Source: Pristiophorus japonicus
Taxonomy: Eukaryota
NCBI RefSeq assembly: GCF_044704955.1
Contig: NW_027253544.1
Span: forward strand, 434,001 to 498,000
Length of the DNA: 64,000 nt
Reading direction: 5' to 3'
The notes beneath the pieces are model-generated. The model ran no database searches and was not told the origin of the DNA. It was given only the letters and a program-made list of their open reading frames with translations. Shown here in pieces: positions 1-64,000 of this stretch. How positions within the stretch are numbered: the first letter of the stretch is position 1; the number at the start of each line of letters is the position of its first letter. Position numbers and translations under genes: made by a program.

Positions 1-159
1 CGGGAAATTGCATCACGCGGGTCTGCGTCACTTCCACCGATGCACAGAGAAGATGATGAACCCGGGAGCTATATTCAAATGAGGCCCGGCAGTTAAAATC
101 AGCCAGATTTCCTGGTCTGGCGATGCTCCGGGACCGTCGCCCGTTATATCCCAGATACA

Positions 160-2375
160 AGCGTACTATGCTTCAACAAAGGGGACTACAGTGGGATGAG
201 GGCAGAGTTGGCTAAAGTAGACTGGAAACACAGACTAAACGGTGGCACAATTGAGGAACAGTGGAGGACTTTTAAGGAGCTCTTTCATAGTGCGCAACAA
301 AAATATATTCCAGTGAAAAAGAAGGGCGGTAAGAGAAGGGATAACAAGCCATGGATAACCGAAGAAATAAAGGAGAGTATCAAATCAAAGACCAATGCGT
401 ATAAGGTGGCCAAGGTTAGTGGGAAACTAGAAGATTGGGAAAATTTTTAACAACAGCAAAGCATGACTAAAAAACAATAAAGAAAGGAAAGATAGATTAT
501 GAAGGTAAACTTGTGCAAAACATAAAAACAGACAGTAAAAGCTTTTACAGATACATAAAACGGAAAAGAGTGACTAAAGTAAATGTTGGTCCCTTAGAAG
601 ATGAGAAGGGGGATTTAATAATGGGAAATGTGGAAATGGCTGAGACCTTAAACAATTATTTTGCTTCGGTCTTCACAGTGGAAGACACAAAAACAATGCC
701 AAAAATTGCTGGTCACAGGAATGTGGGAAGGGAGGACCTTGAGAGAATCACTATCACTAGGGGGGTAGTGCTGGACAGGCTAATGGGACTCAAGGTAGAC
801 AAGTCCCCTGGTCCTGATGAAATGCATCCCAGGGTATTAAAAGAGATGGCGGAATTATAGCAGATACATTCGTTATAATCTACCAAAATTCTCTGGACTC
901 TGGGGAGGTACCAGCGAATTGGAAAGCAGCTAATGTAACGCCTCTGTTTAAAAAAGGGGGCAGACAAAAGGCAGGTAACTATAGGCCGGTTAGTTTAACA
1001 TCTGTAGTGGGGAAAATGCTTGAAACTATCATTAAGGAAGAAATAGCGGGACATCTAGATCGGAATAGTGCAATCAAGCAGACACAACATGGATTCATGA
1101 AGGGGAAATCATGTTTAACTAATTTACTGGAATTCTTTGAGGATATAACGAGCATGTTGGATAGAGGTGTACCGATGGATGTGGTGTATTTAGATTTCCA
1201 AAAGGCATTCGATAAGGTGCCACACAAAAGGTTACTGCAGAAGATAGAGGAACGCGGAGTCAGAGGAAATGTATTAGCATGGATATAGAATTGGCTGGCT
1301 AACACAAAGCAGAGAGTCGGGATAAATGGGTCCTTTTTGGGTTGGAAATCGGTGGTTAGTGGTGTGCCACAGGGATCGGTGCTGGGACCACAACTGTTTA
1401 CAATATACATAGATGACCTGGAAGAGGGGACAGAGTGTAGTGTAACAAAATTTGCAGATGACACAAAGATTAGTGGGAAAGTGGGTTGGGTGGAGGACAC
1501 AGAGAGGCTGCAAAGAGATTTGGATAGGTTAAGCGAATGGGCGAAGGTTTGGCAGATGGAATACAATGTCGGAAAGTGTGAGGTCATCCACCTTGGGAAA
1601 AAAAAACAGTAAAAGGGAATATTATTTGAATGGGGAGAAATTACAACATGCTGAGGTGCAGAGGGACCTGGGGGTCCTTGTGCATGAATCCCAAAAAGTT
1701 AGTTTGCATGTGCAGCAGGTAATCAGGAAGGTGAATGGAATGTTGGCCTTCATTGCGAGAGGGATGGAGTACAAAATCAGGGAGGTCCTGCTGCAACTGT
1801 ATAGGGTATTGATAAGGCCACACCTGGAGTACTGCGTGCAGTTTTGGTCACTGGCTTTGGAGGGGGTACAGAGATGTTTCACTTGGCTGATTTCGGAGAT
1901 GAGGGAGTTACCTTATGATGATAGATTGAGTGGACTGGGTCTTTACTCCTTGGAGTTCAGAAGGATGATAGGTGATCTTATCGAAACATTTAAAATAATG
2001 AAAGGCATAGACAAGATAGAGGCAGAGAGGTTGTTTCCACTGGTGGGGGAGACTAGAACTAGGGGGCACAGCCTCAAAATACGGGGGAGCCAATTTAAAA
2101 CCGAGTTGAGAAGGAATTTCTTCTCCCAGAGGGTTGTGAATCTGTGGAATTCTCTGCCCAAGGAAGCAGTTGAGGCTAGCTCACTGAATGTATTCAAGTC
2201 ACAGATAGATAGATTTTTAACCAATAAGGGAATTAAGGGTTACGGGGAGCGGGCGGGTAAGTGGAGCTGAGTCCACGGCCAGATCAGCCATGATCTTATT
2301 GAATGGCGGAGCAGGCTCGAGGGGCTAGATGGCCTACTGCTATTCCTAATTCTTATGTTCTTATGTTCTTATGTT
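160..2375 (+). mobile_element. 5'-truncated CR1 LINE (ORF2 RT region, frameshifted) with 3' (TTCTTATG)n tail
   Basis: ORF pieces 196-2270 give CR1 ORF2 motifs ([58 protein letters not shown]); microsatellite tail at ~2350-2375. Confidence 0.95.
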
Positions 2376-2486
2376 CCCGCCCCACGCGCTCTGTTCCCGT
2401 CTCTGCGTTAATATCGGGGTCGGTGATTCAGGACATGACACAATCTGAAGCAATCAAATCACACCTCTTTTTAAAAATCCTTTCAG

Positions 2487-2552
2487 ATACAACCAATCAG
2501 AACTTCATAACTACAGCACACAGGACACTAGATCCAGCAACAGAAAAGAACG
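2487..2552 (+). CDS. Candidate small internal exon (phase 1-1), Thr-rich stalk/linker-like peptide DTTNQNFITTAHRTLDPATEKN
   Basis: Acceptor tcctttcag/ at 2486, donor ACG/gtaggt at 2553, 66 nt open and symmetric in phase; no homology recognised. Confidence 0.35.
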
Positions 2553-3123
2553 GTAGGTGAACCAATCAAACCACTCAAAATACTTTTGCAAAACATGTTC
2601 CCCTGAGCCCTCTGGTTACACACAGGTAAACAATACAAGTTAAAACGTAACTGATAGAAAAATGCAGGAATATTTTAACCTCCCAATAAAATGGCCCACC
2701 CCCTGACTAAACTGCTCTGTGATGATTTTCTGCCTGGGGCTTTGTGGTCGGCCTCTAACTGGAGGAAGCAGCACTGCTCCTGGCCGAGCTCGCCCTGTCG
2801 CTCACGTGGAGCCCTGTTGATACCCACCCAACACCAGCACACCTTTTGCCCTTCAGGCCTGCCTCCAACCCAATGTTCCACCCCCTCGATCCCTCCCTGC
2901 TGTGTGTCAGCCATGGCTCAGGTCAAGTCCCTCTCCAGAGACTTGAGCACAAGAAGCTAGGCTGACACTGTTGGCCAGTACAGTGTGATGTTAAAGAGCT
3001 AAGCTCAGGATATGTTTAAAACAACTAGCTGAAATTCAGGGTCCGTATAAGGCCGGTTACCGCCGTTTTGCGACGGCCACGTGGCGAAATCGAGTGGCCG
3101 CCATGTTGCAGTCCATTGGCCAC

Positions 3124-3800
3124 TGTCGAAATCTCGACCTCCGAAAAGAATGACTCCGACACTTACAGCTCCGGTAGAAGTTTCTTATCTTTACTTGCTC
3201 GCAAGGGTGCGTCACACTCAGTCAAGGGCTAAGTGAACACCTCCGAAATGGTTCAGTTTAACAAGATATTTATACAGTAAAACCAAAGTTCTGGCCTCTC
3301 CCTGTGTATTGCTCTGTCTCACAGTCAGTGAATACAGATAAAGAGTTAATTACTATATCCTGGTCCTGACATGGTATCCAGATATTTCCTTTTGTCAGGA
3401 TTATCAGAAAGCCAAACGGCCATTACTCCATGAGTCATAGGTAATGGGCTATCACCTGTCTTGTATTGTGTCAGGATTGTTTCAATTTCCTGGTCAGCTT
3501 ATCTGTTTGCATCAGATGGATGAGGTCTCGGAAAGAGATAATGGCTAGAAGATAAGGGTGGGGTGACATGGAACTCCTGTAGTGTAGACAATAGGAGAGC
3601 ACCATGGGGGGGGGTTACTTGTCTCAGCATGACTTGTCTCCTAGCTGTCTGATGGCCATCAGCCATCTAACAGCAGGTTTAGCTGTTTATGCAAGCTGAC
3701 TGCTAAAATGCAGAAAGTTCTGGAAGGGCCAGGACTACATTTTAATCAAAAGGCACACAAATACCGTATGGTATCAGCTTAGATAAAAATACTTTCCACA
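3124..3800 (-). repeat. ERV 3' LTR (677 bp)
   Basis: Near-identical to 9462-10139 (about 10 differences by eye); preceded on the minus strand by a polypurine tract. Confidence 0.95.
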
Positions 3801-3830
3801 TTCCCCCATTTTGTCCTTCACAAGGACAAC

Positions 3831-5241
3831 TTAATCCATTCTGATCTTGTACAGTCTCTCCATTTCCATTTCCACACAAGAGCCTTCAGCAGTTGTTGCT
3901 ACCATAACTCTAGCCGTGGTCTCGGTAGGTAACATAGTTTCTCCCACCCTGGCACAGCAACACTTAACGATGACAAATAATAGATACAGGGCGAAGACTA
4001 TCAGCAGGAATATGATCAAACCCTGTACCACAGATTTCCCCAGGGCTCCCAACCATCCCGATGTTTTCAGCTAGACTGCTGATATCTTCTGATTTATCTG
4101 GGATATACGTACAGCATTCTTCACCTATTAATGCGCATGTTCCTCCCTCCTTGGCTAGGAGATAATCTAAGGCCATACGATTTTGGAGAGCCACTGTTCG
4201 AATAGCTACCATTTCGTCATTTATCCCTTCAAAGGCTTGGGAAGTTGCGTTGGCTACTGATTCTACTAAGTTAGCCAGTTCCCGTAACTGCCATTCGGTC
4301 GATGCTATTCCATAGGGTGGCACCATTACCTTGAATATTCCGTTTAGCCACGTCAAATCCCGTTCAAATCTGTGGCTTCCATAGGCCTCCCTTAGAGTCC
4401 TTACTGATCTGATAAGGGGTACCACATATCCTAAGTAACAGGACCCTGTCCAGTTGGCTGGTAACCATGGGTAGGCTTTATGGCCACAAATAAAGTAGGT
4501 GCAATTATAGGGTGTCAGCTCCTGGTCCTTTCGCACTATCCCTACTCGAGTGGTCTCACCTTCCCACCCTTCACCTGGGGCTTTGTTATGGACCGTTGTC
4601 CAGCCAACGGTTGCTATCTTTCTCTCAGTGGGATTAGTTGTGGCTTGCCATTTAGTCATTTGGGAACACTTGCTGCGTCCCATTTCTGGTCCTTTAGTTT
4701 CATTACTCACTAGGCATATTATACCTTCAGGATTTCCTATTCTGGGAGTAATGCTTAGGAAGGGAGGCTGATGGTTATTATCATAATTGGGCTGGTACCA
4801 TCCCTGGAAGGCTGTGAGTTTATACCCTGCCGACCTCCATTCTGTTTGCTCCTTCGTTTCTGGCCCCTTAGTTAGTTTTGTCCTGTTTTGCACTGTCAAC
4901 CATTCTACCATTTCTGATTCGTTGAAGGGGACAGATCTCAGGGGAATACCCCCCCTGGAGTGAACAGGTACATGGGAACATATCCAACAACTCGACAAGT
5001 TTCTTTCTTGAGCATACCTATGACTCAGTGCCATAAATACGTTTACGTGCCATTCCCTTCGGTGGTGGGTCTGTACCCCTGGTGTAATCAATAATGTGAA
5101 GTAAAACCCTGTCAAGCCCAGCACCATCAGTCCCCATAGTCCATACAGTTCCTTATTCAGTCTTCCTTTTTCTGTTCCTCTGATTCCTTCGTCCCTTCCT
5201 CCTGGTCGGGTGCCCGTTTGCAATGGGATGCGTGGATCCAT
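3831..5241 (-). pseudogene. env: Retroviral gamma-type envelope, one frameshifting deletion before the membrane anchor
   Basis: CWIC motif in SU, RFER furin-like site, ISD LQNRMALDYLLAKEGG, CX6CC (CALIGEECC); TM anchor GLIIFLLIVFALYLLFVIV lies in a different frame (ORF 3831-4052). Confidence 0.93.
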
Positions 5242-6452
5242 GTTGGTCTTTCCTTTACCTTGATTGCAGTATTGGTCGCCAGCAAGACCTGGTATGGTCC
5301 TTCGAATCTTGGCTGTAGACTGCTTTTCCTTTTAAAAATCTTGATGTAAACGAATTCCCCTGGCTCCAGGTTATGACACTTCCCTTCCGCTGGCTTGACT
5401 TGGGCTTCCTTTACCTGTGAATGAAAGCTGGAAATACATTTGGTTAGTGCAATACAATAATTCAACATATTTTCCTCCATTTTGTGGATGTCCATTTGTT
5501 TTGCAGTAAATGGTGCTGTAAAAGGTAGTCGTTGGGGACGTCCCATAACTATCTCATGCGGTGACAGGCCTGTTGTTCTGTTGGTTGCAGATCGCATTAC
5601 CATCAAAGCTAAGGGCAGCAGTTCTGTGCATTTCAGTCCAGTATCATTGCATAGTTTTGCCAGCTTATTTTTAAGCATTCCATTATATCTTTCAACAAGT
5701 CCAGCTGATTGTGGATGATAACTGCAATGAAAACGTTGATTAATCTGTAAAGCTTTACACATTTCTCTTATAACAGTTCCCGTGAAATGTGACCCGTTAT
5801 CACTGGAAAGCTTAGCAGGGATTCCGAAGCGCGGTACAATTTCTTTTAACAAACATTTAGCAACAGTAGTGGCATCGGCCTTTTTACATGGAAAGGCTTC
5901 AATCCATCTAGAGAACACATCTACAATAACTAATACATACTTGAATCCCATACACATAGGTAATTCAATAAAATCCATTTGTAAATGTCCAAAAGGCCCG
6001 ACTGGATTTGGGTGGGAGGCAGATTCTACTTTTTCCATCTTACCCAGATTCATTGTCTGACAGGTAACACAATTTTCACAGATTTGTTTTGCAATTGCCG
6101 AAATACCTGGTGCATACCAAGTTGCCAAAATATAATCTGCCAATCCCCCTTTGCCTGCATGTGTGAATGTATGAACACATCGGGCAATCCATGGAAGTAA
6201 GGATCTAGGGGCCACCACGCGGCCGTCCTGGTGAACCCATATTCCTTCTGGATTTTTATAACATTGATCCTTCGTCCAGGTCACCACCTCCTCCGTACTG
6301 GCCTGTGTCTGAAAGGCCAGCACGTCATTAATAGTGGGTGGCGGGTCTGAGCAATTATTTTTCCTTAATGGGAACAATGACACCTGCATCCCCCCTTTCG
6401 ACAGAGCTGCTGACTTAGCTGCATTATCAGCTCTGGCATTCCCAAGTGCCAC
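5157..6452 (-). CDS. pol: Retroviral integrase (open reading frame, end of pol)
   Basis: H-x3-H...CxxC zinc finger (HTFTH...CVTC), QMDFIEL, SSDNGSHF, HPQSAGLVER catalytic D,D,E motifs, GPY C-terminal motif. Confidence 0.93.
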   Translation of the reverse strand: MALGNARADNAAKSAALSKGGMQVSLFPLRKNNCSDPPPTINDVLAFQTQASTEEVVTWTKDQCYKNPEGIWVHQDGRVVAPRSLLPWIARCVHTFTHAGKGGLADYILATWYAPGISAIAKQICENCVTCQTMNLGKMEKVESASHPNPVGPFGHLQMDFIELPMCMGFKYVLVIVDVFSRWIEAFPCKKADATTVAKCLLKEIVPRFGIPAKLSSDNGSHFTGTVIREMCKALQINQRFHCSYHPQSAGLVERYNGMLKNKLAKLCNDTGLKCTELLPLALMVMRSATNRTTGLSPHEIVMGRPQRLPFTAPFTAKQMDIHKMEENMLNYCIALTKCISSFHSQVKEAQVKPAEGKCHNLEPGEFVYIKIFKRKSSLQPRFEGPYQVLLATNTAIKVKERPTWIHASHCKRAPDQEEGTKESEEQKKED

Positions 6453-6479
6453 CTCATTCGACTGGCCTGTATGTGCTTG

Positions 6480-7500
6480 GCATTTGATAATGGGAAGTTT
6501 TAAGGGGCATTAAATGGCTCGCAGGAGATTTTCCACTTGTTCTGCATTTTTGATAGGGGTTCCTGAAGAAGTCAGGTACCCGCGAATCTTCCAAATTTGT
6601 CCATAGTCATGTGATACCCCAAAAGCATACCTGGAGTCAGTGTAGATATTAACTGTGTGTCCTTCAGCCAGAATACAGGCTCGAGTTAACGCAAACAATT
6701 CGGCTTGTTGGGCTGAAAAGGAGTCTGGAAGAGAGCCTGTTTCGACAACATTAAACTGAGTTACAATTGCATAAGCTGCTCTCAGTTGGCCCCTATCATT
6801 TCGTAAGTCTGATCCGTCAACATAGTACATTAGATCAGGGTTACACATTGGTACATCTGTTAGATTGATACGTGGTTTAGTCACTAATTCGGTTACCATT
6901 TCACATGAATGGGGTTCGCCGTCGTCATCCGTGGGGAGTAGAGTGGCTGGATTTAAGGTAGTGCATCTTTTGATGATTAGGTTCGGATTTGATAACAGTT
7001 CGACCTCGTATTTAGTGGTTCTTGCGGAGGTTAGGTGTTGGGTGGCACATTTAGTAAGTAAAATCTCGACAGAGTGTGGGATATACAAAATGGTCTGATG
7101 ATTCAGAGTTATTGTCTGAGCCTGTTGCATAGCATAATAAGCTGCTGCCAACAAAGGAAGACATCCTGGTAGTCCGCGTGTTACTGGGTCTAGTTGGGTA
7201 CTGAAATATGCTACCGGTCGCTGCTTGTCCCCATGTAACTAAGTCAAAACAGATTGTGCAAAACCCGACTTGTGATGCACAAATAAGTTGAATAGCTTAG
7301 TGTAATCTGGTAATCCCAAGGCTGGTGCTGAAGTGAGGGACTGCTTAAGACTCTGGAAAGCATTCCGGGATACTTCATTCCACATCCTTTAAGCATTGTG
7401 AGAATATAGTAGATTCATTCACAGCTCATAGGTCATGGACACACCTCCATTTGTGTGGGCTTCTGAACTGGACGAATCTGTGTGTTACACGGACTTCTCA
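6480..7500 (-). pseudogene. pol: ERV pol RT-connection/RNase H plus deleted RT remnants
   Basis: YVDGS, AQQAELFAL, NIYTDSRY (RNase H); SAPALGLPDY and RPVAYFS with a stop; RT scraps SPCNT..PV.KP, KWRCVHDL*AVN and TIFSQCL fused near 7380-7500. Confidence 0.88.
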
Positions 7501-8929
7501 TTTATGCTTATAGTGATTCACAGATCACAGAATGTAAAGTACTTGTTTTCTAATTTTATTAAAAGGCTTCCAAACCCAAGATTTTTCCAATACACCCAAA
7601 ATGTTGATCAAGGAGATCACCTGAAATATCTCAAAATCCCAATTCAACTATTGTACTGTCACTCTTTATCAAAAAAATCCTCTTACTGAGCTAGAAGCTT
7701 TTGTACCAAGATTTTACACCAAGGACAATGAGAGTGTACTCCCCCAGCCTGCACCTCGAGAGACCCACAAAGGCTTTTTTTCAAAAAAAAGGCATTACAA
7801 CTTTTAACCACCGGGACCATGTCTCAACAAACCTATCCTTTGTGCATTTCCTAGCTCCGTAACCTCTCATCCGAATAAATCCACACCTACGCTTCTAACT
7901 TAAAATGTCTTAAACTTCCCACATACAGGACAACACTATGAAGGGTTAAAAAAACTTCACTTTGTTTGAAAAAGTGGGTGGAGCTAAAACAAACAGGCAG
8001 TTCCACAACCTTTCCAAACAGGTTTCCAGACACAAGGAAAAAAAACAGAAGCACTCTCATTCAAAGACAAGACATTCACGCACTCTCATTCAAAGACAAG
8101 ACATTCACAAGTCTCTCTCCATTCAATAAAGCTTTTTCTTTTGCTAGCTTCATTTTTTTTTTGAATCCATAAGTCACTATCAGGTTCTCTTTTTTTTTAC
8201 ATTTGATTTACTTCCTCTGTTAATTTTACATGGGCTTGAAGAATCGGAACCCAGGCCTTTTCTATTACTTTCCTTTTTTTTTCTACCTGGATCTCTGTTT
8301 ATAAGACACTCCTCTAGACATGTTGTTCTCTCTAAATTAAATGAACCATCGGGTGGAAATGGCCTGTTTTCACCCTTAGTCCACTTTACCGGTTTTTGTT
8401 TCTTTGGTCAATTGAAGACTGACCACAATTCTGGAGCATGACATAGGCTGGTGTGCCTTTTGGTGGTGGTTTACTTGCTCCAGCCCCCATTCTGGATGAT
8501 TTAAGATTTTTCCACAGTTTCTGATCTCACAATCCTTTCGGCCAACCGAGTTCTCTACGCCCACTTCTCCTGGCCGTTACGTGGCCTGAAAAGGCTCTTA
8601 ATTCGGGCTCAGTCTGGGTGTATGAGATATGTTGGCACGAACCAACCGTAGTTGATCAATCAAGTTACTGTTTCTTTTCTTAATCAATCCTTGTGTTTTT
8701 TTTTTGAATCACAATTTTCCCTAGTGACTCTTCTCGTTTCTCTAATGGCAATGACTCTCAAAGGTATTGCACGCGACAGTAATACAAGGACAACAAACAA
8801 TATTCCCGCGAGTACACAAATCATAACCTCTAAACAAATTCTCAGTCTGCGTTGTACGCCACTACAGACCGAGTCCTTAACTTATCCTAATAAAAACTGA
8901 TAAAACTTAAGGTTCCGTACCCAAACTCT

Positions 8930-9150
8930 TTGATCGATTGCGCTTTCTTTTTTTTTATAGTCTTATCACATAAGAACCCCTTCCGAATTAAAAACAATAA
9001 AAATCATATCACATAAGAACCTTCGATCGATTAGCGCTTTCTTTTTTCTCTTTTTTTTTTTAATAGTCTTATCACATAAGAACCCCTTCCGAATTAAAAA
9101 CAATAAAAATCTTATCACATAAGAACCTGGAACCCTTTTCGATCGACTAG
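8930..9150. repeat. Tandem duplication (~106-bp period) in the ERV 5' leader; ATCACATAAGAACC occurs four times
   Basis: tcttatcacataagaaccccttccgaattaaaaacaataaaaatc at 8961 and again at 9067. Confidence 0.85.
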
Positions 9151-9438
9151 CGCTCCCTTACCTACTGAAACCTTCCCCGGGCTGTCTCGAGATTTTTTCC
9201 AGAACCTGTTCTCTTCTGCTGGCGAGCTGAGAAAGAAATGGTTATAAAAAATACCTTTAACTTTTAAATGCCGAGTCTTGTAGATGCAGTACCTCCGCTG
9301 TGGACAACAGATTACATCTGCGATTCAACAGTGAAGAAACCTCTTGTGAGCAAAGGCTCACCTTGTTTGGCCACCGAAGCCTTTCACTGGAGAGGCACTA
9401 TGCCTGTATCCGTTTTACTCACAGGACAGAGAGTATGC

Positions 9439-9456
9439 CTCTTGGTGGAACCTCCA
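9439..9456 (-). other. ERV primer-binding site, tRNA-Gln type
   Basis: Minus strand TGGAGGTTCCACCAAGAG 5 nt after the 5' LTR; complementary to the tRNA-Gln 3' end (..CTCGGTGGAACCTCCA) with minor mismatch. Confidence 0.85.
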
Positions 9457-9461
9457 ATAAC

Positions 9462-10139
9462 TGTCGAAATCTCGACCTCCGAAAAGAATGACTCCGACAC
9501 TTACAGCTCCGGTAGAAGTTTCTTATCTTTAATTGCTCGCAAGGGGTAGGTCACACTCAGTCAAGGGCTAAGTGAACAGCTCCGAAATGGTTCAGTTTAA
9601 CAAGATATTTATACAGTAAAACCAAAGTTCTGGCCTCTCCCTGTGTATTGCTCTGTCTCACAGTCAGTGAATACAGATAAAGAGTTAATTACTATATCCT
9701 GGTCCTGACATGGTATCCAGATATTTCCTTTTGTCAGGGTTATCAGAAAGCCAAACGGCCATTACTCCATGAGTCATAGGTAATGGGCTATCACCTGTCT
9801 TGTATTGTGTCAGGATTGTTTCAATTTCCTGGTCAGTTTATCTGTTTGCATCAAATGGATGAGGTCTCGGAAAGAGATAATGGCTAGAAGATAAGGGTGG
9901 GGTGACATGGAACTCCTGTAGTGTAGACAATAGGAGAGCACCATGGGGGGGGGTTACTTATCTCAGCATGACTTGTCTCCTAGCTGTCTGATGGCCATCA
10001 GCCATCTAACAGCAGGTTTAGCTGTTTATGCAAGCTGACTGCTAAAATGCAGAAAGTTCTGGAAGGGCCAGGACTCCATTTTAATCAAAAGGCACACAAA
10101 TACCGTATGGTATCAGCTTAGATAAAAATACTTTCCACA
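9462..10139 (-). repeat. ERV 5' LTR (678 bp)
   Basis: Pairs with 3124-3800; followed by the PBS on the minus strand. Confidence 0.95.
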
Positions 10140-10623
10140 CCACCCCGACCCAAATTCAGCCACAAGCGCGTCATCAAAGCACGCACCGCCGCTATCCCGC
10201 ACCTCCATTGCAATCTGCCCCAAAGTTACTTTAAAAAAACCACGAGCCGCTGCATGGTGCCCCCGACAGCTTTTTCTGTTGGTGCACCTTGTTCTGCCTG
10301 TGTGCAGCACGACAGCGTGGCGGCCCTTCAAGGGGAGGGCCCACTGCCGCGGCCACCATGTTTTTATTTTTGCCGGCCGACTTCCCGATCGGCCGGCCAA
10401 TTATTGCCCCGGGTTCAGCCGGGCCGGCAACAGGGTCAGTGGCCTGGCCCCTCCCTGGTGGCCCAGTGGACCGATGTTTCTGAATGCTGAATGCTCTCAC
10501 CTTAAGTGAAGGGTAGAGCGGGGTTACACACACGCGTCGTGACCTCATCGCCACTTCCATTTCAAGTTATTACTTTTTGTTGTTCCTCATCTGTTCTGAT
10601 CATCAGTTATTTACTATTCACAG

Positions 10624-10972
10624 GTCGAAAGACAAGTCCGGTTCTTATCCAGTCCCCAGAAGTTGTGACGGTGCCCGAGGGTGGGATGGTGAAGTTTTGG
10701 TGTACCCTGGAGAGCAGCAATGTGAATGTGGATAAATATTCTGTACACTGGTACCTCTCACAGGATAGGAAACACAAAATATTTACTCATTGTGCAGATG
10801 GCAGGGTTGACCGATCACATAGTTTCTCTGAGCGGTTCCAGCTCTCCAGAGATGATGCCAGTAACAGCTACATTCTGACCATCAGAGGTATGCAGCGCAG
10901 AGACAGCGCTGTCTATATCTGTGGTATTTTGGGGAATAATCTATGGAAATGGAACCCGGCTGAAAGTAACCA
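10624..10972 (+). pseudogene. Germline-joined VJ immunoglobulin-superfamily exon V1 (+1 frameshift in CDR3)
   Basis: cacag/ acceptor; PVLIQSP..WC..VHWY..RFQLSRD..YILTI..DSAVYIC. Removing one base of TTTTGGGG (10927-10934) gives CGIWGIIYGNGTRLKVT then A/gtaagt; exon is 349 nt = 3n+1. Confidence 0.9.
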
Positions 10973-11250
10973 GTAAGTACCTTCTATGTTATATTGGTTT
11001 TATACCTAATAATGTTATGTACAAGCATCTTGTTTAAATGTTATACAAGCTGTTCCTTTTACAGTAACACTGAGTTTTAACTACAGAATGGAGGGTGAAA
11101 TCTGGGCCAAACTCAATTTGTTTTTAATAGAACAAATAATTGTGAGCACATGGTGGGACAAAATCTCACACACAGGATTCAACGGTAAAATACATGTTGA
11201 GGGAAAAGTGCAGTAATAGGAATAATTTAGAGAGCTCTAAACCATGAAAT

Positions 11251-11935
11251 CGACCCTGATATTAACCCCCTGCCACCCTCTGCCCCTCCATGCTGTGCGG
11301 GAGAGCATCGGAGGGGTGGGTGTTCGTGTTAATTATGGGAAAATTGTCCCCAACATGCCCAAGTCCTCCAGATAGCGCACTCTCTCCTTTCCCTTCCGCC
11401 TCCCCCAATCATGCCCTCTCTCTCCCTCCCCTCCCGCACCTCCCCCCACACGATCGTGGTCTCTCTCTCTCTCTCTCCCCCCTCCCCCTTGCCCAATCAT
11501 GGCCTCTTTCTCTCCCTGCCCGATCGTAGCCTCTCTCTCTCCCCCACCCGATCGTGGCCTCTCTCTCTCCCTGCCCGATCGTAGCCTCTCTCTCTCCCTG
11601 CCCGATCGTGGCCTCTCTCTCTCCCCTGCCCAATCGTGGCCTCTCTCTCTCTCCCCCTCGCCCGATCATGGCCTCTCTCTCTCTCTCCCCACCCAATCGA
11701 GCCCTCTCTCTCTCCCCACCTGTTCATGGTCTCTATCTCTCTCCCGCCCAATCATGGCCTTTCTCTCTCTCCCCCCCACCCGATCGTGGTCTCTCTCTCT
11801 CTTCCACCCAATCATGGCCTCTCTCTCTCCCTGCCCGATCGTGGCCTTTCTCTCTCACCTGCCCAATCGTGGCCTCTCTCTTTCTCCCCGCCTGTTCACT
11901 GTCTCTCTCTCTCTCTCTCTCTCCCCCTGCCCATT
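11251..11935. repeat. MITE-like element containing a pyrimidine-rich minisatellite (~27-30-bp unit CCCGATCGTGGCCTCTCTCTCTCCCTG)
   Basis: Tandem units at 11400-11935; start gaccctgatattaac is the inverse of ttaatatcggggtc at ~2408-2421. Confidence 0.75.
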
Positions 11936-13337
11936 ATACTGTTGTTTAAAAAATGAGAAAGGGATAGACCGAGAATTGCAGGCCTATCAGCCTAACGTCG
12001 GTGGTGGGAGAATTATGGGAAAACATTCTGAGGGACAGGATAAATCTTCATTTCGAAATACACAGATTAATCAAGGACAGTCAACATGGATTTTTTTAAG
12101 GGAAGATAGTGTCTGACTAACTTGACTGAATTTATGAGGAGGTAACAAGGAGGTTTGATGAGGGTAGTGCGTACGATGTAGTATATATGGGTTTTACCAA
12201 GGCTTTTGATAAGGTGCCACATGGTAGACTGGTCATGAAGGGTAAGCCCATGAGATACAGGGCAAAGTGACAAGTTGGATCCAAAATTGGCTTGGAGGAA
12301 GGAAGCAAAGGGTAATGGTCGATGGGTGCTTTTGTGTCTGCAAGGCTATTTCCAGTGGGGTTCCACAGGGCTCAGTACAAGTTCCCTTGCTTTTTGTGGT
12401 ATATATCAATGATTTAGACTTGAATATAGGGGGTATGATTAAGAGGTTTGTGGATGATACTACCATTTTTTGTATGGTTGATAATGAAGAAGAAAGCTGT
12501 AGACTGTAGGAAAGATATCAATGTACTGGTCACGTGGGCAGAACAGTGGCAAATGGAATTCAATCCGGAGAAGTGTGAGGTAATGCATTTGGGAAGGGCT
12601 AACAAGGCAAGGGAATATACAATAAATGGTAGGACAATGAGAAGTGTAGAGGAACAGAGGGACCTTGGAGTGCAGGACAGAGTATAAATTAAGAAATAAT
12701 GGGGCTTTTAAGAGAGGTACTGCAATAATCGTGGGCAATTTTAATCTTCATATAGATTCAACAAATCAAATTGGCAAAGGTAGCTGTGACAACTAGTTCA
12801 TAGGGTGTATTCGTGACAGTTTCTTAGAACCATACATTGTAGAACCAACCAGGGTACAAGCTATTTTAGATCTGGTAAGGTGCAATGAGACAGGATTAAT
12901 TGATTGCCTCATAGTAAAGGATCCTCTCGGGAAGAGTGAGCATAACATGATAAAATTTCACGTTCAGTTTGAGGGTGAGAAACCTGGATCTGAAACTATA
13001 TCTTAAGCCTAAATAAAGGCAATTACAAAGGTATGAAGTCAGAATTGGTTAATGTGGAGTGAGAAATTAGATTAAAAGGTAAGACAATAGATAAGCAGTG
13101 GCACACATTTAAGGAGATATTTCATAATTCTCAACAAAGATATATTCCATTGAGAAAGACTCAAATTGAAAGAAAAGGCAGATATGTTGCAAAGATTAGT
13201 GGTAGGCTAGAAGATTGGCAAAATGTTAGAAACCACCAAAGGATAACTAAAAAATGAATAAAGAAGGAGAAAATAGATTATGAGAGTAAACTAGCAAATA
13301 ATATAAAAACAGACGGTAAGAGCTTCTACAAGTATAT

Positions 13338-14209
13338 CTCTCTTAGGCGGTCCCTCGTATCGAGGATGACCCACTTCCACACTAAAAAAGGATGAGTTCA
13401 CAGGTGTTTCAATGAAAGACCTGATATTCCTGGTCCCGAACTACATGTTAAACGTAGAAACATAGAAACATAGAAATTAGGTGTAGGAGCAGGCCATTCG
13501 GCCCTTCGAGCCTGCACCGACATTCAACAAGATCATGGCTGATCATTCAACCTCAGTACCCCTTTCCTGCTTTCTCTCCATACCCCTTATTGACCTATGA
13601 GGAGAGACTGGATCAACTGGGCTTGTATCCATCGGAGTTTAGAAGAATGAGAGGGGATCTCATAGAAACATATAAAATTCTGACGGGATTGGACAGGTTA
13701 GAGGCAGAAAGAATGTTCCCATTGCTGGGGAGTTCCAGAACCAGTCACTCTCTAAGAATAAGGGGAAAGCCATTTTGGCCATAAGGGCCATATCTAACTC
13801 CCTTTTGAATATATCTAATGAACTGGCCTCAACAGCTTTCTGCGGTCGAGGATTCCACAGGTTAACAATTCTCTGAGTGAAGAAGTTGCTGCTCCAGGGC
13901 CCTCGCCTCTGCTGGGCCCCGAACTCACGCCTCTCCTGGACCTCGATCACATCGCTCCACGATAACTCACCGCTCCTGCGTCCCAAACTCTCCGCTGCTG
14001 CTGTACCTGCCCACGTTCCAATCACCGACCTGGACCTTGGTGATGTCCAATCCAGTTGCCCGCTGCACTGCTGTTGCCCTCTTGCACCAGCTCGCACTGC
14101 TCCCTGAAGTGGCATGTCACCACGCTGCTCCCAGGGTCGCTCGCTGCTCGCCTTTTATGGCCCCGACCTGCTGCTGGTATTTCCTCCCTGGTCGGGGTCG
14201 CCACGCCAC
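13338..14209 (-). mobile_element. Non-autonomous RTE-derived element interrupted by an internally inverted CR1 3' fragment (13455-13888)
   Basis: RTE-type end ggcggtccctcgtatcgaggatgac; similar to 22812-23390; flanking GTATAT duplication. Confidence 0.7.
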
Positions 14210-14720
14210 GTATATAAAAAGGAAGGGAGTAGCTAAAGTAAATATTGGTCCCTGAGAGGGTGAGACTGGGGAAATAATAATGGGAAACAAGGAAATGGCA
14301 GAGACTTTGAACAAATATTTGTATCTGTCTTTACGGTAGAAGACATGAAAAGCATCCTACTAATAGAAAATCAAGGGCAAAGGGTCGGGAGGAAATAAAA
14401 ACAATTATCATCACTTCAGAAAAAGTAATCGGCAAACTAATGGGACTAAAGACTGACAAGTCCCCTGGACCTGATGGCCTGCATCCTTGGGTCTTAAAAG
14501 AAGTGGCTGCAGAGATAGTGGATGCATTGGTTGTAATGTTTCAAAATTCCCTCGATTCTGGAAAGGTCCCAAGGATTGGAAAACTGCAAATGGAACACCC
14601 CTCTTTAAGAAAGGAGGGAGACAGATAGCAGGAAATTATAGGTCAGTGAGCCTAACATCTGTCATTGAGAAAATGCTGGAATCTATTATTAAGGAAGTAG
14701 TAGCAGGACATTTAGAAAAT

Positions 14721-17700
14721 TGTAATGACTCAAGTCTGTTTACTGTAAACTCACTCAGGTGCAACCTGATCCTTCTTTATTCCAGCCCAAGAGTGCCAGC
14801 GTGACAAAGATACCCAGCTTATATACAGGTGACCAAGCACACATGCCACATGTGTACAGCCCAATGACCTCTGACCGCGGCACCCTCTGGTGTCTGGTGA
14901 CCCTCAAGTATTAATACATAACAACATTCCCCTTTTAAAATCTTAACGAGTTTTTTTTTACAAATTAAGATGGTCTGGGGCTTTCCTCTCACGAGTTGAT
15001 CGTCTCAGTTCAACTTTGGCTCTGGGCGAGCGTTCTGAGTCCGTTGAGACTGAGGGCTGAGTAGCTGAGCTGATGGGAGTGGTCATGACCACATCAGAGA
15101 CTGAAGGTCCAGAGTCAGTAATGTCAGCAGAGTCCTCTGATGGGTCAACAATGGCTGGTTGGTCACTGACTGCATCTTCCTCACTTGGTTCCAGTTCATC
15201 CGTGTGCCGCAGTTTAACCTGGTCAAGGTGTTTCCTGCATGTTTGCCCATTCTTGAACATGACAATAAACACTCTGTTACCCTCCTTGGCTGTAACAGTG
15301 CCGGCGATCCACTTTGGACCTTGACCATAGTTCAGTACATAAACCGGATCGTTGACCGAGATGTCACGTGACATGGCAACACGATCATGACACCATTGCT
15401 GACTTTGACGTCTGTTTTCAACATGATCATTCAAATCAGGATGAAGAGAAAGCCTGGTCTTGAGATTTCTCTCCATCAGTAGTTCAGCAGGAGGAACCCC
15501 AGTAAGTGCATGTAGTCTTGACCTGTAACTGAGCAATATACATGGCAACCGTCTCTGCAGTGAGCCCTGAGTTACATGTTTCATACTTTGCTTGATCGTT
15601 TGAATGGCACGCTCTGCTTGACCATTAGAAGCAGGCTTGAAGGAGCTGATCTCACATGTCTGATGTCATTGAGTTTCATGAACTCCTGAAACTCAAGACT
15701 TGAGAAGCAAGATCCATTGTTGCTCACAACAATGTCAGGCAAACCATGAGTAGCAAACATGATACGAAGACTCTCAATGTTAGCTGTAGACGTGCTGGAT
15801 GACGAAATAACCACTTAGAATATGCATCTACTACGACAAAAAACATCTTTCCTAGGAACGGACTTCAGTAAACTCTCCACAGTCCTCTTAAATAAGGCTG
15901 CAACTGAACAAATCCCAAAAGGACACCTGTTGTAGACGAACAGTCCTTTATGGGTGTTGATGCAGGTGAGTTTCTTCGAAGTGGTGACAAGTTCCTGGGT
16001 CATATAGGCCGACGTCAGATCCAGTTTCGTGAACGACTTTCCACCAGCTAGCATGGCGAACAGGTCATCGGCCCTCGGTAATGGATACTGATCCTGTTTT
16101 GAAAATCGGTTAATCGTAACCTTGTTGTCTCCACAAATCCTGACAATGCCATCACTCTTCAACACAGGAACAATGGGACTGGCCCACTCGTTAAACTTGA
16201 CCGGTGATATGATCCCTTCATGCTGGAGTCTGTCAAGCTCGATTTCAACCTTGTCCTTCATCATGTACGGAACAGACCGAGCTTTGTGATAGGCAGGCCT
16301 TGCATTCGAGTCCAGGTGAATCTGTAAAATTACCAATGCCCGGTTCAAACAAAGAAGGAAACTTTTTCAATACTTGAGCACACTAAGTATCATCTACCCA
16401 GGACAACATCTTGACATCATTCCAATTCAGCTTGATTTTCTCAAGTGAATTCCTGCCGAACAGCGTTGGATAATGACCTGGGATGATCCATAATGGTAGC
16501 TCGTGAACCACACCATCATATGACACCTCGATTGCTGCACTGCCGAGCACCGGTATGAGTTCCTTAGTGCAAGTACACAACCTGGCATTGACTGGACTCA
16601 GCTTTGGTTTCGCAGCCTTAGTGTCCCACAGCTTGTCGAATGTCCTTTGGCTCATTATCGACTGGCTCACACCCGTGTCCAGCTCCATTGATACACGCAC
16701 GCCATGCAGCTTCACATTAACCACTATTCGGCTGGCTCTTGCTCAGGAACGAATACAGTCCATTCACTTCCTCCTCGGGTTGTGTATCCGGGCCATCACT
16801 GAACTGATCCTCATCCACCACATGGTGAGCCGCACCATGCTTGCTCCGTTGTGGACACACCCTGTGAAGGTGCCCCACTTTTAAACATCCATTACATAAA
16901 CCGACACTGATGAGGCCGATAATTGCCCCCACATCACCAACAGGGTGAAATCTGGATCGAACCAGTTGGCGGACTCTGAGCAGCGGCAGGTTTCGCGGAA
17001 GCAATTCTGCCTGAAGACAACGCCATCTTGTGTACAGTACTTGTCATGGAACTCCAACTCGTCGATGATATCTGCCTCAAATTCTCATCTGTTGTCATGC
17101 ATACCTGAGCAGTCGCGATGGCCTTTTTCAAATCCAGCGTATCTGCAGCCAACAGCTTCCTGAGCATCGCATCATGGCTGATGCCTATCACTGAGACATC
17201 ACGCCGCATGTCTTAGAAACATAGAAAGTAGGTGCAGGAGTAGGCCATTCGGCCCTTCGAGCCTGCACCCCCATTCAATATGATCATGGCTGATCATGCA
17301 ACTTCAGTACCCCATTCCTGCTTTCTCTCATACTCCTTGATTCCTTTAGTCGTAAGGGCCACATTTAACTCCCATTTGAATATATCTGACGAACTGGCCT
17401 CAACTACTACGGTAGAGAACTCCACAGGTTCACAATTCTCTGAGTGAAGAAGTTTCCTTCATGTTGGTCTTAAATGGCTTACCCCTCATCCTTAGACTGT
17501 GACCCTGGTTCTGGACTTCCCCAACATCGGGAACATTCTTCCAGCATCTAACCTGTCCAATCCCATCAGAGTTTTATCTGCTTCTCTGAGATCCCCACTC
17601 ATTCTTCTAAATTCCAGTGAATATAAGCCTAGTTGATCCAGTCTTTCTTCATATGTCAGTCCTGCCATTCCGGGAATCAGTCTGGTGAACCTTCGCTGCA

Positions 17701-20304
17701 TTCCCTCAGTGGCAAGGGTGTCCTTCCTCAGATTAGGAGACCAAAACTGCACACAATACTCAAGGTGTGGTCTGAAGTAAGACCTCCCTGCTCCTATACT
17801 CAAATACCCTCATTATGAAGGCCAGCATGCCATTTGATTTCTTTACTGCCTGCTGTACCTGCATGCCTACCTTCAATGACCGATGTACCACGACACCCAG
17901 GTCTCGATGCAACTCCCCTTTTACTAATCTGTCACCATTCAGATAATAATCTGCCTTCCTGTTTTTGCCACTAAAGTGGATAACCTCACACATATCCACA
18001 TTATACTGCATTTGCCCATTCACCCAACCTGTCCAAGTCCCCCTGCGGCGTCTTAGCATCCTCCTCACAGCTCACACTGCCACCCAGCTTCCTGTCATCT
18101 GCAAACTTGGAGATATTACATTCAATTCCTTCGTCTAAATCATTAATGTATATTGAAAATAGCTGGGGCCATAGCACTGAACCCTGCGGCACCCACTAGT
18201 CACTACCTACCATTCTGAAAAGGACCCGTTTATTCCCACTCTTTGCTTCCTGTCTGCCAACCAGTTCGCTATCTATGTCAATACATTACCCCCGATAGCA
18301 TGTGCCTCAATTTTGCACACTAATTTCGTGTCAAAAGCCTTTTGAAAATCCAAATACACCACATACACTGGTGTTCCCTTATCCAATCTACAAGTTACAT
18401 CCTCAAAAAACTCTCAAAGATTTGTCAAGCTTGATTTCCCTTTCATAAATCCATGCTGACTTGGCCCGATCCTGTCACCTCTTTCCAAATGCGCTGCTAT
18501 TTCATCTTTAATAATTGATTCCAGCATTTTCCCCACCACCAATGTCAGGCTAACCGGTCTATAATTCCCTGTTTTCTCTCTCCCTCCTTTTTAAAAAAGT
18601 GGCATTACATTCGCTACCCTCCAATCCATAGGAACTGAACCAGAGTGCAAGGAATGTTGGATAATGACCACCAATGCATCTACTATTTCTAGGGCCACTT
18701 CCTTAAGTACTCTGGGGTGCAGACTATCAGGCCCTTCAATTTCCCTAACACCATTTCCTGACTATTAAGGATTTCCCTCAGTTCCCCCTTCTCGCTAGAC
18801 CCTCGGTCCCCTAGTATTTTCGGGAGGTTATTTGTGTCTTCCTTAGTGAAGACAGAACAAAAGTATTTGTTCAATTGGTCTGCCATTTCCTTGTTCCCCA
18901 TTATGAATTCCCCTGATTCTGACTGCAAGGGAGCTACATTAGTCTTCATTAATATTTTTCTCTTCACATATCTGTAGAAGTTTTTGCAGGGTTTATGTTC
19001 CCTGCAAGCTTACTCTCATACTCTAGTTTCCCCCTCCTAATTAAACCCTTGGCCCTTCTCTGCTGAATTCTAAATTTCTCCCAGTCCTCAGGTTTGCTGC
19101 TTTTTCTGGACAATTTATATAGCTCTTCCTTGAATTTAACATTTTCCCTAATTTCCCTTGTTAGCCACGGTTGAGCCACCTTCCCTTTTTTTATTATTAC
19201 GCCACACAGGGATGTACAATTGTTGTAGTTCATCCATGTGATCTTTAAATGTATGCCATTGCCTATCCACCATCAACCCTTTAAGTATCAGTCGCCAGTC
19301 TATCCCAGCCAATTCACGTCTCATACCGTCGAAGTTTCCTTTCTTTAAGTTCAGGACCCTAGTCTCTGAATTAACTGTGTCACTCTCCATCTTAATGAAG
19401 AATTCTACCATATTATGGTCACTCTTCCCCAAGGGGCCTCACACGACTAGATTGCTAATTAATCCTCTCTCGTTACACAGTCTAGGATGGCCTGCTCTCT
19501 AGTTGGTTCCTCGACATATTGTTCTAGAAAACCATCCCTTATACACTCCAGGAAATCCTCCTCCACAGTATTGCTACCAGTTTGGTTAGCCCAATCAATA
19601 TGCAGATTAAAGTCACCCATGATAACTGCTGTACCCTTATTGCACACATCCCTAATTTTCTGTTTGATGCCATCCCCAACCTTGTTACTACTGTTTGTTC
19701 CCGAACTTACACGGCTCAGCAAGACGTCACAGGTCGGCGACAAATCCCAACACGTCCTGGCTCTCAGCATGAACATGTGTGTAGAAACGGTAGTGTGATA
19801 TGATGATCCCCTCTTTTGGTTTCAGATGGTTACCCACCAATGTACACAATTCCTCGTACCTTTTCCACCGGATGTACAGACGAGAGAAGATTCTTCATGA
19901 AGCCGTAAATTTTCAGACCACAAACGGTGAGGAGAACTGCCCTGCACTTAACTGCGTAGGCCTCTGCCTCCATGCCATTGGCCACAAAATATTGATCCAG
20001 GCGGTCGACAAAATCCACCCAATCCTCGCCCTCCACGAATCTCTCCAGGATTCCAACAGTGCTCATTGTGCATGCGAAGGTTCTTAAATTACCTCGTCGC
20101 CAATTGTAATGACGCAAGAGTCTGGTTACTGGAAACTCACTCAGGTGGAACTTGATCCATCTTTATTCCAGCCCAAGAGTGCCACCGTGACAAAGACACC
20201 CAGCTTATATACAGGTGACCAAGCACACATGCCACATGCATACAGCCTGATGACCTCCGACGACGGTGCCCTCTGGTGTCTAGTGACCCCCAAGAATTAA
20301 TACA
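14721..20304 (-). mobile_element. Gypsy LTR retrotransposon (degenerate gag-pol), LTRs 14721-14923 and 20105-20304
   Basis: Matching ~200-bp LTRs, PBS TGGCGACGAG (tRNA-Ser type), PPT; protease ELDTGVSQS, RT WASPIVPV..RICGD..YPLP, integrase fragments. Confidence 0.92.
17215..19695 (-). mobile_element. CR1 LINE inserted in the Gypsy gag region
   Basis: EN (MGDFN, SDHNMVEF) to RT (KFADD) fragments and (CATAGAAA)n tail at 17215. Confidence 0.93.
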
Positions 20305-22449
20305 AAAGTAATAATACAATCAAGCAGATTCAACATGGTTTTATGAAAGGGAAATCATTTTTGACAAATTTATTATTGTTCTTTGAGGATGTAACAAGCA
20401 GGGTGCGTAATGGAGAACCAGTAGATATTGTGTACTTGGATTTCGAAAAGGCATTCGATAAGATGCGACATAAAAGGTTACTACACAAGATAAGAGCTCA
20501 TGGTGTTGGGGGGTAATATATAAGCATGTAGAGGATTAGCTAACTAACAGAAAACAGAGAGTCGAGATAAATGGGCCATTTTCAGGTTGGCAAACTGTAA
20601 CTAGTGGGGTGCCACAGCGATCAGTGCTGGGGCCTCAACTATTTACAATCTATTTTAATCTATCGTAGTGACTTGGGTGAAGGGACAGAGTATTACAGCC
20701 AAATTTGCCAACAATACAATGATAGGTGGGAAATCAAGTTGTGAGGAGGACTCAGAGTCTGCAAAGGGATATAGATAGGTTAACTGAGTGGGAAAACATT
20801 TGGCAGATGGAGTATAATGTGGGAAAATGTGAGGTTATCCAATTTGATAGGAAGAACAGAAAAGCAAAATATTATTTGAATGGAGAGAGACTACAGAATT
20901 CTGTGGTACGGGGGGATCTGGGGATCCTTGTACTTGTAACACAAAAAGTTAACATTCAAGTAGCAAGTAATTAGGAGGGCAAATGGAATGTTGGCCTTTA
21001 TGGCAAAGGGGATGGAGTATAAATGTAGGGAAGTCTTGCAGCAACTGTATAGGGCATTGGTGAGACCAAACTTGGAGTACTGCATGCTATTTTGGTCTCC
21101 TTATTTAAGGAGGGATATAGTTGCATTGGAGGCAGTTCAGAGAAGGTTCACTTGGTTGATTACTGGGATGAAGGCATGTTATGAGGAAAGGTTGAGCAGG
21201 TTGGGCCTGTACTCTTTGGACTTTAGAAGAATGAGAGGTGATCTTATTGAAACATATAAGATTCTGAGGGGGCTTGACAGGGCAGATGCTGAGAGGATGT
21301 TTCTCCTCATGGGGGAATCTAGAACTAGGGCACATAGTTTCAGAATAAGGGATCGTCCATTTAAGACGGAGATGAGGAGTAATTTCTTCACTGAGGGTCA
21401 TGAATCTTTGGAATTCTCTACCCCAGAGAGATGTGGAGGCTGTCAGTGAAGATATTCAAGGCTGAGATAGACAGATTCTTGAACTATAGGGGAGTCAAGG
21501 GTTATGGGGAACAGGAAGGAAAGTGGAGTGGAGGCCAAGATCAGATCAGCCATGATCTTATTGAATGGTGGAGCAGGCTCGAGGTGCCATATGGCCTACA
21601 ACGGCTCAAATGTCTTATGTTCTTGTGTCTACAGATCCCTGAAGGTAGCAGGACAGGTAGATAAGGTGGATAAGAAGGCATACGGGATACTTGCCTTTAT
21701 TAGCCAAGACATAGAATATAAGAGCCGGGAGGTTATGCTTGAATGGTATAAAACACTAGCTAAGCCACAGCTAGAGTACTGTCTGCAGTTCTGGTCACCA
21801 CATTACAGGAAAAGATGTGATTGCACTAGAGAGGGTATAGAGGAGATTTACGAGGATTTTGCCTGGACTGGAGAATTTTAGCCATAATGAATGATTGGAT
21901 AGGCTGGGGTTGTTTTCTTTGGAACATAGGAGGCTGAGGAGAGACCTAATTGAGGTGTATAAAATTATGTGGGGCTGAGATAGAGTGGATAGGAATGACC
22001 TATTTCCATCAGCAGAGGGGTCACCAACCAGGGGGCATAGATTTAAAGTAATTGGTACGAGGTTTAGAGGGGATTTGAGGAGAATTTCTTTCACCCAGAG
22101 AGTGGTGGGGGTCTATAAGAACATAAGAAATAGGAACAGGTGTAGGCCATATGGCCCCTCGAGCCTGCTCCGCCATTCAATAAGATCATGGCTGATCTGA
22201 TTATGGACTCAGCTCCACTTCCCCACCCGCTCCCCATAACCCCTTATCCCCTCACTGCCTGACAGGGTGGTAGAGACAGAAACCTTCACCACATTTAAAA
22301 AGTACTTGGATATGCACTTGAAATGCCGTAACATACAAGGCTATGGACCAAGAGCTGGAAAGTGGGATTAGGCTGGATAGCTTTGTCGTCCGGCACGGAC
22401 ACGATGGGCCGAATAGGTCGCTTGTGTGCTGTAAACTTTCCAAGTCCTG

Positions 22450-23480
22450 TAAACCCATCTCCCCTGTGCTCGCTGACCTACATTGGCTCCCGGTTAAGCA
22501 ACGCCTCGATTTTAAAAATGCTCATCCTGGTTTTCAAATCCCTCCATGGCCTCGACCTTCACACTCTCTGTAATCTCCTCCAGCCCCATGACCCCCTGCC
22601 AAAGAGATGTCTGCGCTCCACTAATTCTGGCCTGTTCAGCACCCCCGACTATAATTACTCAACCACTGGCGGCCGTGCCTCCAGCTCCCTATGCTCTGGA
22701 ATTCCTTGCTAATCCTCTCGACTCTCTTTTCTCCTGTAAGACGCCCCTTAAAACCTACTTCTTTGACCATTTGTGTCATGTGTCTTGGTATCAAATTTTT
22801 TGTCTTATCTTCTCTTCGGCGGTCCCTTGTATCGAGTATGACTTGCTTCCACCAAAAAGGGATGAGTTCACATGTGTTTCAATGAAGGACTGGCTATTCC
22901 AAGTCCCGAACTGCAGATTGAAGGATGGATGATGCCAGAGTGTGGATTTTTTTAACGTGTGGTGACCGTTGCACACCAACCACCACACGGGCTTGACAGA
23001 GCTAGGTCTTGGTCCAGTGGCAAGGATTAACCTTGACGACTGGAAACCAGCTCTGCTGCACGGATCTACTGCACACACATATTGCAGTGTGGGCTGGCCC
23101 GTGTGCCCCTGGGCCCTCGCCTCTTCTGGTCCCCGAACTCATGCCTCTCCTGGGCCCCGATCACGTTGGTCTGCAATCCCTCGCCACTACTTCGCACCGA
23201 CCTCATCGCTCCTGCTGTACCTGCCCACGCTCCAATCACCGACCTGCATTATGAGGATGTCCATTCCAGTCGCCCTCTTCACAGTCGTTGCCCTCCCTGA
23301 CTGGCTCGCGCTGTACCTTGCAGTGGTATGCCGCCATGCTGCTCCTCCTTTTAAAGCCCCGACCTTCCGCTGATGGTTCCTCGCAGCTTGAAGGAACCAT
23401 CTTTTGTCTAATAACACTCTTGTGAAGCACCTTGGGACCTTTTACTGCATTAAAGGCGCTATATCAATACCAGTTGTTGT
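22450..23480 (+). mobile_element. L2 LINE 3' fragment split by an RTE-derived short element (22812-23390, minus strand)
   Basis: PVLADLHWLPVKQRLDFK L2 motif; L2-type tail aaaggcgctatat at ~23455. Confidence 0.75.
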
Positions 23481-23819
23481 TCCCTCCCCAGGTCTCCCTT
23501 TACCAGTTTCCATGATAGAATCAGACAGCACCGAAGGACACTGATTCGGCCCATTGTACCCGTGCCCACGCCAGCCGGTGAATGAAAAGAAAAAGAACCT
23601 TCTCTTCTATTGGTGAACTTGTTCAAATAAAAGACAGGGTTCACAACACAGGTTTTCCACATTTTGGATCGGAATCAGTAACTGACTAACCGCACTGCTC
23701 CAGGATTGCAATCTTTGATCTCCGTCTAACTTGTACTGCCTGGACTGGCCCTTTAAATACCAGGGACACTTTGTAACCTTCAGACCGGTTTTTAAGTGAT
23801 TGATATTTTCCCATTAAAG

Positions 23820-24164
23820 GTGCAGTTGTCCCTGTCCTGACCCAGTCTCCGAGCCTGGAACGTGTCACAGAGGGTCACACGGCGCGGTTACAGTGCACCA
23901 TGCGGAACGCCAGAGTGAGTGACACTGATGTCCACTGGTACCGGCAACTACCGGGGCAAGATACGGAGTGGGTTTTAACACATGAGGCAAGTGGCAGCAC
24001 ACGAGGGAGCCCAGGTTCCACTGACCGTCTCCAGCCTTCCAGAGACATCTCCAATAACAGCTTCATTCTGACAGTCACAGACGTGCAGCCCAGTGACACT
24101 GCCGCCTATTACTGTAAAGTGTGGGGCGATATCAGCGGGAGCGGAACCCAGCTCAATGTAACCA
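23820..24164 (+). CDS. Germline-joined VJ immunoglobulin-superfamily exon V2 (open, 345 nt, phase 1-1)
   Basis: ttttcccattaaag/ acceptor; GAVVPVLTQSP..LQC..VHWYRQLPG..RLQPSRD..FILTVTDVQPSDTAAYYCKVWGDISGSGTQLNVT; donor A/gtaaat. Confidence 0.93.
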
Positions 24165-24267
24165 GTAAATACAGTTTGCATTATATTAACCTGAATAGAA
24201 GGAATAACATCTTACACATGGATTTATTGATCAGTATCTGATTAATATCACAAAAACCGCTGGTAAA

Positions 24268-27044
24268 CTTAATGCAATAAGGTGGACGAATTAACTGCGC
24301 AGATAGATATTAATGGATATGATGTAATTGAGATTACGGAGACATACTCCAGGCTGACCAAGGCTGGGAACTCAATATCCAGGGGTATTCAATATTCAGG
24401 AAGGATAGACAGGAAGGAAAAGGAGGTGGGGTAGCGTTACTGGTTAAAGAGGAGATTAACGCAATCGTAAGGAAGAACATTAACGTGGATGATGTGGAAT
24501 CTATATGGTAGAGCTGCGAAGAACCAAAGGGCAGAAAACGTTCGTGGGAGTTGTGTACAGGCCATCAAACAGTAGTATGGGGGTTGGGGATGGCATCAAA
24601 CAGGAAATTAGGGACGCGTGCAATAAGGTTACAGCAGTTATCATGGGTGAATTTAATCTTCATATTGATTGGGCTAACCAAACTGGTAGCAATACTGTGG
24701 AGGAGGATTTCCTGGAGTGTATAAGGGATGGTTTTCGAGAACAATATGTCGAGGAACCAACGAGAGAGCAGGCCATCCTAGACTGGATTTTGTGTAATGA
24801 GAGAGGATTAATTAGCAATTTGGTCGTGCGAGGCCCCTTGGGGAAGAGTGACCATAATATGGTAGAATTCTTCATTAAGATGGAGAGTGACACAGTTAAT
24901 TCAGAGACTAGGGTCCTGAACTTAAAGAAAGGAAACTTCGACGGTATGAGACGTGAATTGACTAGGATAGACTGGCGACTGATACTTAAAGGGTTGACGG
25001 TGGATAGGCAATGGCAGACATTTAAAGATCACATGGATGAACTACAACAATTGTACATCCCAGTGTGGCGTAAAAATAAAGGGAAGGTGGCTCAGCCGTG
25101 GCTAACAAGGGAAATTAGTGAAAGTGTTAAATCCAAGGAAGAGGCATATAAATTGGCCAGAAAAAGCAGCAAACCTGAGGACTGGGAGAAATTTAATATT
25201 CAGCAGAGGAGGACTAAGGGTTTAATTAGGAGGGGGAAAATAGGGTATGAGAGTAAGCTTGCAGGGAACATAAAAACTGACTGCAAAAGCATCTACAGAT
25301 ACGTGAAGAGAAAAATATTAGTGAAGACTAATGTAGGTCTCTTGCAGTCAGAATCAGGGGAATCCATAATGGGGAACAAGGAAATGGCAGACCAATTGAA
25401 AAAATACTTTGTTTCTGTCTTCACTAAGGAAGACACAAATAACCTCCCGAAAATACTATGGGACCGAGGGTCAAGCGAGAAGGGGGAACTGAGGAAAATC
25501 CTTATTAGTCAGGAAATGGTGTTAGGGAAATTGAAGGGACTGAAGGCCAATAAATCCCCAGGTCCTGATAGTCTGCACTCCAGAGTACTTAAGGAAGTGG
25601 CTTTAGAAATAGAAGATGCATTGGTGGTCATTTTCCAACATTCCATGGACTCTGATTCAGTTGCTATGGATTGGAGGGTAGCTAATGTAACACCACTTTT
25701 TAAAGAAGGAGGGAGAGAAAACAGGGAATTTTTGACTAGTTAGCCTGACATCGGTGGTGGAGAAAATGTTGGAATCAATTATTAAAGATGAAATAGCAGC
25801 ACATTTGGAAAGCAGTGACAGGATCGGTCTAAGTCAGCATGGATTTATGAACGGGAAATCAAGCTTGACAAATCTTCTAGAGCTTTTTGAGGATGTAACT
25901 AGTAGAGTGGATAAGGGAGAATAAGTGGATGTGATGTATTTGGACTTTCAAAAGGCTTTTGACAATGTCCCACACAATAGATTAGTGTGCAAAATTAAGG
26001 CACATGGTATTGGGGGTAATATATTGACGTGGATAGAGACGTTGACAGACAGGATGCAAAGAGTGGGAATAAACGGGTCCTTTTCAGAATGGCAGGCAGT
26101 GACTAGTGGGGTGCTGCAGGGTTCAATGCTGGGACCCCAGCTATTTACAATATACATTAATGATTTAGACGAAGGAATTGAATGTAATATCTCCAAGTTT
26201 GCAGATGACACTAAGATGGGTGGCAGAGCGAGCTGCGAAGAGGATGCTAAGAGGCTGCAGGGGACTTGGACAGGTTAGGTGAATGGGCAAATGCAGTATA
26301 ATGTGGATAAATGTGAGGTTATCCACTTTGGTGGCAAAAACAGGAAGGTAGATTATTATCTGAATGGTGACAGATTAGTAAAAGAGGAGGTACAACGAGA
26401 CCTGGGTCTCATGGTACATCAGTCTTTGAAGTTAGGCAAGCAGGTACAGCAGACAGCAAAGAAAGCAAATGGCATGCTGGCCTTCATAGCAAGGGGATTT
26501 GAGTATAGGAGGAGGGAGGTCTTGCTGCAGTTGTACAGGACCTTGGTGAGACCACACCTTGAGTATTGTGTGCTGTTTTGGTCTCCTAATTTAAGGAAGG
26601 ACGTGCTTGCTATTGAGGGAGTGCAGCGAAGGGTCACCAGACTGATTCCCGGGATCCAGAAGAATGAAGGGAGAATCTCATAGAGACATATAAAATTCTG
26701 ACGGGACTAGTCAGGTTAGATGCAGGAAGAATGTTCCCAATGTTGGGGAAGTCCAGAACCAGGGGTCACAGTCTAAGGATAAGGGGTAAGCCATTTAGGA
26801 CCGAGATGAGGAGAAACTTCTTAACCTGTGGAATTCTCTACCAGAGAGAGTTGTTGATGCCAGTTTATTAGATATATTCAAGAGGGAGTTAGATATGGCC
26901 CTAACTGCTAAAGGGGTCAAGGAATATGGAGAGAAAGCAGGAAAGGGGCACTGAGGTGAATGATCAGCCAAGATCTTATTGAATGGTGGTGCAGGCTCGA
27001 AGGGCCGAATGGCCTACTCCTGCACCTGTTTTCTATGTTTCTAT
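24268..27044 (+). mobile_element. CR1 LINE, nearly complete ORF2 with frameshifts
   Basis: APE endonuclease and RT motifs in ORFs 24505-26683; tail ttctatgtttctat. Confidence 0.95.
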
Positions 27045-27063
27045 CATTGCTGTACCCTGTCAG

Positions 27064-27106
27064 GCAATGAAGGAATTGGATCAGTCCATATACAGTGAGC
27101 TTAAAG
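27064..27106 (+). CDS. Candidate cytoplasmic exon with ITIM-like motif (AMKELDQSIYSELK)
   Basis: cctgtcag/ acceptor, AAG/gtatgt donor; SIYSEL fits S/I/V/L-x-Y-x-x-L/V. Confidence 0.55.
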
Positions 27107-27549
27107 GTATGTTTCTCTCACACTTGGCAAGGGTAGAGACAATGCGTGTAATATCTGTCACTTTTTGTATAAATGGTGAAACTGTGGGAAACCTTCACCT
27201 AAAATGGATCCATAGCAGCAACACTGCCTGGAATAGACCGAGAGCAATGAGCCCAGTGTGGTAACGGGCCATCAGTAGCCCAGTACGGTGATGGATTGAA
27301 TGTTGTGTGGTGATGAACAGCTTTTACTAAATCATTAACACCCACAGCCGCACACACACAAATCCTCTCCTTTGTTCACACTGAGTATTGTAACCAGGTT
27401 AAAAGTAGCCAGCACACTTCATTTTCTGATTCAACATTTTCCATTGGTTTCAAGGGTTAAGCAAATTATTGGCTCTGATGTTTTCCAACAAGAGCTATGT
27501 CACATTAATTCTGGGAAAACAGACCATAATAATCAAGGGAAAGTTACGT

Positions 27550-30500
27550 ATAGAATCATAGAAATTTACAGCATGGAAGGAGGTTATTTTGGCCCATCGT
27601 GTCCGCACCGGCCGACCAAGAGCTATCCAGCCTAACCCCACTTTCCAGCTCTTGGAACGTAGCCCTGTAGGTTACGGCACTTTAAGTGCACATCCAAGTA
27701 TTTTTTAAATGTGGTGAGGGTTAATGCCTCTACCACCCTTTCAGGCAGAGAGTTTCAGATTCCCACTACCCTCTGGGTAAAGACATTTCCCCTAATATCT
27801 CCTCTAAACCTCCTCCCAATTACTTTAAATCTATGTCCCCTGGTTGTTAACCCCTCTGCAAAGGGAAACAGGTCCTTCCTATCTATTCTATCTCGGCCCC
27901 TCATAATTTTATACACCTCAATCAGGTCTCCCCTCAGCCTCCTCTGTTCCAAAGAAAACAGACCCAGCATCTCCAATTTTTCCTCAAAGCCAAAATTCTC
28001 CAGCCCAGGCAACATTCTTGTAAATCTTCTCTGCACCCTTTCCAGTGCAATCACATCTTTCATAGAAACATAGAAAATAGGTGCAGGAGTAGGCCACTTG
28101 GCCCTTCCAGCCTGCATCACCATTCAAAAAGATCATGGCTGATCATTCACCTCAGTACCCCTTTCCTGCTTTCTCTCCATATCCCTTGATCCCTTTAGCC
28201 GTAAGGGCCAACTCCCTCTTGAATATATCTAACGAACTGGCATCAACAATTCTGTGTGGTAGAGAATTCCACAGGTTAACAACTCTCTGAGTGAACAGAT
28301 TTCTCCTCATCTCGGTCCGAAATGGCTTACCCCTTATCCTTACTGTGACCTCTGGTTCTGGACTCCCCCAGCATCGGGAACATTCTTCCTGCATCTAACC
28401 TGTCCAGTCCCGTCAGAATTTTATATGTTTCTATGAGATCTCCTCTCATCCTTCTAAACTCCAGTGAATAGAGGCCCAGTCGATCCAGTCTCTCCTCATG
28501 TCAGTCCTGCCATCCCAGGAATCAGTCTGGTGAACCTTCGCTGCACTCCCTCAATAGCAAGAACATCCTTCCTCAGATTAGGAGACCAAAACTGAACACA
28601 ATATTCCAGGTGAGGCCTCACCAAGGCCCTGTACAACTGCAGTAAGACCTCCCTGCTCCTATACTCAAATCCCCTCGCTATGGAAGCCAACATGTCATTT
28701 GCCTTCTTCACCACCTGCTGTACCTGCATGCCAACTTTCAATGACTGATGTACCATGACACCCAAGTCTCGTTGCACCTTTTCCTAATCTGCCGCCATTC
28801 AGATAATATTCTGCCTTCATGTTTTTGCCACCAAAGTGGCTAACCTCACATTTATCCACATTATACTGCATCTACCATGCATTTTCCCACTCACCTAACC
28901 TGTCCAAGTCACCCTGCAGCCTCTTAGCATGCTCCTCACAGCTCACACCGCCACCCAGCTTAGTGTCATCTGCAAACTTGAAGATATTACTCTCAATTCC
29001 TTCATGTAAATCATTTATATATATTGTAAATAGCTGGGGTCCCAGCACTGAGCCCTGCGGCACCCCACTAGTCACTGCCTGCCATTCAGAAAAGGATCCG
29101 TTTAACCCGACTCTCTGCTTCATGTCTGCCAACCAGTTCTCTATCCACGTTAATACATTATCCCAATACCATTTGCTCTAATTTTGCACACCAATCTCTT
29201 GTATGGGACCTTGTCAAAAGCCTTTTGAAAGTCCAAATACACCACATCCACTGGTTCTCCCTTCTCCACTCTACTAGTTGCATCCTCAAAAAATTCCAGA
29301 AGATTTGTCAAGTATGATTTCCCTTTCATAAATCAATGCTGACTTGGCCCGATCCTGTCACTACTTTCCAAATGCGCTGCTATTTCATCTTTAATAATTG
29401 ATTCAAAATTTTCCCCACTACTGATGTCAGGCTAACTGGTCTATAATTACCCGTTTTCTCTCTCTTTCTCCTTTTGTAAAAAGTGGTGTTACATTAGCTA
29501 CCCTCCTTTCCTGTAATGGGGTGACAGAACTGCACACAGTACTCCAGCTGCGGCCTAACCAGTGCTTTTACAGTTCAAGCTTAACCTCCTAGCTCTTGTA
29601 TTCCATGCCTCGACTAACAAGGGCAAGTATTCTCTCTGCCTTCTTAACCACCTTATCTACCTGGCCTACTACCTTTAGGGATCTGTGGACCTGCATTCCA
29701 AGGTCCCTTTGTTCCTCTACACTTTTCAGTGTCGTACCAGTTACTGTGTGTTCCCTTGCCTTGTTAGACCTCCCCAAATGCATTACCTCACACTTATCCG
29801 GATTGAATCCATTTTCCACTGTTCCAACCGCCTGACCAGTACATTGATATCGCCTTGCAATCCGCAGCTTGCTTCTTCATTATCAACCACACAGCCTATT
29901 TTAGTGTCATCTACAAACCTCTTAATCATACCCCCAACATTCAAGACCAAGTCATTGATATATACCACAAAAAGCAAGGGATCCAGCACTGAGCCCTGCG
30001 GACCCCTACTGGATACAGCCTTCCAGGCACAAAAACACCCATCAACCATTACCCATTGCTTCCTGCCCATGAGCCAATTTTGGATCCAACTTGCCACTTT
30101 GCCCTGGATCCCATGGGCTTTTACTTTCGTGACCAGTCTGTCATGTGGGATCTTATCAAAAACTTTGCTAAAATCCATATACACTACATCATACACTCTG
30201 TCCTCTTTGACCCTCCTCGTTACCTCCTCAAAAAATTCAATCAAGTAAGTCAGACATGACCTTCCCTTAACCAATCCGTGCTGACTATCCTTGATTAATC
30301 CCTGTCTTTCCAAATGAAGATTTATCATGTCCCTCAGGATTTTTCCCAACACTGAGTTAAGACTGACTGGCCTGTAACTACTTGGTCTATCCATTTCTCC
30401 CTTTTTAAACAAAGGTACAACATCAGCAATCCTCCAGTCCTCTGGTACCACCTGTAGCCAGAGAGGATTGGAAAATGATGGTCAGATCCTCTGCTATTTC

Positions 30501-30810
30501 TTCTTTTGCTTCTCTTAACAGGGATACATTTCATCCGGGCCTGGGGATTTATCCCCTTTCAAAGTTGTTAAGCCCCTTAATACTTCCTTTCTCACAATGT
30601 CTATCTCATCTAATATTTCACACTCCTCCTCCTTCATTGCAAAGTCTTCATCGCTCCTCTCTTTTGTGAAAACAGATGCAAAATATTCATTAAGAATCAT
30701 ACCCACATCTTCTGCCTCCACACACAGATTTACTTTATGGTATCTAATAGGCCCCACTCCTTTTCTAGTTATCCTCATGCTCTTAATGTATTTATAAAAC
30801 ATCTTTGGGT
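27550..30810 (-). mobile_element. Old CR1 (27550-28060 + 29507-30810) split by a younger CR1 3' portion (28060-29507)
   Basis: RT motifs on the minus strand; host sequence resumes across the insert (tcacatctttc ... ctttcctgtaatg). Confidence 0.88.
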
Positions 30811-33800
30811 TGTCCCAATGAATGGCAGCAAAACATTCCTGGTTACAGGATTTTCAGACGAGATAGAGAGGGGGATAAAAAATGGAAGGGGTACTCGCAA
30901 TATTGGAAACAATTACAGCTGTGAGGAGGGATAATACGTTAGAAAGATCATCAAATGAGGCCTTATGAGTTGAACTGAAGAACAAAAAAGGGGCAATCAC
31001 ACTGCTGGGAGTGTACTATAGACCCCCAAATCGTCAGAGGAAGATACAAGAGCAAATATAAGCACATTTCTGAGAAGTGCAAAAACAATAGGGGATTTCA
31101 ACTACCCTAACATGAACTGAGATAGAATCAGTGTAAAACGTACAGAGGGTGCAGAATTCATAAAATGCATTCAGCAGAACGTTTTTAATCAGTCGTTGCA
31201 AGCCCAACAAGAGAGGGGCGGTTCTGGTCTTAGTTTTATGGAATGATGCTGGACAGATGGTAGGGGTATCAGTGGGAGAGCATTTTGGTGATAGTGATCA
31301 TAATTCAGTTAGATTTAGTGTAGTTATGGAAAAGGGGAAAGTTAAACCAAGAGTAAAAGTTCTCAGTTGGGGAAAGGCCAATTTTACTAAGCCGAGATGT
31401 GACTTAGCAAAAGTGGACTTCAAACAGCAACGAAGGTAAATCAGTGTTGGAGCAGTGGTGGGACTCCCAAATCTAGAACTCCATGGATGTCAAGGGACAT
31501 ACAGTGGGATAAGGCAAAAAAGGGAAGTGTATGTTGGATACCAAGAGCTAAATACTGCAGAAAGCCTAGAGGAGTAAAGTGCAGGGGTAAAATTAAAAAA
31601 TTAGGAATGCAAAGATATGAAAAAATATTGGCAAGTAAAATCAAGAATGTTTTATAACTATATAAAGAGCATGAGGATAACTAAAGAAAGAGTAGTCTGT
31701 GGGAGACCAAAAAAGGAAGATTGTGATGGAGGATATGGGTATGGTTCTTAATGAATACTTTGCATCTGTCTTCACAAAAAGGAGAGACAATGCAAACATT
31801 GTAGTTAAGGGGGAGGAGTGTGAAATATTAGATGAAATAACCGTAGTGAGAGAGGAAATATTAAGGGGTTTAATATCCTTGAAAGTAGATAAATCGCCAG
31901 ACCCGGATGTAATGTATCCCAGACTGTTAGGAGAAGCAAGGAAGAAAATAGCAGAGGCTCTGACCATCATTTTCCAATCCTCTCAGGCTACAGGCTGGAG
32001 GACTGGAGGACTGCTAATGTTGTACTATTGTTTAAAAAAGGAGAAAGGGATAGAGCAAGTAATTACAGGCCAGTCAGCCTAACCTCGGTGGTGGGAAAAT
32101 TGTTGGAAACATTTGTGAGACACAGTCTTAATCATCATTTAGAAAGGCTTGAATTAATCAAGGACAATCAGCATGGATTTGTTAAAGGAAGGTCATGTCT
32201 GACTAACTTGATTATTTTTTGAGGAGGTAACAAGGATGGTTGATGAGGGTAGTGCGTTTGTCTACATGGATTTTAACAAGGCATTTGACAAGGTCCAACA
32301 TGGCAGACTGGTCAGGAAAGTAAAAGTCCATGTGATCCAAGGGGAAGTGGCAAGTTGGATCCAAAATTGGCTCAGTTGCAGGAAGCAAAAGGTAATGGTC
32401 GACGGGTGTTTTGGTGACTGGAAGGCTGTTTCCAATGGGGTTCCGCAGGGCTCAGTAGTAGGTCCCTTGCTTTGTGTGGTATGCGTCAATGATTTAGATT
32501 CCAATATAGGAGGTATGATTAAGAAGTTTGAAGATGATACAAAAATTGGCCATGTGGTTGGCACTGAGGCAGACTGCAGGAAGATGCCAATGGATTGGTC
32601 AAGTGGGCAGAAAGGTGGCAAATGGAATTCAATGAAGAAGTGTGAGATATTCCATTTGGGGAGGGTTAACAAGGCAAGGGAATACACAATAAATGGTAGG
32701 ATACGGAGAAGTGTAGAGGAATAGAGGGTTCTTGAAATGCATGTCCACAGATCCCTGAAGGTAGCAGGACAGGAAGATACGGTGATTAAGAAGGCATGCG
32801 GGATACTTTCCTTTCTCAGCTGAGGCATAGAATAAACGAGCAGGGAGCTTATGCTAGAACTGCATTAAAACACTTGATAGGCCACAGCTAGAGCACAGCA
32901 TACTGTTCTGGTCACCACATTACAGGAAAGATGTAATTGCACTAGAGATTGTGCAGAGGAAATTTACGAGAATTTTTCCATGACTGGTGAATTTTAGCTA
33001 TGAAGAAAGATTGGATAGGCTGGTGTTGTTTTCTTTGGAACAGAGGTGGCTGAGGGGAGACTTATTGAGGTGTATAAAATGATGAGGGGCCAAGATAAGA
33101 GTGGATAGGAATGACCTACAGGCAACTCTCGATTATCCGTACACGGATCCAACGGGAAACCGTTGTATCGGGATTTAAAATTCTGTGGCTAACAAGTGAA
33201 AAGACAGCTCCAAATAATTTGGAAAAATCGCCTTCCAAACACTGTGCTCATTTATATTTGCTCATTCTCTCTCACACACACAATCTCGCACAGTTTCTCT
33301 CTCACACACACTCTCTCACTCACCATAAAAATCACCCTCCTCTGCCTTTACTTTGCTGAGGTGTGTGCGCGCTGCTGCAGCCGCTGTCTCTTGCGGCCGC
33401 CGCTGACGTTGGGAACGGGGATGGTGCTGGCACCGGGTTCCAGGCACAGAACCTGTACATGCATGCTGGTAATGTCTATCTTTTGTTACTGTTTGTATTG
33501 ATTCATTCAAGTTTTAACTTATAAATGTAAACTCGCCCTAACGGAAAAATCGTTTACCCGAAATAGCTCAATCCCCGTGGGACCCGGATAATCGAGAGTT
33601 GCCTGTATTTTCCTTAGCAGAGGGGTCAACAACCAGGGGGTATAGATTTAAGGTGATTGGTAGGACTAGAGGGGAGTTGAGAACTTTTTCCACTGAGAGA
33701 GCAGTGGGGCTCTGGAATTCACTGCCTAACAGGCTGGGAGAGGCAAAAACCCTCATCACATTTATAAAGTACTTGGATATGCACTTGAAGTGCCATACCC

Positions 33801-33900
33801 TACAAGGATACAGACCAAGAACTGGAAAGTGGGATTAGGCTGGATAGCTCTTAGTTCTCCGGCACAGACACGATGGGTTGAATTGCCTCCTGTGCCATGA
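30810..33900 (+). mobile_element. Degenerate CR1 LINE (EN to 3' end)
   Basis: SDHNSVRF, KSPDPD, GVPQGSVVGP, KFEDD motifs with many stops. Confidence 0.88.
33119..33605. mobile_element. Tc1/mariner-pogo (Tigger-like) MITE
   Basis: Perfect 21-bp TIR caggcaactctcgattatccg / cggataatcgagagttgcctg, TA duplicated on both sides; host CR1 reads gaccTAttt across it. Confidence 0.93.
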
Positions 33901-34049
33901 ATTTCCACGATTCTGATTCACACAATCCTAAGACCTACCAGTCTGTATGGCTCAGATATGCCCGGGATAAACTCAATGTCTGAATTGTCACATTTTACAC
34001 GAGATTACTGCAGATAACTGTTTTTAATTTTGTTCAAAACAGGCAATAT

Positions 34050-35035
34050 CATCATCATAGGCAGTCCCTCAAAATCGAGGAAGACTTGCTTCCACTCTAG
34101 AAGTGAGTTCTCAGGTGACTGAACAGTCCAATAGGGGAATTACAGTCTCTGTCACAGGTGGGGCAGACAGTCATTGAAGGAAAGAGTGGGTGGGACTGGT
34201 TTGCCGCACGCTCCTTCCGCTGCCTGCGCTTGTTTTCTGCATGCTCTCGGTGACGAGACTCGAGGTGCTCAACGCCCTTCCGGATGCTCTTCCCCCACTT
34301 AAGGCAATCTTTGCCCAGGGATTCCCAGGTGTCAGTGGGGATGTTGCACTTTATCAAGGAGGCTTTGAGGGTGCCCTTGAAATGTTTCCTCTGCCCACCT
34401 GGGGCTCGCTTGCTGTGTCGGAGTTCCGAGTACAGCGCTTGCTTTGGGAGTCTTGTGTCGGACATACGGACAATGTGGCCTGCCCAATGGAGCTGGTCGA
34501 ATGTGGTCAGTGCTTCGAAGATGGCCTGATTGACAACACTGATGTTGGTGCGTCTGTCCTCCCAGGGGTTGGAAGGATCTTGCGGAGACATCGTTGGTGG
34601 TATTTCTCCAGCGATTTGAGGTCTCTACTGTATATGGTCCACGTCTCCTGAGCATATAGGAGGGCGGGTATCACTACAGCCCTGTACCATTTGCCTTCCC
34701 AGAAGAAGGTGTAACCTCCACCTTGTTCTTTGATCTGGCCTTCCCCTACTCACTGGATCTGCTTCGGGCGGCACTGTCGATATCGAAGCCTCTAAGTTCC
34801 CGGGCATCGATGGCGGTGCGGCATTCCAGTCTGTCGCTGTTGGGGTTGTCCATGAGGGGCCGGACGTTCCAAGTCCCAAACTTCATTTGAAGGGTGGAAG
34901 ATACATGTGCGTGAGTTTTTTTACGGTGGGGTGGCCACCGAACACCGGCTACCACACGGGCTTAGCAGAGCAAGGTCTTGGTCCAGTGGCAAGGTGGTCC
35001 GAGACGATTGGAGACCAGGCACTACTGTATGGGCC
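34050..35035 (-). mobile_element. Internally deleted RTE LINE
   Basis: MKFGTWNVR N-terminus joined to C-terminal WAGHIVRM..RLPKQ..CPTC..GLFSHLRTH; (TGA)n tail. Confidence 0.9.
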
Positions 35036-35039
35036 TAAT

Positions 35040-37645
35040 TGCCTATAGTGGGGTGTGAGCTGTAAGCTCGGCACTGAGCAGTGCCTTCAGGAGAGGTGGT
35101 GGGAGATCTGAGGTGTGATGAGGGAATGGGATGAAACACGCTGGGGTCCTGCTCCATTTTAGCTTCTCGAAGGATTGTGGGAGAAGTCAGAGTGGCCGCC
35201 ACCATTACCCACGCCACATGCCGAACAGGTGCACCAGGCTTGCGCTGCCTCCGTTGTCCCGGAGACGCTGATGTTTAACTCTCCCTCAGCTGCTCCAGGC
35301 TCATGCTGCTGTCTTACGGAGCATCTTACTGCTGTAGTCTCTGGTGACATCGAGACTGTATCTGCTCTCATGCAGTCTCAGCTGGATGCCAAGCGAGATC
35401 TGACTGTTGCCATCGCGGCTGGGTCCACCACGGTCCACGGGGAACTTCCGGTGTCGTGCCACACCACTGACCTGTGCTCCAGCTGATTGGTGGGGGTGGT
35501 GAGGTGCTGCCCCGGGGGAGTGGAGCAGGCTCCTCGGACCAGGATTCTGATGTGCTTTCTCAGTAGTCCTGAGCTGAGACCTCTCAGTCCGCCATTGCCA
35601 TCAAGCATGGAATCGCCCCAGCCAATCCCGACTGAATGCACCGAGGAGAGTGCGATGCAGTCTGCAGCTGGCACTTCCAGGGAAAGAGCTGGTCGAGGGC
35701 GTCCTAGAAGAACATCTGCAGCTTCTACACCTGAAACACAGCAGCCTTCCCAGACGCATGATGCAGCCACAGGCGAGACACTGGGGCATAGTTCAAGAAT
35801 AGGTTTGCATAAGAATAAGCAAATGCACAAGGATGATAATTGATGGTGTATGGTTTTTTTGCACCATTCTTTCTTGTGCAATAAATCTTTATTTTGTGTT
35901 TCAATATCTGTGCAGGTGTCTCATTTCACTGTGGGCAATGATGTGTGAAAGGGCTCATTGGGTTGGCCATGGAGATGCACAGGTGAAGGGTGAAGTGCGC
36001 ATGAACTCATCAGAAACGAGCAACAATGAGACGGTTTTGCACTTCTCTTGCAGGGTTTGAATGGCGACGCTGCCTCCAGCTTGGCCAGCGACCCACATCC
36101 TGGTCCTCCTCCTGCACCTCCTCCTCCTTCTGTGCATCGTGCTCCTGTGCCTCCTCCTCCTCCTGGTACTGGTCCTGGTCCTCCTCCTCCTCCTGCACCA
36201 CCTCCTCCTCCTGGTACTGGTCCTGTGCCTCCTCCTCCTGGTCCTCCTCCTCAGCTGATACTGGTGCCTCGTCCTCCAATGGTTGTGCCCTCATGATTGC
36301 CAGGTTATGAAGCATGCATCAGACGACCACGAATAGGGAGACCCGCTCAGGCGAGTACTGGAAGAGTGATCCAGGCAATGGAACCTCTGTTTAAGGATTC
36401 TGATGCACTGCTCAATGAAGCAGCTGGTGGCTGAATGAGAGTCATTGCCGGCTTGCTGCGCAGCAGTCCTGGGGTTGTGAAGGGGAGTCAGCAGCCAAGT
36501 GCACAGTGGGTAGCCCTTGTCTCCAAGGACCCAGCCGCAACCTTGGTTTGGTCCAACAAACACGTCAGGCGCACCGCTCTGGCGCTGGATGAAAGCAACG
36601 AGGCTGCTGCCAGGATACCAGGCATCAGCTGCCATGATTTTGTGGTGGGATGTCACACACCAGCTGCACATTGAGGGAGTGGAATCCCTTGCAGTTTCTG
36701 AAGATCTCGGGATTGTTCTGTGGCGCCCTCATTGCGACGTGGGTGCAGTCAATGGCACCCTGAACCCTGGGGAAGCCCGCACACCTCCCGAATCTGGTCT
36801 CCACACCAACTGTTTGTCCCTGCTCATCGGGAAGGATAACTAGTCCCTCCTTCTCTTATAGAGAGCATCTGTCACTTAATGATGGAGCGACGCACGGTGA
36901 AATGTGAAATGTTCAAGATGTCTACTGTAGCAGCTTGGAATGATCAAGTCGCATAGAAATGGAGTGCTATGGTCACCTTGGATGCAACGGTCAGCGCTGT
37001 CCTCAACTTTGTTCGAGGCTGGAGGTCTGGCTGCAGGAGATTGCACAGGAATCGAAGTCTCCGGAGACACTGGTCATCCATCAGGTCCATGTATGAGAAC
37101 TGCTGTCTGTACACCCTTGGACGATAGGGCCTTCTCCCCGCCATGTCTATGTTCACGTCTTCCGATGGCAGCTGCCTCATTGCCTTCTCCTTCATGCTCT
37201 TGCTGCTCCTCACCCTCTGCAGCCTGCTGCTGGCAAGCATCTGCCTCCTGTGCACCCTGCCTTCTCTCCATTTCGCCCAATATCTGGTGTGGGAGGGTCA
37301 GTGCAGAATGCTGCTACATGCAACACGCCTTTAAAGGCTGCTGGTGGTCTTGAGCTAGCACTGTGTACCGACCCAAAAAACTGTCGTTGGCATCGACAGG
37401 CGGCTGGAAGACTTTTTGAATGAATTTACCTTCCGGGGCGGGTCTGATGCGGTGCGCGCTCGGATGACATCGTTAACGACGCATCTGCTGGAGCGGGGCG
37501 GATCTTCACAATGCAGCAAAAACCTTTGAGGGCAATGCCACGAACATCGGCCAGTCCGCCGTGAGTCCCCGGCCATTCCGCGCCGCCCCATAGCCGCTGC
37601 TTTCAGGCAGCAAGAGGCTTTATCGGAAGGGGCAATTTCGGCCCC
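35040..37645 (-). mobile_element. PIF/Harbinger DNA transposon remnant: HARBI1-like transposase (minus, ~37255-36010) plus part of the convergent second gene
   Basis: CLRRLRF, KVTIALHFYAT, GAIDCTH, GWVLGDKGYP, IEQCIRILKQRF, LHNLA plus acidic tail; TIR-like gcaatttcggcccc at ~37632-37645. Confidence 0.88.
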
Positions 37646-38004
37646 ACCCAACGTTAATAAGTGACCTGTTTTAAAATGCCCATGTTCTGTCTCTTTCTAC
37701 AATGAAGTAAGCTTCCTGTTGGTTACTGTGGCATCTCCCTGTACAATCTCTCAATGCTCAGCTCATGGATACTATTTAAAACTAGACTGAAATAAATGAC
37801 CAGTAACCAGGGCATTTGCCATCTACATGGTCACCAGCTTGAAACTACCGTCAGTCGTAGGGAGAAGAGCCACTTTAAAATGAATCGCTATTTGAAGTTA
37901 ACGAAAGGTTCATGTACATTGCTCCATAAAACAGAGCATTCTCTGACTTATTGTGAGTAACACAGGACATCCACTGGCAACCTATTAAAAATGGTGCACA
38001 GGAT

Positions 38005-38270
38005 GCATTTCCTGTTTGCCTGTCACATTTCCTGTGTCACACTTTGGCTGTCACACCTTCTCATATGCAAATTTCTCCCAGCCGATAGGATTAAATTTCA
38101 TATTCATCAACCACCAACAGATCACAACTGCACAGGTGGAGAACGTGAGAATCAGCAAGGAACAAGCAGGAATGAAAAACACCAAAACACGAAGCTCCAA
38201 AAACGACAAATTAAGATGTGCAGTCAGCAGTAGCTATGATAGGCCCAGGCAAACCAATTCACATCTGGTT
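38005..38270. promoter_or_regulatory. Putative lymphoid enhancer-like motif cluster
   Basis: Octamer ATGCAAAT 38065-38072, two CATTTCCTG Ets cores (TTCCTG at 38009 and 38029), E-boxes CAGGTG 38133 and CATCTG 38262 in non-repeat DNA. Confidence 0.35.
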
Positions 38271-38469
38271 TCTTCATCTAACATCAACACATACGTTAAA
38301 ATATACATTGAATCAAATACGTAAGATTTTCAACTTGCGTAAAACTGCTGTTGTGAGCTGACACCCAGTGTAGAATCCACCCAATCCTCATTGCACAAGA
38401 CAAGGTTCTTTTTTTAAAATTAGCCAATCTCCTGTGACGTTGTACATTGTAACCGTAATGTCTTTGTGT

Positions 38470-39620
38470 TGTTCTTCTTGACTTGTCTGCAGACTTTGAC
38501 ATGATTTACCAATCCATCCTCCAAACCCTCTCCACCGTTGACCAGCTGGGTGGGACTGCACTCACCTGGTTTCAATCTTTTCTATCGAACCGTTGCCAGA
38601 GAATAGTTTCTCTTCCTACTCCTGCACCGTTAACTCTGGTTCCCCCCCACAAGGATCTATCCTTGGCCCCCTCCTATTTATCATCTACATTGGCAACATC
38701 ATTCAAAAATACAGCGCCAGTTTCCACACATACGCTGACGACTCCCAGCTTCACCTCACTACCACTTCTCTCCACCCCGTCACGGTCTCTAAATTGTCAG
38801 ACTGCCTATCCAACATATCGTACTGGATGAGCAGAAATGTTCTCCAATTAAATATTGGGACAACCAAAGCCATTGTTTTCAGTCCCCGTCACCAACTCCG
38901 TTCCCCAGCCACTTACTCCATCCCTGTCCTGTCTGAGGCTGAACCAAGCTGTTCACAACCTTGGTGCCATATTTGACCCAGAAATCAGCTTCCAACCATT
39001 TATCTGCAGCTTAACTAAGACCACCTAGTTCCAACTCTGTAACATCGATCGTCTCCGACCCTGCCTCAGCTCATCCGCTGCTGAAACCCTCATCCATGTC
39101 TTTTTACCTTTATTCTTGAATATTCAAACATTCTATCCTACACAAACTTGAGGTCATCCAAAACTCGGCAGCCCGTGTCCTAACTCGCACCAAGTCCCAC
39201 TCACCCATCACCCCTGAGCTCACTGACCTACATTGGCTCCCAGTTAAGCAACGCCTCAATTTGAAAATTCTCATCCTTGTTTTCAAATCCCTCCACGGCC
39301 TCGCCCCTCCCTTTCTCTGTAATCTCCTCCAGCCCCACAACCCCTCGAGATGTCTGCGCTCCTCTAATTTTGCCCTCCTGAGCATCCCGGATTATAATCG
39401 CTCCACCATCGGTGGCCATGCCTTCTGTTGCCTGGCCCCAAGCTCTGGAACTCCCTGCCTAAACCTCTCCGCCTCTCTACCTCATTCCTCCTTCAAGATG
39501 CTCCTTAACAACAACAACTTGTATTTATATAGTGCCTTTAATGTAAAATGTCCCAAGGCGCTCCACAAGCTCGGTCAAAGAGGTAGGTTTTATGGAGAGT
39601 CTTAAAGGTGTAAAGAGTAG
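38470..39620 (+). mobile_element. L2 LINE RT/3' fragment
   Basis: [30 protein letters not shown] motifs. Confidence 0.88.
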
Positions 39621-40084
39621 AGAGGTCCCCCGCAACTTTCCTTATATCTCGGTTCTTTTCTGCTGTTGTCTTTTTTTTGTCTGAACTTATTTTTTGTGCA
39701 CATCAGCTCCCTGCAGAATCTATTCCCTCCTTCACCCTGTCTTGCACTCTTGCTCCTGTTCTGCCCCTCCTGAAAACATTGCAATCTGATGTTTATGTTG
39801 CACTCCTGCACAATTCCCAGCCAGGTTTGTCAGTGCTGTTAAATCCGTGCCACCATTGTTTCTCATTCCCTCAGTAAGCCCCACACTCCCAGCATTGACA
39901 GACTTTATCTTTTGGCCGTATTTAAAGCTGCTCCTTGCCCTTGTTTATCTGTCCAAGCTCACACTTCCTTTCAGGATTGTTGCTGCACACAACTCATTGA
40001 TTTGATTTCCCGCTTCTATTCCTTCTCATGCTGTGATTGACCACAAATGGTTTGTTTGTATATTTGGGTCATCCGGTTCAAACT

Positions 40085-40450
40085 TCCCGCGCGCCCAACC
40101 GTCCCCGCCCCGCGCGGGGGCCCCGCCCACCGGCCCCGCCCCGCCCCGCCCCGCGCGGCGCTGGGGACCAATCAGAATGGCGAGTGGATGAGGCGGGAAC
40201 AGCGGAGCGGCGCCGCGGTTGGAGGCGATGGCGGCCGGTGAGCGGAGGCTGAGCCCGGGCCCGGGCGGGCGGGGAGAGGCTGGGGGCCGGGGCCGGGGCC
40301 GGGGCCGGCCTGCAGTGAGCGGGGGGCGGACCCGGGCGGGGGATGGATGGATGGGGTTAGGGGGGAGTGGGCTCCAGGGGCCGAGGTGGTGCGGGGTGTG
40401 GCGGCAGTGGGCTGGAGGAGGCAGTGAGCGGGGCGGGGCGGGGATAAACT
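40085..40450 (+). promoter_or_regulatory. CpG island promoter with GC boxes, CCAAT box and candidate first coding exon ATG GCG GCC G/gtgagc (40228-40237)
   Basis: Dense CpG, repeated CCCCGCCC, gaccaatcag at ~40165, good Kozak context gcgATGG, canonical donor. Confidence 0.7.
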
Positions 40451-40699
40451 CCCTCCAACACTCCCCAGTCAGGGCAGTAACTGCGGCCAATGCCAATAGT
40501 TCCCGGGACAACTCCATCTTCCCTCCTGCAGCACACAGGCTCACAGTCCTGGCTGAGAACGTGGGGCCAATCCTTTCAACCCACATCCCAATATGATCGC
40601 TTGTATTCGAGCTGTGACAACAATGTGGGGAAGTGAAGTGACATTGAGCCACCTGTGGACCATGGACGGTAACAGGAGACAGCGCGTGTATACAACACA

Positions 40700-41660
40700 T
40701 CATCACCATCACAGGCAGTCCCTCGGGATCGGGGGACACTTGCTTCCACTCTAACACTGAGTTGTCAGGTGACGGAACCGTCCAATTGGGGAATGACAGT
40801 CTGTGCCACAGGTGGGACACACAGTGGTTGGAGGAAAGGGTGGCTGGGACTGGTTTGCCGCACGCTCCTTCCGCTGCTTGCGCTTGGTTTCTGCACGCTC
40901 TCGGCGACGGGACTCGAGGTGCTCAGCGCCCTCCCGGATGCTCTTCCTCCACTTCGGCTGGTCTTTGGCCAGGGACTCCCAGGTGTCAGTGGGGATGTCG
41001 CACTTTATCAGGGAGGCTTTGAGGGTGTCCTGGAAACATTTCCTCTGCCCACCTGGGGCTCGCTTCCCGTGTACGACTTCCGAGTAGAGCACTTGATTTG
41101 GGAATCCTGTGTCAGACGTGCGGACAGTGTGGCCCGCTCAACGGAGCTGGTCGAGTGTGGTCAGTGCTTCGATGTTGGCCTGATCGAGAACACTGACGGT
41201 GCCTCTGTCCTCCCAGGGGATTTGCAGGATCTTGCGGAGATATCGTTGGTGGTATTTCTCCAGCGCTTTGCGGTGTTTACTGTACATAGCCCACGTCTCT
41301 GAGCCATACAGGAAGGCGGGTATCGCTACCTCACTGTCGACTATAAGCTTGGTGCCAGATTTGAGGTCCTGGTCTTCAAACAATTTCTTCTTCAGATGAC
41401 TGAAGGCTGCACTAGAGACGGTGTTGGACCTCGTCATCGATGTCTGCCCTTGCTGATAATAGGCTCCCGAGGTATGGAAAATGGTCCACGTTGTCCAGGG
41501 CCGTGCCGTGGACTTTGATGACCGGGACACAGTGCTATGTGGCGGGGTCAGGTTGGTGGAGGACCTTTGTCTTACGGATGTTTAGTGCAAGGCTATGCTT
41601 TCGTAGCCTCAATGATGGTGTTGACCATGGCTTGTAGTTCGGCCTCTGAGTGTGCGCAGA
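40700..41660 (-). mobile_element. RTE LINE 3' portion
   Basis: LYGSETW, RAPGGQRK, CPTC C-terminal motifs; (TGA/TGG)n tail. Confidence 0.9.
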
Positions 41661-41687
41661 AGCAAGCGCAGTACAGTATACTTCATG

Positions 41688-43209
41688 GTAGAAGACAAAA
41701 ACATCCCAATAATGGATAATCAAGGGGCTATCAGGAGGAACTGAAAACAATCACTGTCACTAAAGAAGAAGTACTCAGTAAAATAATGGGACTAAAGGTG
41801 GATAAGTTCCCTGGATCTGATGGCTTGCATCCTAGGATCTTAAAAAAAGTGACTGCAGAGATAGTGGATGCATTGGTTGTAATTTAACCAAAATTCCCTG
41901 GATTGTGGGGAGGTCCCAGAGGCTGGAAAACTGCAAATGTAATGCCCCTATCTAAAAAAGGAGGCAGACAGAAAGCAGGAAATTATAGACCAGTTAGCCT
42001 TACATCTGTTGTTGGCCAAATGCTGGAGTCCATTATTAAGTAAGCAGTAGCAGGACATTTGGAAAAGCATAATTCAATCAAGCAGAGTTAGCATGGTTTC
42101 ATGAAAGGAAAAACATGTTTGACAAATTTGCTGGAATTCTTTGAGGATGTAACGTGCAGGGTGGTTAAGGGGGAACCAGTGGATGTGTATTTGGATTTCC
42201 AGAAGGCATTCGATAAGATTACTGCACAAGATAAAAGTTCATGGGGTTGGGGATAATATATTAGCACGGATAGAGAATTAGCTAACTAACAGAAAACAGA
42301 GAGATGGGATAAATGGGTCATTTTCCGTTTGGTAAACAATAACTAGTGGGGTGCTGCAGAGATCGGTGCTGGGGCCTCAACTATTTACAATCTATAATAA
42401 TGATTTGGATGAAGGGATTGAGTGCAATGAAGCCAAGTTTGCTGATGATACAAAGATGGGTGGGAAAGCAAGTTGTGAGGAGGGCACAAAACATCTGCAA
42501 AGGGATATAGACAGGCTGAGTGGGCAAAAATTTGGCAGGTGGAGTATAATGTGGGAAAGTGTGAGGTTATCCACTGGCAGAATTTTTTTTTAAAAGCAAA
42601 TTATAATTTAAATGGAGAAAAATTGCAAAGTGCTGCAGGGATAAAGATGGAGAAGGTAGAATATGAGAATAAATTAGCAAGAAATATAACAACATACAGT
42701 AAGAGCTTCTACAGGTATGTCAAAAGGAAACGAGTAGCTAAAGTAAACGTTGGTCCCTTAGAGGATGAGACTCGGGAATTAATAATGGAAAAACAGGGAA
42801 ATGGCAGAGACTTTGAACAAATATTTTGTATCGGACTTTACAGTAGAGGACACTAAAAACATCCCAATAATTGATAATTGAGCTATTGTGGGGTGGGAGG
42901 CGGGGGTAGATGTCGGTGGGGATGTCGCACTTTATCAGGGAGGCTTTGAGGGTGTCCTGGAAACATTTCCTCTGCCCACCTGGGGCTCGCTTCCCGTGTA
43001 CGACTTCCGAGTAGAGCGCTTGCTTTGGGAGTCTTGTGTCAGGCGTGCGCACAGTGTGGCCCGGCCAACGGAGCTGGTCGAGTGTGGTCAGTGCTTCGAT
43101 GTTGGCCTGATCGAGAACACTGACGGTGCCTCTGTCCTCCCAGGGGATTTGCAGGATCTTGCGGAGGCAGCACTGGTGGTACTTCTCCAGTGCTTTGAGG
43201 TGTCCGCTG
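41688..43209. mobile_element. Scrambled CR1 fragments (+, 41688-42910) and an RTE fragment (-, 42912-43209)
   Basis: CR1 RT motifs out of order; RTE piece nearly identical to 40985-41280. Confidence 0.8.
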
Positions 43210-46065
43210 TGTTATGTACGGCAAAAGAGTCAGACTGCGCTCAAAGTAAAGTGTGACCTTAATCTTTTATTGCCGGTTTCCAGAATGCCTCTCCAACTGT
43301 GAAGCCTCCTTAAATACCTGTGCTCCCAAGGGATTATGGGATCGCTTGGGACTCAAGGGGATGAGCCCTCTCGTGGCTGTACAGAGTAAATACAAGTCCA
43401 CATATATAACAACATTCCCCCCCCCAAAGTCAATAGTGTAACTATTTACAATGTGAGTCGATCTGGGGCCCTTCTTGCCCTGGTTGATTGTCTCGGTGTG
43501 AAAGCTGGTGGTGTTGAATCATTTGCTGGGCCCTCGCTGGGCTGCTGTGCAACTGGGCTGCCTGGTGTGTTGGGCCCTGCAGGGCTGCTGTGGATGATGG
43601 GTTCTGCTTTGTGGTCAAATGTGGTGTTGGTTGCCACTGATGTGTATGTTCGGGGATCAAAAAAGGTAGGGTCCAAGGTGGGTTGCTCAGGGTCGTCCGT
43701 GAATCTGAGTTTGATTTGATCCAAGTGTTTCCGGTGAATGAGTCCATTTGAAAGTTTGACCCGAAACACCCTGCTCTCCTCTTTGGCCACGACAGTGCCG
43801 GGAAGCCACTTGGGACCTTGTCCATAATTTCATACAAATATCGGATCATTGATTTCAATCTAGCGCAAATGTGTAATGCTATCATGGTATGCACTTTGTT
43901 GAAGCCACCTGCTCTCTACCTGTTCATGTAGATCAGGGTGAACTGACGAGAGACTTGTCTTAAGTGCTCTTTTCATGAGTAGTTCAGCAGGTGGGATCCC
44001 AGTGAGCGAGTAGGGTCTCGTGCGGTAGCTAAGCATGACTCGGGATAGGCGAGTCTGAAGTGAGCCTTCAGTTACCCTCTTCAAGTTCTGCTTGATGGTT
44101 TGCACTGCTTTTTCTGCCTGACCGTTGGACGCTGGTTTAAACGGGGCAGATGTGACTTGTTTGATCCCGTTACGGGTCATGAATTCTTTGAACTCATCAC
44201 TGGTAAAACATGGCCCATTGTCGCTCACCAGGACATTGGGTAGGCCGTGTGTGGCAAACATGGCCCGCAGGCTTTCAGTAGTGGCACCGGACGTGCTAGC
44301 AGACATTATCTCACATTCAATTCACTTGTAGTACGCGTCTACAACCACAAGGAACATTTTACTCGAATGGGCCTGCGTAGTCGACGTGTACCCTAGACCA
44401 CGGTTTGGAGGGCCAAGACCATAAACTTGACGGCACCTCCCAGGCTACATTGCTTAACTGCGAGAATGTATTACATCTGTGAACGCAGGACTCTTAAGTC
44501 CGCATCGATACCGGGCCATCACACGTGGGGTCTGGCTATCGCTTTCATCATTACGATGCCTGGGTGGGTACTGTGGAGTTCATTGATGAAGCTGTCCTTC
44601 TTGGGGACCACTAATCGATTGCCCCACAGAAGGCAGTCTGCTTGTATAGATATTTCATCTTTGCGCTGCTGGAACGGCTTTGTCTCTTCCTGCATTTCCA
44701 CTGGGACACTGGACCAGCTCCCGTGAAGCACACAGCTTTTGACTAGAGATAATAAGGGGTCCTGGATTCACCAGGTTTTGATCTGCCGGGCAGTGACGGG
44801 TGATTGCTCACTCTCAAAGGCTTCCATAACCATGGCTAGATCTGCGGGCTGCACCATTTCCCGTGGTGGGCAATGGCAGCCTACTGAGAGCATCGGCATA
44901 GTTTTTTGTGCCTGGCCGGTGGCGGATGGCATTGTTGTATGCGGACAACGTGAGCGCCCATCTCTGGATGCGGCCGATGCGTTGGTATTTATCCCTTTAT
45001 TCTCGGAAAACAGGGAATATAAGTCGCTTATGGTCAGTTTCCAATTCGAATTTTAGCCCAAGCAGGTATTAATGCATTTTCTTTACTCCATAGACACTTG
45101 CTAATGCTTCTTTCTCAATCATGCTGTAGGCTCTCTCAACCTTAGACAGACTCCTGGATGCATAAGCAACCGGTTGCAGTTTCCTGAAATCATTAGCTTG
45201 TTGCAATACACACCTGACGCCATATGATGACAAATCACCTGCTAATACCAAACGCTTACATGGATCAGACAACACAAGCAATTTTATTTGAGCATAACAA
45301 TTTTCTCGCTTTTACAAAGGCTTTTGCCCCAAACCCATTCGTCCCCTTTTCATAATAAGACATACAGTAGTTCTAAGAGTGTGCTGAGACCTGGTAGGAA
45401 GTTACCAAAGTAGTTCAGGAGTCCCAGAAACGACCGCAGCTCCGTCACGTCCTGTGGCCTCGGTGCGTTCTCGATTGCCTCCATCTTCGTGTTGGTGGGC
45501 CTGATGTCGTCCGCCGCAATCCTCCTTCCCATGAACTCCACTTCAGGCACCAGGAAAATGCACTTAGAGCATTTTAACCTGAGCCCCACATGGTTGAGCC
45601 GACTAAGAACCTTCTCCAGGTTCTGCAGATGCTCGACTGTGTTCTGACCTGTGACCAAGATGTCGTCCTGGAAGACCACGGTATGGGGATCCGACTTCAG
45701 TAAGCTTTCCATTTTCTCTGAAATGTCGTTGCCGCTGATCGGATTCCAAACGGGCATCTGTTATAAATCTGAGAACCTACGATGATTCCTCCAGTTCCTG
45801 CGTCATGTAGGCTGAAGTCAGATCCAGCTTCGTGAACGTCTTTCCTCCCGCCAGCGTTGCAAAGCGGTCATTGGCCTTTGGTAGTGGATATTGGTCCTGC
45901 AGGGAGAATCGATTGATAGTTACTTTGTAATCGCCACAGATTCCTACGGTGCCGTCTCCCTTGAGGACTGGGACAATAGGACTGGCCGACTCCTTGAACT
46001 CGATCGTTGAAATTATGCCCTCTTTGCAGCTGGTCTAGCTCGATCTCTACCCTTTCTCTCATCAT
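43210..46065 (-). mobile_element. Gypsy LTR retrotransposon 3' half (RT-RH-IN + 3' LTR 43210-43411)
   Basis: FQDDILV, LRSFLGLLNYF, PVAYASRSL, VSDNGPCF, SNGQAEK; PPT then TGTTA...TAACA LTR. Confidence 0.92.
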
Positions 46066-46066
46066 G

Positions 46067-49055
46067 TCGGCGGCAGTCGGGAGCAGCGTCGAGGAGGTGC
46101 GTGGAGAGGCCTATAAAAGGCACAGCAGGGAGTCCGGGGCCCAGCCTCGAGGAGGTGCGTGGAGAGGCCTATAAAGGCATGACTTGTGCAGCTACAAGGA
46201 GAAGGCAAAAAAGAAGTAGAAAGAAATCAAAAGGTGACGTCACAGCCAAGAGGGTAAGTGATTGGCTGGTGATTGGTGAGTAGTTTTTCTTTTTTCTCTT
46301 CTATATCAGTGAGTAACTTTTAACATTGTTGTTGCCAATTTAAGTGTATATAAGGGTTAAGTCATGGCAGGAGAGCTCGGTCGGGTGTTATGCTCCTCCT
46401 GTACCATGTGGGAACTCAGGGACACTTCCGGTGTCCCTGACGATTACGTGTGCGGGAAGTGTATCCGCCTCCAGCTCCTGACAGACCGCGTTGCGGAGTT
46501 GGAGCTGAGGGTGGATTCACTCTGGAGCATCCATGATGCTGAGAATGACGTGAGTATCACGTGTAGCGAATTGGTCGTACCACAGGGAAAGGGTCCACAG
46601 CCAGATAGGGAATGGAAGACCAACAGGAAGAGCAGTGCAAGGAAGGTAGTGCAGGAGTCCCCTGTGGTCATCCCCCTGCAAAACAGATACACTGCTTTGG
46701 GTACTGTTGAGGGGGATGACTCATCAGGGGAGGGCAGCAGCAGCCAAGTTCATGGCACCGTGGCTGGCTCTGCTGCACAGGAGGGCAGGAAAAAGAGTGG
46801 GAGAGCAATAGTGATTGGGGATTCAATGGTGAGGGGAATAGATAGGCGTTTCTGCGGCCGCAACCGAGACTCCAGGATGGTATGTTGCCTCCCTGGTGCA
46901 AGGGTCAAGGATGTCTCGGAGCGGGTGCAGGACATTCTAAAAAGGGAGGGAGAACAGCCAGTTGTCGTGGTGCACATTGGTACCAACGACATAGGTAAAA
47001 AGAGGGATGAGGTCCTACGAAACGAATTTAAGGAGCTAGGAGCTAAATTAAAAAGTAGGACCTCAAAAGGAGTAATCTCGGGATTGCTACCAGTGCCACG
47101 TGATAGTCAGAATAGGAATCGCAGGATAGCGCAGATGAATACGTGGCTTGAGCAGTGGTGCAACAGGGAGGGATTCAAATTCCTGGGGCTTTGGAACCGG
47201 TTCTGGGGGAGGTGGGACCAGTACAAACCAGACGGTCTGCACCTGGGCAGGACCGGAACCAATGTCCTAGGGGGAGTGTTTGCTAGTGCTGTTGGGGAGG
47301 ATTTAAACTGATATGGCAGGGGGATGGGAACCAATGCCGGGAGACAGAGGGAAACAAAAAGGAGGCAAAAGCAAAAGACAGAAAGGAGATGAGGAAAAGT
47401 GGAGGGCAGAGAAACCCAAGGCAAAGAACAAAAAGGGCCACTGTACAGCAAAATTCTAAAAGGACAAAGGGTGTTAAAAGAACAAGCCTGAAGGCTTTGT
47501 GTCTTAATGCAAGGAGTATCCGCAATAAAGTGGATGAATTAACTGTGCAAATAGATGTTAACAAATATGATGTGATTGGGATTACGGAGACGTGGCTCCA
47601 GGATGATCAGGGCTGGGAACTCAACATCCAGGGGTATTCAACATTCAGGAAAGATAGAATAAAAGGAAAAGGAGGTGGGGTAGCATTGCTGGTTAAGGAG
47701 CAAATTAAGGCAATAGTTCGGAAGGACATTAGCTTGGATGATGTGGAATCTATATGGGTAGAGCTGCAGAATACCAAAGGACAAAAAACGTTAGTGGGAG
47801 TTGTGTACAGACCTCCAAACAGTAGTAGTGATGTTGGGGAGGGCATCAAACATGAAATTAGGGGTGCGTGCAATAAAGGTGCAGCAGTTATAATGGGTGA
47901 CTTTAATATGCACATAGATTGGGTTAACCCAACTGGAAGCAATACGGTGGAGGAGGATTTCCTGGAGTGCATAAGGGATGGTTTTTTAGACCAATATGTC
48001 GAGGAACCAACTAGGGGGGAGGCCATCTTAGACTGGGTGTTGTGTAATGAGAGAGGATTAATTAGCAATCTCGTTGTGCGAGGCCCCTTGGGGAAGAGTG
48101 ACCATAATATGGTGGAATTCTGCATTAGGATGGAGAATGAAACAGTTAATTCAGAGACCATGGTCCAGAACTTAAAGAAGGGTAACTTTGAAGGTATGAG
48201 GCGTGAATTGGCTAGGATAGATTGGCGAATGATACTGAAGGGGTTGACTGTGGATGGGCAATGGCAGACATTTAGAGACCGCATGGATGAACTACAACAA
48301 TTGTACATTCCTGTCTGTCGTAAAAATAAAAAAGGGAAGGTGGCTCAACCGTGGCTATCAAGGGAAATCAGGGATAGCATTAAAGCCAAGGAAGTGGCAT
48401 ACAAATTGGCCAGAAATAGCAGAGAACCCGGGGACTGGGAGGAATTTAGAACTCAGCAGAGGAGGACAAAGGGTTTGATTAGGGCAGGGAAAATGGAGTA
48501 CGAGAAGAAGCTTGCAGGGAACATTAAGACGGATTGCAAAAGTTTCTATAGATATGTAAAGAGAAAAAGGTTAGTAAAGACAAACGTAGGTCCCCTGCAG
48601 TCAGAATCAGGGGAAGTCATAACGGGGAACAAAGAAATGGCGGACCAATTGAACAAGTACTTTGGTTCGGTATTCACTGAGGAGGACACAAACAACCTTC
48701 CGGATATAAAAGGGGTCGGAGGGTCTAGTAAGGAGGAGGAACTGAGGGAAATCCTTATTAGCCGGGAAATTGTGTTGGGGAAATTGATGGGATTGAAGGC
48801 CGATAAATCCCCAGGGCCTGATGGACTGCATCCCAGAGTACTTAAGGAGGTGGCCTTGGAAATAGTGGATGCATTGACAGTCATTTTCCAACATTCCATT
48901 GACTCTGGATCAGTTCCAATGGAGTGGAGGGTAGCCAATGTAACCCCACTTTTTAAAAAAGGAGGGAGAGAGAAAACAGGGAATTATAGACCGGTCAGCC
49001 TGACATCGGTAGTGGGTAAAATGATGGAATCAATTATTAAGGATGTCATAGCAGT
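46067..49055 (+). mobile_element. Young CR1 LINE, 5' UTR + intact ORF1 + ORF2 truncated at its 3' side
   Basis: 5' UTR with duplicated 29-bp unit; ORF2 homology to 54326-57232 stops at DVIAV (49055). Confidence 0.93.
46364..47311 (+). CDS. CR1 ORF1 protein (zinc finger/coiled coil + SGNH esterase)
   Basis: CSSC..CGKC, leucine heptads, IGDSMV, HIGTND, DGLHL; 315 aa uninterrupted. Confidence 0.92.
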   Translation: MAGELGRVLCSSCTMWELRDTSGVPDDYVCGKCIRLQLLTDRVAELELRVDSLWSIHDAENDVSITCSELVVPQGKGPQPDREWKTNRKSSARKVVQESPVVIPLQNRYTALGTVEGDDSSGEGSSSQVHGTVAGSAAQEGRKKSGRAIVIGDSMVRGIDRRFCGRNRDSRMVCCLPGARVKDVSERVQDILKREGEQPVVVVHIGTNDIGKKRDEVLRNEFKELGAKLKSRTSKGVISGLLPVPRDSQNRNRRIAQMNTWLEQWCNREGFKFLGLWNRFWGRWDQYKPDGLHLGRTGTNVLGGVFASAVGEDLN

Positions 49056-52000
49056 GCGTGAGCCAGTCCATCATGGGCAAAAAGACTTTCGAAAGATTGT
49101 GGTGCAACAAGGCCTCATGGCCAGTTTTAACTCAAGTTTGCATGAAACTAAGAACTTAAACAAAATAACTTATTCCTGTAATCGGCAGTGCTACCGTAAA
49201 GGTCTCCTATGATGGAGCAGTGCGCAAGCTACCACTCTGGGTGGTACCAGGCAATGGTCCCACCCTGCTTAGCAGAAGCTGGCTGGGAACGACATGCTGG
49301 AACTTGGACAACGTCCGAGCGCTATCGCCTGCTGACGACACTTCGTGTGCCCAGGTATTAAACAAGTTTCCTTTGCTGTTCGAACCAGGCATCAGGAAAT
49401 TCCAAGGAGCAAAAGTGCAGATCCACCTAATTCCGGGGGCTCAACCCATCCATCACAAGGCGAGAGCAGTACCGTACATGATGAGAGAAAGGGTAGAGAT
49501 CGAGCTAGACCAGCTGCAAAGAGAGGGCATCATTTCACCGATCGACTTCAACGAGAGGGCCACTCCTATCGTCCCAGTCCTCAAAGGAGACAGCACCGTC
49601 AGAATCTGGCGATTACAAAGTAACTATCAATCGTTGATCCCTGCAGGACCAATACCCACTACCAACGGCCGACGACCTCTTTGCAATGCTGGCGAGAGGA
49701 AAGACGTTCACGAAGCTGGATCAGATTTCAGCCTACATGACGTCGGATCTGGAGAAATCATCGAAGGCCCTCACCTGCATCAACACGCACAAAGGTCTTT
49801 TTGTTTATAACACATGCCCGTTTGGAATTCGATCAGCGGTGCCGATATTCCAGAGAAACATGGAAAGCTTACTGAAGTCGGTCCCACACACTGTGGTCTT
49901 CCAAGATGACATCTTGGTCACAGGTCGGAACACAGACGAGCATCTGTAGAACCTGGAGGAGGTTCTTAGTCGACTCAACCGCGTGGGGCTCAGGTTAAAA
50001 TGCTTGAAGTGCATTTTCCTGGTGCCTGAAGTGGAGTTCTTGGGAAGGAGAATCACGGCAGGCGGCATCAGGCCCACCAACGCGAAGACGGAGGCAATCG
50101 AGAACGCACCGAAGCTACAGAACGTGACGGAGCTGCGGTCGTTTCTGGGACTCCTGAACTACTTTGGTAACTTCTTACCGGGTCTCAGCACACTGTTCGA
50201 ACCATTGCATGTCTTACTACGAAAAGGGGACGAATGTGTTTGGGGCAAAAGCCAAGAAAATGCTTTTGTATAAGCGAGAAAATTGTTATGCTCAAACAAA
50301 TTGCTTGTGTTGTATGATCCATGTAAGCGTTTGGTACTGGCATGTGATGCGTCGCCATATGGCGTCGGTTGGGTACTGCAGAAGCCAATGATTTCGGGAA
50401 ACTGCAACCGGTTGCTTATGCATCCAGGAGTCTGTCCAAGGCTGAGAGAGCCGACAGCATGATTGAAAAAGAAGCGTTGCGTGTGTCTATGGGGTAAAGA
50501 AAATGCATCAATACCTGTTTGGGCTAAAATTCTAATTGGAAACTGACCATAAGCCACTTACATCCCTGTATTCCGAGAGTAAAGGGATAAATACCAACGC
50601 ATCGGCCCGCATCCAGAGATGGACTATCACGTTGTCCGCATACAACTACGCCATCCGCCACAAGCCAGGCACAGAAACTGCGCCGATGCTCTCAGTAGGC
50701 TGTCATTGCCCACCACGGGGGTGGAAATGGCGCAGCCCACAGATCTAGCCGTGGTTATGGAAGCATTTGAGAGTGAGCAATCACCTGTCACTGCCCGGCA
50801 GATCAAAACCTGGACAAGCCAGGACTCCTTATTATCTCGAGTCAAAAGCTGTGTGCTTCATGGAAGCTGGTCCAGTGTCCCAGTGGAAATGCAGGAAATG
50901 ATTAAGCCATGGCAGAGGCGCAAGGATGAAATGTCTATACAGGCAGACTGCTTTCTGTGGGGCAATCGAGTAGTGGTCCCCAAGAAGGGCAGTGACCTCC
51001 ACAGTACCCACCCAGGCATCGTAATGATGAAAGCGATAGCCAGATCCCACGTGTGGTGGCCCGGTATTGATGCGGACTTAGAGTTCTGCATTCACAGATT
51101 CAATATATGCTCGCAGTTAAGCAATGTACCCAGGGAGGCGCCGCTAAGTTTATGATCTTGACCCTCCAAACTGTGGTCTAGGGTACACGTCAACTATACA
51201 AGTCCATTCTTGGGTAAAATGTTCCTTCTGGTTGTAGACGCGGATTCCAAGTGGATTGAATGTGAGATAATATCGGCGAGCATGTCTGCTGCCACCACTG
51301 AAAGTCTGCGGGCCATGTTTGCCACTCACGGATTACCCGATGTCCTGGTGAGCAACAATGGTACCCATGTTTTACCAGTGCTGAGTTCAAAGAATTCATG
51401 ACCCGTAACGGGATCAAACATGTCACATCTGCCCCGTTTAAACCAGCATCCAATGGTCAGACAGAGAGAGCAGTGCAAATCATCAAGCAAGGCTTGAAGA
51501 GGGTAACTGCAGACTTGCCTACCCTGCATCCTGCTTAGCTACCGCACGAGATCCCACTCGCTCACTGGGATCCTACCTGCTGAACTGCTCATGAAAAGAG
51601 CACTTAAGACAAGGCTCTCATTAGTTCACCCTGATCTACATGAACAGGTAGAGAGCAGGCGGCTTCAACAAAGTGCATACCATGATAGGGCAAATGTGTC
51701 ATGCGAGATTGAAATCAATGATCCTGTTTTTGTATTGAATTATGGACAAGGTCCCAAGTGGCTTCCCGGAACTGTCGTGGCCAAAGAGGGGAGTAGGGTG
51801 TTTCGGGTCAAACTTTCAAATGAATTCATTCACCGGAAACGCTTGGACCAAATCAAACTCAGATTCACGGACTATCCAGAGCAACCCACCTTGGACCCTA
51901 TCTTTTTTGACCCCCCAGCATACACACCAGCGGCAACCGGCACCACGGTTGAGCGCGATGCAGAACCCAACACATCAGGCAGCTCAGCAAGGCCAGCTGC

Positions 52001-52345
52001 ACAGCAGCCCTGCGAGGGCCCAACAAATGATTTAACAATATCAGCTTTTACACCGAGACGATCAACCAGGGCAAGAAGGGCCCCAGATCGACTCACGTCG
52101 TGAATAGTTACACTATTGACTTTGGGAAGGAGTGTTATTTTTGTAAACTTGTAATTACTCTGTACAGCCACCAGCGGGCTCATCCCCTGGAGTCCCAAGG
52201 GATCCCATAAACCCTTGGGAGCACAGGTATTTAAGGAGGCCTCACGGGTTGGAGAGGTACTCTGGAGACCTGCAATAAAAGACTACGGGTCACACTTTAC
52301 TTTGAGCTCACAGTGATCAGCATGACTCTTTCTCCATACATAACA
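49056..52345 (+). mobile_element. Gypsy LTR retrotransposon 3' part (protease to IN + 3' LTR 52133-52345), same family as 43210-46065
   Basis: Starts at the protease motif SQSIM; RT/RH/IN fragments; LTR is the inverse of 43210-43411. Confidence 0.92.
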
Positions 52346-54200
52346 AACCACACTGCCAATTTTTGTATCATCTGCAAACTTCTTAATCATACCCCCTACA
52401 TTAAAGTCCAAATCATTGACATATACCACAAAAAGCAAGGAACTGAGTACTGAGCCTTGCGGTGCTCCACTGGAAACAGCCTTCCAGTCACAAAAACACC
52501 CATTGGCCATTAATACACTTTGCTTCCTACATCTGAGATTTTTTGGATCCTTTATTTCTTCCTTTTTCCTCAACCATGGATGCCCCTCTATCATGGTTAA
52601 CATGGCCCTCAACTGTGTCCATTCTATTTCCCTCATTATTCCCCAACCTGCTCGACCTTTCTTCATGTGACAATCCCTTCATCTCAGGAATCAACCTCGT
52701 GAACCTTCTTTGAACTGCCTCCAATGCAAGTATGTCCTTTCTTAAATAAGGAGAGCAAATCTGTACGCAGTACTCCAGGCGTGGTCTTACCAACACCCTG
52801 TACAGTTGTAGCAGGACTTCCTTACTGTTATAGTCCATCCATTTTGCAATAAAGGCCAACATTCCATTTGCCTTCCTAATTATTTGCTGTACCTGCATGC
52901 TATAACCTTTTGTGTTTCATGTACAAGGACCCACAGATCCCTCTGTACCGCAGCATTTTGTAATCTCTCCCCATTTAAATAATAATTTAATATCCTTCAG
53001 GACTGGGGCAGCTTGGTCAGTAGTGGTGCTACCGAGCCACTCTTGGTGATGGACATTGGAGTTCCCCACCCAGAGTACATTCTCTGCCCTTGCTGCTCTC
53101 AGTGCTTATTCCAAATGGTGTTCAATATTCAAGAGTACTGATTCATCAGCTGAGGGAGGGCAGTCGGTGGTAATCAGCAGGAGGTTTCCTTGCCCATGCT
53201 TGACCTGAAACCATGAGACTTCATGAGGTCCTTAGTCAATGTTGAGGACTCCCAGGGCCACTCCCTCCCAACTGTATACCACTATGCCATCACCACAAGT
53301 GGTTCTATCCTGCCGGTGGGACAAGACATACCCAGAGGTGGTGATGGAGGAGCCTGGGACATTGGCTGATAGATTTGATTCCGTGAGTATAACTGTCAGG
53401 TTGTTGCTTGACTAGTATGTGGGACAGCTCTCCCAATTTTGGCACAAGTTCCCAGATGTTAGTGAGAAGGACTTTGCAGGGTTGGCTGGGCTGGGTATTC
53501 CTTTGTCGTGTCTGAAGCTGGTGCTGAGGTAGATGCTGGGTGGTCTGTCCGGTTTTATTATTATTACTGTTTTTAGAGCCTAGTTAAGAGTTAACCATAT
53601 TGCTGTGGGACTGGAGTCACATATAGGCTAGACCGGGTAAGGGCGGCAGATTTCCTTCCCGAAAGGACATTAGTTTAGGTTTTTACGACAATCATGGAGT
53701 TTCATGGTGACCATTACTGACATTAGCTTTTTATTCCAGATTTTATTTATTTATGTAATTACTGACCGAATGCGATCAAGCTTGACTCCTAAATAGGAGG
53801 GTTTTGGGCATGGTTTACCTCAGTGCTGCAAAAGGAGACTTGATGGGTGTTGAGGTGGAATGAGGAGATGTCAGTCTCTTGATTTGTCCGAAGTTGCCAT
53901 CGGTGGAAGTAAGCCTCCATTCTCTGTAAACAACTGGTAAGGGTCACTTCGGTGATGGACAGCCTCTCCAGCACTTTATAACTAGTACAGAGGAAGGAGA
54001 TTGGGCAGTAGCTGGAGGCTTCACAAGTGTTCTTCCCCTGCTTCAGGAGGGCAATTAATTTAGTCTCCCTCCAAACCAGTGGAATTTTACCGGTTGCCAG
54101 TACCTCAGAGAAGGAGATCAACCATCTCTTCGCTTTGGGTCCCACCATCTGGACCAACAGCTTTTCCAGGTTTGATTGTCGACAGGGTTATTTTTGTACT
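52346..54200 (-). mobile_element. Patchwork of old LINE fragments (CR1 52346-52990; endonuclease-type remnant ~52995-53780; RT fragment 53789-54200)
   Basis: KFADD, LEYCVQ; WRETKLIALLKQGK..SYCPISFLCTSYKVLERL. Confidence 0.7.
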
Positions 54201-54232
54201 GACTTAAGACTGGATCAAAATTCTGAAACAAA

Positions 54233-57200
54233 ACATAGAAACATAGAAAATAGGTGCAGGAGTAGGCCATTCGGCCCTTCTAGCCTGCACCGCCATTCAA
54301 TGAGTTCATGGCTGAACATTCAACTTCAGTACCCCATTCCTGCTTTCTCGCCATACCCCTTGATCCCCCTAGCAGTAAGGACCTCATCTAACTCCTTTTT
54401 GAATATATTTAGTGAATTGGCCTCAACAACTTTCTGTGGTAGAGAATTCCACAGGTTCACCACTCTCTGGGTGAAGAAGTTCCTCCGCATCTCGGTCCTA
54501 AATGGCTTACCCCTTATCCTTAGACTGTGACCCCTGGTTCTGGACTTCCCCAACATTGGGAACATTCTTCCTGCATCTAACCTGTCTAACCCCGTCAGAA
54601 TTTTATATGTTTCTATGAGGTCCCCTCTCATTCTTCTGAACTCCAGTGAATACAAGCCCAGTTGATCCAGTCTTTCTTGATAGGTCAGTCCCGCCATCCC
54701 GGGAATCAGTCTGGTGAACCTTCGCTGCACTCCCTCAATAGCAAGAATGTCCTTCCTCAGGTTAGGAGACCAAAACTGTACACAATACTCCAGGTGTGGC
54801 CTCACCAATGCCCTGTACAACTGTAGCAACACCTCCCTGCCCCTGTACTCAAATCCCCTTGCTATGAAGGCCAACATGCCATTTGCTTTCTTAACCGCCT
54901 GCTGCACCTGCATGCCAACCTTCAATGACTGATGTACCATGACACCCAGGTCTCTTTGCACCTCCCCTTTTCCTAATCTGTCACCATTCAGATAATAGTC
55001 TGTCTCTCTGTTTTTACCACCAAAGTGGATAACCTCACATTTATCCACATTATACTTCATCTGCCATGCATTTGCCCACTCACCTAACCTATCCAAGTCG
55101 CTCTGCAGCCTCACAGCATCCTCCTCGCAGCTCACACTGCCACCCAACTTAGTGTCATCCGCAAATTTGGAGATACTACATTTAATCCCCTCATCTAAAT
55201 CATTAATGTACAGTGTAAACAGCTGGGGCCCCAGCACAGAACCTTGCGGTACCCCACTAGTCACTGCCTGCCATTCTGAAAAGTACCCATTTACTCCTAC
55301 TCTTTGCTTCCTGTCTGACAACCAGTTCTCAATCCATGTCAGTACACTACCCCCAATCCCATGTGCTCTAACTTTGCACATCAATCTCTTGTGTGGGACC
55401 TTGTCGAACGCCTTCTGAAAGTCCAAATATACCACATCAACTGGTTCTCCCTTATCCACTCTACTGGAAACATCCTCAAAAAATTCCAGAAGATTTGTCA
55501 AGCATGATTTCCCTTTCACAAATCCATGCTGACTTGGACCTATCATGTCACCTCTTTCCAAATGCACTGCTATGACATCCTTAATAATTGATTCCATCAT
55601 TTTACCCACTACCGATGTCAGGCTGACCGGTTTATAATTCCCTGTTTTCTCTCTCCCTCCTTTTTTAAAAAGTGGGGTTACATTGGCTACCCTCCACTCC
55701 ATAGGAACTGATCCAGAGTCAATGGAATGTTGGAAAATGACTGTCAACGCATCCACTATTTCCAAGGCCACCTCCTTAAGTACTCTGGGATGCAGTCCAT
55801 CAGGCCCTGGGGATTTATCGGCCTTCAATCCCATCAATTTCCCCAACACAATTTCCCGGCTAATAAGGATTTCCCTCAGTTCCTCCTCCTTACTAGACCC
55901 CCCGACCCCTTTTATAACCGGAAGGTTGTTCGTGTCCTCCTTCGTGAATACCGAACCAAAGTACTTGTTCAATTGGTCCGCCATTTCTTTGTTCCCCGTT
56001 ATGACTTCCCCTGATTCTGACTGCAGGGGACCTACATTTGTCTTTACTAACCTTTTTCTCTTTACATATCTATAGAAACTTTTGCAATCCGTCTTAATGT
56101 TCCCTGCAAGCTTCTTCTCATACTCCATTTTCCCTGCCCTAATCAAACCCTTTGTCCTCCTCTGCTGAGTTCTAAATTTCTCCCAGTCCCCAGGTTCGCT
56201 GCTATTTCTGGCCAATTTGTATGCCACTTCCTTGGCTTTAATACTATCCCTGATTTCCCTTGATAGCCACGGTTGAGCCACCTTCCCTTTTTTATTTCTA
56301 TGCCAGACAGGAATGTACAATTGTTGTAGTTCATCCATGCGGTCTCTAAATGTCTGCCATTGCCCATCCACAGTCAACCCCTTAAGTATCATTCGCCAAT
56401 CCATCTCAGCCAATTCACGCCTCATACCTTCAAAGTTAGCCTTCTTTACGTTCTGGACCATGGTCTCTGAATTAACTGTTTCATTCTCCATCCTAATGCA
56501 GAATTCCACCATATTATGGTCACTCTTCCCCAAGGGGCCTCGCACAACGAGATTGCTAATTAATCCTTTCTCATTACATAACACCCAGTCTAAGATGGCC
56601 TCCCCCCTAGTTGGTTCCTCGACATATTGGTCTAAAAAACCATCCCTTATGCACTCCAGAAAATCCTCCTCCACCGTATTGCTTCCAGTTTGGTTAGCCC
56701 AATCTATGTGCATATTAAAGTCACCCATTATAACTGCTGCACCTTTATTGCACGCACCCCTAATTTCCTGTTTGATGCCCTCCCCAACATCACTACTACT
56801 GTTTGGAGGTCTGTACACAACTCCCACTAACGATTTTTGCCCTTTGGTGTTCTGCAGCTCTACCCATATAGATTCCACATCATCCAAGCTAATGTCCTTC
56901 CTAACTATTGCCTTAATCTCCTCCTTAACCAGCAATGCTACCCCACCTCCTTTTCCTTTTATTCTATCCTTCCTGAATGTTGAATACCCCTGGATGTTGA
57001 GTTCCCAGCCCTGCTCATCCTGGAGCCACGTCTCCGTAATCCCAATCACATCATATTTGTTAACATCTATTTGCACAGTTAATTCATCCACCTTATTGCG
57101 GATACTCCTTGCATTAAGACACAAAGCCTTTAGGCTTGTTTTTTTAACACCCTCTGTCCTTTTAGAATTTTGCTGTACAATGGCCCTTTTTGTTCTTTGC

Positions 57201-58050
57201 CTTGGGTTTCTCTGCCCTCCACTTTTCCTCATCTCCTTTCTGTCTTTTGTTTTTGCCTCCTTTTTGTTTCCCTCTATCTCCCTGCATTGGTTCCCATCCC
57301 CCTGCCATATTAGTTTAACTCCTCCCCAACAGCACTAGCAAACACTCCCCCGAGGACATTGGTTCCGATTCTGCCCAGGTGCAGACCGTCCGGATTGTAC
57401 TGGTCCCACCTCCCCCAGAACAGGTTCCAATGCCCCAGGAATTTGAATCCCTCCCTGCTGCACCATTGCTCAAGCCACGTATTCATCTGAGCTATCCTGC
57501 GATTCCTACTCTGACTAGCACGTGGCACTGGTAGCAATCCCGAGAATACTACTTTTGAGGTCCTACTTTTTAATTTAGCTCCTAGCTCCTTAAATTCATT
57601 TCGTAGGAACTCATCCCTTTTTTTACCTATGTCATTGGTACCAACGTGCACCACGACAACTGGCTGTTCTCCCTCCCTTTTTAGAATGTCCTCCACCCGC
57701 TCCGAGACATCCTTGACCCTTGCACCAGGGAGGCAACATACCATCCTGGAGTCTCGGTTGCGGCCGCAGAAACGCCTATCTATTCCCCTTACAATTGAAT
57801 CCCCTATCACTATCGCTCTTCCACTCTTTTTCCTGCCCTCCTGTGCAACAGAGCCAGCCACGGTGCCATGAACTTGGCTGCTGCTGCCCTCCCCTGATGA
57901 GTCATCCCCCTCAACAGTACTCAAAGCAGTGTATCTGTTTTGCAGTGGGATGACCACAGGGGACCCCTGCACTACCTTCCTTGCACTACTCTTCCTGCTG
58001 GTCTTCCATTCCCTCGCTGGCTGTGGACCCTTCTCCTGCAGTAAGACCAA
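54233..58050 (-). mobile_element. Young CR1 LINE, truncated within ORF1, intact ORF2 and 3' tail
   Basis: ORF1 fragment 57310-58050; tail (TTTCTATG)n at ~54233-54250. Confidence 0.96.
54326..57232 (-). CDS. CR1 ORF2: APE endonuclease + reverse transcriptase, 968 aa uninterrupted
   Basis: LNARS, ITETW, GDFN, SDH (APE); [25 protein letters not shown] (RT). Confidence 0.96.
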   Translation of the reverse strand: MRKSGGQRNPRQRTKRAIVQQNSKRTEGVKKTSLKALCLNARSIRNKVDELTVQIDVNKYDVIGITETWLQDEQGWELNIQGYSTFRKDRIKGKGGGVALLVKEEIKAIVRKDISLDDVESIWVELQNTKGQKSLVGVVYRPPNSSSDVGEGIKQEIRGACNKGAAVIMGDFNMHIDWANQTGSNTVEEDFLECIRDGFLDQYVEEPTRGEAILDWVLCNEKGLISNLVVRGPLGKSDHNMVEFCIRMENETVNSETMVQNVKKANFEGMRRELAEMDWRMILKGLTVDGQWQTFRDRMDELQQLYIPVWHRNKKGKVAQPWLSREIRDSIKAKEVAYKLARNSSEPGDWEKFRTQQRRTKGLIRAGKMEYEKKLAGNIKTDCKSFYRYVKRKRLVKTNVGPLQSESGEVITGNKEMADQLNKYFGSVFTKEDTNNLPVIKGVGGSSKEEELREILISREIVLGKLMGLKADKSPGPDGLHPRVLKEVALEIVDALTVIFQHSIDSGSVPMEWRVANVTPLFKKGGREKTGNYKPVSLTSVVGKMMESIIKDVIAVHLERGDMIGPSQHGFVKGKSCLTNLLEFFEDVSSRVDKGEPVDVVYLDFQKAFDKVPHKRLMCKVRAHGIGGSVLTWIENWLSDRKQRVGVNGYFSEWQAVTSGVPQGSVLGPQLFTLYINDLDEGIKCSISKFADDTKLGGSVSCEEDAVRLQSDLDRLGEWANAWQMKYNVDKCEVIHFGGKNRETDYYLNGDRLGKGEVQRDLGVMVHQSLKVGMQVQQAVKKANGMLAFIARGFEYRGREVLLQLYRALVRPHLEYCVQFWSPNLRKDILAIEGVQRRFTRLIPGMAGLTYQERLDQLGLYSLEFRRMRGDLIETYKILTGLDRLDAGRMFPMLGKSRTRGHSLRIRGKPFRTEMRRNFFTQRVVNLWNSLPQKVVEANSLNIFKKELDEVLTARGIKGYGEKAGMGY

Positions 58051-58072
58051 GGTAGATGCAATCCATTATCAT

Positions 58073-58078
58073 TTTATT
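58073..58078 (-). terminator. Putative polyadenylation signal AATAAA of the minus-strand receptor gene
   Basis: About 215 nt downstream of the TGA at 58293. Confidence 0.45.
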
Positions 58079-58292
58079 CTGAAGGGTTGGTTTGATTTGG
58101 CTTAACTCATTATATTGACATGAATTGCTATATTGGCATCAATCACTAACTTAGTTTGAATTACTATATTTGATATAGTTACCATGTATGTCGAGTTGGA
58201 ATCCGCTTGAAGATCACTTGATTTCTGTAATTTAAAACAAATGTTTGGAATCAGACTGAATCCATTAACTGAGTCCATGTAGCTTGTCTGTC

Positions 58293-58592
58293 TCATCGGA
58301 GAACTCTGCAATGGGTGGTGTGATCTAATCTGTGAGACAGGCTTCTGAAATGAAGAGAGTAACTCTCTCTGATATTTGCCGTGATACTTCTCCACATGGC
58401 TACAGATTGGTACAGGCAGCTTTCTCCGTGGGCCATAGATGGAATGGCAATATCTGCTCCATCACTCCTCTGAAGCCTGAGGTGGCTCACATGCACCTGA
58501 TCCTTGGGCCTGAACGTCACTGCGAATATAGCAGATGCTGTAGAGCTTGGTGCCCGATGCAGGGTGTAATAAGCCTGCAGCTGAGCCCTAGT
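58293..58592 (-). CDS. Receptor cytoplasmic terminal exon (phase 0, 99 aa; QAYYTL, CLYQSV, ESYSLH)
   Basis: Acceptor ctctctcactcacctgacag/, open 100 codons to TGA, phase matches the upstream exon. Confidence 0.65.
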   Translation of the reverse strand, partial: TRAQLQAYYTLHRAPSSTASAIFAVTFRPKDQVHVSHLRLQRSDGADIAIPSMAHGESCLYQSVAMWRSITANIRESYSLHFRSLSHRLDHTTHCRVLR

Positions 58593-58754
58593 CTGTCAGG
58601 TGAGTGAGAGAGGCTTTTAAAATGGATTCTGCTTTTTCACCTACAAAGCACATATATTCTGCTTGTTTCACTTAAAACAGCATGTGTTCTACCTGCTCAA
58701 AATAAACCCTGTCCAAGGGCAGTTGTGATAGCTGCTGATGTTGCCCCCATAAAG

Positions 58755-59940
58755 ACATGACATAGGATTACATCGGATATATGGCACAGAAACAGGCCAT
58801 TTGGCCCAACCAGTCCATGCCAGCGTTTATGCTCCACTCGAGCTTCCTCCCATCCTTCCTCATCTAAATTTATCAATATTACCCTCTATTCCCTTCTCCC
58901 TCATATTGTCTGGCCTCCCCTTAAATACATCGATACTATTCGTTTCAACCACTCCCTGTGGTAGCGAGTTCCACATTCTCACCATTCTCTCGGTAAATAA
59001 ATTTCTTTTGAATTCCCTATTGGATTTCTTGATGGCTATCTTATATTGATGGCCTCTAGTTATGCTCTTACCCACAAGTGGAAACATTCTCTATCCACTC
59101 TATCAAAACCGTTCATAAATTTAAAGCCCTCTGAGACTACCCCTCAGCCGAAGTTTTTCAAGAGAAAAGAGACCTAATCTGTTCATTCATTCTTGATAGG
59201 TATACCTTGCATTTCTGGTATCATCTTGTAAATCTTCTCTGCACCCTCTCCAGTGCCTCTTTATTTCCTTGTTATGATATGACGACCAGAACTGTACGCA
59301 ATACTCTAAGGGTTAGAAATTCAATTTTGTTTTAATACCGCTATGACTCTGCTACTGCTACGAGGCCTAACATTCAGGATAAAATGCGCCCAGGGGTAAA
59401 AATCGGCGTTGCACAAGGATTCGTGGCGCAAATCGCAAATTTGCTGCAACTTTCCTCCGAGGCCGATACCGCTACGAGTTGGGCCTAGGGAGGGTGGAAA
59501 ACACCCCCAAAAATTGCAAAAGAATAAAAAAAATCACAAGATACTTAGCTATCGAAAATAATTTAAAAATAAAAACTGTAACTTACCTTTTTTGCAGGTC
59601 TTCATACCTACCGCTGTTCCAAGGGCTGCAACGCAGACGGGAGCGCTGAGAATCAGAGGACACAGATTTAAGGTGATTGACAAAAGAACCAAAGGCAACA
59701 TGAGGGAAAGCTTTTTTACGCAGCGAGTGGTTGGGATATGGAATGCGCTGCCTGAAAGGGGGGTGGAGGCAGATTCAGTTATGGCTTTCAAAAGGGAATT
59801 GGATAAGGACCTGAAGGGAAAAAAATTGCAGGGCTACAGGGAACGGGCGGCTGTGTGGGACGAGCTTAAGTGCTCTTCCAGAGAGCCAGCACAGGCTCAA
59901 TGGGCCGAATGGCCTCCTGCGCTTTAACTATTCTATGACT
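58755..59940. mobile_element. Intronic CR1 3' fragments (58755-59308 minus; 59648-59940 plus) and a MITE remnant (59309-59648)
   Basis: TRGH..FFTQRVV..WNSLP motifs and tails. Confidence 0.8.
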
Positions 59941-60239
59941 CGAATTGGAAAAACTCAGTGTTTCAACTAGTGTACTGTATAAGGGCTTCATTGGGTTTCC
60001 TTTTAAGGTAAGATGTTGACACTATGGTCTAAAGGGATGTGGGCATGAAAAACCTCAAGCCAGCAGAAGTGTTGTATGCAGGATGCAGAGTAAGGGCTCT
60101 ACTCAGGTCAGGATCTGCAGAGCTTGTATATTGAGACCACGTTCCCAACAAATAGTTCTGTGTATTTGGACCAATGCAGTGGTGGGAATTGGGAGTTCTC
60201 TGTATGAAGGGAGTCCTATGTTACCGGCCTGATAGTTAC

Positions 60240-60578
60240 CTCCTTGGAGAGATGAGGTTTAATCTGTCTTTGGTTTGCATAGAGTTCAGAACCAGTCGGT
60301 GCCAATAAAGTCTTGTTGCTGGTTGGTGGTGCTAAATTCTTAAAGGGTAAAAAGCGCCTCGGTGATGATTGGTGCTGGTGACCTCTTGGTGCCGACTGAT
60401 GCTGGTGAGTCCATTGTGTTGGTTGAAGTTGCTGATCCTTCAGTTCTCGGCAATGCTGGTGTTTCTCAAGCACTTGTTCAGTCTTGCTTTGTCCTGAAAT
60501 GAAGCGTCTAGTTTGGTATTTTCTGGAGGTACATGCTTCTCTGTTGGCAGATCTCAACTCCTTGGGCTTCTGGGAAAA
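60240..60578 (-). CDS. Receptor cytoplasmic exon (phase 0-0, 113 aa; contains ELYANQ)
   Basis: Strong acceptor tttcttgctttccttttttcag/, donor GAG/gtaact; only phase 0 is open. Confidence 0.75.
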
Positions 60579-60661
60579 CTGAAAAAAGGAAAGCAAGAAA
60601 TCCAGATAGGTCACTTTAGGCAACAGCATATTTGGTACTTTAGTGTCTCTCAACAATCTAA

Positions 60662-60925
60662 GGTGTCTGTCTTGGCTCAGTTGGTAGCACTCTCATCTCT
60701 GAATCAGAAGGTCGTGTGTTCAACATAAGAACATAAGAATTAGGTACAGGAGTCGGCCATTTGGCCCCTCGAGCCTGCTCCGCCATTCAGTAAGATCATT
60801 GCTGATCTTCGACCTCGACTCCACTTTCCCGCACTATCCCCATATCCCTCGATTGCCTTAATATCCAAAAATCTATCGATCTCTGTCTTGAACATACTCA
60901 ACGACTGAGCCTCCACATTCAAGTC
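60662..60925. mobile_element. tRNA-derived SINE head interrupted by a CR1 tail (60723-60917, minus)
   Basis: tggctcagttggtagcactctc..gaaggtcgtgtgttcaa (A/B boxes); ttcaa repeated on both sides of the insert. Confidence 0.7.
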
Positions 60926-61607
60926 TAGAGAACGATCTCTGTGCTGGAACGGACAGGCCCAAAGCTCACCCAATATCGGGCTTCTCATTTACACCAAACC
61001 GACGAGCTGCAGACACCTACTCGGATCTCCCCAGGCAGCACGGCGTTGAAGAGTATTTGAATTTGTGGTTACTGCATCAGGTATAGGTCTCGGGAGAAGG
61101 GGATGTGCCCGGGAGAGGGGGGAATCTGGACAGGTGGGTGGGGGGGCACTCCTGCACCTGTCGGCTCCACATTCATGAAAGCATTTATTTTAAACTTGCC
61201 CTTTTGCTGGTGGCCTCCAGCGGCTCCATTGAGGGGCGCTGGTTAGGCCGCAGGAAAACCTGGTTTTCTTGAATGTAGCCGGCCTGGTGCCAGCTGTGTT
61301 CAGGCAAACCAGTTTGGTAAAGGAAGCATCAACCAGGCACTCGGCCCCTGATTTGCAAATGCAAAGGACTAATGGCTGTTTCAGACGTGGGCCTTGGATG
61401 CCTCTTTTGATGCCTATACCAATATGGTGGGCGGCGCACACCCAACGTGGAATGTACACGTGCTGCTTGACCACTACACTGGACATTTTGGCGCCCGTTT
61501 TATGCCTGTAAAATGGATTCAAAGTCATCGAATTTCTAGGCCCTAATGCTTTAAATACTCCAGAACATTAACAAAAGGCTGGCACTGGGCCAACCAACTC
61601 GACTCAC

Positions 61608-61681
61608 TTGTGAGCGTCCGGGAAGAGAGGTATTTTTATAATCGCGTGCTGGCAATGTAGTAGCAGTGTGGACAGACGGGG
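61608..61681 (-). CDS. Receptor cytoplasmic exon (phase 1-0; SPSVHTATTLPARDYKNTSLPGRSQ)
   Basis: Acceptor gatttcctttacag/, donor CAA/gtgagt, 74 nt bridging phase 1 to phase 0. Confidence 0.75.
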
Positions 61682-62201
61682 CTGTAAAGGAAATCACAGA
61701 ATGTCACCAACACCGAGTGTAGATAGGAACACGCAAACATGGAGGTTGGGGAAAGTCCATTGCAGTCCATTGGGTGGTCCCAAAGTTCACAAAAACCCAA
61801 ACTGTACTGTCGTCCATAGCCCAAAACACTTCTTTCACCAAAAGAATCTACTCAGCTCCCTCTTGAATTCACTAATACTCTCACCTTTCAATGACTGAAA
61901 CAATAGAAAAATACTAAGCATGCTGGAAATCTGAAATAAAAACAGAAAACGCTGGAAATACTCACAGCACCTATGAATGCCCATCTTTCCCTGGCTGTGT
62001 ACTTGCTTAAAAACTGTCCATCTCTAACCCCTTCCAGTTCTGACAAAAGGTCATCATCCTGAAATGTTAACTCTGTTTCTCGCTGCACAGTTGCTGCTGA
62101 TCTGCAGAGTATTTCCAGTATTTTCTGTTCTTATCCCTTCAATGACTATGGGCAGCTGATCCAGATGTGGTAGTTACCGTGAAATATTTATTTAAACGTA
62201 C

Positions 62202-62336
62202 AGGATTGCAGTTTCCCGAACCATGCCTGTCTGATACAGAAGACAAGAGCAACTCCAGCAATGAGAGTAAGTCCCAGCACAGCCCCCACACTGATCCAGA
62301 CAATCCTCAGGTCTTCATCCATTTGGACATTAGGAT
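62202..62336 (-). CDS. Transmembrane exon (phase 1-1): NPNVQMDEDLR-IVWISVGAVLGLTLIAGVALVFCI-RQAWFGKLQS
   Basis: Acceptor ccctctcactttcacag/ 142 nt after the V3 donor; 24 uncharged hydrophobic residues with GxxxG; donor T/gtacgt; 135 nt. Confidence 0.88.
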
Positions 62337-62478
62337 CTGTGAAAGTGAGAGGGACATGTAAGGGACTGGACTAACAGAATAAGGTATTTGCCATCAAATA
62401 TTGGACCTTTACCAGCCCTGATCCACAAGGTGATGTCAGACGCAGATATAATATTATTACAATGTGAACTGTACTTAC

Positions 62479-62804
62479 TGGTTACATTGAGCTGCTCCCA
62501 CTGATATCTCCCCACACTTTACAGTAATAGGCGGCAGTGTCACTGGGCTGCACATTTGTGACTGTCAGAATGAAGCTGTTATTGGAGGTGTCTCTGGAAG
62601 GCTGGAGACGGTCAGTGGAACCTCGGCTTCCTCGTGTGCTGCCACTTGCCTCATGTGTTAAAACCCACTCCATATCTTGCCCCGGTAGTTGCCGGTACCA
62701 GTGCACATCGGTGTCACTCACTCTGGAGTGCCGCATGGTGCACTGTAACCGCGCCGTGTGACCCTCTGTGACACGTTCCAGGCCCGGAGACTGGATAACT
62801 ACTC
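62479..62804 (-). pseudogene. Germline-joined VJ exon V3, close paralogue of V2, with a 12-nt and a frameshifting 7-nt deletion
   Basis: Acceptor ttccccttaaag/, donor A/gtaagt; 326 nt = 345-12-7; gggagc[ggaaccc]agctc deletion gives TAA just before the donor. Confidence 0.92.
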
Positions 62805-63689
62805 CTTTAAGGGGAAAGGAAAGATAGAAATAGCTTGAAGACCATCGACAGATGGGGAGGTGTCCTACGTGCTTAAATGCAAAGCACAATATTGCATTGT
62901 TCAGCAAAATCAATTCCAATAATTAACTAGTAGAGTTAGTTAATTACTAATTCATGAGAAGAGAAACCTTTTAATGCAGAGCTTGTATTGAACTGTTGGC
63001 ACCATTGGGAGATTTGAACTCATGACGGGTTGCTAGTCTAGTCCCATAACCATTAGCCTAGCGGTTACTGTACTGGACAGTCTCCTTCCAATCAGTAATG
63101 ATAGAAGGATTCATCTGTAGTGCCATCAAGCGACACCTACTCATTAATAGCCACCTCTCTTTCCGTTGAGTTTCCACTTCAGCCATTCAGCTCCAGATGT
63201 CATAACAGCCTTGATGCAAACATGGACACAAGGCAGCTTTCCAATCTGTATGGCACCAAAGAGCCTCAACAAAATTAGGTAAATGGCCTGTAGCTGAGGC
63301 CATACCTAACACACAGGAAGATGTTTTGGTTGTCAGAGGACAATCATTTCAGCCCTGGGACATTATGCTTCGTTCCTTTGTCCCAACCATCTGCAGCTGC
63401 TTCATCAATGAATTTCCCTCCATCATAATGTCAGAAATGGGGCTGTTCACTTGTGATTTCCACAGCAGACCCTGGACTACATCTAGGCTTGGGTTGACAT
63501 TTGGCAGGTAACATTTGTGGCCTATCAATTGGCGCATTGAATTTACAATCCTCTTCCTCGCTGGAAGAGGAACCAGTGCTGTGGTGTAGGATTTAAATTC
63601 ACATCATGTGGGGGGGCGGGCAATGAAAGAACAAGATAAGGAAACAGAAAGGAAAGAAAAATGGACAAGGAATGTAGGAATAAGGAGTG

Positions 63690-64000
63690 GCCGTAGGTTC
63701 TATTAAGTCGGCCTGAGATGGCAGGCGGGGCCTCAGTTTAATGTTCATCTGAAAGACGGCACCTCCGACAGTGCAGCACTCCTTCAGTACTGCCCCTCCA
63801 ACAGTGCCATACTCCCTCAGTACTGCCCCTCCAACAGTGCCATACTCCCTCAGTACTGCCCCTCCGACATTGCAGCACTCGCTCAGTACTGCCCCTCTGA
63901 CAGTGCCATACTCCCTCAGTATTGCCCCTCCGACAGTGCAGCGCTCCCTCAGTACTGCACCTCCAACCATGCAGCACTCTCTCAGTACTGCCCATCCGAC
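63690..64000 (-). repeat. Deu/SacSINE1-like SINE core with a 33-bp tandem expansion (~7 copies, runs off the window)
   Basis: Minus strand gtgctgcactgtcggaggtgccgtctttcagatga; unit cagtgccatactccctcagtactgcccctccga. Confidence 0.8.

Follow-up and report, generated by a model that had tools for sequence, protein, structure and literature searches.

Single-exon VJ genes that never rearrange have been sought as relics of an antigen-receptor precursor (PMC12227049), and the locus analysed here raises the question whether the sawshark Pristiophorus japonicus carries a gene of this kind in working order. A sequence-only reading of the window, by which we mean the whole 64,000-nucleotide stretch of contig NW_027253544.1, had proposed on its minus strand an intact five-exon gene, in which a single germline-joined V domain is spliced directly to a transmembrane (TM) segment and followed by a tail of about 247 residues. 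To judge from the great white shark protein LOC121275259, the architecture itself exists, with a VJ domain leading into an uncharged TM and a long tyrosine-bearing tail and with no C1 domain between. The sawshark locus, however, we take with a probability of roughly 65% to be a decayed copy from an elasmobranch family of germline-joined VJ receptors, in which the canonical V-bearing product is blocked.

Exons and transcripts of the minus-strand gene

Exon-wise homology upholds four of the five proposed exons (V, TM, exon 3 and exon 4; Table 1), and the same four match annotated but uncharacterised shark proteins. The V exon has its acceptor AG at 62806-62805 and its donor GTAAGT at 62478, AG/GT sites flank the TM exon, exon 3 and exon 4, and the intron between V and TM spans only 142 nt. 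No C-domain exon or match appears anywhere on the minus strand of the window, nor is a recombination signal sequence visible after the V exons, each of which ends in a splice donor. Only V exons are repeated: no paralogues of the TM and tail exons were found in the window.

The TM exon reads PNVQMDEDLR-IVWISVGAVLGLTLIAGVALVFCI-RQAWFGKLQS, where IVWISVGAVLGLTLIAGVALVFCI is an uncharged, 24-residue hydrophobic core with a juxtamembrane Cys next to it, and it holds an internal Met codon at 62322-62320. It is 90% identical to UPI00398F8A69 and 56-61% identical to LOC144690012, LOC144689975 and LOC121275259 (Table 2); the stalk and TM exon of the family (…ELRIVWISVGAVLG…) stands here directly after the last V exon. 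Exon 3, with YKNT, is 79% identical to UPI00398F8A69 and 43% to LOC121275259. Exon 4 defines a long-tail subfamily through the pattern …QKPKELR…KYQT…RRF..FKNLA.PT…YANQ…; phmmer matches it to UPI00398F8A69, UPI00398F8952 and LOC144690012 with E of 5e-66, 3e-63 and 3e-18, and its identity is 98% to the first of these, 96% to the second and 46% to LOC121275259. Exon 5' (58224-58183) is 100% identical to UPI00398F8952 and 71-93% identical to UPI00398F8A69, LOC144690012 and LOC121275259, and exon 6 (54222-54118) completes YMNFDP, the two together giving TYMNFDP. Both this element and YKNT of exon 3, for which the family patterns are S/L-IY-x-N and YxN(I/T), have homologues in LOC121275259, LOC144690012 and LOC144689975. 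The 3' part of exon 6 enters a LINE reverse-transcriptase fragment.

The tail comes to about 160-200 aa, and its conserved motifs are of the YxN type. Two of those listed in the sequence-only reading, YKNT and YANQ, are among them, but YYTL, YQSV and YSLH are intronic and YMNF ends the tail instead; the figure of 247 residues falls with the unsupported exon on which it rests. That exon (58592-58293) we reject as coding, since it has no homologue, lies inside the intron 59205-58225, which is bounded by two GT..AG joints, and is covered by a single contig (58285-58773, depth 8.5) that is unspliced and crosses the supposed acceptor uninterrupted.

These contigs come from one sequencing run that is not recorded as RNA; we infer their RNA nature from the GT..AG joints, and they are not assignable with certainty to the minus-strand locus as against near-identical paralogues. 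A 411-nt contig of depth 108 covers exactly 60578-60240, with one mismatch, Pro>Leu, as in UPI00398F8A69 and UPI00398F8952. The joints 60240>59305 (depth 108) and 59206>58224 (depth 107) are both GT..AG and enclose the LINE-derived exon 59305-59206, which stops the frame 14 codons past exon 4. The contig that ends at the 3' boundary of exon 3 carries paralogue letters, like those of UPI00398F8A69.

Table 1. Features of the window, in positions counted from its first nucleotide
Feature	Positions	Strand	Remarks
V3, V-set exon of membrane-proximal ('V2') type, fused J-like strand	62479..62804	-	326 nt, start phase 1
Candidate cryptic donor (a|gt) in V3	62500..62502	-	putative, read from the sequence only
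Stalk and transmembrane exon	62202..62336	-	phase 1-1; 90% identity to UPI00398F8A69
Tail exon 3, reads …LPARDYKNTSLPGRSQ	61608..61681	-	phase 1-0; first YxN motif
Tail exon 4, KYQT and LYANQ	60240..60578	-	113 codons, phase 0-0
LINE-derived 100-nt cassette exon	59206..59305	-	reads SIAYSSGRHIITRK, then in-frame stop
Earlier proposed 'exon 5' (YYTL, YQSV, YSLH)	58293..58592	-	intronic, unsupported
Exon 5', true penultimate coding exon, KSSDLQADSNSTYM	58183..58224	-	phase 0-0; homology and RNA-type joint
Exon 6, true last coding exon, NFDPVLSQYKNN… then stop	54118..54222	-	tblastn with UPI00398F8A69, UPI00398F8952
V2, intact paralogous VJ exon, …YYCKVWGDISGSGTQLNVT	23820..24164	+	345 nt, phase 1-1
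V1, VJ exon of membrane-distal ('V1') type	10624..10972	+	349 nt, +1 frameshift

The V exons

V3 is a V-set domain (Pfam E 5e-17). It agrees with V2 in 92.8% of nucleotides and matches the second V domain of LOC144689975 at 78% identity. The phases of the gene had been thought fully consistent, but the length of V3 is not divisible by 3. With V2 as reference, the J-like strand of V3 has a 7-nt deletion, read from the assembly alone, between 62495 and 62494; the frame is therefore shifted and ends …YYCKVWGDISGSSSM, followed by TAA at 62484-62482, 3 nt ahead of the donor of the exon, with the J-like QLNVT in another frame. V3 thus lacks the in-frame J-like G strand (GxGTxLxV), in one exon of phase 1-1, by which the family is recognised. 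On these sequence grounds the copy is a family member by descent and not an intact gene. Outside the deletion V3 has 105 open codons and keeps its Cys, Trp and YYC. A V3-specific change, AGC>AGT, yields a GT that might act as a cryptic donor (62502|62501); the putative exon, 62804-62502, would be 303 nt long and would keep phase 1-1 with the G strand lost.

The one V contig in the run (depth 529) has V2 letters at 8 of the 8 listed diagnostic sites, and no contig there carries V3's own letters, which is weak evidence since Logan contigs drop rare variants.

The structure predicted for V2 has an AF2 pLDDT of 91.5, and the V fold aligns with antibody and TCR V domains with Z scores of 17-19.5 and an rmsd of 1.4-1.9 A across 109-113 residues, so that the predicted fold is of antigen-receptor type. 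V1, which is separated from V2 by a 12.8 kb intron on the plus strand, has its +1 frameshift between YIC and YGNGTRLKVT and is 46% identical to the first V domain of LOC144689975 and LOC121274305. In the 1.2 kb upstream of V3 within the window, tblastn found no leader or first VJ exon. Because intact relatives have two V domains, the leader and first V of the minus-strand gene probably lie beyond the window end. The proposal of a working single-VJ receptor is accordingly not supported: its VJ exon is frameshifted, and only one VJ is seen probably because the window ends where it does.

A family of VJ receptors in sharks

Intact members of the family have a leader, two VJ domains, an uncharged TM and a tail with tyrosine motifs. 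The junction from V to TM, '…GNGTRLNI-(P)ISNLRM…ELRIVWISVGAVLG', is conserved in the V-bearing relatives; LOC144689975, LOC121274305 and LOC121275259 all share it, and the suggestion that a V domain with fused J is joined directly to an uncharged TM without C1 is thereby borne out by intact shark genes.

Table 2. Shark proteins related to the minus-strand gene
Protein	Record	Species	Description
LOC121275259	P0014	Carcharodon carcharias	422 aa, 'uncharacterized protein'; VJ-VJ-TM-long tail
LOC144689975	P0012	Cetorhinus maximus	leader-VJ-VJ-TM-short tail
LOC121274305	P0013	Carcharodon	leader-VJ-VJ-TM-short tail
UPI00398F8A69	P0006	Pristiophorus japonicus	TM, exons 3 and 4 and terminal exons shared; annotated V-less
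UPI00398F8952	P0007	Pristiophorus japonicus	TM, exons 3 and 4 and terminal exons shared; annotated V-less; N-terminus transposon-derived
LOC144690012	P0008	Cetorhinus	TM, exons 3 and 4 and terminal exons shared; annotated V-less

The closest intact exemplar, LOC121275259, sets a VJ domain straight onto the same type of TM exon and continues with homologues of the tail exons (YKNI, IYANQ, SIYMNFDP), at exon-wise identities of 43-71% to the gene in the window. It differs in being intact and in having two V-type domains (the first partial in the model), whose identity to V3 and V2 is no higher than 43-50%. In LOC144689975 and LOC121274305, by contrast, the second V domain matches V3 (YYCKVWGDISG…) at 73-78% identity, the TM exon is of the same type and the tail contains homologues of exon 3 and exon 5' (DYANI, LIYENV), while exon 4 is absent, the tail is about 75 aa long and the genes are complete, with leader and two V domains. 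Since the V domains of LOC121275259 are so distant from V3 and V2, which V type goes with which tail type, as compared at this level, differs between species. The three V-less entries represent loci elsewhere, with 90% identity in the TM exon and 79% in exon 3. The NCBI models of UPI00398F8A69 and of LOC144690012, from the basking shark, begin inside the TM exon or immediately ahead of it, and those of the two sawshark paralogues have its Met as their first residue.

A search of the literature on the LOC identifiers, on shark non-rearranging V receptors and on NITR-like genes found no paper on the family. Its elasmobranch VJ-VJ-TM members are already in RefSeq, only as 'uncharacterized protein LOC...'. 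Sharks have a clustered family of VJ domains on membrane receptors that has been annotated only as 'uncharacterized'. To this the locus adds a long-tail subfamily, common to lamniform sharks and a sawshark, whose YxN motifs of Grb2 type are conserved. It also shows that V type and tail type are recombined among members, and that copies decay or lose their V domains. Because the sawshark copy is itself broken, its value is that of a pointer to the family and not of a functional gene.

How might an intact member work? The family as we picture it consists of non-rearranging VJ-domain type I membrane receptors, an elasmobranch multigene set, and the tail of the long-tail subfamily has three conserved motifs, Y(K/E)N(I/T), YANQ and YMNF. 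Ligand recognition would fall to the antibody/TCR-like V domains, and once Src-type kinases had phosphorylated the YxN tyrosines, SH2 adaptors of the Grb2/Gads type would dock there; YMNF and YKNI would also fit a YxxPhi endocytosis signal. In published work YxNx counts as a site for GRB2/GADS, and the YxNF of teleost CTLA4 promotes endocytosis (PMC11599192). The motif content of the sawshark tail points to a role in Grb2-type docking or endocytosis more than to signalling by ITIM/ITAM.

Alternative readings and known receptor systems

The TM and tail exons could instead form a functional V-less transmembrane adaptor resembling LAT or NTAL and derived from a receptor, with V3 a mere upstream relic, a reading that we regard as unlikely. 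The short acidic ectodomain (MDEDL), signal-anchor TM, juxtamembrane Cys and several YxN sites are what such an adaptor would have; TM and tail are conserved over two shark orders at 55% identity overall with invariant YxN blocks, and exon 4 reaches its depth of 108 against zero V3-specific contigs. The V-less models of UPI00398F8A69 and LOC144690012 point the same way, but their starts may stem from automatic annotation over broken V exons, and LOC121275259 joins the same tail to V domains. Moreover, the stop-bearing LINE exon in the transcript that is seen removes YMNF, and intron 1 has no sign of a transcription start. Homology to LAT, NTAL, LAX, GAPT or SCIMP is not borne out: Pfam places the tail exons, whole UPI00398F8A69 and LOC144690012, and the LOC121275259 tail in no family, adaptor families included (E<=1 where stated), and the ESM Atlas look-alikes of the LOC121275259 tail, the small leukocyte adaptors SCIMP, GAPT and LST1, score <=0.83, which is sub-threshold and makes them leads only, so that any likeness is architectural. 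Rather unlikely, in our view, is the broader proposal that the long-tail lineage, a shark VJ receptor with a LAT-like docking tail of multiple YxN sites, lost its V domains in sawshark and basking shark and became a stand-alone transmembrane adaptor; if true, a natural change from receptor to adaptor would have been caught midway, the defunct V exon remaining 142 nt upstream.

That the copy is after all a working VJ-TM receptor, whether because the deletion is allelic or an error of assembly or because the donor at 62502|62501 rescues the frame, seems to us quite improbable. V3 is otherwise open and keeps its hallmark residues, a short intron of compatible phase separates it from the TM exon, the GT created in V3 would keep phase 1-1, and the N-terminus of LOC144690012 (…YDCVHSGVS-NLRM…) looks as though the end of a V exon had been spliced to the TM exon at the corresponding position. 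Yet a 7-nt loss in non-repetitive sequence is atypical for an assembly error, splicing at the cryptic donor would remove the G strand (residues 109-113 in the model), which the V fold needs, and contigs with V3 letters are lacking. Hardly credible at all is the exact five-exon model ending at 58293: open frames and AG/GT dinucleotides do occur at its exon boundaries, but its V exon is not a multiple of 3 and holds a stop in frame, all relatives go on KSSD…SIYM-NFDP where its exon 5 has no counterpart, and the RNA-type joints bypass that exon. In the decayed copy that we favour, no V-bearing protein could be made via the canonical splice sites, because the 7-nt deletion puts a stop 3 nt before the donor; the TM and tail exons, still open, or a near-identical duplicate of them would be transcribed, yielding at most a V-less TM-plus-tail protein from Met 62322.

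Among known systems, an immunoglobulin light chain, the name that automatic annotation would likely assign, is rejected by the TM exon 142 nt after VJ and by the lack of a C-domain match on the strand, and a T-cell receptor chain by the missing C exon, the uncharged TM and the tail length. In NKp30 the TM is charged and the tail short. The gene's description as non-rearranging, with a long tyrosine-bearing tail, and as none of these three holds. UrIg, UrIg2 and NKp30 (NCR3) share with it an elasmobranch single-exon VJ without recombination signal, and UrIg and UrIg2 are antibody-like V-C1-C2-C3 molecules (PMC12227049), whereas the sawshark gene has no C domain, an uncharged TM and a long tail. 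Teleost NITRs, as described in PMC2442602, are germline-encoded, with an Ig/TCR-like V and J-like strand, type I membrane topology and clustered multigene families; the single-exon VJ, the tyrosine-motif tails and the germline-encoded clustering are common to both. On their description NITRs stand apart as bony-fish genes with an I-type second domain and ITIM tails or charged TM, while the elasmobranch family has tandem VJ domains and YxN tails with no canonical ITIM. CD28 and CD28H likewise combine a V domain, an uncharged TM and a key YxNx tail motif (GRB2/GADS; PMC11599192), but theirs is a single V of non-antigen-receptor type, with a stalk Cys and a short tail, in contrast to the Cys-free stalk PNVQMDEDLR and antibody/TCR-like V of the sawshark gene. 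The terminal motif YMNF resembles both the YMNM of CD28 and the YxNF of teleost CTLA4 (PMC11599192).

A broken receptor gene and the V exons around it

Our analysis indicates that this locus is a broken member of a family of elasmobranch VJ-VJ-TM receptors annotated as uncharacterized, since the V exon is frameshifted and the observed transcript carries a stop-bearing transposon exon. The main frame of V3, the minus-strand V exon under study, gives a clean V-set domain (…LQCTM…HWYRQLPGQ…DTAAYYCKVWGD; Pfam V-set match, E 5e-17), continues as …GDISGSSSM, and then meets a TAA at 62484-62482; the J-like letters QLNVT lie in a different frame from the V domain. V2, whose exon ends …YYCKVWGDISGSGTQLNVT, is 92.8% identical to V3 in nucleotides, and the alignment shows two gaps in V3, one of 12 nt, in frame, close to its start and one of 7 nt in the J-like strand (CGGAACC in V2). 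With the 7-nt loss and the resulting stop in an exon of 326 nt, the fully consistent phases claimed in the sequence-only reading do not hold for the V exon. Of the window's three VJ exons at least two are frameshifted, because V1 too carries one additional base, between YIC and YGNGTRLKVT; V1 shares 46% identity with the first V domain of P0012 (basking shark, Cetorhinus maximus) and P0013 (great white, Carcharodon carcharias). The window contains no N runs, and no TM or tail exon of the family was found on its plus strand.

Exons and neighbouring features in the window
Feature	Position	Strand	Remarks
V1	10624-10972	plus	more distant VJ exon, V1-type; +1 frameshift
V2	23820-24164	plus	intact paralogue from a six-frame motif scan; 345 nt, phase 1-1
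LINE	24250-27000		directly 3' of V2, at the expected place of a TM exon; endonuclease/RT open frames
Mini-exon candidate	27064-27106	plus	43 nt, AG/GT sites; reads AMKELDQSIYSELK, with a canonical ITIM (SIYSEL) inside; acceptor tract is a transposon 3' end
Last coding exon	54222-54118	minus	tblastn of the P0006-type continuation
Penultimate coding exon	58224-58183	minus	tblastn of the P0006-type continuation
LINE-derived exon	59305-59206	minus	100 nt; LINE reverse-transcriptase tail in sense orientation
Exon 4	60578-60240	minus	
Exon 3	61681-61608	minus	
TM exon	62336-62202	minus	
V3	62804-62479	minus	AG acceptor 5', GTAAGT donor at end
Repeat frame	63600-63995	minus	just upstream of V3; open frame of a tandem ~13-residue repeat (…GGAVLREYGTV…), probably a non-coding minisatellite

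Gene end, transcripts and fate of this copy

A phmmer search with exon 4 against 1.84 billion representative proteins returned three real matches, namely P0006 and P0007, both 'uncharacterized proteins' of Pristiophorus japonicus, and P0008, LOC144690012 of Cetorhinus maximus. P0006 runs through the TM exon, exon 3 and exon 4 and then KSSDLQADSNSIYM-NFDP…, which confirms the splice chain that had been proposed for these three exons, and identities of the window exons to the P. japonicus proteins reach 98-100%. The gene had also been closed with a fifth exon at 58592-58293 (YYTL, YQSV, YSLH); P0006 continues differently, and tblastn places the true continuation in the two terminal exons of the table. 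We reject the proposed exon, for which no homologue was found, which falls within the intron 59205-58225, and whose coverage consists of a low-depth contig (58285-58773) that is unspliced across the supposed acceptor. In the last exon conservation reaches only to YMNFDP, the remainder entering a LINE RT fragment (…GPDG…); the frames after NFDPVLSQ differ between the paralogues P0006 and P0007, and the basking shark and great white relatives stop at NFDPRY. The N-terminal 77 residues of P0007 match transposon-like plus-strand sequence at 53239-53391 (98%) and 59589-59684 (84%), and this RefSeq-derived model probably has a false, transposon-derived N-terminus.

The RNA evidence consists of contigs from a single public run that match the window; the run lacks an RNA label on its record, and we treat it as RNA-derived because the contigs carry canonical GT..AG joints. 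One contig of 411 nt (depth 108) follows exon 4 exactly, with one mismatch, and then jumps to 59305, while a second (depth 107) holds the joint from 59206 to 58224. The LINE-derived exon thus spliced in reads SIAYSSGRHIITRK, then an in-frame stop; its spliced contigs stand at roughly exon 4 depth. The lone exon 4 mismatch (60361) is a Pro>Leu shared with P0006 and P0007, and the exon 3 contig has P0006-like letters (Arg>Pro, Asp>Asn). Since the match is exact through 72 nt of the transposon-derived exon, these transcripts likely come from the minus-strand gene at this locus and not from a recent duplicate. The sole V contig (depth 529), more abundant than any other unique RNA contig in the window, has the V2 base at each of the eight diagnostic positions listed, with variant depth equal to total depth, so that none of the run's contigs has V3's own letters. 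Because contigs lose rare variants, this absence is weak evidence; it is consistent with nonsense-mediated decay acting on messages that contain V3.

What could this copy still produce? As judged from its sequence, a V-bearing product via canonical splice sites is excluded because of the stop in the V exon. The copy may be a plain pseudogene, or it may yield a protein of TM and tail that lacks V and starts at Met 62322, the point to which the beginning of P0006 corresponds. It is also possible that a V3-specific GT at 62501-62500 rescues it, a donor that would preserve phase but would remove the G strand. At its N-terminus (…YDCVHSGVS-NLRM…) P0008 resembles the end of a V exon joined onto the TM exon at the equivalent point.

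An elasmobranch family with VJ, TM and tail

A profile search with P0006 and P0008 led to P0012 and P0013, each with a leader and two VJ domains ahead of a TM exon of the same type and a tail that is short (DYANI … LIYENV). When the query was limited to TM and tail of P0012, the search also brought up P0014 (great white LOC121275259), a VJ-VJ-TM-long tail protein with an exon 4 homologue and the end SIYMNFDPRY. Paralogues joining V to TM and tail thus exist, which favours the sequence-only reading at the level of the family: the architecture is real there, though in this copy the V exon is frameshifted and the tail end had been mis-called. V3 shares 78% identity with the second V domain of P0012, whereas identity to the V domains of P0014 is only 43%; yet the tail of the V3 gene is of P0014 type, so V type and tail type are recombined among family members. 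Since intact members carry two V domains, and V1 and V2 lie 12.8 kb apart on the plus strand, the first V and leader of the minus-strand gene are probably beyond position 64000.

An AlphaFold2 model of V2, built on a six-sequence alignment, has pLDDT 91.5 and a complete V fold, G strand included. In an exhaustive structural comparison its best matches are antibody VH/VL domains, nanobodies and TCR V domains (Z 17-19.5, rmsd 1.4-1.9 A over 109-113 residues, 25-35% identity), and a PDB sequence search agrees. The V domain is of antigen-receptor type. No recombination signal follows it; the exon ends in a splice donor.

Comparison with known receptors and tail motifs

Unlike IgL, this gene has a TM and no C exon; it differs from TCR in having no C exon, an uncharged TM and a long tail, and from UrIg and UrIg2, which are V-C1-C2-C3. 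NKp30 is set apart by its charged TM and short tail. Teleost NITRs are nearest in manner of working, and CD28/CD28H or LAT-type adaptors are similar in tail chemistry; these are likenesses in design, with no Pfam family found on the tail and Atlas look-alikes of it (TLT-1, SCIMP, GAPT, LST1) scoring at most 0.83. Our literature search turned up no publication about the family or its LOC identifiers, and the VJ-TM-long-tail architecture is that of a shark receptor family which is interesting and as yet unstudied.

When sawshark is compared with basking shark, conservation lies in the TM core and in three tyrosine blocks, LP..Y(E/K)NI.LPG, (L/I)YANQ.QI..HL and DSNSIYMNFDP, all three being YxN; the tail has no canonical ITAM and no clear ITIM. 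YxNx has been read as a GRB2/GADS SH2 site, and the YxNF motif of teleost CTLA4 supports endocytosis (PMC11599192). We infer each step of the following signalling mechanism from motifs. In intact members the V domains would bind ligand, the TM, being uncharged, would engage no DAP12-type partner chain, tyrosine phosphorylation would lead to Grb2-type docking, and internalisation via YxxPhi may occur.
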